DNA of 64,000 nt from Bythopirellula sp. (GTDB lineage: Bacteria; Planctomycetota; Planctomycetia; Pirellulales; Lacipirellulaceae), in contig OZ244170.1 in the NCBI GenBank assembly GCA_965216565.1, forward strand, positions 5,056,001-5,120,000, in the 5' to 3' direction. Positions within the stretch are counted from its first letter, which is position 1; every line of letters starts with the position of its first letter. The notes below the pieces were generated by a model. It saw nothing but the letters and a program-made list of their open reading frames with translations, made no database searches and was not told the origin of the DNA. This document shows positions 1-64,000 of the stretch, piece after piece. The position numbers were made by a program, and so were the translations under genes.

Positions 1-93
1 GCGATGCGTTATTTCCAGGGTGTGCCCGAGCCGAGTGCTTTGCTGTTAGCAGGAATGGGGATCTTCGGCATGCTTGCTCGCCGGCAACGCTAA
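1..93 (+). CDS. C-terminal end of a PEP-CTERM sorting-domain protein (partial, 5' truncated)
   Basis: Frame 1 reads [34 protein letters not shown] motif, hydrophobic helix, basic tail. Confidence 0.85.
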
Positions 94-179
94 GATTGCA
101 ACGCTTGGAACCTGTCACGCAATCGTGTAGATTTGCGTTTATTCAAGGTCCCTGCCCTCTCACCCCTGCTTCCCATCTA

Positions 180-614
180 GTGAAATCTCTCACCGAAGAA
201 CTTTGGATGGACATCCCCGAGCGGCGGGCGATTGTTTCCTTGCACCAGGATGTCGAGCGGCTCGTGACGGAGAGTGGCGTGCAGGAGGGAATTGTCTTGG
301 TAAACGCCATGCACATCACCGCCAGCGTGTTTATCAACGACAACGAGTCGGGACTGCATGCCGACTACGAGCGGTGGCTGGAGGGCCTGGCACCGTTCGA
401 CGCGGGCAGCGACCCCGGCTCCGGCGGGTATCTGCACAATCGCACGGGCGAAGACAATGCCGACGCCCACCACAAACGACAAATCATGGGCCGCGAGGTG
501 GTGGTGGCCATCACCGAAGGCAAGCTGCACCTTGGGCCCTGGGAACATATCTTCTATTACGAATTCGACGGCCGCCGCCGCAAACGCGTGCTGGTCAAAA
601 TCATCGGGGAGTAG
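180..614 (+). CDS. YjbQ/UPF0047 family protein (secondary thiamine-phosphate synthase-like)
   Basis: Motifs [38 protein letters not shown]; probable GTG start at 180. Confidence 0.88.
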
Positions 615-868
615 AAACGCAGAGCTCGCTGAGAATCGCGGAGGGCCGCGGAGTGATATGTTTGCCGCGTTCTGTACCTTCTTTAAGTAGTTCAGCTTCG
701 AAAGTTACTGTCATTCCGAGGTCTGCCGAGGAATCTAGCTAGACCCCTCGGCAGACCTCGGGGTGACAGTAGGCTTTGGCCTTTGCAGAACAACGGCTTA
801 CTTGAGTAGCCACTCAAAATCCTGTCTTCCTCCGCGGCCCTCTGCGATTCTCAGCGAGCTCTGCGTTT
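615..868. repeat. Nested inverted-repeat element between convergent genes (outer 39-bp arms of CGC(A/T/G)GAG units, middle IR, inner 26-bp hairpin)
   Basis: 615-653 vs reverse complement of 830-868 match 38/39; 664-676 vs 784-797; 706-731 vs 746-771 match 24/26. Confidence 0.9.
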
Positions 869-870
869 AC

Positions 871-1689
871 TCACTTCCGGATCATCTCCGAGAATTCCTC
901 TCGCTCCGCATAGAGAATTGTCTTCGGCGTAATGTAAGCCGCGGCTTTGGTTTCTTCGAACGAACCCTTGCGGACGATCAGTCCTTCGTCGTACGCCATC
1001 TTTGCCGAATGGCCGGGGAGCAGCACGCGGTAGTCGTAGCGAATCCGCCGGGGGGAGATGCGGTTGATATGCCGAGCGATGTTGGTGGTGCAGTTGTTGG
1101 TCATCGTCTCGTAGAACTCCGGCTTGACGGCGAGTTCATTGACGCGGCCAAGCACGTCGGTCAGTAGCAGCCGCGCTTGATCGGGAGTGGCGGTTGTTTC
1201 GTAGAGGTAGACATCCTCGCGGCGATGATTGCCACGCACATTCACTACGTCGCGTTCGTCAGCCAGCACATACATCAGCTCGTATTGCCGAGCACTCCCT
1301 TTCCAAGCTGCGTACTCTTCTCCCACTTCCTTGCGAATCTCTACGCTCACGGCCAGGTGTTCCGGTTTGCCTGGTTCGTTTTCGAATTCGAAACTCAGCA
1401 TCGTGTGCGCGATAGCGGGCATGTTTTCGAATGGGATCACAAAGAAGTCGACACCTCGTAGGGCGTTGAGATCGTATTGCCGATTATTGTGCTCCACAAC
1501 GTAGGTCTCCTCGTCAAAGTACCGGCAATGGCGAACATTGTGGACGACGACCTGGTTCCCCGTAAACTCGGCGTAGGGAAGCACCGCCTGGTCGGGCGAC
1601 CAGTTTCGAGTATTCGAAGGGGCTACGATCTTCGCCGCACTTTGGCAACCGAAGAGAGCAACCAGCAGCAGGAGCCACGGTGTCCGCAT
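871..1689 (-). CDS. DUF4105 (Lnb N-terminal-like) domain lipoprotein
   Basis: Lipobox-like LFGC; AHTMLSFEF, SVEIRKE, FYETMTNNCTT motifs. Confidence 0.8.
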   Translation of the reverse strand: MRTPWLLLLVALFGCQSAAKIVAPSNTRNWSPDQAVLPYAEFTGNQVVVHNVRHCRYFDEETYVVEHNNRQYDLNALRGVDFFVIPFENMPAIAHTMLSFEFENEPGKPEHLAVSVEIRKEVGEEYAAWKGSARQYELMYVLADERDVVNVRGNHRREDVYLYETTATPDQARLLLTDVLGRVNELAVKPEFYETMTNNCTTNIARHINRISPRRIRYDYRVLLPGHSAKMAYDEGLIVRKGSFEETKAAAYITPKTILYAEREEFSEMIRK

Positions 1690-1856
1690 CAGATTGGATC
1701 ACAGGGAAAAGGAGCGAAAAGAGAAAAGCAGGGGAGTTTAGCGAGCAGGCAAAAGGCTAGCAAGACCGCCCAGTATGATAGCTTCCGCATGTTAGAATAG
1801 AATTATCAGTCTTCTCTATTTACGCTTCGCGGTCCAAGCATCGAGAATTCACGAGC

Positions 1857-3143
1857 ATGATGTCCCATCCCGACCAGCCGAAGGTCCGCCCATTGGAGCT
1901 AGTTCCGCTATCTAGCCAGCGGGGGATGTATGCACTGCGCGATCCCCACGGCTTCACTGGTACGGTGGCCTTGCCGTTTGCCGCGGCGAAGTTGGTAACG
2001 CTGATGAATGGTGAGCGGACGTTGGGCGATTTACGCCGCGATTTTGAAGAGCACGTCGGCAAGTCGGTCACCCTCGACTACGTGCGGCAAGTCGTCGAGC
2101 AATTGGACGACCTCTATTTTTTAGACAACGAGCGATTCGCCGATCACGAGGCTGCCCAGATTGCTGAATACCAACTGCTTGATGTCCGCCCCGCTGCCCA
2201 TGCGGGGGGGGCTTATCTGGAAGAGGAATCGGCACTGCGCGAACAACTCAGCAACCTCTTCACGTGTGACCAGGGCCCTGGCATTCTCCCCTGGGAGGGA
2301 AACGTAAACAGCGACTTTTCAAATGCGAGCCCTGACCGACTCTGTGGGGTGATGAGCCCCCACATTGATTTCCATCGTGGCGGACCTACCTTCGCTTGGG
2401 CCTACGATCGGATTGTCACGGAGTCGGATGCAGAACTATTTGTCATCTTGGGAACGGCTCACACTGCCTTGTCGGGGTTATTTAGCGTTTCGCAGAAACA
2501 CTTTGATACACCATTGGGCCAAGCAGAGACCGATCGCGATTTCGTAGAGAGTCTCTATCGGCGATTTCAGTTGCGAACGGACGAGGCGGCGGCCCTGCAA
2601 GTCTTCCGCGATGAATTGCCGCATCGGCACGAACACTCGATAGAGTTTCAGGCTTTGATGTTACAGTTTGCATTGGGAGGCAGACGCGACTATCGGATCG
2701 TGCCGATCCTAGTGGGCTCGTTTCACCCTTTCATCACCCAAAGCCGACTGCCTAACGAATCAGCGGCAGTCGATAGCTTTGTATCCGCTTTGCAAGAGAC
2801 GGTAGCTGGTTGCCGTAAGAAGGTGTGCTTTGTGGCTGGCGTAGACATGGCCCATATTGGCTCGCAATTTGGTGATGAAGGCGAAGTGGACGACGAGCGG
2901 CTCAAAGAACAATGGGCCGACGACCAGCAACTATTGTCCCAAGCATGTGCCGCAGACTCAGCAGGGTGGTTCCAGCACGTCGCAGCCTCGAAAGACCGAA
3001 ACCGAATTTGCGGCCTAGCTCCCGTGTACACAATGCTGGAAGCCACAGGCACGCATCGCGGCGATCTCCTGCGGTACGACCAGGCCGTGGCTGAAGATGG
3101 GTCGTCGTGTGTCAGCTTTGCCAGCGTGGCATTCTACGAGTGA
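1857..3143 (+). CDS. AmmeMemoRadiSam system protein B (MEMO1 family) with N-terminal extension
   Basis: RPAAHAGGAY, SPHIDF, HEHSIEFQ, DMAHIG, ICGLAP, VSFAS motifs. Confidence 0.88.
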   Translation: MMSHPDQPKVRPLELVPLSSQRGMYALRDPHGFTGTVALPFAAAKLVTLMNGERTLGDLRRDFEEHVGKSVTLDYVRQVVEQLDDLYFLDNERFADHEAAQIAEYQLLDVRPAAHAGGAYLEEESALREQLSNLFTCDQGPGILPWEGNVNSDFSNASPDRLCGVMSPHIDFHRGGPTFAWAYDRIVTESDAELFVILGTAHTALSGLFSVSQKHFDTPLGQAETDRDFVESLYRRFQLRTDEAAALQVFRDELPHRHEHSIEFQALMLQFALGGRRDYRIVPILVGSFHPFITQSRLPNESAAVDSFVSALQETVAGCRKKVCFVAGVDMAHIGSQFGDEGEVDDERLKEQWADDQQLLSQACAADSAGWFQHVAASKDRNRICGLAPVYTMLEATGTHRGDLLRYDQAVAEDGSSCVSFASVAFYE

Positions 3144-3262
3144 AGTTTGAATTGTGAAGTGTGATCTGTGAAGTTACAAGGAGCTAACCGCACAGTTACC
3201 TTGGAATGAAGCACACTTCAACAAACACACTTCAAACTTCTAACTTCAAAATTTTCACTTCC
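3141..3262. repeat. Inverted heptamer arrays (TGAAGTN)n / (NACTTCA)n
   Basis: tgaagtt tgaattg tgaagtg tgatctg tgaagtt ... cacttca acaaaca cacttca aacttct aacttca aaatttt cacttcc; fills the gap between two convergent stop codons. Confidence 0.85.
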
Positions 3263-4117
3263 TTACAGTCTGCAATTTGCAATCGCTGTTTCGAGAATTG
3301 CCGTTGCGCCCAGGGTTTCGAGTTGTTCCATGATCTCGATGACTTCGCCCCGCTTGACCATCGCACGGACGCTAAACCAGTCTTCTTCTTCCAATCGGCT
3401 CACGGTGGGCGACTCGAAGCCAGGGGTGATTTTCTCTGCTGCGGCGAGCTTATCGGCAGGGACGTTATATTCCAGAAGTGAGTAAGCTCGAGCGATGACT
3501 ACCCCTTCAAGCCGACGGACGATGCGGTCGGCCAGATCGGTATGCTTTGTTGCGGGGCTCTGGACAAGCACTGTTTCGTATTTGCCGATCTCTTCGAGTA
3601 TGCGAAGCCGATTCGCGGCCAGCGTGCTGCCGGTTTCGACCAGATCGACAATCGCATCGGCAATACCCAGGGCGATCATTACTTCGACTGAGCCGGTGAG
3701 TTTCACAATATGGGCCTCGGCCCCCTGCCCTGCCAGAAACTGTTCGGTGACGTGTGGAAAGCTGGTTGCGATTCGTTTGCCCGCGAGATCTTTGGCACTC
3801 TTGGCAGCACACTCGTCTGGCACGCAAAAGGTAAGCCGGCAATTGCCCATTCCCAACTTTAGGCGTTCGGCGAGTTCCACGCCACTTTCACAAACCAGGT
3901 CACCACCGGTGATCCCCATATCGATGGCGCCTTCGGCGCACAGCACCGGGATGTCGTCGGTACGCAGGAACGTGATATCGATGGGCATTCCACGAACTCG
4001 GGCGAACAGACTCCGATTCTGGCGACGAAAGCTGAGCCCGGCTTCTTTAAGAAGCTGTGTGGAAAGATCGGCCAGTCGGCCTTTGCTGGGAACACCAATG
4101 CGGAGGTTTTCAGACAT
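3263..4117 (-). CDS. hisG: ATP phosphoribosyltransferase (long form)
   Basis: PSKGRL, LRTDDIP, DLVETGSTL, C-terminal SPTVS domain. Confidence 0.97.
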   Translation of the reverse strand: MSENLRIGVPSKGRLADLSTQLLKEAGLSFRRQNRSLFARVRGMPIDITFLRTDDIPVLCAEGAIDMGITGGDLVCESGVELAERLKLGMGNCRLTFCVPDECAAKSAKDLAGKRIATSFPHVTEQFLAGQGAEAHIVKLTGSVEVMIALGIADAIVDLVETGSTLAANRLRILEEIGKYETVLVQSPATKHTDLADRIVRRLEGVVIARAYSLLEYNVPADKLAAAEKITPGFESPTVSRLEEEDWFSVRAMVKRGEVIEIMEQLETLGATAILETAIANCRL

Positions 4118-4140
4118 TTGTTGATTTCAGAAGACAATGG

Positions 4141-4479
4141 TTATTTGTTGCGATTCGCTTTTTCGTCTAGTCCAGAGACACCCGTACGTCGGTCGAGTTC
4201 AGTCTCGACCTCGGCCAATGTAATACCCCGCCAAGCTAGTAACACCATGAGGTGATATAGCACATCGCCGGCTTCCCGGATGGTATGTTGCCGACCTTCT
4301 TCATCGAGCTCGCCAGCCGCTTCCACGACTTCAGCCGCTTCTTCGAGGATCTTTGCCCCAATTTTGGCAACGCCGCCTGCCAGCAATTTAGCCGTATAGG
4401 ACTTATCGCTAGGTGTGGACTGACGCGTCTGGATAGTTGCTTCCAACTCGTCGATTGGGCGGAGGGGGTTGTTGGGCAT
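4141..4479 (-). CDS. hisE: Phosphoribosyl-ATP pyrophosphatase
   Basis: SYTAKLL, KILEEAAEV, EAGDVLYHLMVLL; start at MPNNP. Confidence 0.95.
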   Translation of the reverse strand: MPNNPLRPIDELEATIQTRQSTPSDKSYTAKLLAGGVAKIGAKILEEAAEVVEAAGELDEEGRQHTIREAGDVLYHLMVLLAWRGITLAEVETELDRRTGVSGLDEKANRNK

Positions 4480-4613
4480 AGACTGACTGCGGTTAGGAAA
4501 CTGTGGGTTTTCCAAATGCTGATTGCAGCCCACAATGGGGGGGCAATCCAGTAGTTTAGGCGGTCATCGCACGGCTGGCAATTGCGACACAGCGAACCTT
4601 TGGACACGCCGTA

Positions 4614-5561
4614 ATGACAGAAATTAACCCTGCACGAGATTGCTGGTTTTTGACCGGGGCTACAGCCGTTGGGAAGTCGGATGTAGGCGTGGCGTTGGCT
4701 CAACAGATTGGGGCGGAAATTATTTCGCTCGATTCCATGGCTATCTACCGCGGGATGGACATCGGCACAGCCAAGCCATCCGCGGAGCAGCAGGCTCAAA
4801 TCCCGCATCACCTCATCGATATCGTTGATCCTCACGAAGAATACAGTATCGACCTCTATCTCAAGGCAGCCCATGAAAAAATGGAGGAGATCCTGCGGCG
4901 AGCGCGGCAAATTTTATTCGTCGGGGGGACTCCATTGTATTTGAAGGCTTTGCTACGGGGCTTGGCTACCGGCCCTCCGGCGAATTGGGAAATGCGGAAA
5001 GAGATAGAACAGGAAGTAGCTGAGGTCGGCAACCAGGCCCTCTTCGAACGCTTGGAAAAAGTCGATCCATTGGCCGCTTCGCAAATTCATCCGCACGATA
5101 CGCGACGGTTGATCCGAGCATTGGAAGTGTTCCGATCCACCGGTGAACCAATTAGCCACAATCAAATGCATTTCGACGAAGGTCTCCCAGCCGAGGAGTG
5201 CCGCGTGTTTGTCTTGCGACGACCTCGAGAGGAACAGCACGAGCGGATCAATCTCCGTGTCGATCAAATGATCGAACGTGGATTGATCGAAGAAGTGCAG
5301 GCTCTGATTTCGCAGCCAGAAGGTTTGGGGAGAACAGCAAGCCAGGCGGTTGGATATCGGGAAGTTAGGGAATACCTAGAGGGAGAATGCGACCGCGAGC
5401 GGATGATTTCGAACATCAAGACTCGGACCCGTCGCTTTGCCAAACGACAGGGGACCTGGTTCCGCGGATTTAGCGAATGCCGGTTTGTGGATGTTGAGGC
5501 GGACGATGATGCGGACGGCATTGCCGAGAAGATTCTAACGGAGGGCCCGCAGAGTAGCTAA
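4614..5561 (+). CDS. miaA: tRNA dimethylallyltransferase
   Basis: GATAVGKS, DSMAIYRGMDIGTAKP, VGGTPLY, TRRFAKRQ.TWF. Confidence 0.97.
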   Translation: MTEINPARDCWFLTGATAVGKSDVGVALAQQIGAEIISLDSMAIYRGMDIGTAKPSAEQQAQIPHHLIDIVDPHEEYSIDLYLKAAHEKMEEILRRARQILFVGGTPLYLKALLRGLATGPPANWEMRKEIEQEVAEVGNQALFERLEKVDPLAASQIHPHDTRRLIRALEVFRSTGEPISHNQMHFDEGLPAEECRVFVLRRPREEQHERINLRVDQMIERGLIEEVQALISQPEGLGRTASQAVGYREVREYLEGECDRERMISNIKTRTRRFAKRQGTWFRGFSECRFVDVEADDDADGIAEKILTEGPQSS

Positions 5562-5637
5562 GGGCTGCTGAGTAGCGCTACGCCACGCCGCCTTGAAATC
5601 GGCACATGCTCTAAACTAGCCAAGAGAAGCCGATGAA

Positions 5638-5772
5638 CTAGAACCAGTTGTGAATTCAATGAGCCGAACGCGCTAGCGTCGGGTAGCATCGGAACACACC
5701 TAGACTTACGATACCCGCGGCTAGCGCCGTCGGCTCATTTAGAACTGATCTGATTTTTGAAACTGGTTCTAG
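5638..5772. mobile_element. MITE-like element (12-bp terminal IR beginning CTAG) enclosing a REP-like inverted pair
   Basis: ctagaaccagtt (5638-5649) / aactggttctag (5761-5772); inner aatgagccgaacgcgctagcgtcgggta (5658-5685) / tacccgcggctagcgccgtcggctcatt (5712-5739). Confidence 0.7.
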
Positions 5773-5780
5773 GAAACTCT

Positions 5781-5817
5781 CTCTGCGCAACTCGGCGTCC
5801 TCAGCGAGCTCTGCGTT
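5781..5817 (-). repeat. Arm of the CGCAGAG-unit repeat family (same as 615-653)
   Basis: Reverse complement aacgcagagctcgctgaggacgccgagttgcgcagag; first 18 nt identical to 616-633. Confidence 0.85.
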
Positions 5818-5834
5818 GAGTTCTCCGCCGAACT

Positions 5835-6827
5835 CTACGCTGAGCGCCTGGTAACGAACTGACACATCGTCAACAAAGCCTCTTTCGCCGGGGAGACGGG
5901 CAGGGCGGCGAGTTCTTGCTCGGCGAGTTGGCTATGTGCCAGGGCGACGTCGCGAGCGTGATCGAGCGATCCAGATTCTGCGAGCCAAGTGAGCAGTTGT
6001 GCATTCGGTTCTGCGACCAACTGGCGAAGTTTCTCCTGCTCCTCGGAACTAATCTCATCGCGGAGGTAGATGAGCGGCAGCGTCATTTTTTGCTTGGCCA
6101 AGTCGGTGCCGAGCGACTTGCCCGTTGTCGCTTCGTCCCCTTCCAAATCGAGGAGATCATCGGTGATCTGAAATGCGATTCCTAGGTGACGGCCGAAGCC
6201 CTCAAGACTGGTCACAACCTGCTCATCTCCGCCTGCGTAGTGGGCTCCCAGATTGCAGCAGCAGGCGCAGAGCTCAGCAGTTTTAGCGTCGATGATGCGT
6301 AAATACTGTTCACGGCTCAAATCGAAATTCCCGCTGGCCGCGTTCTGCAGTAGTTCGCCCTCGCAAACAATGTTCGTCGATCGGCCAATGGTGCGGCAGC
6401 CATAGGTCGTGTCCAGGGTACTCGCTAGATAGAAGGAGTGAGTGAATAGATAGTCGCCCAATAAAACGCTAACCTGATTCTCCCAGCGAGCATTAATGGT
6501 CTCCTCGTGCCGGCGAAGTGTGGCTTCGTCGAGAACGTCGTCGTGAATCAAAGTTGCCGTGTGAATCATCTCTACCACGGCAGCAAGCGTGTGATGGGCT
6601 GGATTCACTTCGCTCACAGCCTGCGCGGAGAGTAACAACAGTGCTGGTCGAAGCCGCTTGCCACCAACGCGATACGAACGCTGAGCCAACTCGTCGATGA
6701 AAGGATTGGAATGCTTCAACTCACCTTCGAGCAGCGCATCGGCAATCGCCAGGTCTCTTTTGATAGGCTCGAACAATTCGCGGAGCAAGGCTTGGGTGTC
6801 CATCGGAAGAGGTCGTACGGAGCTCAT
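5835..6827 (-). CDS. Polyprenyl diphosphate synthase (IspB-like)
   Basis: [24 protein letters not shown] motifs. Confidence 0.93.
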
Positions 6828-7312
6828 GAGTTTCCTTTCTGCTCGCGATTATATTCACCACTCGCGCCGCCCGACTTCGTTTCGAGCTGAATTTGTTCGA
6901 TGACCATACCGCGGTCGACTGCTTTGCACATATCGTAAATAGTGAGCGCTGCAACGCTAGTGGCGGTAAGTGCTTCCATTTCCACGCCAGTTTTTGCAGT
7001 GACCTCAACGGTGGATTCAACTTGCAGTGCCTCATCGCCTTGGGGAGTGAAGGCTATCTGAACCGACTCTAAGGCCAAAGGATGGCAGAGTGGGATTAAC
7101 TCTGCGGTTCTCTTGGCGGCCATAATACCTGCGAGACGGGCGACCTCCAGTACGTCGCCTTTCTTGTGTCCTCGCAAAAGGATCAAATTCAGCGTCTCCT
7201 GCCGCATCCGCACCACTCCACTGGCCCGTGCAATTCGGTGCGTGACGGCTTTATCAGCCACGTCAACCATACGGCTGGCCCCAGTCTCGTCAAAATGGCT
7301 TAGATCGGTCAT
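6824..7312 (-). CDS. moaC: Cyclic pyranopterin monophosphate synthase
   Basis: [41 protein letters not shown]. Confidence 0.97.
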
Positions 7313-7461
7313 GGTCAAAGACGGAGGTTGGAAGGCGGAAGGGCTCAAAAACCCCATTGTAGGGGGTCTCGGCCATGCGTCGAGGTGGTTTGGCGATGGC
7401 ATCAAGTTCCAGAAGGAGAACCGGAGATCGGCCGCAGAGTTAACACAATGTGAGGTGAGAG

Positions 7462-7494
7462 CCCAAGCCGCGACTCTACGAGTCGCGGCTTGGG
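7462..7494. repeat. REP-like palindrome (GCCGCGACTC-TAC-GAGTCGC family), copy 1
   Basis: cccaagccgcgactc tac gagtcgcggcttggg: perfect 15-bp stem. Confidence 0.85.
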
Positions 7495-7519
7495 GAAACT
7501 GAAGGATTTCTGCCGTTTA

Positions 7520-8242
7520 TCAACTATGCCGTAGACTTTGCCAACGTCGAGACCATATCACCAAGGAAGCTAAAAGAATTGTGGATGAGGGCTCTGGAAT
7601 CAGGTAGGCAGCTTCGATAAACACCAGGTCGCCATTTGGTCGTAGGGGGATATTTGAAAAATGCGGACCGGTGTTGTACCTCGAACGACCGTCCAAGAAC
7701 TTGTCAGCTGCGAAAATAGCACTTACTGTGTCCATGTCTCGTACCCTGCCGAAAATCGAAAACTCTTCGTCAAGAAAGGAATTCAATCTTCCGTTGATGA
7801 AGAAACTACTTTGGCCACTATCTGCGTCTACATTGCCCAACCCACCTATTAGAGCAAATGAGACGGTCCCAGGTTCATGAGTCAATCCAGTGGAGGAAGC
7901 AGTCTCGCCATTTACAGGAGGGTCCAAAGGGATTTCTAAGAATCCGTTTATTGTTGGCGGAGGTGATTGGGTTGTCGAATTGTAAAGTCCCATCTGCAAG
8001 ACATGATTCTCACCAGGATACGTGGTCGTATCCGCTCTATTGATTACCGTGTTATCATATCTTCCGCTGGTGACGTAATTGAGAAAGTTTGCGACGTTCT
8101 GCGGTGCCTTATCTGGAAAAAGCTCGATATCAATGACGCCTAGCGAGGTCTCGAGCCTTACCGTTTGAGCTAGGGTAGGTAGGGAGAATATCGCGAGGAT
8201 TGAATATGTACATACCAGTAGTCGCATAGTATTTGATCTCAC
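7520..8242 (-). CDS. Cyclophilin-type peptidyl-prolyl isomerase with signal peptide and PEP-CTERM
   Basis: TSLGVIDIELF..KAP.NVANFL.YV.SG.YD.T..NR, SSFFIN, LD..FSIFGRV; ends IPEP + TM + RR; start at 8242 or 8227. Confidence 0.85.
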   Translation of the reverse strand: MRSNTMRLLVCTYSILAIFSLPTLAQTVRLETSLGVIDIELFPDKAPQNVANFLNYVTSGRYDNTVINRADTTTYPGENHVLQMGLYNSTTQSPPPTINGFLEIPLDPPVNGETASSTGLTHEPGTVSFALIGGLGNVDADSGQSSFFINGRLNSFLDEEFSIFGRVRDMDTVSAIFAADKFLDGRSRYNTGPHFSNIPLRPNGDLVFIEAAYLIPEPSSTILLASLVIWSRRWQSLRHS

Positions 8243-8427
8243 AGAGTAATTGCAGAAGAATTCGAAAGCAATGCAATCAGGAATTGCAATGAGCGGCGAC
8301 TGCGAAAAGAAATTCCTTCTATCTCTTAGAAGGTCGCTCGGTCGAAACCAAGAGGCAGCCAGATTAGATTAGTTCACTAGACCTTGAATCGCATGGATGT
8401 ATTCCAAAGGCTCTCTTCTGAGTACAT

Positions 8428-8456
8428 ATCATAACCGACATTCGCTGCTCGGTCAA
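8428..8456 (-). promoter_or_regulatory. Sigma70-like promoter for the PEP-CTERM cyclophilin
   Basis: Minus strand TTGACC-17 nt-TATGAT. Confidence 0.6.
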
Positions 8457-8494
8457 AAACGAATTGCCAAGTATCGGCAATTATCCCCACTTCC

Positions 8495-8533
8495 ACAAAA
8501 AAAGACCCTGTCGCTTTTCAGCAACAGGGTCTC
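8495..8533 (-). terminator. Rho-independent terminator downstream of the HTH-REC gene
   Basis: Minus strand agaccctgttgc-tgaaaa-gcgacagggtct followed by a U run. Confidence 0.85.
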
Positions 8534-8678
8534 GTGAACGGGGTAAGGACGACTTATTCGGGAGATTTCAGTCGTCCGGCAGCTGACTCATTCAACAGCC
8601 CCAGATCATATGTGATCCGTTGGCGTCTCCCCAACGGTTTAGCCTTTCCAAGCAAGACATCCAGCGTAAGACTGACGC

Positions 8679-9254
8679 TTAGACCAACTCTTTCTTCGAG
8701 CCGATTAGTGTGCGAAGTCGTTCGGCGAGCAAAGCTGCGTCGAAAGGCTTCTTAAACGTCTCGTTGATGCTCGAACGATCGAAGCTGGCGGTCGTTCCAT
8801 CGTCGGGTAGCAGTGCGATCAGAATGGTTTCAGCAAAGTCGCTGCTGCGACGCAGATTCTGGCAAATCTGTAGTGCTTCGACCTGACCAATCGAGAAATC
8901 GACGATGATGCAGTCGGGGTGAAAACTTTCAGCCTGGATACCGGCTTCGAAACCGCTGGCGGCCATCGAAGTGCGGAAAGACTTTTCTGGTGGCAACTCA
9001 CGTTTCAGGTTTTCAATGAGAACCTGATCTTGGGCCACGATCAAGACTTTGGCCATTGCCTCGTCTTCTAAATCGCCCAAGGGCATGCCATGCTCTTTGA
9101 GAAACTTAATTAGGTATTCGCGGGGGATTCTCCGGTCCTGGGAGCCGGGGATTCGATAGCCCTTCAGGCGACCTGAGTCAAACCATTTGCTGACTGTTCG
9201 CGGGGCTACTTTGCAGATCTTGGCGACCTGACCAGTTGTAAAGACCTTCATCAC
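8679..9254 (-). CDS. Conserved planctomycete regulator: excisionase/MerR-like HTH plus atypical receiver domain
   Basis: FTTGQVAKICKVAPRTVSKWFDSG.LKGYRIPGSQDRRIP; C-terminal CheY-like fold (PDCIIVD, KPF). Confidence 0.88.
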   Translation of the reverse strand: MMKVFTTGQVAKICKVAPRTVSKWFDSGRLKGYRIPGSQDRRIPREYLIKFLKEHGMPLGDLEDEAMAKVLIVAQDQVLIENLKRELPPEKSFRTSMAASGFEAGIQAESFHPDCIIVDFSIGQVEALQICQNLRRSSDFAETILIALLPDDGTTASFDRSSINETFKKPFDAALLAERLRTLIGSKKELV

Positions 9255-10030
9255 GGGTACTCCAATAATGTCTTGCGTTCACGCTGGTCGTGTATCGAGC
9301 TTGGCGATCAAACTCGAATTTGGCTTCCCGTTGCTTGATTGCTCTCGATCAATCTGACGACTTACTCCCTTTGCGTCAGTTTCGGGCTGATCGATTACAA
9401 ACAACCTGGGTCGGGAATACTCAATATCCCATGTTGGTTTGGTTCAGGTCCTTCTGATCCTCGCCGCCATGTAATCCCCATCGGCAATGCAAGCACTGGA
9501 AGATTGGCAAAATTCGTTAAAATGGCGATTGTGCGTTCTGGCCGCGACAATCGTCACTGTTTGCCAAACTCCCAGTTGCATCTACCAACGGGCGATGCAA
9601 CATAGGGGTTGCTTCGGAGAGAGCTTGTCAGCCCAAATGGGCACGGGGCGGGCGCAAAGTGCCTGCTGGCATTTTACGTGTCCCTATAAGGCAGGCTCCC
9701 CCCTGCAGTCGGCTCTCTTTCTGCGGTCACTCGATCCGTGTGGATCGTGCGATGCGAAAACAAAGCCTTCCGATACATAGTGTCGATTCAAACGAGGGTT
9801 CGACTTTAGAAACTTTCCCTAGTCGGAGCGAAGGAACGGGTAATTCTGGATATTCCTGATGTGCCGGGGGAGGTAGCACCAGTGGGGAAGGGGGTGGACA
9901 GAAAGCGGAAGGGGGAAGGCCGGCTTGCCGCGAGCGTTAGCGATCGGACTAAGAAAGCAATGCTAGCCGTGCCATTCAACACACTTTGCGTGCTCAATCC
10001 GAAGTATCGCCGCAGAAATGGGTGCTCATA

Positions 10031-11308
10031 TTATTGCAACGCAGCATTAGCCGCGACTCTACGAGTCGCCGGGAGTGCTAGGCACAACGCCACTATTAGA
10101 AGTGTGGATGAGTCAGGTTCAGGAATCTTGAACAGATAAGCCTGCCCAATGCTAACGCCATTGACGTCGTGGGAAGGAGCTCCGACAAGGATTCTATTGC
10201 CTTCAATAACGACGGATGTGCCAAATTGATCTATGGTCGTTAGCGTAGGATCATCAAGTGTAAGCACAAAAGTCCCAGTATCCGCATCAAACAAATGTGC
10301 TTTTCCGACGGAGGTTCCCATTGCACTACTGTGAGGCGAGCCGATCACCACATAACTATCTGTGAGATCTACGGCAGTCCCAAACTTATTCGAATGTTCT
10401 CTTACAAGCGCTGGTTCATCAAAGGTTTGTAAAAGAGTGCCTGTTGTCGCGTCAAACAAATGAGCTTGACCAGTGTATAGACCGTTAGTGCTATCTTCTG
10501 GCGCTCCGATCAAAACAAAATTGTTGTGAAGAGCAACTGAACTTCCGAACCGGTCACCAAAGAATGTGGGGGTGGGATCATCAAATGTGTGTAACAACTC
10601 TCCGGTAATCGCATCGAATAGGTGGGCCTGCCCCACACTGTTAAGGGGAATTATATCTTCGGGCGCACCAATAAGAACGAAATTTCCATCAATTGCGAGG
10701 GCCGATCCAAATCCGAATCCAGTAGAAGGCATTGGGTCATCGAATGTCTGCAATAGGTCGCCCGTCGCCGCATCAAAAAGATGTACTTGCCCAATGCTTC
10801 TTCCATTCACATCGTGGCTAGAGGCTCCGATTAATACGTTTTCCCCCTGGACAGCGACTGATTTGCCAAATCTATCGTACGCAGCCGGAGTTATATCTTT
10901 AAATGTGCGAAGCAACTCACCGGACGTGACTTCAAACAGGTGTGCCTGACCTGAGGCTTCTCCATCAGTATCATCCCCAAAATCTCCCACTAATACGTAT
11001 TTGTCGGTAACTGCAACTGCGTTTCCAAATTGATCTACCGCTGTAGGTGTTGGGTCGTTGAACTCATGCAGAACATTACCCGAATTGATGTCAAATAGAT
11101 GTGCCTGTCCTAATCCTTTTCCTGTCGAAGTATCAGACTGTGCTCCTATAAGAACTAAATTGCCATCTATCGCAAGAGAACTCCCAAACGCACCATGAGG
11201 CGTAGGTGTAGGGTCATCAAAAGTTTCTAGTAGATTAGCAGTAGAAAACTGAGGGTCTAAACATAAAAAGCTTGCCATAAAAATACTGAAACCGAAAAAG
11301 TTGTTCAT
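10031..11308 (-). CDS. Seven-repeat FG-GAP-like beta-propeller surface protein with PEP-CTERM
   Basis: Seven ~53-aa repeats TFDDP..FG.S.A..G..VLIGA..GQAHLFD; C-terminal IPEP-TM-RR; AT-rich. Confidence 0.88.
   Translation of the reverse strand: MNNFFGFSIFMASFLCLDPQFSTANLLETFDDPTPTPHGAFGSSLAIDGNLVLIGAQSDTSTGKGLGQAHLFDINSGNVLHEFNDPTPTAVDQFGNAVAVTDKYVLVGDFGDDTDGEASGQAHLFEVTSGELLRTFKDITPAAYDRFGKSVAVQGENVLIGASSHDVNGRSIGQVHLFDAATGDLLQTFDDPMPSTGFGFGSALAIDGNFVLIGAPEDIIPLNSVGQAHLFDAITGELLHTFDDPTPTFFGDRFGSSVALHNNFVLIGAPEDSTNGLYTGQAHLFDATTGTLLQTFDEPALVREHSNKFGTAVDLTDSYVVIGSPHSSAMGTSVGKAHLFDADTGTFVLTLDDPTLTTIDQFGTSVVIEGNRILVGAPSHDVNGVSIGQAYLFKIPEPDSSTLLIVALCLALPATRRVAANAALQ
10048..10072 (+). repeat. REP-like palindrome, copy 2 (inside the 3' end of the FG-GAP gene)
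   Basis: tagccgcgactctacgagtcgccgg; core identical to copy 1. Confidence 0.85.
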
Positions 11309-11469
11309 CAAGCGTGTCCTGTCTCCATGGCTGAATGGCAGGGAGAAGTAGTTTTCAGGGAAAAGCACACGAATTCCGCATACCCAACTCCGAAGTGCGT
11401 TGGTGAAAGCCGAATATCGTGGTGCTCTCAATTAGCGTTGTTCATAAGTAGTGCTGGCCTCTGCGACGA

Positions 11470-11498
11470 ATTATAACCTCTGGCATGGTTCAGGACAA
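11470..11498 (-). promoter_or_regulatory. Sigma70-like promoter for the FG-GAP PEP-CTERM gene
   Basis: Minus strand TTGTCC-17 nt-TATAAT. Confidence 0.6.
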
Positions 11499-11833
11499 AC
11501 ATTGTGAAAGCTACGAACTAGGGGGAAACGAGCCTGAAAGGGAGATCATGCCGGCCAGAGAAATCATCTTCCCAGTTGTGCCTCGCAATATGCGACAATG
11601 GCTAGCATCTATCGCTGCTCGTTCTGTGAATTCTTGAAAGTCTAGGTTCGAGTGTCGAGATTTGACAGCTTTCCATCTTTAAGAGGGCCCGGCCAAATGC
11701 AAAACGTGATAGAGTTTTGCACGAGGAGAAAAACGAATGCCTGCGAACGACTTGCGAAGTGGGGACAGAGATCTGTAAAAACAATTGAATCGTTGCAGCA
11801 GTTTGTGGGACTCTTACGGTCAGTGCAATAATT

Positions 11834-11860
11834 GGCCTGCGACTCGTAAAGTCGCTGCTA
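11834..11860 (-). repeat. REP-like palindrome, copy 3 (inverted relative to copy 2)
   Basis: Reverse complement tagcagcgactttacgagtcgcaggcc; 2 nt after the smc stop. Confidence 0.75.
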
Positions 11861-11862
11861 GA

Positions 11863-14800
11863 CTACGCCGCCTTCGACTGCCCGCCCGAATTGCGGATTT
11901 TGCCATCGGCCGAGACGTCATCGAACCGTACGGAGACTCGCTTTGAAACCCCAGACTCTTGCATGGTCACGCCGTAGAGGGTGTCTGCACAGGACATCGT
12001 TCGTTTAGAGTGCGAAATCACTATGAACTGCGTATTGTCCATGAACTCACGCAGAACGTCGCTAAAGCGTTCGATGTTGGCTTCGTCTAGGGCCGCGTCG
12101 ACTTCGTCGAGCACGCAGAAGGGGCTGGGACGACTGCGGAAAATGGCAAGTAGCAGTGCCACGCAGGTGAGGGTTCGTTCGCCACCGGACAGCAGCGAAA
12201 TGCTCCGCGGTTGCTTGCCTGGGGGACGGGCAACAATTTCGATACCGCACTCCAGGACGTCGGCATCCTCGGATTGATCGATGACAATATCCGCCTCGCC
12301 GCCGCCGAAGAGGCTGCGGTACATGTTTTGGAAGTGCCCGCGGATGACTTCCAGCGACTGGGAGAATAGTTCGCGGCTTTCGACGTTAATGCGAGATACG
12401 AGTTGCTGCAGTCGATCTTTGGCGGCCTGCAAATCTTCGTATTGCTGAGCCAAGCCGGAATGACGTTCTTCGACGGCTTCCAGTTCGTCGAGCGCTTCGA
12501 TATTTACTGGGCCCAACGACTGGAGTTGTTGCCTGAGTTGTCGGATTTCCTGCTCGACCTCTTCTCGCTCGGCAGATTCCTCAGCAGATTCCTGAGTGGC
12601 TAGGACGGCCAGGTCGATGTCGTAGTCTTCTTGAATGCGGCTGGCAAGCTCGCTGCGTTGGAACTGAAGCTGTTCGATGCTCAACTGAATGCGCTGCAAC
12701 ACATTCTGCAATTTGGCAAAATGATTGCGGGCGGTATCCGCCATCTCTGCGAGCGTCGATTTATCCTCGCGGAGTAGATCGTGCATCTCTTGCACAAGCC
12801 TAACCAGTCGGCCAGCTTGATCGCGGCTATGATAAAGCTCAGTTAGTTCGCTGGTAAAAGCCAGTACCGATTCTTCAAGCGATTGCCGCTGAGCGTGACA
12901 CTCAGCCACACGATCTTTGGTTTCGACGAGAGCCCGGTCATGCTCCTGATGATCTTGTTCTAGTTGCGACATTTGCCGCCGCAATCCATCCCGCCGTTGT
13001 TCGCTGCGGGCGAGTTCAACTCGACTATCAGTCAATTGGCTCTGTAGTTCAGCCAATTGATCTTCGAGAGCAGTGCTCGTCCTGGAACTTTGTTCAAGCG
13101 TTGTTTGCGTCTGCTGGAGTTGTTGTTGGACCTCTACAAGTTGTTGCTTGTCTGCAACTACAGACTGTTCGGCAGCAACAGCGGATGCAAGTGATTCCTT
13201 TAAAGTCTGTTCTGCCTGTTCACAATGACTATTGATTTGCTCTAAGCTTTGTTGCAGCGAAACGGTTTGTAGTCGCGCGTCATTGGCTTTGTTGTTTAGC
13301 GATTTATGTTGCGCGGCAAGCTCTTTGACCTTTTGCTCTTGACCTGCAATGCTACGCTGGAGCCTTTCGCAAGCGATTTTGTCTTGCTCTTCGCGTTGCT
13401 GCATATCGCGAATCTCATCGAGCAGTGCTCGCAACTCGCTTCGCCGCGAAAGTAGCCCAGTGGTCGACTGTTGGGGACCGACGGTCAAGGTTCCATCAGC
13501 GGCGACCAACTCTCCCACGACGGTGACGAAGTTCAGGCCACGACCCAAGGAGTGTGAAAGCCGGAGTGCCGTGGCAAGTGAATCAACTAGCCAATGACGA
13601 CCTAGCAAGCGACGGGGCAGGGCGGACAACTCCGCCGAGGTCTCGACGAATTGATCGGCACGACCAATGACTCCTGCCTCTCCGGCCAAGTTGATTTGAT
13701 CCACCGCGCTCGCCGGTTGTGGAACATCGAGCCTCAGGAAACTCGTCCGACCCGGAAGCTCGGACTCAATCAATTCCCTGAGTGCCGAGTCGATCTTCTC
13801 GATCAGCAGATGATTGGCACGTTCTCCCAATGCAATTTCAACGAGCGAAGCGGTGTCGGCATCTACACGCAGCAAATCTGCCACCACACCCCGCACGCAC
13901 CCGAATGGTCCCTGGGGATCCTCCTTCGCGCGACGGAGCACTTCTTTGGTGCCGCTGCTTAAGCCATCCAGTCGCCTCTCCAATTCTTCCAGAACAATAG
14001 CTCGTTCGTGGGCCCCTGTGAGCCGTCCACGGAGATCCGCAAGTTGGACCTGAGCACTGGCAATCTGCGAACGATTGCTGCGCAGCGTTTCTTGAGCAAC
14101 CTCTAGCTCGTGAGCAGAGGACTGAGCCGAGGCTTCCGTGGAGGTGAGCTGCGCTTTGGCGGCTGTGTATTGTTCGCGAAGGGTCGTTAGTTGCTCCTGA
14201 TGCTGCTCTAGTTGTTGCTTAGCCGTAGTGCTTTGGGCGACTGCGTCAGCGTGCCGGGTCTCCTGGGCTTGGATTTGGTGCTCGAGCCGCGCTGCCGTGC
14301 TCCCAGCTTCGGAATGCTGGCGTCGAGCTTCCTCACCAGCCGATCGGAAGTCTGCCAACTTCTGCTGATTCTGGTCGAGTGTGGACTGCTGACTCGCGAC
14401 TTGCGACTCTAGCTCATCGTAGTGCGATTCGGCACGGGTCAGCTCGGCGGTGGTCTCGGCGACTAATTGCTGGGCGTTTCCCGCTTTGGAAGTCATCGAC
14501 AGCAACTGATGCTGCATCCGTTCCGATTCTTGCTGGAGCTCGTCACTACGAGCCAACTGGCTTCGCCGGGTCGACTCGCACTGGGCAATCCGCTCGCGGA
14601 CGTTTGCCGCACGATCGTTAGAGCGGTGCATTTGATTTTGTAGGGCGTCGAGCGTTCCCTCCAGCAAGGATAGTCGTTGCTCAGCAGTGGAAAGCTCTGA
14701 TTGACGAGTCTCACTCTGTTGGATCACTTTGGCAGATTCGTTTTCCGCGGCCTGCAATTTGTGAGAAAGCGAACGCCAATCGGAAAGTCCTACTTGAGTC

Positions 14801-15474
14801 CGAAGCTCTTTGAGCCGATCGGAGCATTCTTTATATTTCTTGGCTTTGCCTGCCTGTGAGCGTACACTTCGCAAACGGGAATCTAGCTCGTCAACGATGT
14901 CGGAGAGACGCAATAAGTTTTGGTCAATGCGCTCTAGTCGACGAGTTGCCTCTTGTCGTTTTTGCTTGAAGCGACTGATGCCAGCGGCTTCTTCGAAAAT
15001 TAGGCGTCGTTCTCGTGGTGACGATTGCAGCAGGGCGTCGACTTTGCCTTGTTCGATGATGCTGTACGCACCGGTCGACATGCCGGTGCCGGCAAATACA
15101 TCCTTAAGATCGCGGAGTCGGCATTGTTGCCGATTGATGAGATACTCTGATTCGCCACTACGATAGACACGGCGCGTGACGTGAATCTCTGACGAATCGA
15201 AGTCAAAATTCCCCGCCGAATTGTCCAGGATTAGTGAGACTTCCGCGGAGTTGGTTTGCTTGCGGCCTTGAGCCCCGCTGAAAATGACATCGGTCATCTC
15301 CTTGCCACGGAGAGCCTTGACGCTTTGGGCCCCTAGAACCCACTTTATGGCGTCGACCACATTGGACTTGCCGGATCCGTTGGGCCCGACCACAACGGTG
15401 ATTCCCTCCGGAAACTCGAAGCGAGTGCGATCAGCAAAGCTTTTGAAGCCGTTGAGTTCTAGGGCTTTGAGCAT
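11863..15474 (-). CDS. smc: Chromosome segregation protein SMC
   Basis: GFKSFA, GPNGSGKSN, coiled coils, hinge, LSGGE, LDEVDAALD. Confidence 0.97.
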   Translation of the reverse strand: MLKALELNGFKSFADRTRFEFPEGITVVVGPNGSGKSNVVDAIKWVLGAQSVKALRGKEMTDVIFSGAQGRKQTNSAEVSLILDNSAGNFDFDSSEIHVTRRVYRSGESEYLINRQQCRLRDLKDVFAGTGMSTGAYSIIEQGKVDALLQSSPRERRLIFEEAAGISRFKQKRQEATRRLERIDQNLLRLSDIVDELDSRLRSVRSQAGKAKKYKECSDRLKELRTQVGLSDWRSLSHKLQAAENESAKVIQQSETRQSELSTAEQRLSLLEGTLDALQNQMHRSNDRAANVRERIAQCESTRRSQLARSDELQQESERMQHQLLSMTSKAGNAQQLVAETTAELTRAESHYDELESQVASQQSTLDQNQQKLADFRSAGEEARRQHSEAGSTAARLEHQIQAQETRHADAVAQSTTAKQQLEQHQEQLTTLREQYTAAKAQLTSTEASAQSSAHELEVAQETLRSNRSQIASAQVQLADLRGRLTGAHERAIVLEELERRLDGLSSGTKEVLRRAKEDPQGPFGCVRGVVADLLRVDADTASLVEIALGERANHLLIEKIDSALRELIESELPGRTSFLRLDVPQPASAVDQINLAGEAGVIGRADQFVETSAELSALPRRLLGRHWLVDSLATALRLSHSLGRGLNFVTVVGELVAADGTLTVGPQQSTTGLLSRRSELRALLDEIRDMQQREEQDKIACERLQRSIAGQEQKVKELAAQHKSLNNKANDARLQTVSLQQSLEQINSHCEQAEQTLKESLASAVAAEQSVVADKQQLVEVQQQLQQTQTTLEQSSRTSTALEDQLAELQSQLTDSRVELARSEQRRDGLRRQMSQLEQDHQEHDRALVETKDRVAECHAQRQSLEESVLAFTSELTELYHSRDQAGRLVRLVQEMHDLLREDKSTLAEMADTARNHFAKLQNVLQRIQLSIEQLQFQRSELASRIQEDYDIDLAVLATQESAEESAEREEVEQEIRQLRQQLQSLGPVNIEALDELEAVEERHSGLAQQYEDLQAAKDRLQQLVSRINVESRELFSQSLEVIRGHFQNMYRSLFGGGEADIVIDQSEDADVLECGIEIVARPPGKQPRSISLLSGGERTLTCVALLLAIFRSRPSPFCVLDEVDAALDEANIERFSDVLREFMDNTQFIVISHSKRTMSCADTLYGVTMQESGVSKRVSVRFDDVSADGKIRNSGGQSKAA

Positions 15475-15518
15475 GGCCAATCCGAAGTAAACCGTTCGGA
15501 CACTTTAGGGTAGGAACA

Positions 15519-17228
15519 CTAAGACTTCGATTCAAAGAGTTCAGAATCGGGAGTTCCTAGTTTGATTGATTTCTCTTCGGCCTCGTCCTTAGCCTCGCTG
15601 TCGTTCTTCGAAGAGTAGCCTGTCGACCTACCTCCAACTCGAGGGAGGGCATTCACGCGGAAGCGGCTTTGCAAACTACCCGCCGACTTCGCTTGCTGGA
15701 GGAATTGGACCACGTCAGGGTAAGTTCCCCCTAACTCCACGACGGCTCGAACCACGGAGTCGATGTCGTTCGGCACCACACGCTGCTGAGTGGTTTCGGA
15801 GAAGTGGCTGACTTTGATCTGCGTTCCGTCGAGCCCATTGATCAGAATCCTTGGACCCGCGTCTAGCACCAGTGGCAGTTCGAGCGGATGATCGTGGCCG
15901 AATAATACAATTTCGGGACGATGGCTGCTCGTAGCATGAACCATCGGTTCCCCAGGGACGTCGAGAATGTGATACGTAAACAGTCCGTTGAAATCTTCAC
16001 CTCGCAGGAAGGCATCGTTGGGGGCCATTGACCGCAGGGCGCGGAATGCTCCGTAGCGAGTCTCTGCACTCTTGACCGACAGAAGTGTTTTGAGCGAATC
16101 GTAGGCCGCTCCATCGTCCATAGCACTAAGTGCTGCCAGGCAATGAGCGCGAAAAGCGGGTTCCTCCCTAGCGGAACGAATCAAGGGATCGACGGCGGAA
16201 GTTTCATCTAAATAAGCGAGCGCCTCAGCGGCATAAAACCGCACTTCAGGATCGGAGTCCGCAATCCCTTTCTGCAGAATCTCAATGGCTTGATCCGAAC
16301 CGATTGCTTCCAGCCTAACGGCGGCCGCAGCGGCAGTGACCGGATCGAGCAATTGCTCGCGTAGTAGTTGCAACCGCGATTGACGGTGTGAGGCACTCTC
16401 TTTGACTGCCAAATTGCGTACCACACGCATAAATCGGCCCACGTTGTCTTTGTAGCGTGGATGGAGTCTGAGCTCGACAAAGTCTTCTGTCTTGGGTGTG
16501 GCAACACCTTGTTGTCCACCCTCGGAGAAGCTGTGGAAGCGCGTGTTGATCGCATTGCCAATTTGTTGACTCATCCTTACCGAGCGTTGTTCGTGATCGA
16601 TCACCAGTCCCAGATTGCGGCTCTTGGTCGCGATGCCGCCGCTGAGGATGCGTCCTCGAGTAGCTATCTCTGCTTCGTCTGGCCCGGCCGAGGGATCCAC
16701 TAGCACGGCACCATTGGCCACGGCCATCAGGTGCCCTTGCCTGACTTGGCTATCTAGCACAGCTGTTTCGCTGAGCCGAGTTTCGAGCAGGTTGCCTCCA
16801 CGGAGGCTTGTCGAATCGCTCCGCGAGGGAGTCCGGACTTCTATATCGAAGCGATCTCCAGCTTGTATGCCGGGTCTGAGGTATCCCTTCACAAGAACTA
16901 AGGCCGTATTAGGAGAAGCGAGTACCGCGTTCGGATTTTCAACTTCCCGGCGCTTCATTTCATCCATCAGCCGAGCCCGCTGAGAACTGGGAGCCGGGTC
17001 GTCCCCTGTTCCACTAAGACCGGTAGCAAGCGAAACCGATTCCAGCTTGATATAGTTCATGCCATAGGGATGGGCGATGTCGCCAACGAGCTTGGCCTCG
17101 CGCGGATTCTCGCTTCCGTGTGCGGGCTCGGGACTCTGCTGGCGCAGGATGGGACTCATGCAGCCTACTACCGCACTACAGAGTGCCGTCAGTGCTAAGA
17201 CATTCTTCGCCAACCTTTTACAATCCAT
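15519..17228 (-). CDS. FlgI-like (P-ring) domain lipoprotein with HEAT repeats
   Basis: Lipobox VVGC; GLSGTGD, NTALVLV, GDRFDIEV, SLRGG.L..T.L; HEAT-like DPEVRFYAAEALAYL. Confidence 0.75.
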   Translation of the reverse strand: MDCKRLAKNVLALTALCSAVVGCMSPILRQQSPEPAHGSENPREAKLVGDIAHPYGMNYIKLESVSLATGLSGTGDDPAPSSQRARLMDEMKRREVENPNAVLASPNTALVLVKGYLRPGIQAGDRFDIEVRTPSRSDSTSLRGGNLLETRLSETAVLDSQVRQGHLMAVANGAVLVDPSAGPDEAEIATRGRILSGGIATKSRNLGLVIDHEQRSVRMSQQIGNAINTRFHSFSEGGQQGVATPKTEDFVELRLHPRYKDNVGRFMRVVRNLAVKESASHRQSRLQLLREQLLDPVTAAAAAVRLEAIGSDQAIEILQKGIADSDPEVRFYAAEALAYLDETSAVDPLIRSAREEPAFRAHCLAALSAMDDGAAYDSLKTLLSVKSAETRYGAFRALRSMAPNDAFLRGEDFNGLFTYHILDVPGEPMVHATSSHRPEIVLFGHDHPLELPLVLDAGPRILINGLDGTQIKVSHFSETTQQRVVPNDIDSVVRAVVELGGTYPDVVQFLQQAKSAGSLQSRFRVNALPRVGGRSTGYSSKNDSEAKDEAEEKSIKLGTPDSELFESKS

Positions 17229-17392
17229 CGCAAATGGCTCCCACAACAAACTTCAAATACAGACCTTCCCCGCAGGGAAAAGGAGTGGGAGCTTAGGAAT
17301 CTTGGCGAGAAGGGTCAAGGCGGCAATCGGTATCGCGATATCTGGAGCTACGGAGCGATAGCAGTGCTAGTTGCAATTGCTGGACTAGGCAA

Positions 17393-17632
17393 TCAGGGAG
17401 GATCGTGACCACCCGGATGCCAGGGATGACATTTACCGATGCGGCATATTCCTTGCCAGGTTCCCGCCAAAGCACCGTGTTTTCTGACAGCACCGATGAA
17501 ATACTCGCTGCAACTAGGTGTAAAGCGACAATTCTCTCCCAACCAGGGGCTAATCGCAAACTGATAGCCGCGGACAAATGAGATCAGCAGCCAGCTGAGA
17601 AGTCCCGTCAGCGATTGCCAAAAGAATCTCAT
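17393..17632 (-). CDS. yidD: Membrane protein insertion efficiency factor
   Basis: YQ..ISP...CRF.PSCS.Y, RI.KCHPW.PGG.DP. Confidence 0.95.
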   Translation of the reverse strand: MRFFWQSLTGLLSWLLISFVRGYQFAISPWLGENCRFTPSCSEYFIGAVRKHGALAGTWQGICRIGKCHPWHPGGHDPP

Positions 17633-18012
17633 CGAGCTTTGTCCGATTGCTGCGTCTGTTTCTCCGAAAGCCGCTTTTCCAATCGGTTCGCTAATACAAT
17701 CAGAGAAGACCTGAGTTTTGTAAAAACTGGCGACGCTCCTCGACGGGGGAGTACCACAAGATCGTAACCCGTGGGCAGTTCTTCATATCCCATTCGAAAT
17801 GCTTCACGTAGGGTGCGTTTCCAAGAGTTGCGCACCACGGCATTCCCACACTTGCGTGATACAATAAGACCTAGGCGGGTTTTGCCGTGTTCGTTGGGAG
17901 CTGCGTACACCACCACGAATCCATCCGAAGCCGATTGGCGTTGTTTCACCACGCGATCGAAGTCAGAAGACTTCAATAGCCTGGCCGATTTGGGAAATCT
18001 CATCGGCCTCAT
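17629..18012 (-). CDS. rnpA: Ribonuclease P protein component
   Basis: FPKSARLLKSSDF, RLGLIVSRKCGNAVVRN..KR.LREAFR. Confidence 0.93.
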   Translation of the reverse strand: MRPMRFPKSARLLKSSDFDRVVKQRQSASDGFVVVYAAPNEHGKTRLGLIVSRKCGNAVVRNSWKRTLREAFRMGYEELPTGYDLVVLPRRGASPVFTKLRSSLIVLANRLEKRLSEKQTQQSDKAR

Positions 18013-18320
18013 CCGTTCTTGGTGTCTTGGGTGAGTGTTGTCTCACCGGTGGGGAGATTGTCATCCGGGGTTGGTGGTTCATCGTCGGTATCAGCAGGTT
18101 TAATGACAAAGTCCGGCGGCACGACCGGCCCACGCCTATGCTCGCCAAGTCGGCGTACCCAATGCCCCCCTAGTAAGATGATCACAACAATCAGCATTCC
18201 TAACAGAGCAATACCCAACAGGGCCATCATGGCAGCCGCTTTGGTAGTTTCTGGCATCTGAGGTTTGGCGTCGACTTGCGCCAAGAGTAACGTACATTGG
18301 ATGAACAATCGCTCTACCAT
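18009..18320 (-). CDS. Small single-TM hypothetical protein
   Basis: One hydrophobic helix followed by GGHWVRR; overlaps both neighbours, consistent with translational coupling. Confidence 0.7.
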
Positions 18321-19261
18321 CGCAATTCTGCGCGGGGATTATTTGAGTATTTGCCTAGGACCTCTTCGAGAGATTTGCGGTCCTCCTCGTCGATTGATTC
18401 AGGCAAAATAATCTGCAATTCGGCCATCAAATCGCCGGGCGTGCCATTCGCAGGTTTGACGCCCTGCCCTTGGATCCGCAATTTTCTGCCGCTCGATGTA
18501 CCTGGAGGAACCGTCACGGTAACTGTGCCGTGGGGCGTCGGGAGATCGATCTTGGCCCCTGAGATTGCTTCGCTCAAAGTAATTGGCACGCGCACCTCGA
18601 GCTTCTTACCTTGGCGGCGGAAGTTGGGATGCTCCGCTGCATGAACCTTAATCAAGATGTCTCCCGCAGGGCCACCATTGGGGCTCGGCTCGCCTTGGCC
18701 GCGTAGTCGGATTTTCTTTCCATCTTCGATACCGGCAGGAATCTTGATCTGCAGAGTCTCCACTTGTCCATCACCACGACGAATGGCGATCTGTGCTTCA
18801 CCACCAAGTACAGCCGTCGTAAATGGTACAGTGAGCTGGTGTTCGATGTTGGATCCTCGTTGCGGCGCGCTGCGTCGAGCCTGCCCTGGTTTGCCACGAC
18901 CTCCGAACTGTTTAAACAGGTCGGCAAAGCCACCACCACCCGCTCCACCGAATAAGTCTTCTAGATCGATGTTGACGTCGGCTCCCCCGGCCGGCCCCCC
19001 GCGCGGCCAACCTTGGGGCCCTGCTGCCCCCGAGCCGACAGATTCGTAGGCGCTGCCATAGCGATCGTACATCTCACGCTTTTGTTTGTCGCTGAGAACG
19101 TCGAATGCGTTCTGAACTTCCTGGAATTTCTTCTTGGCCGATTCGTCGTCCGGATTGAGATCGGGATGAAACTTCCGCGCAAGATCACGGTACGCTTTGA
19201 CAATTTCATCGTCAGAGGCTGTTCTTCCAACGCCCAACGTCTTGTAATAGTCTTCTGACAT
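18314..19261 (-). CDS. DnaJ-class chaperone lacking zinc fingers (CbpA-like)
   Basis: J domain DYY..LGV, HPD; G/F region; C-terminal domains; no CxxCxGxG. Confidence 0.92.
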
Positions 19262-19475
19262 CGTTCCTCAAAGATATATTAAAAATCCAGGTCAAAACGC
19301 TCTGGGAAGGCATCCAGCTACGATGCACTGGAATGGTGGCTTCTTCGCTTCCAAAATGGCTGAAACAGTATTTTACCGCCTCCTCGGCTCAGGGGTAGCG
19401 CCTGCGAGCATGCTAGACTGGTGGATAGAAGCGAAATCTACGAATTGCACAAGAAATGACGGCCAAGAAAACCGG

Positions 19476-20996
19476 ATGCAAACCTCTATTCTGAAACAAT
19501 GCTCCCGGCTAACTGTCTTGATGTGCCTCCACACCGCCTGCCAGGCCACCTTGGTCGCGTACGATGGCCAATTGACCGTGTCTGTCTCCGACGAAGAGTC
19601 GGGCGAGCCTATGCCTGTCCGCATGGAATTGCTCAATAGTCGAGGCCGACCTGTGCGAGTCCGACCGCCTGGAGCCATCCTCAGAGACGGCTACATGGTT
19701 TTCGATAGCGAGGTGGTCCTTGAATTGAAGAAGGGCTCCTATCGATTTCAGCTGGACGCAGGTCCGGAGTTCCAAACTCGACAAGGCCATTTCACCATCG
19801 AGCGCCATGCCGAGGACAATTCGGATGTTTCGCTTCGCCGGCACGTCGACATGGCAGAAGAAGGCTGGTGGGCCGGCGATCTGGATGTACAGCATCGAGC
19901 TGTCGACTTGCCGTTGCTCAAGAGGGCAGCCGGGGTGAGCTTTGTGCCGCCGACGGTGAGCCAGAACATCAGAGGGAAGAGTAAGAAGCTAAGAAAAAGA
20001 AAAGGCGACGGCTCAGGCCCAGTCGCGGCACTCGACTATAGACGTGGCGGCGGTTTGATGGTCCTGGCTGACTCGCCAGAACTGATTGACGCATTGGAAC
20101 TGTCAAACCTCAAAGATGAGGATTCTTCTGGGGCCGTTTTCGATAACGGGCAGGATGGAGATGTGGATCTCGTTGCGTTAACCCCCTATGCCTGGGACCT
20201 ACCGCTTTGGGTAGCGACCGATCGGCTCACGGCTATTCAAACTATGCACCGACAGACGTGGCCTGATGGCAAACATCCGAACGAAGGTTGGGGACGTCCC
20301 CGCGACAAAGATGTTTTCCCTGGCCGACAGGGGAATGGTCAATACAGCGAAGTGATTTACCATCACTTGCTCAACTGCGGCTTAAGAATCCCTCCCGCGG
20401 CCGGCAGCGGATCGGGAGCCAACGGATCACCCCTCGGTTTAAATCGAGTGTATGTAGACTGTGGTGATGAATACTCTGAGCAGCGCTGGTTTGAAGGGCT
20501 GCGCGCTGGCCATGTGTTGGTCACCAATGGTCCGCTGCTCAGGGTTTCCGTGGAGGGAAAGACGCCTGGGCATGTCTTTCACCTCGATCGTGATGATCGA
20601 CGCGAATTCCAAATTGCACTGAGTTTGTCGTTCTATCAGAAAGCTCCGGTCGAGTACCTGGAGATCGTGAAGAATGGCCAGGTAGAATACGAAATTCGGC
20701 TTTCAGATTTGGTCAAGAAAAAGGGCAAGCTGCCACCAGTTGTTTTTGAACAAAGCGGCTGGTTCCTGGTGCGTGCGGTGACCAGCAGCACGGAGACCTA
20801 CCAATACGCATCGACTGGACCCTACTATGTGGAATCGGAATATCGACCCAGGGTGAGTCGAGCGAGCGTTGCCTATTTTCTCGAATGGCTGGACGAGGCT
20901 CAGAAGAAGTTTGCCGGCAACGAACAGGTGGCAAGTGAAATCGAAGCGGCCCGGCCCTTTTGGGAGAATTTGAAAAGCCAAGCGAACGCAGATTGA
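19476..20996 (+). CDS. Secreted CehA/McbA-like PHP metallohydrolase-family protein (degenerate)
   Basis: GWWAGDL, YHHLLNCGLRIP..AGS, G.NRVYV, VTNGPLL motifs. Confidence 0.6.
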   Translation: MQTSILKQCSRLTVLMCLHTACQATLVAYDGQLTVSVSDEESGEPMPVRMELLNSRGRPVRVRPPGAILRDGYMVFDSEVVLELKKGSYRFQLDAGPEFQTRQGHFTIERHAEDNSDVSLRRHVDMAEEGWWAGDLDVQHRAVDLPLLKRAAGVSFVPPTVSQNIRGKSKKLRKRKGDGSGPVAALDYRRGGGLMVLADSPELIDALELSNLKDEDSSGAVFDNGQDGDVDLVALTPYAWDLPLWVATDRLTAIQTMHRQTWPDGKHPNEGWGRPRDKDVFPGRQGNGQYSEVIYHHLLNCGLRIPPAAGSGSGANGSPLGLNRVYVDCGDEYSEQRWFEGLRAGHVLVTNGPLLRVSVEGKTPGHVFHLDRDDRREFQIALSLSFYQKAPVEYLEIVKNGQVEYEIRLSDLVKKKGKLPPVVFEQSGWFLVRAVTSSTETYQYASTGPYYVESEYRPRVSRASVAYFLEWLDEAQKKFAGNEQVASEIEAARPFWENLKSQANAD

Positions 20997-21002
20997 AATC
21001 GC

Positions 21003-23192
21003 TCAGCCCTTCTTTTGCTTGCGTTGCGATTTCTCTTTCTTGCCTTTCGCTGATTGTCCATTCACACTCGACGCCACCGATGGGAAGCTGGAACGGCCAT
21101 TACCATTCGTGGCCAGAAGCAGTTCTTGCTGAGAGCGGTGTGAGGCCTCACCCTCCACCTGCGCTCTTTCGTAGTGGCCATCGGAATTAAGTTCGCGGGC
21201 ACGGCTGTCGTCTCTCAGATAGATCGGAATGATCTCGTTGCAAATGCGACGCACCAGTTCCGGTGCTTCGATAGGAAACATCACCTCGACTCGACGCTGA
21301 AAGTTTCTGGGCATCCAGTCAGCACTGGAAAGGTAAACCTGCTTCTTACTACCTTCCCCAAAAACCAAGATGCGACTGTGCTCGAGAAAGCGATCAACAA
21401 TACTACGCACGCGGATGTTCTCCGAGATTCCTGGTAGCCCAGGCCTTAAGCAGCAGATGCCGCGAATGACCAAATCGACGGGAACGCCGGCCTGACTTGC
21501 TCGGTACAACGCTTCGATGGTCTTGCGGTCGACAAGCGAATTGAGCTTAGCAAAGATTCGAGATTTCTTGCCTGCCTTAGCACGCTCCGTTTGTTCGTCG
21601 ATCTTCTCGATGGTGACTCGCTGTAAATCGTTAGGGGCCACGACTAGTTTTTTCCACTGATGGCCTTGGGAGTATCCGGTCAGGAAATTAAAGAGTGCTG
21701 TGGCGTCGTCGGCAAACTGTTTGTTCGCAGTAAACAGGCCCAGGTCCGTGTACAACCGGGCCGTGCTCGGATTGTAGTTACCTGTGCCCAGGTGGACATA
21801 GCGGCGAACTTTCTTGCCTTCTTGTCGGACGACCAGCGCTACTTTGCAATGAGTTTTCATGTCCATAAACCCATAAACAACATGCACACCGGCGCGTTCC
21901 ATTTGTCGAGCCCAGATGATATTGTTGGCTTCATCGAAACGGGCCTTAAGCTCCACTAAAGCGGTGACGTGCTTGCCGTTTTCGGCTGCCTGGATGAGCG
22001 CCTGCACGATCGGGCTATCGCCACTCGTACGGTAAAGCGTTTGTTTGATCGCTAGAACCTTAGGGTCTTCAGCAGCTTTCTGGATGAAATGCACCACTGG
22101 GTCGAATGAGTCGTAGGGATGGTGCAAGATCGCGTCACGCTCACGGATTTCGGCGAATAAGTCGTCGTTGTGCCGCAAGCCTAAAGGTTTACGGGAAGCA
22201 AACGAAGGGTCGCGCAGATCTTCTTTCCCGGGGAAATTGATAAGTTCCCACAGCGATGTCATATCGAGGATGCTATCGATATGGTAGACCTCGCTGTAAG
22301 CTTGGTCTTCGACTTCCAACTTCTTGTGCAGACTTTCTTCGCTCAAGAGCATCGTCAGCAAGTCTTGATCCATTCCCGCCTGAACCTCAAGCCTGACAGC
22401 CTCTGAGCGTTGACGGTCTCGGAGCCTCGCCTCCAACGCCTGGAGCATGTCATCTGATTCTTGCTCGAGTTGGTCGAGGTCCATGTCTCGCGTTACCCGG
22501 AATAGAGCGTGGTGGTCGATGGTGTAGCCACCGAATAGCTCGGGCAGTTTGGTGGCTAGAATGTCTTCTAACATGACAAACTTGTGCTCGCCTTGATTGC
22601 CAACATGCACAAAACGAGGCAAAACCTGAGGGAGTTGCACAACAGCAAAAAGATCGGTGGGACCAAATCCGCTGGATCGGTAGAGCATAGCGACCAAGTA
22701 TATTCCGCGATTATGAAATCGGGGGCTAGGGTGGCTGGGGTCGATCGCCATGGGCGTAAGAATGGGAAAGGCCCGTTGCTCGAAAAACGCGTCGACGATA
22801 CTCCGCTGAGTTTTGTCTAAATCTCGTACTGAAAGTATGTGTATTCCGTTCTCTCCTAGCGCCGGGACAATCTCGTCATTAAAGCACTGCGATTGCTCTT
22901 CCACGAGCTGACGTGTCCGCTGAGAAATCTTCAATAGTTGCTGCATGGGCCGAAGGCCGTCGGCCGAAACATCTTGAGCTGCCACGCCACCGAATGTTTG
23001 TTCGCGAATCCCCGCGACACGTACCATGAAAAACTCATCGAGATTTGAGCTAAAGATGGCCAAGAATTTAGCGCGTTCCAACAGCGGATTCGATGAATCT
23101 TGTGCTTCTTCGAGTACTCGCGCATTGAATTCTAGCCAACTCAACTCGCGGTTGATGAAGTGCTCGGGCAAGAATTGTTGAATTTCGGACAT
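21003..23192 (-). CDS. ppk1: Polyphosphate kinase 1
   Basis: NRELSWLEFNARVL, HHPYDSF, ELKARFDE, RFLEHSR, SSADWM.RN. Confidence 0.97.
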   Translation of the reverse strand: MSEIQQFLPEHFINRELSWLEFNARVLEEAQDSSNPLLERAKFLAIFSSNLDEFFMVRVAGIREQTFGGVAAQDVSADGLRPMQQLLKISQRTRQLVEEQSQCFNDEIVPALGENGIHILSVRDLDKTQRSIVDAFFEQRAFPILTPMAIDPSHPSPRFHNRGIYLVAMLYRSSGFGPTDLFAVVQLPQVLPRFVHVGNQGEHKFVMLEDILATKLPELFGGYTIDHHALFRVTRDMDLDQLEQESDDMLQALEARLRDRQRSEAVRLEVQAGMDQDLLTMLLSEESLHKKLEVEDQAYSEVYHIDSILDMTSLWELINFPGKEDLRDPSFASRKPLGLRHNDDLFAEIRERDAILHHPYDSFDPVVHFIQKAAEDPKVLAIKQTLYRTSGDSPIVQALIQAAENGKHVTALVELKARFDEANNIIWARQMERAGVHVVYGFMDMKTHCKVALVVRQEGKKVRRYVHLGTGNYNPSTARLYTDLGLFTANKQFADDATALFNFLTGYSQGHQWKKLVVAPNDLQRVTIEKIDEQTERAKAGKKSRIFAKLNSLVDRKTIEALYRASQAGVPVDLVIRGICCLRPGLPGISENIRVRSIVDRFLEHSRILVFGEGSKKQVYLSSADWMPRNFQRRVEVMFPIEAPELVRRICNEIIPIYLRDDSRARELNSDGHYERAQVEGEASHRSQQELLLATNGNGRSSFPSVASSVNGQSAKGKKEKSQRKQKKG

Positions 23193-23399
23193 AGTCGATC
23201 GTCGCTACGATTGGAGCGACATGCATCTAGAAGAGAACCTAGGGTGATTCAGAGCTACACAACCCTATTATATACAGTAACCCCGGCCGAGAATCCCCTC
23301 CGCCAGGAATGCCGAAACGTGCTGAAACTTTGTTAGGAACTGGTCCTGCAAATCAGCTCAAATCGATTGTGCGGGCCATTGAGAACCGTTAAGAAACGG

Positions 23400-23723
23400 C
23401 TAACCCCAGGAATCGAATACCCGGACCTTGGAACAGTTGTCTAGCTGCTCCGCCAGAAATTGCTGATGGCGGTCAGAAGTCTGATAGGTTTGATGATCTT
23501 CATCCGTGGCGAATACCAAGACCAAGGCAACGTCGAACTCATGGTCGTTGACTGGTCTTTGATATTTTTCTGCTCTGGGCCCGACACTAAAGTGAATCGT
23601 ACCAGGGTGATCGGTCAGGTACTTCTTGCAGGCTGCGACCAAACTGTCGATTGCAGATTGGGAAGATTCCTTCAACGAAAAAAATACCAGGTGCGAAAGC
23701 GACAGAGACGATTCGGTAGACAT
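23400..23723 (-). CDS. Dabb (stress-responsive A/B barrel) protein
   Basis: H.VFF.LK, FDVAL.LVF, YQ...H, VRVFDS. Confidence 0.85.
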   Translation of the reverse strand: MSTESSLSLSHLVFFSLKESSQSAIDSLVAACKKYLTDHPGTIHFSVGPRAEKYQRPVNDHEFDVALVLVFATDEDHQTYQTSDRHQQFLAEQLDNCSKVRVFDSWG

Positions 23724-23766
23724 AAGTAAATCCTTACAGGATAGATCGTAGGGGCTCAGAGTCGTT

Positions 23767-25734
23767 TCAATCCGTGGTTGGTTGGTCGCTCTTGGCAGCT
23801 GAGTGAGCCGACCCGGAGGAGCGTTCCGGATAGCGGTTTACCGAGCGGCCAATGAGAGACTCGATTTCTCCCATGTCAAGTTCTTCACGTTCCAGGAGGG
23901 CCTTGGTGAGAATTTCTAGTTTGTCGCGATTCTCGTTCAGAATGCTCTCGGCTTGCTCGGCTGCGGTGTGCAGGATGTTAGTCACTTCTTCATCGATGAT
24001 TTGGGCTGTATGCTCGCTGAAGTTGCGATGCTCGTGGGCCAGTTCGCGGCCGAGGAAAGGTTGTTCCTCGGTGTCGTTGAAAGCTACAGGGCCCAGTCGG
24101 TCGCTCATTCCCCAGCGGGTAACCATGCGTCGCGCCATAGCAGTGGCTTGTTTAAGATCGTTTTCTGCTCCCGCGCTATACTGGTTGGACTTCATCTTCT
24201 CAGCGGTACGCCCACCAAGCAACATGGCTAACCGTGCGGTTAGCTCGCGCTGCGAAATGTTGTGACGATCTTCCTCGGGTACCAACTGGGTGACCCCCAA
24301 GGCTCGGCCTCGCGGAACGATTGTCACCTTGTGAACTAAATCGCTATCCGGGAGCAACCATGCCAAAATCGCATGGCCCGCTTCGTGGTAGGCCGTGAGT
24401 TCCTTGTCTTCTTCAGAGAGAATATCTTCTCGTCTAGCGCCCATGAGAACCTTATCGCGGGCATGTTCGAAATCGGCCATATTCACCACCTGCTTGTCGT
24501 GGCGAGTTGCCCAGAGGGCGGCCTCATTCACCAAGTTCCGAATGTCTGCCCCGGTCAGACCAACGCTGGCGCGAGCGAGGGCTTTGAAATCTACGTCCTC
24601 CGAAATCGGAACTTTATTGCTGTGCAATTCGAATAGTTCTTCACGTGCTTCCACGGAAGGCCGGTCCACGGTCACATGGCGGTCGAATCGACCGGGCCGA
24701 AGTAAGGCTGGGTCCAACACATCGGGGCGATTGGTCGCCGCAAGAACGATGACCGTACTGGTAGCGCTAAATCCATCCATTTCACTGAGGATTTGATTGA
24801 GGGTCTGTTCCCGTTCGTCGTGGCCACCCCCCAGTCCGGCACCACGTTGCCGCCCAACCGCATCGATTTCGTCAATGAACAGGATCGCAGGAGCGCTTTC
24901 CTGAGCCGTCTTAAACATATCGCGAACGCGACCAGCTCCAACCCCAACGAACAGCTGGATGAATTCCGAGCCGTTGATCGAGAAGAACGGTACTTCCGCT
25001 TCACCTGCCACGGCGCGGGCCAGAAGAGTTTTTCCCGTTCCGGGAGGCCCCATTAGTAAAACACCTTTAGGAATTCGGGCGCCTAGTCGATGGAACTTTT
25101 CCGGTTCTTTAAGGAATAGGACGATTTCTTCCAAGTCTTGTTTAACGCCTTTCAATCCGGCTACGTCGTCGAAGGTAACACGGGTATCATCGACTTCGTA
25201 GCGTCGGGCGGGGCTCTTTGTCACGCCCCCCAACATTCCTCCCCCCAGCATCTGTTCTCTGGTGCGGCGGATCATTCCCCAGGCGAAGAAAACTAGGAAG
25301 ACTATCGCAATCAACGACAAAAGCATCAGCAGATTGTCGAACTTGGCGACGTCTTCCGACGTTATTTCGACGTTCTTCTCTTCTAGATCCTCCAATAGCT
25401 TCTCGCCGACCTGAGGCGGAAGCGTGCAGCTGAAGCGAAGACTTTCAGTTTTAGGTTTGTCCTTGTTACTTGTGTCTTTCTGTTCCGCAGTTTTCACAGG
25501 TTGTCGAAACTCCCCGACCAATTGCTTGCCGGTGATCGTCACTTTGTGGACATTGTCGGCACGAAGCTGCTCTAGGAACGCACTGTAGGAGATCTCACGA
25601 TGATCAAACCATGCCGAGCTCAGCAGCATGAGCGTCGCGAAGCCGAGTAGTAAGAGCACCAGCCATTGAAGCGGATTCTTACGTCGAGGTGGGGTAGAGA
25701 GTTCTTGGTCGGGTTGCTTGTCGTTGTCGGACAT
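23767..25734 (-). CDS. ftsH: ATP-dependent zinc metalloprotease FtsH
   Basis: Two TMs, [27 protein letters not shown]. Confidence 0.96.
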
Positions 25735-25846
25735 AAAGCAGCGATAAACTTCAATCGATCAGAGCGAACGGAACGGGCCCTGTTTATGGGCATCGTTCCA
25801 GATGGTAAGCAGAAGATGCGGTAACGCGGAATTTGGGCGGAAGAGC

Positions 25847-26548
25847 TTAGTAATAGATCGGATCCCCATCAGGCCTGCCTTCCTTGAACTTTCGTTCGAG
25901 TCTTTTCTTGCCAGCTTCATCCCATTCTGTGAATGTGCCATCCATTTTGCCGGCTTTAAGATCGATTTCTTGTTTCTTCTGTCCGTTCTTGTAGTAGCTA
26001 ATTCGCTTGCCTTCAAGTCTTCCTGCATCGTAGTTCAGCTCGAGCATTACGTCTTCGCCGTTGGGATAGAAAAAAATCCACTGACCATCCCGCTTTCCTT
26101 CGTCGTAAGCTTGGATTTCGGATTTTGTTCCGTCTTTGCGGAAGACTTCCCAGGAGCCTTGGGGGAGGCTGGACTTGTAAGTGATCTTTTTGCAGACTTG
26201 GCCGTTGGGATGCCAGTAAGTCCATTCTCCTTCGTAACCACCGTCCTTGAACGTGCCCTGTTGAAAAATCTGGCCATCGCGGTAGTATTCGATATACCGA
26301 CCATCGTTCACAAAAGTGTCGTCAGAGAGTTGCACCACCTCGTATCGCAAGCGAGGGGTTTCATCCGAATACTTTTGTTCGACTTTGCGTCGGCGCACCT
26401 CCTTGGCGGGTGGTGGCTCTCGCTGTTCGACCAAGTATGTACCGGAGGAGTCCGCATTGTCCTGAGCTTGCAGTTCGACGTTACTCACCACTTGCATGAC
26501 GATACAAGCGGCGGCCACTACTAGCGTTGATAAAGCTGATTGTTTCAT
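25847..26548 (-). CDS. Exported MORN-variant repeat protein (YwqK-like)
   Basis: Signal peptide; repeats G.W..Y.PNG / Y..G...G. Confidence 0.8.
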   Translation of the reverse strand: MKQSALSTLVVAAACIVMQVVSNVELQAQDNADSSGTYLVEQREPPPAKEVRRRKVEQKYSDETPRLRYEVVQLSDDTFVNDGRYIEYYRDGQIFQQGTFKDGGYEGEWTYWHPNGQVCKKITYKSSLPQGSWEVFRKDGTKSEIQAYDEGKRDGQWIFFYPNGEDVMLELNYDAGRLEGKRISYYKNGQKKQEIDLKAGKMDGTFTEWDEAGKKRLERKFKEGRPDGDPIYY

Positions 26549-26711
26549 TCTCGATTTTGAACCTATCCGGACATTGAGGAACTGCGGGCCTGAACATGCA
26601 TGGCAAGGATTGCTTGCCACCTAAAGTATTGCACACCCGTCGGTTGAGACCAACCTCCGGAAGAGGAGGAAATACGACATCTAGCTGCCCAAAAGGCAGT
26701 CCCCAGCTGAT

Positions 26712-27998
26712 CTAGGAATTCCAACCGACTGGAAGTGTGGAGTTTTTCTCCACCACTAAGATGCCATCTTTGGCTGTGCAGCAAGTATCCAAATTTCCAG
26801 GATCAATTTGGTCGTGATTGACAATCTGCGACCCAGCCCCAATCCGGCAATTCTTGTCCACGATTGCTCGCTCCACCGTGGAGCCCGCGCCGATGCCCAT
26901 GGGAAGCATGTTCTTGCCAGAAATTTCCACTTCGCCAGGCGGTTCGTAGAAGTCGGAGCCCATTATGATCGAATCGCGTACCGTGACATTCCGTTCAATT
27001 CGACATCGCAGGCCGATGACGCTGTTCTCGATTTTGGCTCCCGGCTCAATAACACAACCATCGGCAATCAGGCTGTTAGAGATGGAAGCTCCATCGATGC
27101 GAGTGGGAGGCAAGTATCGTGGGCGTGAATAAAAGGGCGATTCTTCCGTTGCCAAACGGAAAGGCGCATCTGGCCGAGCAAGTTGCAGGTTGGCTTCAAA
27201 GTAGGAGCCAATCGTACCGATATCTTCCCAGTAACCATCGAAAAGATGGACCTGCACCCTGCGGCGATCAATCGAGGTCGGAAAGACTTCCTTGCCGAAA
27301 TCTTGGTGGTCGGTTTCAGAAAGCGCTTGTTTGAGAACACTCTTGTTGAAAATGTAAATTCCCATGCTAGCCAGATGATTACGGCCTTCGCTCTTCACAC
27401 CTCGTTTATCGATCCAGGAAGGATCCATTCTCACGCTAGCTAGTTGCTCTTCGCTTGTTGGTTTTTCAACAAAACCATCAACGCGCCCTGTTTCGTCCGC
27501 GTGCATTACACCCAGTCCGGTTGCTTCGTTGCCATGCACAGGTTTAGCAGCGATAGTGATTTCGGCTTTGTTCTCGCGGTGGGTTCTCAGCATCTCAGCA
27601 AAGTCCATGCGGTAGAGCTGATCGCCGGAAAGAATAACGACATAGTCGATGCCGGGTTGAGTGAGGTAGCGGAGATTCTTTCGTACCGCGTCGGCCGTGC
27701 CTTGATACCAGTCGGTCCCCTCGGCCATCGTTTGCTGTGCTGCCAGAAGTTCCACGTAACCATTGCTGAAGTTGTCGAAGCGATAGGTGCGACGAATGTG
27801 ACGATGCAAGCTCACGGAAAGAAACTGCGTAAGCACGAACACCTGGTTTAGGCCGCTGTTAATGCAATTGGACAGCGGGATATCGATGAGCCGATATTTT
27901 CCTGCCAAAGGAACGGCTGGTTTCGAACGGTACTTTGTCAGCGGCATCAGCCGCGAACCTTGTCCCCCACCCAACACCACAGACACCACATTGCGCAT
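26712..27998 (-). CDS. glgC: Glucose-1-phosphate adenylyltransferase
   Basis: GGG.GSRL.PLT..RSKPAVP, WYQGTADAV, FVEKP, DFGKEV, YWEDIGT. Confidence 0.97.
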   Translation of the reverse strand: MRNVVSVVLGGGQGSRLMPLTKYRSKPAVPLAGKYRLIDIPLSNCINSGLNQVFVLTQFLSVSLHRHIRRTYRFDNFSNGYVELLAAQQTMAEGTDWYQGTADAVRKNLRYLTQPGIDYVVILSGDQLYRMDFAEMLRTHRENKAEITIAAKPVHGNEATGLGVMHADETGRVDGFVEKPTSEEQLASVRMDPSWIDKRGVKSEGRNHLASMGIYIFNKSVLKQALSETDHQDFGKEVFPTSIDRRRVQVHLFDGYWEDIGTIGSYFEANLQLARPDAPFRLATEESPFYSRPRYLPPTRIDGASISNSLIADGCVIEPGAKIENSVIGLRCRIERNVTVRDSIIMGSDFYEPPGEVEISGKNMLPMGIGAGSTVERAIVDKNCRIGAGSQIVNHDQIDPGNLDTCCTAKDGILVVEKNSTLPVGWNS

Positions 27999-28036
27999 TT
28001 CAAAATCCTCAAGAAGAGTTGATAAGCCTGGATCGG

Positions 28037-30700
28037 CTATCCTTTAGTCACAAAATTTACGAGTCGTCCTGGCACGACGATTGTTTTCACAATTTCTTTG
28101 CCGTCAAGAATCTCTGCGATACGAGTATCCTCGCGGGCCAGTTTTTCGACGGTTGCCTGGTCTGCCTCAGCTGGGACAGTTACCTTGCTTCGCACTTTTC
28201 CTTTGATTTGCACAGGAATCTCGATTGAGTCCTCGACGAGTAGAGCCTCATCGTACTGTGGCCACGGCTCGTAAGCTAGCGATTTTTTATGCCCCAGCGC
28301 TAGCCAAAGTTCCTCGGCAATGTGGGGTGCAAACGGGGCGAGCAGAAGTAATAGCTGTTCCAGTGCGACTCGTGGTCGACGCTGCTGTTTAGTAAAAAAG
28401 TTCGTGAACTCCATCATTCGGGCGATGGCTGTATTGAACGAGAGCTTCGCGACGTCGTTGGTGACAGCCATGATAGTCTTGTGCAAGACACGATTCTGCT
28501 CGTCGGTCGGCGCCTCGTCGCTTACTGCCTCTTGGAGAGTCATTGCCTCGGCATTATCGTCGACAATCATTCGCCACACACGACCGAGAAAGTTGTAAAC
28601 GCCGTTCACCCCTTCCATACTCCAGGGCTTCACTTGCTCGAGCGGTCCCATGAACATCTCGTAAAGCCGAAGCGCGTCGGCCCCATACTCGCTCACGACA
28701 TCGTCGGGATTAATAACATTGCCGCGGCTCTTGGACATTTTCTCATTGTTCTCGCCAAGAATCATTCCCTGGTTGACGAGTTTCTGGAACGGTTCGGCCG
28801 TGCTGACCACTCCGCGGTCGTAGAGCACTTTGTGCCAGAAGCGGGAATAAAGTAGGTGCAGTACTGCATGCTCCGCACCACCGACATATAGGTCGACGGG
28901 CATCCACGCTTTTTCAATTTCGGGATCAATAGGTGCATCTGTATTTGTAGGATCGAGAAACCGCAAGTAGTACCAGCAAGATCCTGCCCACTGCGGCATG
29001 GTGTTCGTTTCGCGTTTGTAGCGAACGCCGTCCACCACCTGGTAGAGCCACTCCTCGGGAGCTTTGTCGAGCGGTGGCTCGGGACGACCATGGGGTTTGA
29101 AGTCGTCTAAATGGGGCAAGTCCACCGGAAGTTGCTCTTCCGGAACTGCTCGTACTCGCCCCGTCTTGTTTCCCTCGTCGTCCAGCTCATGCAGGATGGG
29201 AAAGGGCTCGCCCCAGAAACGTTGTCGGCTAAATAGCCAGTCACGGAGCTTGTAGTTGACGGCCTCTTTGCCGAGGCCTTTGCTTTCGAGCCACTCGGTG
29301 ATCTTCTGTTTGAATTTCGCTGTCGGCAGACCATCGAACTCTCCAGAATTCACGGCTAGACCGAGTTCCGAATAGACCTGCTCGCCCGCAAGCACAGCCT
29401 CCCGCTCGCTTGCGGTTTCGCCAGGGTCGACCACGCATTGGATGGGGATGTCGTATTGCTTGGCAAACTCAAAGTCGCGCTCGTCGTGCGCGGGAACAGC
29501 CATAATCGCTCCCGTGCCGTAGCTCACCAGCACATAGTCGGCAATCCAGATGGGGACTTTCTCACCATTCACAGGATTAGTGGCAAAGCTGCCAGTGAAG
29601 ACACCGGTCTTTTCTTTGGCCAATTCCGTTCGATCCAGTTCGCTCTTTTTCGACGCCTGCTCGCAATAGGCTTTCACAGCTTCGGCTTGCTCGGGAGTCG
29701 TCAGTCGCTCGACGTAAGGATGCTCCGGAGCGATGACCATATAGGTCGCACCGAAGAGTGTATCTGGCCGAGTTGTGTAGACTCTTAAAACATCGTTGTT
29801 AGGCTTTTCTGTGAATCCAGTTCGCTCGCTGATGCTATACCATTCGATTAGATCTTCTAAATCGTCGAACCCTGGCCCTGGGATTCGTACAAGAAAATCT
29901 ACTTCCGCCCCGGTGCTACGGCCAATCCAGTTGCGCTGAAGCGATTTGATGCCCTCGGACCAATCGAGCCCTTTCAAATCATTTTCCAATCGCTCCGCGT
30001 ATGCAGTAATGCGGAGCATCCATTGACGGAGTGGACGACGTTCGACCGGGTGACCGCCCCGTTCGCTCTTGCCGTCGATCACTTCTTCGTTGGCCAGCAC
30101 TGTTCCCAACTTGGGGCACCAGTTCACCGGCGCTTCGCTTTGATAGGCCAGCCGGTGCTCGTCTTGATAGTCGCGGACCGCCTCGGCACCGGCTGCTTCG
30201 ACATCGGCGGGAATCGGCAATTCGCTAATCGGTCGGCCGCGCTGCTCGTCGTGGTCGAACCAGGTGTCGAAGATTTGCAGAAAGATCCACTGGGTCCAGC
30301 GAAAATACTCGACGTCGGTAGTGGCCAACTCGCGCGACCAATCGTAGCTGAAGCCAAGCATCTTGAGCTGCCGACGAAAAGTGTCGATGTTCTGCTCAGT
30401 TTGAATCCGCGGATGCTCACCGGTCTTGATGGCGTGCTCTTCGGCGGGGAGACCAAACGAGTCGAATCCCATCGGATGCACCACCGATTTGCCTTGCATC
30501 CGTGCGGCGCGGCAGACGATGTCTGTGGCCGTATAGCCCTCGGGGTGGCCCACGTGCAGACCGTTACCGCTGGGGTAAGGGAACATGTCGAGAACGTAGA
30601 GCTTCTCACCTTTCGGCAAGCGAGGAGCAGCAAAGGTATCTTGCTCTTCCCAGTGCTTTTGCCATTTCGGTTCGATGACGGCTGGATTGTATCGCGGCAT
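28037..30700 (-). CDS. leuS: Leucine--tRNA ligase
   Basis: [36 protein letters not shown]. Confidence 0.98.
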
Positions 30701-30842
30701 AAGTGAGTTGCGGGTTTTCTGGATTCTAGATTTCGAAATGCCCCGCCAGTCGTTATCGAAAATCGGCTAATGGGCAGCATTGGGGAGTCGGCAAAGACCT
30801 GATTCTAATGGTGTTTTAGCCCTGTGCCTACCTTGCCGCCAG

Positions 30843-30872
30843 TTGACTTGCGATTGTTCAACTAAGTACGAT
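30843..30872 (+). promoter_or_regulatory. Possible sigma70 promoter of hom
   Basis: TTGACT-18 nt-TACGAT. Confidence 0.45.
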
Positions 30873-30968
30873 AGCAGGTTTGCCGTGCCTCCGAGATCCG
30901 CCCCTGAGAAACTTAATTTGGGGAACGGAGGAATCATACGGCCACTCCGGGTCCAGGGCTGAATTCAC

Positions 30969-32264
30969 ATGGAAACGACCAAAGTTGGCATCATCGGTTT
31001 GGGAACAGTCGGTTCCGGGGTGGCGAGATTGCTGCTGGACTTTGGCGATCGTACTGGTCGCCATGCCGGACGTACCCTCTGGCTAGAAAAGGCAGTGGTT
31101 CGGGATTTGAAGAAGGCCCGAGACTGCGATCTGCCCACCGATGTTCTCACCGACGACATGGACGCGGTGATCGACAATCCTGATATCCAGGTGGTTGCCC
31201 AATTGATTGGTGGACTGGAGCCCGCCCGCACGATCATGTTGCGACTCCTGGAAAGTGGCAAGGACGTCATCACAGCGAATAAGGCCTTGCTCGCGGAGCA
31301 TGGGCCAGAGATCTTCGATCGGGCCCGCGAATTGGGCCGCTGCGTGGCCTTCGAGGCATCGGTTGCCGGGGGCATCCCCATTATCGCCAACATTGGGCAG
31401 TGCTTGTCGGCAAACCAAATCGAATCGCTGCAGGGCATACTCAACGGGACCAGCAACTTCATCCTCAGCAAGATGCACGAAGAAGGCCTGGCCTACGATG
31501 ATGTATTGGCCGAGGCGCAACGATTGGGTTATGCCGAGGCAGATCCGACGATGGATGTCGACGGGACCGACGCCGCCCAGAAGCTGGCAATTCTTGCTCA
31601 CTTGGCATTTGGGGCACGAGTTCACTGGAGCGACATTCCCCGCATTGGAATCGACAATCTTCAAGTGTGCGATGTGGGCTACGCGCAGGAAATGGGCTAT
31701 CGCATCAAGTTGTTGGCCGTTGCCCAACTTGTGGACGAAGGATTGGAACTGCATGTGTCGCCAACGCTAGTTCGCAGTGGCCGACCGCTGGCAGAAGTCG
31801 GTGGGCCTTACAACGCGATCCGCGTTACTGCAGATGCCGTAGGGCAATTGCTGTTTTATGGTCCCGGTGCTGGGCAAATGCCGACCGCCTCGGCAGTCGT
31901 TGCCGACTTAATCGATACGGCAGTGGGCCGCGCACAAATCACTTTTAGCACCCTAGAACTTTGGTCGAATCAAACAGCCCGCGTGAACGCCGCAGATTTC
32001 GCCGCGGCTCGCGGACGTTTTTATATCCGAATCAATGTCGACGACCACCCGGGAGTGCTCTCGCAGATCACTTCCGCCCTGGGCGACGAAAAGATCTCCA
32101 TTGCATCGGTCCTACAGCACGAGATATCGGATAATGGTTCCGATGTGCCGCTGGTGATCATGACCCACGAGACCACCGAAGGCGCCGCTGCGGCTGCTTG
32201 CAAGAAGATCAACGCCCTAGATTGCGTCCGCGGCGATGCAGTACGCATGTGGGTGAGGGACTAG
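30969..32264 (+). CDS. hom: Homoserine dehydrogenase (C-terminal ACT)
   Basis: GLGTVGSG, TANKAL, FEASVAGGIP, NGT.NFIL, GYAEADP, GPGAG..PTASAV. Confidence 0.96.
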   Translation: METTKVGIIGLGTVGSGVARLLLDFGDRTGRHAGRTLWLEKAVVRDLKKARDCDLPTDVLTDDMDAVIDNPDIQVVAQLIGGLEPARTIMLRLLESGKDVITANKALLAEHGPEIFDRARELGRCVAFEASVAGGIPIIANIGQCLSANQIESLQGILNGTSNFILSKMHEEGLAYDDVLAEAQRLGYAEADPTMDVDGTDAAQKLAILAHLAFGARVHWSDIPRIGIDNLQVCDVGYAQEMGYRIKLLAVAQLVDEGLELHVSPTLVRSGRPLAEVGGPYNAIRVTADAVGQLLFYGPGAGQMPTASAVVADLIDTAVGRAQITFSTLELWSNQTARVNAADFAAARGRFYIRINVDDHPGVLSQITSALGDEKISIASVLQHEISDNGSDVPLVIMTHETTEGAAAAACKKINALDCVRGDAVRMWVRD

Positions 32265-32288
32265 GAATAAAGGGAAAAGCGGAGGGGG

Positions 32289-32763
32289 TTTTATTAAAAC
32301 CACGAAGGCACGAAGGACACAAAGACTTTAAAAATGAGTCATCCCCCAATTCCTGATGAGACTGAGAGGGTAGCTCATGAAGTGATACAAGCTGCGTTCC
32401 GGGTGCATAAAGCCCTTGGGCCTGGCCTGCTTGAGTCTGCGTACGAGAAGTGTTTGTGTCACGAATTGAACAAAGGTGGGTTGTCGTTTCAAAGCCAGTT
32501 GGAAGTTCCGTTGATCTACGACGGAATGAAAATTGAATCTGGGTTCAGGATCGATATTCTCGTCGAGGAAATATTGATTGTGGAATTGAAAGCTGTCGAA
32601 AAAGTACTCCCGATAGATAAGGCTCAAGTAATTACGTATCTGAAGCTATCCAAGTTGAGGCTAGCACTGTTACTGAATTTTAATGAAGCACTATTAAAGG
32701 ATGGCCTACAAAGAATCGTAATTTAGCTTCTTTGTGCTCTTAGTGTCTTTGTGGTTAATAAAA
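32289..32763 (+). mobile_element. Candidate GxxExxY mini-element: single nuclease gene between ~35-bp terminal inverted repeats
   Basis: Left ttttattaaaaccacgaaggcacgaaggacacaaag (32289-32324); reverse complement of right arm ttttattaaccacaaagacactaagagcacaaag (32730-32763). Confidence 0.7.
32334..32726 (+). CDS. GxxExxY protein (PD-(D/E)xK nuclease superfamily)
   Basis: LGPGLLESAYE, FRIDILVE..LIVELKA, AQ..TYLK, LLLNF; AT-rich. Confidence 0.93.
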   Translation: MSHPPIPDETERVAHEVIQAAFRVHKALGPGLLESAYEKCLCHELNKGGLSFQSQLEVPLIYDGMKIESGFRIDILVEEILIVELKAVEKVLPIDKAQVITYLKLSKLRLALLLNFNEALLKDGLQRIVI

Positions 32764-32785
32764 GACCTGCAACTCGCAATTTACT

Positions 32786-33985
32786 ATGAAATACGCAATC
32801 ATCATTCCCGACGGTGCCGCCGACGAGCCGCAAGAGGCTCTCGGGGGTAAGACTCCACTAGAAGCTGCCCACACTCCCGCGATGGATGCCTTGGCAGCAA
32901 GTGGCGTTGTCGCCCGGGCCTGCCATACGCCGCAACAACTGCCGGCCGGTTCCGAAGTGGGCAACATGAGCCTATTGGGTTACGACCCGCTGGCCAACTT
33001 CACCGGCCGAGCACCCATCGAAGCGGCAGCGCAGGGGATTGAACTAGCCCCTGAAGATTGGGCAATCCGCTGCAATCTGGTCACCATTGAAGATCAGAAG
33101 ATGCGCGACTTCACGGCAGATCACATATCAACGGAAGATGCCACGGAGCTATTGGCCACGGCCCAGGAGGAACTGGGAGGAGATGGCCTAGAATTTGTTC
33201 CCGGCGTGAGCTACCGCAACTTGCTTCTTTGGCGAGGAGCGGAGCGCCCTGCACCGTTCAGTATGGAAATGCGTGCTACCCCGCCCCATGATCTCACCGA
33301 CAAGTCCGTACTGGACGACTATCCCCGGGGCCCCGGGAGTGATGTGCTCACCGAAATGATGGCCGCCACTGGCCGTCTGTTTGACGATCATCCAGTGAAC
33401 AAGCGCCGTATCGCCGCTGGTCAGTTACCCGCCACGAACGTTTGGCTATGGGGCATTGGTAAGGCTCCCAAGCTCAAGCCATTCAAGGAGGTTCATGGCG
33501 TGCAAGGAGCGATGATCACTGCCGTCGACTTGTTGCGTGGCCTGGCGTCGCTAGTGGGTTGGCAGCGAATCGAAGTTCCCGGTGCCACCGGCTATACCGA
33601 CACCGACTACGCTGCAAAGGGCCAATACGCCATTGATGCGCTGAAGGAGGTAGATTTGATTTGTGTCCATGTCGAAGCCCCCGACGAAGCTTCGCACGAA
33701 GGCGACTGCGCGGCTAAAGTGAAGGCCATCGAAGAAATCGATCGGCACGTTGTCGCACCACTTGTCGCTGAAATTCAGAAACATGATGCGTGGCGGGTCA
33801 TGATCTCCCCCGACCATCCAACGTTCTTAAGCACAAAGACACACACTCATGGAGATGTGCCAGTGGTAGTCGCGGGCACCGGCATCGAAGCAGACGAATT
33901 TACCTCCTACGGCGATGGCAACGCCGCTGAATCGGCTCTGGCTTTTGATAAAGGTCACGAGGCGATGAAGTACTTTATTGGCTGA
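32786..33985 (+). CDS. apgM: Cofactor-independent phosphoglycerate mutase family protein (ApgM; proposed homoserine kinase)
   Basis: PDGAAD, GKTPLE, GSEVG..SLLGYDP, GRAPIEA, HVEAPDEASH, PDH.T. Confidence 0.88.
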   Translation: MKYAIIIPDGAADEPQEALGGKTPLEAAHTPAMDALAASGVVARACHTPQQLPAGSEVGNMSLLGYDPLANFTGRAPIEAAAQGIELAPEDWAIRCNLVTIEDQKMRDFTADHISTEDATELLATAQEELGGDGLEFVPGVSYRNLLLWRGAERPAPFSMEMRATPPHDLTDKSVLDDYPRGPGSDVLTEMMAATGRLFDDHPVNKRRIAAGQLPATNVWLWGIGKAPKLKPFKEVHGVQGAMITAVDLLRGLASLVGWQRIEVPGATGYTDTDYAAKGQYAIDALKEVDLICVHVEAPDEASHEGDCAAKVKAIEEIDRHVVAPLVAEIQKHDAWRVMISPDHPTFLSTKTHTHGDVPVVVAGTGIEADEFTSYGDGNAAESALAFDKGHEAMKYFIG

Positions 33986-34068
33986 TAACCTTGGGGACAT
34001 CAATGGTGTCTTTATCCCACGGCTATTGATGGTTTCCTATTTCCGAAATCCGCATTCTTAAATCCGAC

Positions 34069-35850
34069 ATGTCACTACTCGTTCAAAAATTTGGCGGCAC
34101 GAGCGTTGCCGATGCTGACAAAATCAAAGCCGCGGCCCGCAAGGCCATCCGTGCCCAGCAAAACGGCAATCAGGTTGTCATGGTAGTTTCTGCCATGGGC
34201 AAGCAGACTGATGCGCTGGTGACGTTGGCCGGTGAGATCTCCGAAGAACCAGCCGCGCGGGAAATGGATATGCTCCTCTCCACGGGGGAGCAGGTGAGCG
34301 TTGCCCTCATGGCGATGGCCATTCACGTGCTTGGTGGCGAGGCAGTGAGCCTGACCGGCGGGCAGATTGGCATCAAAACCGACAGCTCCCATGGAAAAGC
34401 ACGGATTCAGTCAATTACTACCGAACGCATGAAGCGGCACCTTGATGCCGGGAAAATTGTCATTGCGGCGGGCTTTCAGGGTATCGACGACGACTTGAAC
34501 ATCACCACGCTTGGTCGTGGAGGAAGCGATACCACCGCAGTTGCGCTTGCTGCCGTGCTAGGAGCAGACGCGTGCGAAATCTATACCGACGTCGATGGCG
34601 TGTTCACCACCGATCCTCGGTTGGTCCCTAGCGCTCGCAAGATGAATCGGGTGAGCCATGACGAAATGCTGGAACTCGCCAGCCTGGGAGCTGGTGTGAT
34701 GCATAGCCGCTCGATCGAATTCGGGAAAAAATTCAACGTTCCGATTCACGTGTGCAACAGCGCGAGCTTCAGCGATGAACCGGGTACCGTCATTGCTGAT
34801 AAGCCAGAAGATGCCAATCGCGCTGTCAGCGGCGCGGCTCTCACTAAGAACGAAGCACGCATCTCGATCCTCGATGTCCCCGACGTGCCCGGCACCATGC
34901 AAACCCTGTTTGCCAAACTTGCCGAAGCACAAGTGGCGGTGGATATGATCGTCCAGAATATTGGTGCTGGCGGAAAGGCGGAGATCTCATTCACCGTTCT
35001 CGAAGCCGACTTGCCCACCGCCTTGGCAGCAGTTTACGACAGCACATCCGACTGGGAGGGTGCTCGCGTAACGCATGACGCCAACGTCTCGAAAGTATCC
35101 ATCGTCGGTCTAGGAATGGCAACGCAGTCAGGCGTGGCGGACCGGATGTTCCGCGCACTGGCCGACGCGGAAATCAACATCCAAGCCATCACCACTAGCC
35201 AAATCAAGGTGTCGGCGCTCGTCGAACGCGATCAGGCATTGGAATCGTTGCGAGAAGTCCACCGCGAGTTTGAGTTAGAAAAACCACCTAGCCAACGTGC
35301 TTCGTTCGGCGGTGAAAAACAGTCTGGCGATCATGGAAATCCTGTCGACATCGTCGCCCGCCTCCAAAGGATGGAAGACTTGGCAATCGACTCTGTGGAG
35401 ATAGACAATTCGCAAGCTCGAATCACGATGACCGAAGTCCCCGATCATCCTGGGATATCAGCCGACGTCTTCGAAGCAGTCGCCGCAAAGGAAATTCTGG
35501 TCGACATGATCTTTCAAAGTACCGGGGATAACGGAAAGGCAAATCTTAGTTTTACCGTACCTCAAGAGGATATCGACAAGGCGTTGGAGGTGGCAAAGAA
35601 AATCGGCACCGAACTAGGATGCGAGCAGGTTTCGCACGAGCCGAAAATCGCCATCCTCTCCGTACTGGGGATCGGCATCCGCACGCACACCGGCGTGGGG
35701 CTAAGGATGTTCCAATCGCTTTCCCAAGCTGGAATTAATGTCGATATGATCAACACCAGCGAGATGCGCGTCAATGTGGTGGTCGACCCCGAGAAGGGCG
35801 AAGCAGGGCTCGCTGCACTCAAAGAAGCTTTTGCGGACGTCATCGGATAG
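34069..35850 (+). CDS. lysC: Aspartate kinase with four ACT domains
   Basis: VQKFGGTSV, VVSAMG, TLGRGGSDTTA, TDVDGV; duplicated ACT pair. Confidence 0.95.
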   Translation: MSLLVQKFGGTSVADADKIKAAARKAIRAQQNGNQVVMVVSAMGKQTDALVTLAGEISEEPAAREMDMLLSTGEQVSVALMAMAIHVLGGEAVSLTGGQIGIKTDSSHGKARIQSITTERMKRHLDAGKIVIAAGFQGIDDDLNITTLGRGGSDTTAVALAAVLGADACEIYTDVDGVFTTDPRLVPSARKMNRVSHDEMLELASLGAGVMHSRSIEFGKKFNVPIHVCNSASFSDEPGTVIADKPEDANRAVSGAALTKNEARISILDVPDVPGTMQTLFAKLAEAQVAVDMIVQNIGAGGKAEISFTVLEADLPTALAAVYDSTSDWEGARVTHDANVSKVSIVGLGMATQSGVADRMFRALADAEINIQAITTSQIKVSALVERDQALESLREVHREFELEKPPSQRASFGGEKQSGDHGNPVDIVARLQRMEDLAIDSVEIDNSQARITMTEVPDHPGISADVFEAVAAKEILVDMIFQSTGDNGKANLSFTVPQEDIDKALEVAKKIGTELGCEQVSHEPKIAILSVLGIGIRTHTGVGLRMFQSLSQAGINVDMINTSEMRVNVVVDPEKGEAGLAALKEAFADVIG

Positions 35851-35933
35851 GGAATGGTGAAGTGAGATTGTTGAAGTAGCTGAAACTCAGGCTGCGAGCA
35901 AGTCAAACTTCAACTTTTATACTTCGCACTTCC
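35851..35933. repeat. Inverted heptamer arrays, same family as 3141-3262
   Basis: ggaatgg tgaagtg agattgt tgaagta ... aacttca actttta tacttcg cacttcc, between convergent stops. Confidence 0.75.
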
Positions 35934-36346
35934 TACAGTTCGTCGCCACCCATCACATCGTGCAGCACGTCTTCAGAGACGTAGATCGGCAACTGCGGTT
36001 CGCATGATACCGCCACCGCGATGGCATCGCTGGGACGCGAATCGATTTCGAAGAGTTCACCTTCGAATCGTACTCGTAGCAGTGCAAAGTAAGTGTGGTC
36101 TTTGAGTTCGCTAATCACCACATCCTGAAACTCGCCACCCAAAGTTTCGACACTGTTCACCAGGAGATCGTGCGTCAGGGGGCGTGGTGGTTCGTGTCCC
36201 TTCACACGACGGTCGATGCTTGTGGCTTCAAAGATGCCTATCAGTATCGGAAACGTCCGTTCGCCGTCAATCTCTTTGAGATAAATCACCTGCTCGCTGT
36301 TAATCTCGCTGATGATAATCCGCGCTAGTTCCATCGCGACAGGCAT
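35933..36346 (-). CDS. Bifunctional nuclease family protein (DUF151)
   Basis: FPILIGIFEA.SI, RPLTHDL, IDSRPSDAIA. Confidence 0.92.
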   Translation of the reverse strand: MPVAMELARIIISEINSEQVIYLKEIDGERTFPILIGIFEATSIDRRVKGHEPPRPLTHDLLVNSVETLGGEFQDVVISELKDHTYFALLRVRFEGELFEIDSRPSDAIAVAVSCEPQLPIYVSEDVLHDVMGGDEL

Positions 36347-36378
36347 GACAGTTTCTCTGGAGTTGCACCTAGTGTTGA

Positions 36379-36516
36379 ATAACCACAAAGATACGAAGAA
36401 AACTTAGAAAAGAGCGATAGAAAAATCTGCTCCTTGGACTAATAGCTCAGTTTAATTCAGCTAATCGTAAAATCCTGTCTAGTTGTTCTTCGGGATCTTT
36501 GTGTCGTTGTGGTTCA
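36379..36516. repeat. Gene-less inverted pair of the AACCAC(A/G)AAG family (GxxExxY-type arms)
   Basis: aaccacaaagatacgaagaaaac at 36381; reverse complement of 36488-36514 aaccacaacgacacaaagatcccgaag. Confidence 0.75.
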
Positions 36517-36526
36517 TTGTAAACCG

Positions 36527-39500
36527 CTACCCCAACTTGGCCAGGGCTGCTTCGACGGCGGCTAGCTGGCTTTCGACTTCGGCCAACTTATCCCGCTCTG
36601 CTTGTACGACCTCGGCAGGGGCCCGGCCGACGAAATTCTCGTTGCTCAGCTTCCCGGAGATGCTTTTCGTGAACTTCGTCAGTTGCTGATGCTCTTTTTC
36701 TAGCCGTGCCCGTTCCGCGTCCACGTCGAAGAACGCACTGATGTCGACGTGGACTTCCATACCCGCGAGAGATTTGCTGGCCGACCGTTCTTGAGGCGTG
36801 GCCTCCGGGCCAAACTCCGTGCCGGTGGCGCCGGCCATCGACTCGAAGTAAGCCTTCATCGGTTCGAGCAGTGCGGCAGTCGCCGCTTCGCAGCGTACGG
36901 TAAAACTGACGGGCTCCTTAGGCGAGATGCTCTGTGACTGGCGAACCTCACGCACAGCACCGAGAACAGCTTGGAAGTTGGCAAACTGAGCTTCGATAGA
37001 TTGATCAATCTGCGTCTGATCCGCCTGCGGCCAGGCAGCGACACAAACACTCTCCACCGCCGCTTGTGGCTTCGCGATACCCCTAGTTGGTGCCACCTCA
37101 CCCAACAACTGCCAAACCTCTTCGGTCACAAAGGGCGTCATGGGATGCAGTAACCTGAGCAAGGAATCCAGGGCATGAGCGATTACGCGCTGAGCCGTAG
37201 GTCGTTGCTCGTCGTTGGCAAAGCGTGACTTGGCGATCTCGACATAAAAGCTGCAGAACTCGTCCCAGGCAAAGCCGTAAAGGGCTCGCGCGGCATCTGC
37301 ATACCGGTATGTTTCCAATGCCGCAGTGACTTCGCCGGTGACGGTGTTGAGCCGGGAGAGCAGCCAGCGGTCTTCCAAAAGGAGGCCAGCGTCGGCAACT
37401 TCGCCAGGTTCGTAACCTTCCAAGTTCATCAGCACAAACCGCGACGCATTCCACAGCTTGTTGCAGAAATTGCGGCCTAGCTCAAATTTCTCATTGATCA
37501 CCGCACCGCGCGGCAAGGCTTTGTCTTCGTCCGTCTCGGCCCACTGCGTACTAAACGGCTCGCCGCACTTTTCGCACTCGATTCGCGGCAAGCGGCGGTT
37601 CTTCTTGGTTTGTTTGAACTGTGCCTGACAATGCGGGCATTCAAAGTCCACCGGCAGTTTGACGTCCTGCGTGTCGGTCGTCATGTAAGCAATGCCAAAC
37701 CGCAGTGCGTCGGCGCCAAACTTTTCGATCACATCCAGCGGATCGACACCATTGCCCTTCGATTTGGACATCGTTTCGCCATAGCCGTCCAGGATTTTAG
37801 GCGTAATGTAGACCTCATCAAAAGGAATGTTGTTCATGTTGTACTCGCCCATCAGCACCATCCGTGCGACCCACAGCGTGATGATGTCCCGCGAGGTAAT
37901 GAGCGTGCTGGTGGGGTAGAACTTTTTCAGCTCCGGCGTCTCCTCTGGCCAGCCCAGTGTCGACATTGGCCACAACGCTGAGGAGAACCAAGTGTCGAGC
38001 ACATCCTCTTCACGGACGTAACCGGCCTTCTCTAGGGCTTCGATAACTTCGCGGTCATTCTCATCTCGAACACAGTGATAGAAATCGGAGTACGAAACAT
38101 TACTGACCGAGCCATCGCTAGATTCTGGGTCGGCATGTCCCCCGGGATGCAGCCGACCATCTCTTAGCCATTCCTTCAGTTTCTCTTCTGATATATCTAA
38201 ATCGCGCTGCTCGTCCCACTTCCCCTCTGCAGGTCCCCACACCGGAATCCGATGCCCCCACCAGAGTTGCCGGCCCACGGGCCAGTCGCGTTTTTCGCCA
38301 AGCCAGTCGAGATAGCTCTTGGCGTAACGCTCGGGCACAATTTTCACGTGGCCTTCGGTCACGGCGTCCATGGCGGTTTGGGCGAGTTCGTCCATCTTCA
38401 CAAACCATTGGTCCGCCAAGTATGGTTCGATCGGCGTCTTGCTACGGTCGCTATGGGCGAGATCGATTTCGCGATCTTCGCGGTCAGATTCAGGATCGTG
38501 AAAGTTCAGTTCGGTAAGGTCTTCCACCACAGCCGTGCGGGCCTTTTTCATCGTCAGCCCGCGGTACTTCTCCGGCACGCTGTCGTTAAGTGTGCCGTCG
38601 GGATTGAGAATGTTGATTGCACCGATCTCTTTATTTCTCTGCCAGACTTCGTAGTCGTTCTCGTCGTGGGCGGGAGTGATTTTCACGCAACCCGAGCCGA
38701 GTTCCGGCTTCGCCCAAACGTCGACGATCAGCGGGATCTTGCGACCGGTGAGGGGTAGCTCCAGCATTCGTCCAGCTAAGGCCATGTCGCGCAGCTTCAG
38801 CAACTTGGGGAGATGAGTCTGGCGACGTTCCACCACTGCGTCGATTTGTGCTTGAATGTCGTCTTTCTCTTTCGCAGGTGCCGCGGCGAGTTTCTCCTCA
38901 AGTTCCGCCTGCGTCTTCGCCAGCGCCTTCTCCGGATCGGGATGCACTGCCACTGCCGTATCGCCGAGCATTGTCTCGGGTCGCGTGGTCGCAATGGTGA
39001 CAAACTCCGGCTCGCCTGGAAGCGGCCCATTCTTCGAAGCGAGGACAACCGGATACTTGAAATGCCAAAAGTGGCCTTTCACGGGCTCGTGGAAAACTTC
39101 GTCGTCGCTCACCGCGGTCTGCAGATAGGTATCCCAATTCACAAGCCGTTTGCCCCGATAGATCTTGCCATCGGCAAACAACTTGAAGAACGTCTCGCGG
39201 ACGGCCCGTGCGCACTGCTCATCGAGCGTAAAGCGGGTCCGCTCCCAATCGCAGCTACAGCCGAGCTGTTCGAGTTGACCTAGAATGCGTTTCTCGTATT
39301 GGTCTTTCCACTCCCAGATGCGATCGACGAGTCCCTCACGCCCCAGATCGTGCCGCGAAATGCCTTCGTCCTCCAGCAACCGCCGCTCGACAACCGCTTG
39401 CGTGGCAATGCCCGCATGGTCCGTCCCCGGCATCCACAGCACGTTGAAGTTTTGCATGCGTTTCATGCGACACAAGATATCTTGCAGCGTGTTATTGAGT

Positions 39501-39691
39501 GCATGGCCCAGGTGCAAAGCACCGGTAACATTCGGCGGCGGGATGACAATCGTGAACGGCTCACGCGGATCGTCGGCTTCAGCGTGGAAGTAACCTCGGT
39601 CTTTCCACACGGAGTACCACTTCGACTGAGCGGCCGCGTGGTCGTATTGCGAAGGTAGATCTTTGAGATTGGACATCGTGTCGGGAGACAT
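36527..39691 (-). CDS. valS: Valine--tRNA ligase
   Basis: PPPNVTGALHLGHA, TTRPETMLGD, DVLDTWFSS, TMSKSKGN, C-terminal coiled coil; start at 39691 or 39676, not 40045. Confidence 0.97.
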   Translation of the reverse strand: MSPDTMSNLKDLPSQYDHAAAQSKWYSVWKDRGYFHAEADDPREPFTIVIPPPNVTGALHLGHALNNTLQDILCRMKRMQNFNVLWMPGTDHAGIATQAVVERRLLEDEGISRHDLGREGLVDRIWEWKDQYEKRILGQLEQLGCSCDWERTRFTLDEQCARAVRETFFKLFADGKIYRGKRLVNWDTYLQTAVSDDEVFHEPVKGHFWHFKYPVVLASKNGPLPGEPEFVTIATTRPETMLGDTAVAVHPDPEKALAKTQAELEEKLAAAPAKEKDDIQAQIDAVVERRQTHLPKLLKLRDMALAGRMLELPLTGRKIPLIVDVWAKPELGSGCVKITPAHDENDYEVWQRNKEIGAINILNPDGTLNDSVPEKYRGLTMKKARTAVVEDLTELNFHDPESDREDREIDLAHSDRSKTPIEPYLADQWFVKMDELAQTAMDAVTEGHVKIVPERYAKSYLDWLGEKRDWPVGRQLWWGHRIPVWGPAEGKWDEQRDLDISEEKLKEWLRDGRLHPGGHADPESSDGSVSNVSYSDFYHCVRDENDREVIEALEKAGYVREEDVLDTWFSSALWPMSTLGWPEETPELKKFYPTSTLITSRDIITLWVARMVLMGEYNMNNIPFDEVYITPKILDGYGETMSKSKGNGVDPLDVIEKFGADALRFGIAYMTTDTQDVKLPVDFECPHCQAQFKQTKKNRRLPRIECEKCGEPFSTQWAETDEDKALPRGAVINEKFELGRNFCNKLWNASRFVLMNLEGYEPGEVADAGLLLEDRWLLSRLNTVTGEVTAALETYRYADAARALYGFAWDEFCSFYVEIAKSRFANDEQRPTAQRVIAHALDSLLRLLHPMTPFVTEEVWQLLGEVAPTRGIAKPQAAVESVCVAAWPQADQTQIDQSIEAQFANFQAVLGAVREVRQSQSISPKEPVSFTVRCEAATAALLEPMKAYFESMAGATGTEFGPEATPQERSASKSLAGMEVHVDISAFFDVDAERARLEKEHQQLTKFTKSISGKLSNENFVGRAPAEVVQAERDKLAEVESQLAAVEAALAKLG

Positions 39692-39693
39692 TG

Positions 39694-39872
39694 TTTTATT
39701 CTCTCGCAAAGGCGCAGAGACGCTAAGAATTCTTTGAGGTAAGTTCTGAAATGGACGGACTACTGCAATATTTCGTAAAGTACTTCGTTTTTGCTTGATG
39801 ATATCAAACAGATCGAGTTCATAAGAGGCTGCGGATTCTTTTAACTTTGCGGCTCTGCGCCTTAGCGAGAGA
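39694..39872. repeat. Gene-less inverted pair with CGCAAAG/CGCAGAG units
   Basis: tctctcgcaaaggcgcagagacgctaag (39700-39727) vs reverse complement of 39845-39872 tctctcgctaaggcgcagagccgcaaag (25/28). Confidence 0.85.
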
Positions 39873-39890
39873 CACTTCCTTTCTGAATCC

Positions 39891-41447
39891 CTATCCCGAA
39901 TCCTTACACAATTTATACTCGATACTATCGACCAACGCCTGCCAACTAGCTTCGATGACGTTTTCGTGGACGCCAACGGTGCCCCAAGTATCGGTGTCGT
40001 CCTTGCTTTCGATGACGACGCGTACGCTGGCTGCGGTGGCGGCATCGGAGTTGATCACTCGCACTTTGTAGTCGACCAGGTGCATCTCGTTCAAGCTGGG
40101 GAAGTGCCCGTTGAGGGCTTTTCGCAGCGCGGCATCCAGTGCGTTGACCGGCCCGTCGCCTTCGGCGACTTCGTGCCGAACTTGCTCGTCGATGAGTAAT
40201 TTGACCGTGGCCTCGGTCACCGGCTCGCCCCCTCGACTCACGACGCTCGTTTGATACTGCACCAATTCGAAGTGCGGAACAAAGGTGCCAGCTGCGCGTT
40301 GGATCAGCAAATCGAACGAACCCTCTGCGGCCTCGAACTGATAGCCACGATTTTCCAGATCGACCACCTGTGCCAGGATCTGGTTCATTAGCTTCTTGTC
40401 TTCCTGGAGGTTTCGCTTCGTCGCCAGGGCAATGATATTCGAGCGTCCGGAAAGCTCACTCACCAGCACACGGCGTGCATTGCCGACGGCGGCGGGATCG
40501 ATATGCTCGTAGCTAGAGGCCGCCTTCGCCACAGCGTGCACGTGCATTCCACCCTTGTGAGCAAAAGCACTAGGGCCGACAAAGGGCTGGTTCACTCGGA
40601 AATGCATGTTGGCGATTTCATACACATAACGGGAAAGTTCCGTGAGGTGTTCCACGCCTTTGCCGTCGAATAGTTCGAAGCCCTCTCGCTTCAATGTGAG
40701 ATTTGCCGCGACGGAAACTAAATCCGCGTTGCCGCACCGTTCGCCGATGCCGTTGATGGTCCCCTGCACATGCGTGGCACCCGCGTCGATGGAAGCCAGC
40801 GTGTTGGCTACCGCCAAATCGCAATCGTTGTGCGTGTGGATGCCGAGCGGCTTGTCGACCTTGGTGGCGGCATCCTTGGTGATTGCGGCGATCTCTTCGG
40901 GAAGCGTGCCGCCATTAGTATCGCACATCACAATGGTCGAGCAGCCCGCCTCGGCCGCGGCCTGAATTGTTTGGGCAGCGTACTCTGGATTGGCTTTCCA
41001 GCCGTCGAAGAAGTGCTCTGCATCGTAAATGACTTCACGACCTTCGCCCACAAGGTAAGCGACCGTATCGCGGATCATCGCCAGGTTTTCTTCTAGCGAA
41101 ACGCCCAGTACTTTCTCAGCATGGAAGTCGGAAGTCTTCCCAACAATCGTGATCACACCGGCTTGGGCTTTGAGGAGTGCTTGCATTCCAGGATCGTCGG
41201 CTGGAGCTGTTCCCTTACGACGCGTCATGCCAAACGCACAGACGCGGCTGTTTTTTAGCGGTTTCTCAGCGAGACGTTGAAAGAACTCGGCATCTTTGGG
41301 GTTTGAAAGCGGATAGCCCCCCTCCACAAAGTCGAAACCGATTTCGTCCAACCGACGCGCGATTAGCAACTTGTCTTCCAGCGAGAAGTTGACACCTTCG
41401 CCCTGGGCTCCGTCGCGGAGCGTCGTGTCGTAGATTTGAATATGCAT
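39891..41447 (-). CDS. cimA: Citramalate synthase
   Basis: YDTTLRDGAQGEG, DAEHFFDG, HTHND, GERCGNA, AHKGGMH, GPVNALD, DYKVRV, ASWQAL. Confidence 0.93.
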   Translation of the reverse strand: MHIQIYDTTLRDGAQGEGVNFSLEDKLLIARRLDEIGFDFVEGGYPLSNPKDAEFFQRLAEKPLKNSRVCAFGMTRRKGTAPADDPGMQALLKAQAGVITIVGKTSDFHAEKVLGVSLEENLAMIRDTVAYLVGEGREVIYDAEHFFDGWKANPEYAAQTIQAAAEAGCSTIVMCDTNGGTLPEEIAAITKDAATKVDKPLGIHTHNDCDLAVANTLASIDAGATHVQGTINGIGERCGNADLVSVAANLTLKREGFELFDGKGVEHLTELSRYVYEIANMHFRVNQPFVGPSAFAHKGGMHVHAVAKAASSYEHIDPAAVGNARRVLVSELSGRSNIIALATKRNLQEDKKLMNQILAQVVDLENRGYQFEAAEGSFDLLIQRAAGTFVPHFELVQYQTSVVSRGGEPVTEATVKLLIDEQVRHEVAEGDGPVNALDAALRKALNGHFPSLNEMHLVDYKVRVINSDAATAASVRVVIESKDDTDTWGTVGVHENVIEASWQALVDSIEYKLCKDSG

Positions 41448-41550
41448 GGGTGGTGGGTAGGGGTTAGAAATAAGCGGCTTGAGGCTAGCAACCGGAAGGC
41501 CTATTAGAAATCTGGATAAGACACCCAAGCCCCTGGATCCTAGTCTCTAC

Positions 41551-41585
41551 AAAAAAACCCTGAAGCCTCAGTTGGCCTCAGGGTT
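41551..41585 (-). terminator. Attenuator terminator upstream of cimA
   Basis: Minus strand aaccctgaggcc-aactga-ggcttcagggtt followed by a U run. Confidence 0.88.
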
Positions 41586-41617
41586 GTGGTGAATTTCGGT
41601 TGTCTGCCGAACCAACC

Positions 41618-41698
41618 CTAAGGCCGTCTTCCAATAACGATCGCAATAATATCGACGCAAATGGCGTCGGGTATCAATGGGCGAATCGTGGAAACCAT
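41618..41698 (-). CDS. Ile/Val-rich leader peptide (26 aa) of the cimA attenuator
   Basis: MVSTIRPLIPDAICVDIIAIVIGRRP*; 7 Ile, 3 Val; stop overlaps the antiterminator strand. Confidence 0.85.
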   Translation of the reverse strand: MVSTIRPLIPDAICVDIIAIVIGRRP

Positions 41699-42008
41699 GG
41701 GTGGCTCGGGGTTGTACGGGATCGGATTGTATTGGTTGCAGCAATATTGCTCGAAAAGACCCTAGTTTAGCTTGCCTAACGCAGTCGGGCAACATGCCCT
41801 CGTGGACCTGGATTCGGCTCGATTCCCGGCAAGATTTAGCCCATCCTGGCGAATAACCTCTAGGAATCGAGCGAATCATTAGCCCGTAGGTCCCGCCACA
41901 TCTGCGTGAGCTACGTTGTAGAAGGTTATTCTGCGCCAAAGGTTCGCAACCGTCCCGGCAATTTGCAATCAGCCGCGGACTTCAAACGTATATCTGGGGA
42001 GGTAAATC

Positions 42009-43595
42009 ATGTCGATGTTTATGGTACTAGCAGGGGTCGTATTGGCGGTGTTGATAATGGGCGCCGCCATGAAGGTGCGCTCGGGGACCGTGAGGATTGC
42101 GGCAGCCGTTGTATCGCTATGTGTCGTCGTGTTTTTCTTTACCCTAGCGTCGTTCCGCTATGTGGGAGAAGACGCCATTGGAGTCGTTTCCAAAAATATT
42201 GGCTTCAAATCATTGCCGGCTGGTCAGATTATTGCCACTGACGGTGAGAAGGGCCCCCAGGCCGAGATCCTGCCTCCAGGCTGGCACCCCGGCTACTGGC
42301 CATTCATCTACGATATCGACATGGAACCCGTCATCGAAATCGAACAAGGCACCGTCGGCATGCTCACCGCCGCCGATGGTCAGCCGCTGCCACCCAATGC
42401 TACCTATGCACCCGTTTGGGAGCCTGGTACCGAGAAACAAATGCAGAGCGCTCAGTATTTTCTGACGGATGGCAACGGATACAAGGGCCCGCAAGCTTCT
42501 GTCTTGAAGCCTGGTAAGTATCGTTTCAATCCCAAGCTATTTCGAAAAGAAGATGCTCCATTGCTAACAATTCGCAAAGCAGAAGTGGGCGTTGTGAAGT
42601 CCAACGTGGGCGAGACACCCAAGGCCGGTGATGTGAGTATGGAGATGGGAGCAGACAAACTTGTTGATCGCGGAGAGCTGGGAATCTGGCGAACACCATT
42701 GATGCCGGGGCAGTACTACGAGTTTAGCCATTCCAAAGCTTACGAAGTGACAACCATTTCCACTAGGAAGCAGGTGGTCCACTATACGGCAGGTCAACTC
42801 AAACGCTCAGGTCAGCAAGAAGAGAGCGAGATCATGGTGCGAACGTCTGATGGATATACGTTCCCCGTCGACGTACGAATTGAATATGAAATCCAACCGA
42901 AGAACGCACCTCTTTTAGTGGCTAGCGTGGGTGACGACCAAGTAGGACTGCGAAGTGTTCTCGACTCAGCTGTGAGAGAAATCTTCCGCAACAATGCCGA
43001 AGGCGTGAAGGCACTCGACTACGTCCAGCAGCGTTCACTCCAGGGCGAGCAGTCCACCAAGTTGCTCCAGTCGGAAATGGAAAAGATTGGCGTGAGTGTG
43101 ATTGCAGTACGGATTGGAGATATCGGTGACAAAGAGTCGTTAGGTGAATTGCTTAAGACACAAACGGATCGTGAAATCGCTTTGCAGGAGCAGGCTACTT
43201 TCCAAGAGCAACAGCGTGCCGCCGAGCAGAAGAAGCAGCTCACGAAGACTGAGCAAGAGGCCGAAGAAGAGAAACGCCTCGCCACAGCAGCTTATGCTGT
43301 TCAGATTGCCCAACGCGACAAGGAAAAAGTCGTGATCGCCGCCGAAGCGGAAGCCGAAGCGGTGAAGATCAAGGCCGAAGCCCAGGCTAATGCCTACAAG
43401 CTGATTGCAGAACAAATCGGCAGCGGCAACGCGGCCTTGGTTGAACTGCTCAAGATTGTTGGCGAGCGACGTATTGAGATTACGCCCCGCGTAATGGTGA
43501 CAGGGCAGGGCGGGGCAGGAGCCCAAAACGGCGAGACTACCGCGCTGATCGGCACGATGCTCGACTCGATGGTGCAGCAATCGGCCAAGAACTGA
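42009..43595 (+). CDS. SPFH/band-7 (flotillin-like) membrane protein
   Basis: N-terminal TMs, repeated G.Q...L.PG.Y modules, SPFH core, AEA-rich coiled coil. Confidence 0.85.
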   Translation: MSMFMVLAGVVLAVLIMGAAMKVRSGTVRIAAAVVSLCVVVFFFTLASFRYVGEDAIGVVSKNIGFKSLPAGQIIATDGEKGPQAEILPPGWHPGYWPFIYDIDMEPVIEIEQGTVGMLTAADGQPLPPNATYAPVWEPGTEKQMQSAQYFLTDGNGYKGPQASVLKPGKYRFNPKLFRKEDAPLLTIRKAEVGVVKSNVGETPKAGDVSMEMGADKLVDRGELGIWRTPLMPGQYYEFSHSKAYEVTTISTRKQVVHYTAGQLKRSGQQEESEIMVRTSDGYTFPVDVRIEYEIQPKNAPLLVASVGDDQVGLRSVLDSAVREIFRNNAEGVKALDYVQQRSLQGEQSTKLLQSEMEKIGVSVIAVRIGDIGDKESLGELLKTQTDREIALQEQATFQEQQRAAEQKKQLTKTEQEAEEEKRLATAAYAVQIAQRDKEKVVIAAEAEAEAVKIKAEAQANAYKLIAEQIGSGNAALVELLKIVGERRIEITPRVMVTGQGGAGAQNGETTALIGTMLDSMVQQSAKN

Positions 43596-43615
43596 CCTGT
43601 CTGATCATATTCGAC

Positions 43616-43648
43616 AAAAACCCCGGCCAATTGGTCGGGGTTTTTTTA
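43616..43648 (+). terminator. Rho-independent (likely bidirectional) terminator
   Basis: aaaaa-ccccggcca-at-tggtcgggg-ttttttt. Confidence 0.85.
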
Positions 43649-43683
43649 TAAGATAAAGTCTTTCAACAGATGCCGAGCATTTC

Positions 43684-44493
43684 ATGGACCTGAGCCACAA
43701 ATCGCTGCCCAGCTCAGCCTACTGGCTCATTGGTGCCAATCTATTTCCGTTGCTCGGTGTGCTGTTTCTCGGCTGGAGCACGTTTTCTATCGTCTTCATT
43801 TACTGGTGCGAAAACGTCATTCTGGGCGCAATCAATTTGCTCAAGATGCTCAGCTGTGCGCCCGACACGGAGGCATTGGCCAGAGAACAGCTAGGGAGTG
43901 AACAGCTAGGGAGTGAACAGCTAGGGCCCGAGGAACTGGGGTCCCAGACTGAGGAGCTACTGGAGAAATTCCAAGGTAATAGTCGGACTCTCTCTGGAGC
44001 ACACCATCTAGCGAAATTGTTTTTCATGCCGTTTTTTGCAGTTCACTACGGCATGTTTTGCTTTGTGCATGGCGTGTTTGTATTCGTGCTCCTTAGTGGC
44101 GATGGGCCGTTTGCGAGCGGAGCAGGGGGCGGAGGAATCACCGAGCCGTTCGACGTGATACGCTCTTCCCTGTCAACACTCACCCAGCAGCACTTGTGGT
44201 GGGCCGTGTTGGCACTTGCTGGGAGTCACTTGTATTCGTTCTTCACAAATTACCTCGGCAAGGGAGAATACCGGAAAACTGTCTTGCCAAAACTGATGAG
44301 CCAGCCTTATGGACGAGTCGTGATTTTGCACGTCGCGTTGCTGTTCGGTGCGTTCTTGCTGATGATGATCGGCAGTCCAATCCTGTTGTTGTTGATTCTG
44401 ATTGTCGGAAAGACGGCACTCGACTTGAAACTGCATCTGCGCGAACACCAGCAGGAAGCGCAGCCTCAGCCAACTTCCGGCGGCGTGGCGTGA
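43684..44493 (+). CDS. DUF6498-like multi-TM protein
   Basis: LI.ANL.PL.GVLF.GW, YW.EN, FF.VHYG.F, PYGRVV.LH. Confidence 0.75.
   Translation: MDLSHKSLPSSAYWLIGANLFPLLGVLFLGWSTFSIVFIYWCENVILGAINLLKMLSCAPDTEALAREQLGSEQLGSEQLGPEELGSQTEELLEKFQGNSRTLSGAHHLAKLFFMPFFAVHYGMFCFVHGVFVFVLLSGDGPFASGAGGGGITEPFDVIRSSLSTLTQQHLWWAVLALAGSHLYSFFTNYLGKGEYRKTVLPKLMSQPYGRVVILHVALLFGAFLLMMIGSPILLLLILIVGKTALDLKLHLREHQQEAQPQPTSGGVA
43885..43944 (+). repeat. In-frame 15-bp tandem repeat (EQLGS)
   Basis: gaacagctagggagt x2, gaacagctagggccc, gaggaactggggtcc. Confidence 0.9.
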
Positions 44494-44505
44494 GGGTTGG
44501 GGGCG

Positions 44506-45102
44506 TCACACGAATAGAGAGACAACGATCAATGCGACAATGATGGTGGCAAGTATCGATTTGATGCCAACACCCAGCAGTCTGCCCCAAAACGCGGCAC
44601 GGCCTACCTTGAGCGATTGTGAACCGGTTTCACCCAACGTCTGCTCGGCTAGCGCTGCCCCTAGGAGGGCACCGACCGCCCCGCCGAGAATGGCTCCGAT
44701 GGGAGTCCCGATCAGTGGTATCGGTAACCCCAGCATCCCTCCCACAATCGCACCTACCAGTGAGCCAAGCAATGCGTAGATGGCCGCCTTGCGGCTCCCG
44801 CCCGCCCGACGGGCTCCCCACATGCCGGCAACATTCTCGGCAATCTCACCGATGACGCACAAACCGGCGATTGTGCCGATCGTTGCCCATGAGATATTCA
44901 TCACTCCCACTTCGGGTCCCAGCCAGAGATAGCCTAAGGCAGCCAGCAGCATCAACCAGTTTCCCGGCAGGCCAAATAGCGTCAGCATCCAGCAAACGCA
45001 CACCGTCAACGCGAGCAGCACGGCAAGCAGATAGGGGGAGACCGAGGCCAGCCAACTCCATAGGGGGTCGAGGTCCAGAGCTAAACCAATTAAGTAGTCC
45101 AT
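44506..45102 (-). CDS. DUF456 family membrane protein
   Basis: LPGNW, GARRAGGSRKA, Gly-rich TMs, AFWGRLLG. Confidence 0.8.
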   Translation of the reverse strand: MDYLIGLALDLDPLWSWLASVSPYLLAVLLALTVCVCWMLTLFGLPGNWLMLLAALGYLWLGPEVGVMNISWATIGTIAGLCVIGEIAENVAGMWGARRAGGSRKAAIYALLGSLVGAIVGGMLGLPIPLIGTPIGAILGGAVGALLGAALAEQTLGETGSQSLKVGRAAFWGRLLGVGIKSILATIIVALIVVSLFV

Positions 45103-45273
45103 CAGGTAATAATCGCCGCTGGCCACCTGAAAGGAAAGTGCCGGGCCGCGAGTTTGCTGAAAAAGGGCCCGTTTTGCTTGATACCTCCTTGGGCTACAAT
45201 CGTGGGTTTGTGCCCCCTGGCTTGTGGGCAAAGGGTTTCAGTCGATCGTTTATTTGGGTGACGGGAGAGCGAA

Positions 45274-46569
45274 GTGCCGGGAACATGTATCATCGGATTG
45301 CAGTGGGGCGACGAAGCCAAAGGCAAGATTGTCGACCTGTTGACTGCCGATCATGACGTGGTCGTCCGCTACCAGGGTGGGGCCAATGCCGGGCACACGG
45401 TGGTTGTCGGCGACGAGGTCTACAAGCTTTCGCTGCTCCCCAGCGGCGTGCTCACGGCAGGCGTTACCTGTGTGATTGCCGGCGGGGTGGTCTTCAACCC
45501 TGCCAAGGCGATCGAAGAACTCAACGAACTGCAGTCTCGCAATGTCGACGACTGCGACAATCTCAAGATCAGCGATCGGTGCCACGCGATTTTCCCTTGG
45601 CACTTTGCCGAGGATAAATCGCTCGACAAGAGCACGTCCGACGGCGAGAACATTGGCACCACCGGTCGGGGCATTGGACCCTGTTATCGAGACAAGGTCG
45701 GCAGATCGTTTGCTATTCGCCTCGGCGATATGTATCGATCGGGTTTCCAAGAACAGATCCAACACATTGTTCAAGCAAAGAATACTATTCTGAAAGCGAT
45801 GTACGGCTCTGCCGACTTTGAACCGCTAGTTGCCGAGGATATCTTCAAAGAGTACTCGGCCTATGCCGAGCGAATCAAACCTTACGTCGCGGATACCACA
45901 GAGTACTTGCTCTCAGCGGCCGAATCAGGGAAGCGAATTCTCTTCGAAGGGGCTCAAGGAGCGCTGCTGGATGTCGATCATGGTACCTACCCGTTTGTAA
46001 CTAGCAGCAATAGCTCGGGCGTTGGCATTTCCAACGGATCGGGAGTACCCGGGTGTTATATCGATCGAGTGATCGGAATCGTCAAAGCCTATTCGACTCG
46101 AGTGGGTGGCGGGCCGTTCCCTACTGAACTCGATAACGAAATCGGCCAGAAAATTCGCGACCAAGGCAACGAGTACGGCACGGTCACCAAGCGTCCCCGG
46201 CGTTGCGGCTGGCTCGATGCGGTAGCCGTTCGCTACACGACCAGGCTTAGTGGGGTGAACTCGATATGCGTTATGCTGCTGGATGTGCTGAGTGGGCTGG
46301 ACGAATTGAAGATCTGCACGGCCTACGAGCTTGATGGCGAGAAAACGGACCGCTTCCCTAGCCATGTTGACGATATCCGTCGGGTCCGACCTGTCTATGA
46401 AACCCTACCAGGTTGGCAGGAAGATCTTACCAAGATGCGTACGCTCGCCGAGTTGCCTGAAAACGCCAAGGCCTATCTCAACCGTGTTAGCGAATTAGTC
46501 GGCGTCCCCGTCGAGATGACATCGGTGGGACCTGCCCGCGATCAAACTATTCCTGTCGCCACTGGGTAA
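45274..46569 (+). CDS. purA: Adenylosuccinate synthetase
   Basis: GLQWGDEAKGK, GGANAGHT, GTTGRGIGP, EGAQG, RRCGWLD. Confidence 0.98.
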   Translation: MPGTCIIGLQWGDEAKGKIVDLLTADHDVVVRYQGGANAGHTVVVGDEVYKLSLLPSGVLTAGVTCVIAGGVVFNPAKAIEELNELQSRNVDDCDNLKISDRCHAIFPWHFAEDKSLDKSTSDGENIGTTGRGIGPCYRDKVGRSFAIRLGDMYRSGFQEQIQHIVQAKNTILKAMYGSADFEPLVAEDIFKEYSAYAERIKPYVADTTEYLLSAAESGKRILFEGAQGALLDVDHGTYPFVTSSNSSGVGISNGSGVPGCYIDRVIGIVKAYSTRVGGGPFPTELDNEIGQKIRDQGNEYGTVTKRPRRCGWLDAVAVRYTTRLSGVNSICVMLLDVLSGLDELKICTAYELDGEKTDRFPSHVDDIRRVRPVYETLPGWQEDLTKMRTLAELPENAKAYLNRVSELVGVPVEMTSVGPARDQTIPVATG

Positions 46570-46572
46570 TTC

Positions 46573-47322
46573 ATGTCCACAGACGCCATGCCCGCATTGC
46601 TTGCCGAGGTGCCGCGTGAGAAGTGGCCGCGCCACATTGCAATCATCATGGATGGCAACGGACGCTGGGCCCAACGACAGAATCTGCCTCGCATCGACGG
46701 ACATCGGCGGGGGGTTGATTCTGTACGTGCGACGACCGAAGAGTGCGCACGCCTCAAGCTTGAGCAGCTGACTCTCTATTGCTTATCCAGTGAGAACTGG
46801 AAACGTCCGCAACAGGAAATCGATTTTCTGATGCACTTGCTCGAACAATACATGATCGAAGAGCGCACTACGACTATGGAAAACAATGTGCGGGTGCGAA
46901 TGATCGGTCGACGCACGAATATCCCCCAACAGGTGCTGAGCGAACTCGACCAAACGGTCGCTATGAGCCAGGATAACGATGGCATGTGGATGAATCTGGC
47001 AATCAATTACGGTGCTCGGTCCGAGATCGTCGATGCCGTGCGCACCATTGGCGACCAGATCGCTCAAAAGAATCTCTCTCCTGCAGAGATTGACGAACAG
47101 ACCATCTCGCAGCACCTCTATACAGCTGGCCTAGATGATCCTGACTTGCTAATTCGCACCGCAGGTGAGATGCGGATTAGCAATTTCCTCCTCTGGCAGA
47201 TTAGCTATGCTGAGATTTGGGTGACCGAAAAATGTTGGCCCGAGTTCGACGTGGCTACGCTGCACGAGGCAATCGTCAATTTCGCAGGCCGGAACCGTAA
47301 ATACGGCGGGCTCAATACCTAG
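46573..47322 (+). CDS. uppS: Undecaprenyl diphosphate synthase
   Basis: HIAIIMDGNGRWA, SSENWKRP, RT.GE.RISNFLLWQ. Confidence 0.96.
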   Translation: MSTDAMPALLAEVPREKWPRHIAIIMDGNGRWAQRQNLPRIDGHRRGVDSVRATTEECARLKLEQLTLYCLSSENWKRPQQEIDFLMHLLEQYMIEERTTTMENNVRVRMIGRRTNIPQQVLSELDQTVAMSQDNDGMWMNLAINYGARSEIVDAVRTIGDQIAQKNLSPAEIDEQTISQHLYTAGLDDPDLLIRTAGEMRISNFLLWQISYAEIWVTEKCWPEFDVATLHEAIVNFAGRNRKYGGLNT

Positions 47323-47391
47323 TGCGTCAATCGCTGGTGCTTTCCTTGACTCAACCACGACAATATTCCTCCCGCTAGGAAAGAGAATCTA

Positions 47392-48294
47392 TTGCTGCGA
47401 CTGCGACTGATATCTGGTGTTGTTGTGGTTTCGTTGCTGGTCGCGCTTTGCTGGCTCGATGCATCCGCCGATCGGCCGGGGATCTATCTGGCACCACTTG
47501 CGTTGTTAGCCTGCGGCTTGGCGACAACCGAGTTCATGGCAATGCTCCGTGCGAGTGGGAGCCATCCAATCCGTTGGACGACATTTCTCAGTGCACTTTT
47601 GCCAGTTGCCGCGAGTTGCGTGCCGCTAGTGTGGAAAGAGTATCCCGAGGATTGTCCTGTAGGTAGGTTAGGCTGGGTCGCCTGTGGATTGACCGCCGGT
47701 TTGGTATTGTCATTGCTAAGCGAGTTTATCCGCCGCCGCGATCCAGGCGCTCCACTTGGTTCGGTGATATTGAATCTTGCCGGCTCCACATTCGCCGTGC
47801 TGTATCTGGGGGGGCTCGTCTCTTTTCTTGTGCAGTTACGGATGACGCCCTTCGCGGAAGATCGAACTACCAGCATGTTGCCCTTTGTGTCGACGGTCTT
47901 GATCGTCAAGTTCAGCGACACCTGCCAGTATTTCATTGGTCGGCTTTTTGGTCGGCATAAGCTCGCACCGACGGTCAGCCCGGGAAAAACTTGGGAAGGT
48001 GCCATTGGTGGAATTGGATTGTGTGTGCTTATAACGGCGAGCGGTTTGGTGGCTTACGCCGACTTTCTTACGGGAACAGAGGGTTGGTTGCGTGTGGCTC
48101 TCTACTGCACCCTCTTGTGTGTGGCGGGCATAGTGGGCGACTTGTTGGAATCGATGCTGAAAAGAGATTCAGGAATCAAAGATTCCAGCACCTGGCTGCC
48201 AGGTTTGGGCGGTGTGATGGACATGATCGATTCGCTGCTTCTCGCCGCCCCGGTTTCCTATGCATGTTGGCTATCTGGTTTGCTCACGCCCTAG
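47392..48294 (+). CDS. cdsA: Phosphatidate cytidylyltransferase
   Basis: SP.KTWEG, GDL.ES.LKR..GIKDS..LPG.GG..D..DS. Confidence 0.93.
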   Translation: MLRLRLISGVVVVSLLVALCWLDASADRPGIYLAPLALLACGLATTEFMAMLRASGSHPIRWTTFLSALLPVAASCVPLVWKEYPEDCPVGRLGWVACGLTAGLVLSLLSEFIRRRDPGAPLGSVILNLAGSTFAVLYLGGLVSFLVQLRMTPFAEDRTTSMLPFVSTVLIVKFSDTCQYFIGRLFGRHKLAPTVSPGKTWEGAIGGIGLCVLITASGLVAYADFLTGTEGWLRVALYCTLLCVAGIVGDLLESMLKRDSGIKDSSTWLPGLGGVMDMIDSLLLAAPVSYACWLSGLLTP

Positions 48295-48576
48295 GGCTCA
48301 CGCTGACTGTCTTTTTAGGTCATAACCCCTAGAAACGGCACAAGCCGTGCCTCTATAACCATTTAGGGCCTATCCGTTGCTCTCCGCTAGTCTCTGACCG
48401 GTACGATTAGGTATAGTTGGGGAGAGTTTGACTAGCGATTTGGCTCGATAAAATCGCTACCAAGCGGCTGCTGTTTTCCAGAGAAGAGAGTTCGGAACCA
48501 CTGCACGTTTGGCATTCCACTGCAACGAAGTAAGCAGGAGTTTTTTGCGAGTGCCAGTGAGTACTCGTCTGACTGC

Positions 48577-49521
48577 ATGATAGAAGCAACCATCTCGGTC
48601 GGGGACGCCAATAGCCTAGTCCTCCTGTTGGGCACCAAAGACCAGCATCTTAAGCAGATTCGCGAGACAATTCCCGCGAAAATCTCAGCCCGTGAAGGCA
48701 AGATCCTCGTTCAAGGCGAAGAAGATGCCGTGATGCAGGCTACAGCCGTGCTAGAGGAACTCCGCACCCGCGTTGGCAAGGACGATCCTGTCGACTCGGA
48801 TCAGGTTTCACAAATCATCCGTCGAGTGACGAGTGGCGAGAAATCTCCATCTTCCAATCCAATCGGGGTTCGCGGGGGTCGATCGATTAGCCCACGAACC
48901 GAAGGTCAGGCCAAGTACGTCGAGGCGATCCGTAACAATTCGCTGGTGTTCTGCACAGGGCCTGCCGGTACCGGCAAAACCTACCTGGCTGTGGCCACGG
49001 CCGTCGAAGCCCTGATGGCTCAGCAGATTCGCAAGATTGTGTTGGTCCGACCTGCTGTCGAGGCGGGCGAGAGCCTCGGCTATTTGCCTGGTGATTTGCA
49101 AGCCAAGATTAACCCTTACCTTCGTCCGCTATTAGACGCACTGCGGGAAATGATGGACTACGAAAAAGTCCAGCGTTACATGAACGAGGATGTGATTGAA
49201 GTCGTTCCTCTGGCTTATATGCGGGGGCGGACACTCAATCGGGCGTTTATCATTCTGGACGAAGCACAAAACACTACGGTTTCACAAATGAAAATGTTCC
49301 TTACTCGTATGGGTGAGGAATCGCAGGTCGTCGTATCCGGCGATACATCACAAATTGATCTGCCTCCTCACACGAAGAGTGGTTTGATCGACGCCATGGC
49401 GCGGCTTCGCGATATCGATGGCTTCGCCAAGGTGCAACTCTCTGGTTCCGACATTGTCCGTCACCGTCTGGTGCAGGATATCGTGCGGGCCTACGATGAA
49501 GGATCCAAGAAAAAGAGATGA
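48577..49521 (+). CDS. PhoH-family ATPase (YbeZ-like)
   Basis: GPAGTGKTYLA, RPAVEAGE.LG.LPG, MRGRTL, DEAQN. Confidence 0.95.
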   Translation: MIEATISVGDANSLVLLLGTKDQHLKQIRETIPAKISAREGKILVQGEEDAVMQATAVLEELRTRVGKDDPVDSDQVSQIIRRVTSGEKSPSSNPIGVRGGRSISPRTEGQAKYVEAIRNNSLVFCTGPAGTGKTYLAVATAVEALMAQQIRKIVLVRPAVEAGESLGYLPGDLQAKINPYLRPLLDALREMMDYEKVQRYMNEDVIEVVPLAYMRGRTLNRAFIILDEAQNTTVSQMKMFLTRMGEESQVVVSGDTSQIDLPPHTKSGLIDAMARLRDIDGFAKVQLSGSDIVRHRLVQDIVRAYDEGSKKKR

Positions 49522-49573
49522 CCCTCTCACTAATGCTGATAACCGAGTAAACCAAAAAGTTTCTTAGCGATCC

Positions 49574-51856
49574 ATGTCTAACGGCACTCCACAAAAACGA
49601 ACGCGACAGCAACGAGTCGCCACCGTCGAGTTACCTCCGGGTACTTGGGGCCGGCTCGTCGCGCAGCTGCGCCGTGGAAGTGTTCTGCTGCGGCTGGCAT
49701 TGTGTGCTCTGGCAGCCCTGGTGCTTTGGTCGTTCACCAAGAGTTGGGATCCTCCCTTTACCTATTCTCTAGGCGAAATTCCCAAGCGAGACATCATCGC
49801 CCGCGTTGATTTTGTACAGCCCGACGAAGCCGCGACCGAAAAGCTCCGTCAAAAAGAACGGGAATTGGCACTTGCCGTTTACGACCAAGATCCTGAACCG
49901 TTAATCCAGCTTCGCGCACAGCTACGCAACGAAATCACGAATTTGCTGGCCGCTGAGTCGTTGGAGGAAGTCGACGTTCAACTCTGGAGCGAATTCCAAC
50001 CTGAGCTTGCCGCAGGCACTCCCGATCCTACCGAGGAGCAGCGGCAGGAACAGTTCCAGCGTTTCCGAGAAGCTTTTGCCGAAGAGAACGCTGTCGAGCA
50101 GTTTAGCGAAAGAATGGCTGAAGTCATGGCTCCTCTGGAGCAGTGGGGTTTGTTGGAAACCTTGCCCGAGGAACATGAAGAAGTAAATTCCGAGAGCATT
50201 TATGTGCGGCGGTTAGAAGGCGAGAATTTTTCCGCTGAAGCGAAGACAAGTATTACGGAGGTGTTGATCGAAAACGCGTCCGCAAGGCTGCAGCAGAATC
50301 TTATCGAAAAACTCTCATCGGCTGAATTGGCGCAACGTGTCTACGCTTGGCTGAAGCCTCGGCTGACGACGTCACTGACTCTCGATTTGACTGCAACACG
50401 CGAAGCTCAAGAACTGGCCGCAGAGGCAGTAGAGCAGCAATATAAAGAATTTCGAGCTGGCCAAGATCAACTCGCGAGTTCCGGCGAGCCACTTAATGCC
50501 GAGTCACTCGATCTGTTGCTCCGCGAACACCAACAGATTGTTGCCCAGCGCGATCTTGGTAGTCGAATTCGACGGTCCCTCGCCATTTGGGGCATGTTTA
50601 TCGCACTCTACACTTTGTGTGGGTTCTACATTTATGTACGTGAACCAGCGGTCATCTCCGATTTAGTACGGTTTGTTTGCCTGCTATCGTTGGTTGTGGT
50701 TTCCGTGATGTTGGCTCACGTTGCAAATCAATATTTGTGGGACACCGTTACGGTCATCCCGCTTCTACTATTTGCCATGACAGTGGTGATCGCCTATCAG
50801 CAAGAAATGGCTTTACTGCTCTCGGCGAGCGTGACTTTAATCATTGTGATGGTCATTGGACTAGAGCTCTCGCAGGCACTTGTGTTTATGGCAACTATTG
50901 CCGGTACGATACTTGTGCTGAAGCAGGTCCGCACGCGCGGGAAACTGCTCTCGGTGGGGCTCGTCGCTGCGGCAGTGGCATTGCTGACCACCCTCGGTGT
51001 AGGAACTTTGGAAGGCGATAGTTGGGGACCGCTGATCCAGACCGGTCTTATTCTGGCCTTGTGGTCGATTATCGCCGGTTCGTTGATGACGGTACTGCTT
51101 CCCGCGGTGGAAAAAGTTTTTGGTGTGCAAACTGATTTGAGTTTGATTGAGCTAGGCGACCCAGCTCATCCGTTATTACAGGAACTCATACGTCGGGCTC
51201 CAGGAACCTATAACCATTCCATTACGGTTGCCTCGCTGGCCGAAGCTGCAGCTGAGTCGATCGGAGCGCGTGGGCTTTTGGTAAGAGTCGGTGCCTACTT
51301 CCACGACATCGGCAAGATGCTTAAGCCAGGCTATTTCATCGAGAATCAAAGTCGCGGCGACAACCGCCACGACTCTCTCGTACCCGCCATGAGCACGTTA
51401 GTGATTATTGCTCACGTCAAAGACGGGGCCGACTTGGCGCGACAGAACAAATTGCCCGAGCCGATCATCGACTTTATACAACAACATCATGGGACCACCT
51501 TGGTTGAGTATTTCTACAGACAAGCCAATGAAAAGAAAAAAGGGGAAGACCCCGAAGGTGGTGAGGTCGACGAAAGCTCGTTCCGCTATCCAGGTCCCAA
51601 GCCTCAGAGCAAAGAGGCTGGGGTGCTGATGCTTTCCGATGCCGTAGAAAGTGCTACCAGGGCACTCAAGGAACCCACACCGGCACGAATTGAAAACATT
51701 GTCGAAGAATTGTCGATGAAGCGATTACTGGACGGACAATTCGACGAGTGCGGTTTGACCCTGCAAGAATTGCAGCGTGTTGGAGAAAGTTTGGTAAAAT
51801 CGCTCACTGCCGTATATCATGGACGTGTAAAATACCCCGGACAAGAGACCGCCTAG
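49574..51856 (+). CDS. 7TM-HD (HDIG) phosphohydrolase, PgpH-like
   Basis: Extracytoplasmic domain, TM bundle, APGTYNHS, HDIGK, HHGT, FRYPGPKP. Confidence 0.9.
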   Translation: MSNGTPQKRTRQQRVATVELPPGTWGRLVAQLRRGSVLLRLALCALAALVLWSFTKSWDPPFTYSLGEIPKRDIIARVDFVQPDEAATEKLRQKERELALAVYDQDPEPLIQLRAQLRNEITNLLAAESLEEVDVQLWSEFQPELAAGTPDPTEEQRQEQFQRFREAFAEENAVEQFSERMAEVMAPLEQWGLLETLPEEHEEVNSESIYVRRLEGENFSAEAKTSITEVLIENASARLQQNLIEKLSSAELAQRVYAWLKPRLTTSLTLDLTATREAQELAAEAVEQQYKEFRAGQDQLASSGEPLNAESLDLLLREHQQIVAQRDLGSRIRRSLAIWGMFIALYTLCGFYIYVREPAVISDLVRFVCLLSLVVVSVMLAHVANQYLWDTVTVIPLLLFAMTVVIAYQQEMALLLSASVTLIIVMVIGLELSQALVFMATIAGTILVLKQVRTRGKLLSVGLVAAAVALLTTLGVGTLEGDSWGPLIQTGLILALWSIIAGSLMTVLLPAVEKVFGVQTDLSLIELGDPAHPLLQELIRRAPGTYNHSITVASLAEAAAESIGARGLLVRVGAYFHDIGKMLKPGYFIENQSRGDNRHDSLVPAMSTLVIIAHVKDGADLARQNKLPEPIIDFIQQHHGTTLVEYFYRQANEKKKGEDPEGGEVDESSFRYPGPKPQSKEAGVLMLSDAVESATRALKEPTPARIENIVEELSMKRLLDGQFDECGLTLQELQRVGESLVKSLTAVYHGRVKYPGQETA

Positions 51857-51899
51857 AGATCCTAGCTGGGTGTTTGTCCAACTTCGAACCAAGTAGAAA

Positions 51900-52421
51900 A
51901 TGGAACTTAGAGAACAGCGTGAATCCAGTGGCGATGACGGGGAACCTCCCGAATGCCCCTATCAAATTCAGTTAGCCAATGAGCAGTCGTCTCTGCACTT
52001 GGACGAGCCAAGGCTTATCGAGGCTATTCGTTCTGTCTTAGAAGATTCCGACTTTCAGTCGGCCTCGGTTAGTCTCGCGATGGTGGACGACCCCACTATG
52101 CACGAGCTCAATCGACAGTACCTTGAACACGATTACCCGACAGACGTCCTCAGCTTTGTGCTCGAAGACGACGGCTTGCAACTGCAAGGGCAGCTAATTG
52201 TTAGCGTCGACACGGCAATCGAAAACGCCGCACAGTATGGCTGGTCGCCCGCTGAAGAAATGTTGCTCTACGTTGTGCACGGGGCTTTGCATCTGATTGG
52301 CTACGATGATCAGCTGCCCGAGCAGCGAGAAGCCATGCGGATTGCTGAGTCAACGCACCTTCAAAAACTTGGCATTCATGTCTCCGATTCGCATCGTACC
52401 GCCAGGGAGGATCGGGCATGA
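51900..52421 (+). CDS. ybeY: rRNA maturation endoribonuclease
   Basis: LNRQYL.HDYPTDVLSF, HGALHLIGYDD. Confidence 0.92.
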   Translation: MELREQRESSGDDGEPPECPYQIQLANEQSSLHLDEPRLIEAIRSVLEDSDFQSASVSLAMVDDPTMHELNRQYLEHDYPTDVLSFVLEDDGLQLQGQLIVSVDTAIENAAQYGWSPAEEMLLYVVHGALHLIGYDDQLPEQREAMRIAESTHLQKLGIHVSDSHRTAREDRA

Positions 52422-53719
52422 TCGATGCGACCCAACTGATGTGGGTGTTTCTCGCGGGATTAATCGTCACGGTCGTGGCGAGTCTTGGTATACGTTCGCT
52501 GAGATCATTTTCGCGACACGATCTGGAAGAACTCTGCCGCAAGAATGGCAAGCCAGACCGCTTTGGCGAGATGCTGCGTTTGCACGAGACCGTAGCACTG
52601 GGAATCGAAATGTTGTTGGTTCTCGTTGGTACAGTCACGCTCGTCACTGGGTTTCTCTGGGTATCAGAGCGGTGGGATCTGGAGGCTTTCGAGTCTTGGC
52701 AGCCGATGTTACTCGTGTGTCTAGGCGTAGGCTTGGTGATGACCATTGCCACCAGTTGGTTGGCTTGGGCATTGGCTCGGTTGTTTTCTGAGGAATTCTT
52801 GTACGTCTCCTGGCCGCTATGGAAGGCTGTCGCGGTGTTGTCCTCGCCACTCGTCTGGGGCGCCAGGTTGCTGGACATTGTTCTCCACCGTATCTCGGGC
52901 AGAACCGAAGAGATCGTCGACGAGGAGACGATCGAAGAAGAAATCCGTACGATCGTCACCGAGGGGCATCGAGAAGGATTGCTGGAAGAAGAAGCCCGGG
53001 AAATGATCGAAGGGGTGATCGAACTGGGAGACGCGGACGTCTCGGAGATCATGACCCCGCGAACAGACATGCATATGTTGCAAGTCGAACTACCTTGGCT
53101 CCAAATTATTGACGAAGCCATTGCCCTAGGGCACACACGAATTCCAGTCTACGACAAGAACCGCGACGACATTGTCGGCGTGCTCTATACCAAGGACCTG
53201 ATCCCCGAGCTTGCCACCAGCGATTCAGATTCGCGGACCCCGCTGCGAGAATTGCTCCGCAAACCGGTATTTGTCCCCGAAACGAAGCCGGTCGACAATT
53301 TGCTGCAAATGTTTCAGCAGATGCGGACTCATATCGCGATTGTGCTCGACGAGTATGGCGGAGTCTCTGGGCTGGTTACGATTGAAGATGTTCTGGAAGA
53401 AATCGTGGGCGAGATAGTCGACGAGTACGACGAAGAGTTGGTCGAGGGAATCGAACGGCTCGACCAAGATACCTGCCTCGCTCTAGGACGCACCCACGTC
53501 GATGAAATCAACGAAGCCATGAAACTTGATCTCCCTGACGATGGTGATTTCGATACCATCGGCGGCTTTGTCTTTACCGAGTTGGGGAGAGTTCCTCTTC
53601 CAGGTGAATCGCTAGTGTGGCAGGAGCAAGTTCAGATTCAGGTGCTCGAAGTCACCAAGCGCCGAATCGATCGAGTGCGAATCGAGCGACTCTCATCGGA
53701 TCAACTCGAGAGTGCGTAA
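52418..53719 (+). CDS. CNNM/CBS/CorC (hemolysin-family) protein
   Basis: TM domain, IMTPR, TRIPVY, VLDEYGG..GLVT.EDVLEEIVGEI.DEYD, DTIGG. Confidence 0.92.
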   Translation: MIDATQLMWVFLAGLIVTVVASLGIRSLRSFSRHDLEELCRKNGKPDRFGEMLRLHETVALGIEMLLVLVGTVTLVTGFLWVSERWDLEAFESWQPMLLVCLGVGLVMTIATSWLAWALARLFSEEFLYVSWPLWKAVAVLSSPLVWGARLLDIVLHRISGRTEEIVDEETIEEEIRTIVTEGHREGLLEEEAREMIEGVIELGDADVSEIMTPRTDMHMLQVELPWLQIIDEAIALGHTRIPVYDKNRDDIVGVLYTKDLIPELATSDSDSRTPLRELLRKPVFVPETKPVDNLLQMFQQMRTHIAIVLDEYGGVSGLVTIEDVLEEIVGEIVDEYDEELVEGIERLDQDTCLALGRTHVDEINEAMKLDLPDDGDFDTIGGFVFTELGRVPLPGESLVWQEQVQIQVLEVTKRRIDRVRIERLSSDQLESA

Positions 53720-53924
53720 GCACTATCGCCGGGCCAATTGATAGGAATCCGGGTAGCTAGCACCACAGGCATCAAATTCTCTCTAGCCAGCGTCAATGCT
53801 AGCGGCCTGCATGACTTGATCTTGACCACAAGGGCCTGGCTTTCCTACTGTTCGCCGCCCCGGGCCTCTCCTGCGCGCTCGTTCCGCGCGGTGGCAGTCC
53901 CATTCAATCGCTTTTCTAATAGCT

Positions 53925-55313
53925 ATGACAAAACTCTGCGCAAAACACATTTTGGTTGGCCTAGTGGTTAGTACACCTGGCATGGTGGGCTGTGCTTCAA
54001 TGAACTTAAGCCCGACCAATTGGCAGATGCCTTCGTTTGCCAGCGAACAACACGATCCCGGTACGCCCGAATGGTGGGATGACCACCAGGACGACGCCGA
54101 GTTTGTCGTAGGCGAAGGTTGGCGAGTCCCCGGCACGGAGGGATTCTTCGACGACCAAGGACGGCCCATTCGCGCCCGTGTCGCGAAAGTTGTGAAGAGT
54201 GGCCCCAAACAGGCGACCCTATTGGACGACATCCAAGTAGCCGATTCAGTGAAAGACTTCAAAGAAAAGCTAGGGATGGGACCCGACCAAAGTGCCGCCG
54301 AGCAACTCTATGCAGAGGGCGAGGCATTGTTTCGATCGCAAGACTATAAAAATGCTGTAAAGAAATTCAAATCTGCCGCCGGCCGTTGGCCCGGTTCCAG
54401 GGTCGAACAAGATGCGCTGTTCTACAAAGCAGAAAGCGAATTCTTCGGCGAACAATATCCCGAGGCCGTCGATACTTACACGATGCTGCTGGACAAATAT
54501 CCGAATTCTCAGCACCTTGATAAAGTCGTGCGTCGACAGTTCGATATTGCCCACTATTGGGAGCAACATCACCAGCACGAACCCCATTGGGCGACGACCC
54601 CCAATGTGCTCGATGATACCAGGCCCCTGTTCGATACATTGGGGCGAGCCCTCAAAACTTACGAGAACATTCGTCTCAACGATCCCACGGGTCCGTTGGC
54701 AGACGATTCGATCATGGCCTCCGGCAATTCGTACTTTCTCCGAGGTCGCTACTCCGACGCCGACTATCATTATCAACTCTTGCGGAGCGAATATCCGCAA
54801 AGCGAACATCAGTTTGAAGCACACATCTTAGGCCTGCAGTGCAAGTTGCGGATTTATCAGGGCGAAGACTACGATGCCACGCCACTGACCGAGGCGAAAA
54901 AGATTGTCAAACAGCTGAAAATCCAGTTCGCCGGCGAATTGAATGCAGAGGAGCGCGAACGACTGGCGGAGATACAGGCCCAACTCAATGAGAAATTGGC
55001 CGAACGTGAACTCAAAATGGCAAAGTACTACGATGACGGTGAGCACTATGGGAGCGCGAAGTTTTATTACGCGCAAATCGTGAAGAACTTTCCCGATACC
55101 CCGATCGCGGAACAAGCCCGCTCGCGCTATGTCGAGCTAGGTGGCGAACCAGATCACCCGTCGTCCAATATGGAATGGTTTGTGAATTTGTTCCCTGAGA
55201 ATGCTGAGCGACAATCAATCAAACAAGTGCCAATGCTCGAATCTACCGATACCACACGCATCGCTACCGAACCCCAAGACAATCTTTCTAATGGCGACTC
55301 AATCTATCGATAA
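53925..55313 (+). CDS. BamD-like TPR lipoprotein
   Basis: Lipobox MVGC; TPR repeats ending YP.S / FP.T. Confidence 0.75.
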   Translation: MTKLCAKHILVGLVVSTPGMVGCASMNLSPTNWQMPSFASEQHDPGTPEWWDDHQDDAEFVVGEGWRVPGTEGFFDDQGRPIRARVAKVVKSGPKQATLLDDIQVADSVKDFKEKLGMGPDQSAAEQLYAEGEALFRSQDYKNAVKKFKSAAGRWPGSRVEQDALFYKAESEFFGEQYPEAVDTYTMLLDKYPNSQHLDKVVRRQFDIAHYWEQHHQHEPHWATTPNVLDDTRPLFDTLGRALKTYENIRLNDPTGPLADDSIMASGNSYFLRGRYSDADYHYQLLRSEYPQSEHQFEAHILGLQCKLRIYQGEDYDATPLTEAKKIVKQLKIQFAGELNAEERERLAEIQAQLNEKLAERELKMAKYYDDGEHYGSAKFYYAQIVKNFPDTPIAEQARSRYVELGGEPDHPSSNMEWFVNLFPENAERQSIKQVPMLESTDTTRIATEPQDNLSNGDSIYR

Positions 55314-55869
55314 TTTGTTCGACGGATTAGCTCCATGCCGTGGTTTCGGGGCAATCGTGCTGGGGCCCCTCTTGCTGGGACTTGTGTGCTCGCTCGGTTG
55401 TGCTTCTTATCAGGTCGGCGCGCGGACGCTCTACGCCCCAGATGTCGACACGGTTTATGTGCCGATGATTGAGTCGGACAGCTTTCGTCGAGATTTAGGC
55501 GAGCGGCTCACCGAAGCGGTAATCAAAGAAATTGAATTGCGCACGCCATTCAAGGTGGTGGGCAATCCCGATGCAGATAGTATTCTGTCGGCCCGACTTG
55601 TTTCAGATACAAAGCGAATTACGCTTGAGAACCAAAACGACGATCCTCGCGTTCTTGAAATGGGCATGGTGGTAGAGGTCACTTGGCTTAATCGTCGCCG
55701 CCAACCGCTACGATTGCCGGCGTCAATTGCTTTGCCTCCCGAGTTAGTCACGATGTCGCAGGTTTCGAATCTTGTTCCCGAGGCGGGACAGTCGACGGTC
55801 ACCGCCCAGCAGCAGGCTATTGGGCGGTTGGCCCAGCAGATTGTCTCGGCAATGGAAGAGCCTTGGTAG
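55291..55869 (+). CDS. LptE-like lipoprotein
   Basis: LGCASY, TVYVP...S.SFRR.L.E.LTEAV.KEI, LAQQIV..ME..W. Confidence 0.7.
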   Translation: MATQSIDNLFDGLAPCRGFGAIVLGPLLLGLVCSLGCASYQVGARTLYAPDVDTVYVPMIESDSFRRDLGERLTEAVIKEIELRTPFKVVGNPDADSILSARLVSDTKRITLENQNDDPRVLEMGMVVEVTWLNRRRQPLRLPASIALPPELVTMSQVSNLVPEAGQSTVTAQQQAIGRLAQQIVSAMEEPW

Positions 55870-55915
55870 TCTCAGGGACTTTTGTCAGCCCATGGGCCTT
55901 GCTAGGCTCTACTGT

Positions 55916-56818
55916 ATGACTTCCGAATCTCTCGCCGAACGCTTTCAGAATCGTGCTACCTCCTGGCAACTGCGCACGAGAAGGCTGGAATTTGGCACTT
56001 GTCCTCTGTTGATGGGGATTGTCAATGTCACGCCCGATAGTTTCTCCGATGGCGGAAGGTTTCTAGGCGCCGAACAAGCGATCGAGCACGCCTTGCAATT
56101 GGTCGCTGATGGAGCCGACATCCTCGACGTCGGTGGCGAAAGCACACGCCCCTATTCAGAGGCAGTTTCCGAAGCAGAGGAGCTGCGCCGCGTTCTGCCC
56201 GTCATTGAGTCTCTAGCAAAGCAGGTTGACGTACCAATTTCGATCGATACGAGCAAAAGCAAAGTTGCTCAAGCTGCTCTCGAGTTGGGTGCCGAGATCG
56301 TCAACGACGTGACGGGGCTTCAGGGCGATCCTCAGATGTGCCAGGTAGTCTCTGAGCTTCAATCTGGCGTTTGTGTGATGCACATGCAGGGTACGCCGCA
56401 AACAATGCAAGACAACCCGCAGTATACGAATGTCGTCAACGAAGTGGCCGACTATCTCGCCGAGCGAAGAGACCAGCTCCTTGTCGCAGGAGTCGAGCCT
56501 GCACGCATCTGCCTCGATCCAGGAATCGGCTTTGGCAAGTCGCACCAACATAATCTGACGTTGATGGCTAGCTGCGGAAGTTTCCATGAACTCGGCTGCC
56601 CCCTACTCGTGGGGCATTCGCGAAAGGGATTCCTTGGGAAGATCCTAGGTAACAAGGAGCTCGATCGAACAGCAGCCACTGTGGGGTCTGCCTTGGCTCT
56701 GGCGGCTCAGGGAGTGCAGATCATCCGCGTTCACGATATTCGGCCCCTCCGGGAGGCGTTGCTGGCCTTTGCGGCAGTCGGAGGAGTCGATGGCAGAGCC
56801 GACCAGCTAGCAGATTAA
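55916..56818 (+). CDS. folP: Dihydropteroate synthase
   Basis: MGIVNVTPDSFSDGG, GGESTRP, DPGIGFGK, SRK, RVHD. Confidence 0.96.
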   Translation: MTSESLAERFQNRATSWQLRTRRLEFGTCPLLMGIVNVTPDSFSDGGRFLGAEQAIEHALQLVADGADILDVGGESTRPYSEAVSEAEELRRVLPVIESLAKQVDVPISIDTSKSKVAQAALELGAEIVNDVTGLQGDPQMCQVVSELQSGVCVMHMQGTPQTMQDNPQYTNVVNEVADYLAERRDQLLVAGVEPARICLDPGIGFGKSHQHNLTLMASCGSFHELGCPLLVGHSRKGFLGKILGNKELDRTAATVGSALALAAQGVQIIRVHDIRPLREALLAFAAVGGVDGRADQLAD

Positions 56819-56878
56819 TATCGTTTCATAGACGCCGTATTCGCTTGTCTTGTAATGATTCTGCCCAGCACAGCGACA

Positions 56879-56907
56879 TTGACCCGAAATCGCCCTTCCA
56901 CGATACT
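56879..56907 (+). promoter_or_regulatory. Possible sigma70 promoter of proA
   Basis: TTGACC-17 nt-GATACT. Confidence 0.4.
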
Positions 56908-56992
56908 TACAGGGTTGCGGTGCGCTATGCCTCACCGCCTGGGAGACACTGAGTTTCTCACTGCCGATTCCGACGAGAACGTAGTTAAAAAT

Positions 56993-58282
56993 ATGGCCAC
57001 TGTTACTCAAAAATCAGCTTCGATAGACGATCTTTCTCGATATTGCACGGAAGTCGCCCAGCGTGCCAGCAAAGCCGCTACGCAGTTGGCCTTGGTGAGT
57101 GGTGCGACAAAGATTGCCTGGCTGTGCCGCTCGGCGGAGCTTCTCCAAGCGAACGTTGACAGCTTGCAAAGCACCAATGAAAAGGATCTCAAGGCAGCCC
57201 CCGACTATGGACTAACCGATGCTCAAATCGATCGATTGCGTCTCACGCCCGATCGTATCGCGGGCATTGCCACTGCCTTGCTCGATATCGCTCAACTCCG
57301 TGACCCGTTGGGACAAGTCATCGATTCAACGGTCCGGCCCAACGGGCTTACCATCAACAAGATTCGCGTTCCCTTGGGTGTAGTTTTCTTCATCTACGAA
57401 TCGCGTCCCAACGTCACGGCAGATGCGGCAGCCATTTGTGTCAAAGCAGGCAATGCCGTCATCCTGCGCGGTGGCAAAGAAGCCATCCATTCCAGTCAAG
57501 CGATTGTGGATCTATTGCATCAAGCGGCCGACGAAGTTGGCTTGCCTCGCGATGCGGTACAGCTTGTCGAAACCACTGATCGCGAAGCTGTCGGGCACTT
57601 TTTGAAAATGCCTGACCTGATCGACTTGGCGATTCCTCGCGGCGGCGAAGGTCTCATTCGCCGTGTCAGTGACGAGGCACAGATGCCTGTCATCAAACAC
57701 TTTGACGGAAATTGCCACGTGTACGTCGATTCCGCAGCCGACTTGGAGATGGCCCAATCGATTGTTGTGAATTCTAAGTGCCACCGAATGGGTGTATGCA
57801 ATGCAGCCGAATCGCTGCTGGTACACGCTGATGTAGCCGGCGAGTATTTGCCCGCCCTAGCCGAGGCATTGCAGGAGTTCGAAGTCGAAATTCGCGGCGA
57901 CGAACGAACTTGCGAGTTGGTCGAATCCGCCAAACCCGCTACAGACGACGACTACTTGGCAGAATTCTTGGCGCCCATTATCTCGGCGAAGGTTGTCGGT
58001 TCGCTGGACGAAGCCATTGATCACATCAACCAATACGGTTCGAAACATACCGACGCGATCGTAACGAACGACCTCGGGGCCTCCCAGAAGTTTTCTCGTT
58101 GCGTAGATAGTTCTGCGGTCATGATCAACGCTAGTACTCGCTTCAACGACGGCGGCGAGTTTGGTCTCGGAGCAGAAATCGGCATCAGCACCGACAAATT
58201 CCACGCTCGCGGACCGTGTGGCATCGAAGAACTAACAAGTTACAAATACATCGTTCAAGGAACAGGACAGATTCGGTCTTGA
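56993..58282 (+). CDS. proA: Gamma-glutamyl phosphate reductase
   Basis: [38 protein letters not shown]. Confidence 0.97.
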
Positions 58283-58321
58283 ATTTAGAACCTGAAAGTC
58301 TGAATTTCAGATTCTAAATTC
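58281..58321. repeat. Heptamer-periodic inverted repeat
   Basis: gaatttagaacctgaaa / tttcagattctaaattc (16/17). Confidence 0.75.
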
Positions 58322-58329
58322 CCCTCGCA

Positions 58330-59400
58330 ATGGAGTGCGAAATGGTCGACAACGTATTAGATCAGTCAGAAGTGGAAAGTCTGCTGGGTTCGATGGATCC
58401 TGAGGGGTCTGACGAAGATCAGGCGGGGCCCATCGTCGAGCCTAGCCCGTTTCCGCAAGTGCCACGCGAGAAAGTCTCTGTCTACGATTTCAAACGTCCC
58501 GAGCGTGTCGGCAAAGAGCAGATGCGCGCCTTGCAAACCATGTATGAGGGTTTCGGGCGAAACTTCGGAGCGGCCCTCTCGGCCATGCTCCGCACCATTG
58601 TCGAGGCGAAGCTCACCAGCGTCGATCAACTCACGTATAGTGAATTTGTCTTTAGCTTAGAGAATCCGACTTGCTTCAACTTGATTAGCGCTCAGCCATT
58701 AGATGGCCAGCTCATTTTGGACATCAATCCGTCGATCTTGTTTCCTGTGATCGATCGGCTGCTCGGAGGCTCGGCAAATGGTACTACGTCTCCGAGACGG
58801 CCACTCACTGAGATCGAGTTGCGGTTAGTCTCGCGAATCACAGATCTGTTTCTCAAAGAAATGAAAGTCGCTTGGGAGAATGTCGTTGAGTTGGAACTTT
58901 CAGTCGATCGAGTTGAAAGCAACCCCCAACTTGTGCAAATTATTCCAGCTAACGAGGTAGTTGTTCTCGTAAGTTTTGAATTGATCGTGGGCGAGACGCG
59001 TGGCATGGTCAATCTATGTATCCCCTTCAATTCTTTGGAGCCCATTGGCAATAAACTTACATCCAACTCCTGGGCCAGTTACAGCAAACGTGCGCCAACA
59101 AAAGATTCGATAAATACCATCACGGGTCACATCTCGAGCGCGCCGGTCGAAGTGGTTGTTGAGCTTGCACAAACGAGCATCACAACCCGCGATTTAATCG
59201 AACTGCGAGTCGGCGATATCATTGCCAGCGAGAAGGACATCAAGCAACCGCTCGATGTGTCGGTTGAGGGTAGGCCTAAGTTTCAAGCTAAGCCGGGCAA
59301 GTTTAAGGGACGCAAGGCGATTGAGATTCTTCGTAATGTCGAACCGACAAAACTTCTAGACGAATTACCCAAGGATGACAAGAAAAAACGAAATCAATAG
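58330..59400 (+). CDS. fliM: Flagellar motor switch protein FliM
   Basis: VLDQSEVESLL, YDFKRP.R, LTEIE, ESNPQ, C-terminal SpoA domain. Confidence 0.93.
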   Translation: MECEMVDNVLDQSEVESLLGSMDPEGSDEDQAGPIVEPSPFPQVPREKVSVYDFKRPERVGKEQMRALQTMYEGFGRNFGAALSAMLRTIVEAKLTSVDQLTYSEFVFSLENPTCFNLISAQPLDGQLILDINPSILFPVIDRLLGGSANGTTSPRRPLTEIELRLVSRITDLFLKEMKVAWENVVELELSVDRVESNPQLVQIIPANEVVVLVSFELIVGETRGMVNLCIPFNSLEPIGNKLTSNSWASYSKRAPTKDSINTITGHISSAPVEVVVELAQTSITTRDLIELRVGDIIASEKDIKQPLDVSVEGRPKFQAKPGKFKGRKAIEILRNVEPTKLLDELPKDDKKKRNQ

Positions 59401-59777
59401 GTTCTAGGAAACGTAGAGAATTGCATTGCGCGGGTAGCTCCTTGGATTGACATTTAGGTGCGATCTGCGAGAATTAGTTTATGTGAAGCTTTCGGTCCAT
59501 TGCTTGTTCACCCTGATCTTATCTCAGACCGGAAGCGACTGCTGCTTTTCAATAAACCGCCACTCATTTACGGGCTGAGCCGTACGTCTAAGTCTGTTAG
59601 GGTCGGGCTACTTGGTCCGGTCATTGTGGCACGATTTCGGTACCGGATACGGAATAAACTCTGCATTCTCGTCAGAGGATGAATTGGGTTGGGGATAGAG
59701 GCCTATACTGCTTGGGTTTCGTCTGTCGAGACTCTTGCTCGCGATCATCAGGCACCAGTTTGATGAGGAGTTAGGTC

Positions 59778-60143
59778 ATGGGAATTTCGGTGACGTGTCC
59801 TCATGGGCACGAATTCAAGGTCAAGGATAAGTATGCGGGCAAGAAAGGTCTCTGTCCGTTCTGCAAAGACCAAGTAGCTGTCCGCGTCCCAGATGCGGTG
59901 TCGTCGGAGAGCCTGCAGAGAGCCGCCCGACGTGTCGCCGCCGAGCAGCACGGAGCGAAACCGTCTGCCTCCGATTCCTCAGCGTCCGTTTTTGACGATC
60001 AGGTTGCTCAAGACGCAGGGGCCAGCGGTAGCTTGATTGGCTCTTCTGTTATTCAACATAACGTCAAGTGCAAGTGTGGCGAACGCGTTCCGATGTGGTT
60101 TGCCCGGTGTCCGAAGTGCGGCGTTTATATGCCGCAGCGGTAG
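59778..60143 (+). CDS. Small double zinc-ribbon hypothetical protein
   Basis: CPHGH..CPFC and CKCG..CPKC; strong RBS gaggag. Confidence 0.75.
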   Translation: MGISVTCPHGHEFKVKDKYAGKKGLCPFCKDQVAVRVPDAVSSESLQRAARRVAAEQHGAKPSASDSSASVFDDQVAQDAGASGSLIGSSVIQHNVKCKCGERVPMWFARCPKCGVYMPQR

Positions 60144-60154
60144 TAAACTTCTTG

Positions 60155-62089
60155 TCAGCTAACGCTCGAGTGCCTGCTGCTGCGACTGGGTAGTGGGGGC
60201 AACATTTCTTCTAACACCCCTTTGGCCCGGGGCCAAGCGATGATGGCTTCGATTACCATCCACACTTGCAGCAGCATCGTTGCGGCTCCGATCGAAAACA
60301 GCAAGTAGTTCTCCGTTTTCCACCAGCCATTGTCAGGGTTAAATAACTGCCAGCCCAAAGCCCAAATTGGCATTACAATCATGGCCAACATGGGGATCAA
60401 CGCAAACCAAATGGGCTTATTGCGTCGGTACAGATAAAACACAGTAACTAGTAATGCCAGTCCAGCCAGCAACTGGTTCGTAGCACCGAACAACGGCCAC
60501 AAATAGAGTCCCCCCGTTCCATGCGGAGGGAGCGAACCATCAGGACGTGCCGGGCCCCGCATCATAGCCAGTACCATGGCCAGAGCGACGGCAAACAACG
60601 TGGCAACGTATTTGTTTTCAAGCGGCTTTAATCGTAGAGATACCGCAAGCTCCTGCACCACATAACGCTGTAGCCGGGTGGCGGTATCCAAAGTGGTCGC
60701 CGCAAAACAGGCCACAAGGACTGCGATAATCCCGATTGAAAGTTTCAATGGCAGCCCCAGCGACGCGACAAAATTCGCCCCGCCATCAATGAAGGCTCCC
60801 ACCTTTTTTCCCAGACCGAATCCCCCCCAGCCCAATTCCATATCGTATTTGGTTTTCCAGGCATCCAGCCCTGTGATCGAGTCGCCCGTCGCCGAGGTGC
60901 GTTCTACATAGTCGTACGGCCGTATCCAACTATCGGCATCCACAACCGCAGACGTCGATCGATCAAACAACCCCATCCCCACTCCCGCGCAGCAGGCTAA
61001 TATGACTAACACCGCAAGCGCCCCCTCCAGCAACATGGAGCCATAGCCCACATATTGTGCATCGCACTCATTGGCAACTTGTTTGCTTGAAGTGCCACTC
61101 GATACCAGACAATGAAATCCACTGACCGCACCACATGCGATTGTGATGAACAAAAATGGCCAAATGGGTGGTGCGTCGCTTGGTCTCTCGGCTGCGGGGA
61201 CGATTGCAGGGGCACTGGTTCGCAGATCTGCCTGCCCCGAGAGACTGGCTACCGCAATCCCTGCAACCAACAGCAATAGGGCGACAAACAACTGTTGGCT
61301 ATTGATGTAATCACGAGGCTGCAGCAATACCCACACCGGCAGGACCGACGCGAGAAAACAGTAGGCAAACAGCAGTACCGACCAAATGACTACTGGCGTC
61401 CCCCAAGCGGTTCCAAGGCCAATAGTTTCTGCGGCCGATTGGCACCAAGCCGTCGGCAATGACACAGGCATGTATTCAACGCCGACCCATATTGCCACGT
61501 AGAGTGCGACAAGCGCAACCAGCGACGGCAACAATAATCCCCCGCCTCGATGCATCCAAAATCCAACGGCCACGGCCAACGGCATTGCCAGCCACACACT
61601 CAGGACCGACTCAGGATACAAGCTGAATATCGAAGCAATGACGAGCCCAAAGATGGCCAGCACCACCGTCAACGCAAAGAATAATACGAGCAGAAAGAGC
61701 ACTCTTGCGCGAGGTGCAATCATTCTTCCTGCAATTTCGCCCACGGTTTGCCCTCGGTTCCGCAGGCTCACGATGAGGGCTCCAAAATCGTGGACCGCAC
61801 CAATGAAAATGGAACCAAAAATTACCCACAATAATGCCGGCAGCCAGCCCCAGAACACAGCGATTGCCGGGCCAACAATGGGTCCTGTCCCTGCAATACT
61901 AGTAAAGTGATGCCCAAAAATGACTTCTTTGCGAGTTGGCACAAAGTCGACATCGTCCCGAAGCTGTTCGCTGGGAACTTCGGCAGCGGAATCGAGCGCA
62001 AAGATCTTTTTTGCCAACCAGCGGCCATAAGTATGATAGGCCACAATAAAGCCAGCAAAGGAGCCTAGGGCGACAAGTAACGTGGACAT
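60155..62089 (-). CDS. cstA: Carbon starvation protein A family transporter
   Basis: GHHFTSIAGTGPIVGP, ACGAVSGFH, TTLDTATR, WPLFGATNQLLA. Confidence 0.93.
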   Translation of the reverse strand: MSTLLVALGSFAGFIVAYHTYGRWLAKKIFALDSAAEVPSEQLRDDVDFVPTRKEVIFGHHFTSIAGTGPIVGPAIAVFWGWLPALLWVIFGSIFIGAVHDFGALIVSLRNRGQTVGEIAGRMIAPRARVLFLLVLFFALTVVLAIFGLVIASIFSLYPESVLSVWLAMPLAVAVGFWMHRGGGLLLPSLVALVALYVAIWVGVEYMPVSLPTAWCQSAAETIGLGTAWGTPVVIWSVLLFAYCFLASVLPVWVLLQPRDYINSQQLFVALLLLVAGIAVASLSGQADLRTSAPAIVPAAERPSDAPPIWPFLFITIACGAVSGFHCLVSSGTSSKQVANECDAQYVGYGSMLLEGALAVLVILACCAGVGMGLFDRSTSAVVDADSWIRPYDYVERTSATGDSITGLDAWKTKYDMELGWGGFGLGKKVGAFIDGGANFVASLGLPLKLSIGIIAVLVACFAATTLDTATRLQRYVVQELAVSLRLKPLENKYVATLFAVALAMVLAMMRGPARPDGSLPPHGTGGLYLWPLFGATNQLLAGLALLVTVFYLYRRNKPIWFALIPMLAMIVMPIWALGWQLFNPDNGWWKTENYLLFSIGAATMLLQVWMVIEAIIAWPRAKGVLEEMLPPLPSRSSRHSSVS

Positions 62090-62344
62090 AGTTGTATTGA
62101 AGCGGTGGATGAGAGGTGAAAAGCCGGAAGGGTTCCCGGCTCAGATTAATGGGAACCTGCCAGAATCCATGATATCAGGAGCAGTCAGCCTGGGGAATCT
62201 GACCAACATCCACCGAGCCATCGGGGAATCTGCGTCTTGGTTTACGCCGGGTCTCGTCAGTCCTATAATTCCACCTTCGCGACCGCAATGCGGTGGCGCA
62301 GCTTACAGAGCTTAGAGAATCTCGCTTCGAAAGGACTTGGCGCC

Positions 62345-63391
62345 GTGGCAGAACATGTTGTGATTATTGGAAGTGGACCCGCCGGTTGGACAGCAGCCAT
62401 CTATGCCGCTCGTGCTCAGCTAAATCCAATCGTCTTCGAAGGAGCCATCACCGAAGAAAATCGTCAGCAGGGAACCTTACCCTTAGGTCAATTGGCGCTG
62501 ACAACCGAGGTTGAAAACTACCCCGGCTTTCCCGCTGGTGATTTAACGGCATATCTCAAGTCGTCTCTCGACGAAGAGCATAATTGGCTAGCTGACATGC
62601 ATCAAAAAGAAGGCTGCTCGGGGCCCGAACTCATGCACCTGATGCGACAGCAGGCAGCCAATTTTGGAACGAAGATCATCACCGATGATATTGTCGAAGT
62701 CGATTTCGATAATCGCCCTTTCAAAATTCGCTCGAAGGAGGGGCAAGAGGTTGAAGCCCACAGCGTGATTATCTCAACTGGTGCTCGGGCGAACTATCTG
62801 GGCTTGGAGTCGGAAGACAAATACAAGAACAAGGGTGTCAGCGCCTGTGCTGTATGCGATGGTGCCTTGCCCCGATTCCGCGATAAGCCTCTCGTGGTCG
62901 TGGGCGGCGGCGATTCTGCAGTGGAAGAGGCCGATTATCTGTCGAAATATGCCGACAAGGTTTATTTGGTCCATCGACGCGATGAGCTACGTGCCTCGCG
63001 AATCATGGCGGAACGTGCCAAGAACAATGCGAAGATCGATATCCTTTGGAACACCGTGGTCGATGAGATTCTCGGCAACGACGAAGATGGTGTAACGGGT
63101 GTTCGACTCTCCTCGACTGTCGGAGAAGGAACGCGCGAGGTCGAAGCCACCGGCGCCTTTATGGCCATCGGGCATACGCCCAATACGAGATTTCTTGAAG
63201 GCAAGCTTGAGATGACTGACAAGAAGTATCTCAAGTGGACCGTGCCGTTCCGCACGAATACCAGCGTTGAAGGAGTGTTTGCCGCTGGCGACGTGGCCGA
63301 CGACAACTATCGACAAGCGGTAACAGCAGCGGGGACCGGTTGCATGGCTGCCCTGGATGCCGAACGTTGGCTGGCAACTCAGGATATCTAG
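62345..63391 (+). CDS. trxB: Thioredoxin reductase
   Basis: [38 protein letters not shown] start. Confidence 0.95.
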
Positions 63392-63419
63392 AATTGCAGG
63401 GTCTCTAGAACTTTAGAAG

Positions 63420-63443
63420 AGCCGCGATTCGACGAATCGCCGG
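63420..63443 (+). repeat. REP-like palindrome, copy 4 (compensatory variant)
   Basis: agccgcgattc gac gaatcgccgg. Confidence 0.7.
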
Positions 63444-63459
63444 TGGCGAAGGAGTTGCC

Positions 63460-64000
63460 ATGAACAAACTATCGGTCGAACAAGCGCGGAATGCCGAACT
63501 TGTGGGAAACCAGGCCACTCTCCAGGGTTGGATCCGCACGCGGCGCGATAGCAAAGGCGGATTTAGTTTTCTTGAGATCAATGACGGATCCTGCCTCGCG
63601 AACTTGCAAATAGTTGCCGATGGTGACTTGTCGAATTACGAGTCTGAAATCAAACGCCTCTCTGCCGGTTGTAGCGTGACGGTCCATGGCGAATTGAAAT
63701 CCTCCGGCGGCAAGGGCCAATCGACCGAATTGCAGGCCTCCGAAATCATCGTGCATGGGTGGGCCGATCCAGAAAAGTACCCCTTGCAAAAAAAGCGGCA
63801 CTCATTCGAAAAACTTCGCGAATGGGCCCACCTCCGGCCCCGCACCAATACATTCGGCGCGGTCATGCGAGTGCGGAATCAAATCTGTCGCTCGATTCAC
63901 GACTTCTTCCAAGAACAAGATTTCCTTTACGTCCATACTCCCATTATCACAGCTAGTGACTGCGAGGGTGCCGGGGAGATGTTTCGCGTCACCGCGCTCG
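63460..64000 (+). CDS. asnS: Asparagine--tRNA ligase (partial, runs off the window)
   Basis: Not in the ORF track; [65 protein letters not shown]. Confidence 0.95.

Follow-up and report, generated by a model that had tools for sequence, protein, structure and literature searches.

A GxxExxY gene of Bythopirellula between inverted arms of spaced 7-mers: a candidate repeat-plus-enzyme system resembling RAYT/REPIN

Introduction

Insertion sequences and their MITE derivatives end in inverted repeats that contain several protein-binding sites, occur in long and short forms, are found nested and occasionally contain passenger genes.

A different organization is that of REP/REPIN repeats and their RAYT enzymes (REPtrons; PMC2817692; 10.1101/2022.05.22.493013). 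In the portions of these papers used here, the RAYT gene encodes a HUH/Y1 (IS200/IS605-like) transposase and lies between two inverted copies of an extragenic repeat that occurs genome-wide, often with a repeat directly past its stop codon. Many gene-less inverted doublets of the repeat are found outside genes, a genome has several types of enzyme and of repeat, which cluster together, and the enzyme genes are single-copy and mostly vertically inherited. In TIRtrons, the TIRYT genes encode tyrosine transposases with a GGGGWSAS motif and lie between terminal inverted repeats that have no relation to REPs and in part belong to repeat families, according to the main text of PMC3733652.

GxxExxY proteins (PF13366, PDDEXK_3; TIGR04256) have a fold core in common with Cas4, restriction-like nucleases and Hjc. 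The portion of PMC3424549 used here gives the function of the family as "Unknown" and refers to "multiple transfers", with no mention of arms at the genes; the mention of GxxExxY in 10.1101/2021.01.26.428298 is incidental. The TAACTGA repeats of PMC4679880 are, in the part of that text used, a different repeat from the arms described here. In the literature searched (the main texts of largely open-access papers), arms at GxxExxY genes were not described.

Results

The GxxExxY gene and its arms

The window, i.e., the whole stretch of 64,000 nt that was analysed, contains a 130-aa GxxExxY gene located between hom and apgM (Table 1). ORF positions and profile matches bore out the prediction made from the letters of the sequence that this gene interrupts the hom-apgM-lysC order. 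The ORF is a plain member of its family and matched PF13366 (E 4.6e-41, 140 bits, cut-off 22) and TIGR04256 (E 4e-42, 143 bits, cut-off 35). PF13366 was its sole Pfam match, and the profile search found no DDE, HUH, serine or tyrosine recombinase domain, in agreement with the predicted absence of a transposase from the unit. The gene was shown to have a G+C content of 43.5% compared to 57.6% for hom, 57.8% for apgM and 55.9% for lysC. The AT-richness that had been pointed out was thus recovered, a recount of positions 32521–32640 again giving 46 G+C out of 120, with neighbours at 56–58%.

Table 1. Features of the 64,000-nt window (positions counted from its first nucleotide).
Feature	Position	Strand	Basis or remark
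Arm pair, AAACGC..GGCCGC type, without GxxExxY gene	614-869		spacer holds another repeat
Weaker, unpaired arm, AACGCAGAG type	5790-5819	-	arm scan
hom, homoserine dehydrogenase, upstream host gene (context)	30969-32264	+	ORF and profile
Left arm: AT-rich outer end, then three CACNAAG units pointing at the gene	32289-32324	+	units start at 32301, 32309, 32318
GxxExxY gene (PF13366 / TIGR04256), 130 aa	32334-32726	+	profile matches; between hom and apgM
Right arm: three CACNAAG units pointing at the gene	32730-32763	-	units start at 32753, 32745, 32736
apgM-like phosphoglycerate mutase, downstream host gene (context)	32786-33985	+	ORF and profile; lysC next
Gene-less inward arm pair, CACNAAG type, degenerate	36380-36515		folds as one long hairpin, z -3.2
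Gene-less arm pair, TCTCGC type, 8/8 spacing	39701-39871		no resident GxxExxY gene of TCTCGC type in genome

The units of the left arm are, in order, CACGAAG, CACGAAG and CACAAAG, and those of the right arm, on the minus strand, CACAAAG, CACTAAG and CACAAAG; the spacing is 8 and then 9 nt in both arms. The left arm ends 9 nt before the ATG and the right arm follows the stop codon after 3 nt, and every figure of the layout given in the original prediction was reproduced. The two arms form the longest inverted repeat in the region 31800–33300 (46 nt, 72% complementary). Since the three-unit pattern family showed 18 matches in the genome compared to 0 in the reversed-genome control, the arm pattern at the GxxExxY gene is not due to chance. 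No GTAG was found at the arm ends of the hom-apgM unit, and no Rfam family reached the cut-off in a scan of the window.

Arms at GxxExxY genes of other genomes

An inverted flank match with a score of at least 26 was found at 137 of 165 GxxExxY loci (the near-complete ones among 200 matches, the others being partial or short-flanked), compared to 1 of 144 distal controls and 329 of 3000 cross-locus pairs. After addition of metagenome, phylum and viral loci, matching inverted arms were present at 261 of 308 loci, a set chosen as best matches to the queries and so not drawn at random from the family. The association of GxxExxY genes with arms is close to certain, and the flank survey that had been proposed showed arms to be general, the opposite of a general lack of them. 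Divergent viral copies showed the inverted layout in 8 of 10 cases, several with quite different periodic units. Four viral loci with divergent genes (L372, L374, L376, and L377) had long, very AT-rich periodic inverted arms, some of them ending in a common CGCTTCGC-like motif, a distinct arm class.

A GxxExxY gene was present in 61 of 120 sampled genomes of the phylum. At least 10 arms (net pattern matches) were found in 48 of these 61 genomes compared to 4 of the 59 without the gene, in a table in which kin are counted though not independent. The exceptions were the four gene-less genomes, with 11–54 arms, and 13 gene carriers with fewer than 10. Arm copies reached hundreds per genome in this sample. 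The gene was rare on plasmids (4 of 72,556 records) and on viral contigs (11 loci), and an atlas search with the protein returned GxxExxY clusters only.

On a quick ML tree of the 165 proteins, with 61 of 162 forks open, arm labels changed 28 times compared to a shuffled mean of 79 and minimum of 72 (119 labelled rows, the 46 unlabelled or mixed rows being omitted). Several protein clades were nearly pure in arm type, and the CAGGAG clade (support 100) was found in five different neighbourhoods in five genomes. Among the sequences compared, arm type was thus shown to go with protein lineage, each lineage apparently having its own type and spacing. Because gene and arms are physically linked, such clustering would be no proof of recognition and could come from co-inheritance alone. 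Residue-to-arm covariation gave strong raw associations that represent only 2–6 independent pairs.

Within the genus, the CACRAAG pattern showed 13 matches in the genome studied here and none in 15 of 27 genus genomes. The CACDRCG pattern was not found in this genome and showed 40–152 matches in six congeners. All six congeners with at least 40 CACDRCG-type arms have a GxxExxY gene bearing such arms; in five congeners with 11–29 of them, no gene of that type was identified.

Arms across the genome

The genome contains four PF13366 genes, each with its own arm type on both sides, and all four are single, divergent copies (two tblastn matches were 43–50% identical to the query). A scan with 235 reference arms from GxxExxY loci of other genomes gave 201 matches at up to 7 mismatches compared to 28 in the reversed genome. 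The stricter limit of 6 mismatches left 133 arms, 6 of them inside coding sequence as called by a simple gene caller. In total, 70 of the 133 arms formed 35 inward pairs (within 1.5 kb) and 63 were unpaired, with only 4 outward neighbours. Partner arms differed by a median of 6 mismatches compared to 16 for random pairs. Most pairs were short (70–270 nt) and without a called gene, and some were nested or of mixed type. Four abundant arm types (19–31 matches each) had no resident GxxExxY gene of their type in the genome, and such gene-less arm types speak against a strict one-to-one link between gene and arm.

The spacers of 21 gene-less pairs were diverse and showed no clear GxxExxY remnant, the best being a 21-residue match (E 9e-4). 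Plain deletion of the gene was rejected as the origin of these pairs, given the lack of a convincing remnant in the 21 spacers. The spacer of the pair at 614–869 contains a different palindromic repeat (710–775), for which BLAST gave about 44 hits across the genome. Of 102 arms, 31 start within 20 nt past a co-directional stop codon compared to 4% for random intergenic points, an excess that could be due to targeting or selection.

Y1 transposase (PF01797) matches (7) and four-helix-bundle genes (3) were rejected as partners of the arms, as none of the 10 had arms within 400 nt. The PF05635 four-helix-bundle genes of the genome (L284–L286) appeared by eye to have their own inverted 7-nt-periodic runs on both sides, which suggests a parallel gene-plus-periodic-arm system. 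Besides, three Y1 transposase genes (L277–L279; G000:C1:881196, 3391341, and 2751317) lie each between their own long inverted palindromic repeats and resemble RAYT/TIRYT-type units, one with an internal TAG.

Other genes between arms, and larger repeats

Small ORFs other than GxxExxY genes, one of them a MafI-family immunity gene, were also found between arms of a single type. The MafI-type cargo looks incidental, because the other two MafI matches in the genus had no arms. At one junction (L421–L445), a 559-nt segment of arms plus a 145-aa ORF was present; of the 19 comparable relatives (5 of 24 loci were not comparable), 11 show a 4-nt overlap of the stop codons, 7 other short gaps, and 1 gene-less arms of another type. 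The convergent gene pair at this junction was split by arm-bounded inserts in two genomes. A possible target duplication is the TTAA present at each outer end of one unit, the empty site of which is the 4-nt stop overlap; this is confounded with the inverted ends, and the relatives are too divergent.

The amplified arm pairs of genome G015 are enclosed by a larger repeat that has conserved outer ends of its own; the sequence conserved in G002 likewise extends past the arms. Some gene-less families of these two genomes are recent and near-identical, yet sit in larger repeats, and may have been spread by another enzyme. The family in G015 (L223–L242), possibly a MITE of another transposase, is a repeat of about 240 nt whose outer ends are conserved near CTAGTAC; three or more internal subfamilies were distinguished, each around an arm pair.

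Host junctions in the genus

A comparison of the hom-apgM junction in 21 congeners showed the gene with arms in 8 (including one frameshifted copy, one remnant and one on a cut contig), a short and empty junction of 2–66 nt in 8, and other repeats or genes in 5; G042, beyond these 21, is a ninth filled case. The search for empty sites that had been suggested thus recovered filled and empty states among relatives, and vertical retention without empty-site variants is not what this junction shows. At filled junctions, both arms were altered together between species. The remnant (L018 in G021) has about 250 nt in place of the middle of the gene; this insert consists of two nested arm pairs inside a short hairpin pair with GTAA-type ends and is surrounded by a 9-nt direct repeat. 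In three congeners (L004, L007, and L008) a further gene of about 220 codons, putatively an Uma2-type nuclease, is inserted at hom-apgM on the opposite strand. An ATTCCGC-like repeat of 7-nt units was seen at the hom-apgM or apgM-lysC junctions of several congeners (L012, L013, L014, L016, L019, and L020) and, in weak form, in the apgM-lysC gap of the genome studied here (33986–34068).

The apgM-lysC junction has no arms in this genome. In 23 congeners it contained a gene with CACDACG arms (5), a gene of a different clade with CGCCAAG arms (3), gene-less pairs (6), a single arm (1) or none (8), and two sister pairs of species (support 100/100 and 99/97) differ in the protein clade carried. Comparable junctions were available here for 13 gene sites of the same genus, and several had gene-less arms of another type, as judged by eye and without a formal count. 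The sequences compared show units to have been gained, lost and replaced at host junctions, apparently over genus-level time.

Most gene copies in the genus were found at shared orthologous sites, and the gene was absent from 2 of 27 congeners. Values of dN were 0.09–0.32 and dS was saturated, even at 85% protein identity. Many gene copies have stayed in place for long, apparently under purifying selection. A strain with about 99% identity keeps the hom-apgM unit, and the unit is spanned by a contig from another sample (7 differences, 1 gap). The joints listed from four sequencing runs included no excision joint at this unit; 69 further joints lay beyond those listed, and contigs drop rare variants. 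Because of the shared sites, the saturated dS and the near-identical strain with the unit, the hom-apgM copy is an old resident and not a recent jumper. The same observations, together with the four single divergent genes, go against the original prediction in its suggestion of an autonomous copy in the sense of an insertion sequence.

The protein and the reading of the arms

The structure model of the protein (pLDDT 95) has a PD-(D/E)xK core and no separate DNA-binding domain. Its closest folds were restriction-like nucleases, Cas4 (SSO0001) and Hjc, with middling scores (best Z 7.5, Cas4 7.4). Foldseek with the model gave no match at E ≤ 0.001, I-Bth0305I being among the weak fold matches, and a sequence search of solved structures gave no homologue (one match, E 0.24, was dismissed). 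Residues E34, D74, E84, K86, and Q98-x3-Y102 are intact, a set that we take to be a RecB/Cas4-type site. D74 was present in 307, E84 in 300 and K86 in 307 of 308 proteins, the putative catalytic residues by themselves were retained in 300–308, and together with the QxxxY motif in 289–308 of 308 sequences. By the core fold of the model and the acidic/lysine triad, the protein qualifies as a member of the PD-(D/E)xK superfamily and as a candidate nuclease.

The periodic part of a single arm was predicted to be essentially unpaired, only the AT-rich outer flank folding, and weakly. Unit spacing was equal between partner arms in 65 of 68 cases compared to 33 after shuffling, and the fourth unit letter matched in 103 of 144 compared to 82. 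Spacer letters matched in 102 of 171 compared to 94 in a within-type shuffle (P 0.06). Mismatches between partners showed no G.U bias for either strand (141 vs. 164) and included 284 transversions out of 589. The lack of wobble bias and these transversions disfavour an RNA or single-strand hairpin of the arm pair (one gene-less pair folds well). As spacing and motif letters are common to both arms and spacer letters are not, the comparison suggests that the arms are protein-binding arrays of spaced 7-mers rather than REP-like hairpins.

Discussion

The GxxExxY units share with RAYT/REPIN, as far as the cited portions describe it, an enzyme gene framed by two inverted copies of an extragenic repeat found genome-wide, the many extragenic gene-less inverted doublets, several enzyme and repeat types per genome that cluster together, single-copy and mostly vertical genes (some GxxExxY clades have moved), and a repeat that often follows directly on the stop codon of the enzyme gene. 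They differ from the same descriptions in that the GxxExxY enzyme belongs to PD-(D/E)xK instead of HUH/Y1, that the arms are non-palindromic triple 7-mers with a period of 8–10 nt and no GTAG head, that spacer letters are not kept complementary between partner arms, and that the range spans many phyla. The GxxExxY system is not a member of RAYT/REPIN, because its enzyme is not HUH/Y1 and its repeats are not GTAG palindromes. It is similar to TIRtrons in the bracketing of the gene; neither a tyrosine transposase nor the GGGGWSAS motif of the TIRYTs, as given in the main text of PMC3733652, is found in the GxxExxY unit. GxxExxY arms are likewise inverted and multi-site, with long and short forms, nesting and occasional passenger genes, as in insertion sequences and MITEs, from which they differ by the absence of a recombinase domain and of identical gene copies, and by spacers that are mostly not conserved; no clear target duplication was seen. 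The REP/RAYT-like reading of the original prediction was upheld in part: the unit is general, empty sites exist, gene-less pairs are abundant and arm type follows lineage. Its likeness to REP at the DNA level was not, as the periodic part of the arm does not fold and partners are not kept complementary at spacers.

We slightly favour the reading that the unit is the gene-bearing form of a RAYT/REPIN-like repeat-plus-enzyme system made from unrelated parts, with a PD-(D/E)xK nuclease. The protein would recognise the arms cognate to it, most likely in the form of consecutive double-stranded sites of 7 bp, and recognition as such is probable from the sequence comparisons. It would then cut or nick at or near the AT-rich outer ends of the arms, and host repair or recombination would copy or move the arm-bounded segment, with or without the gene inside, to a new intergenic site. 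For this mobilisation by the protein, i.e., cutting at the outer ends followed by host-driven movement, we consider the chances evenly balanced. The joining step, the weakest of the proposal, is left to the host because the unit encodes no strand-transfer enzyme. The complete proposal, in which a stand-alone 130-aa nuclease reads lineage-specific 7-mer triplets and spreads itself, empty pairs and passengers via host repair, is put forward tentatively, with somewhat more doubt than belief.

Mobilisation by the GxxExxY protein has to be weighed against movement in trans. The arms could be the ends of a miniature element that is moved by a DDE or HUH transposase or by host recombination, GxxExxY being its commonest and longest-kept cargo. 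This would agree with the bracketing of other genes (the MafI-family gene, and the 145-aa ORF, at whose junction 18 of 19 comparable relatives have a short gap or an overlap), with the plentiful arm types without cognate gene and with the arm pairs of G015 inside another repeat; in addition, we know of no strand-transfer activity of the PD-(D/E)xK fold itself. We nevertheless consider it unlikely, since other cargo is not tied to arms in the way that GxxExxY genes are, arm abundance tracks the presence of the gene, the Y1 transposase genes of the genome lack arms, and a passenger would not be expected to retain lineage-specific arms across phyla and viruses.

A domesticated system, in which the protein binds the arms as sites of the chromosome or of transcripts (operators, terminator-like or DNA-organising sites past stop codons) and slow spread is a by-product, is given a slightly smaller chance than the passenger explanation. 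It overlaps the preferred reading, and the two part only on the question of arm movement by the protein. The long stay at orthologous sites under purifying selection, the rarity on plasmids and viral contigs and the excess of arms just past stop codons are in its favour, and co-option and vertical inheritance are described for RAYTs (10.1101/2022.05.22.493013, in the portion used here). A needed regulatory site would, however, hardly be expected at junctions that many congeners have empty and at which sister species differ in arm type, and two of the 27 congeners do without the gene. PD-(D/E)xK homing endonucleases exist, and a homing-like selfish nuclease that cuts the empty or alternative junction allele and is copied into it by homologous repair, with arms that protect or mark the filled allele, would agree with the re-use of the same junctions by different protein clades in scattered hosts and with I-Bth0305I among the weak fold matches, but it is improbable, as it leaves more than 100 gene-less arms, the nested pairs and one clade at five unrelated sites unexplained, for a protein of only 130 aa without a separate DNA-binding domain in its model.

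The arms are a specific, testable candidate substrate for a large family without assigned function, and they make up an intergenic repeat family running to hundreds of copies per genome for which no description was found. The matched protein and arm types and the very small enzyme make direct specificity swaps possible. If the complete proposal is true, these units would form a new class of mobile DNA that occurs in many prokaryotic phyla, offers dozens of natural protein/arm specificities and is a counterpart of RAYT/REPIN by convergence. Movement of the arms by the protein would not fit any known transposition chemistry and would mean that persistence in the style of RAYT/REPIN evolved twice, from unrelated parts.
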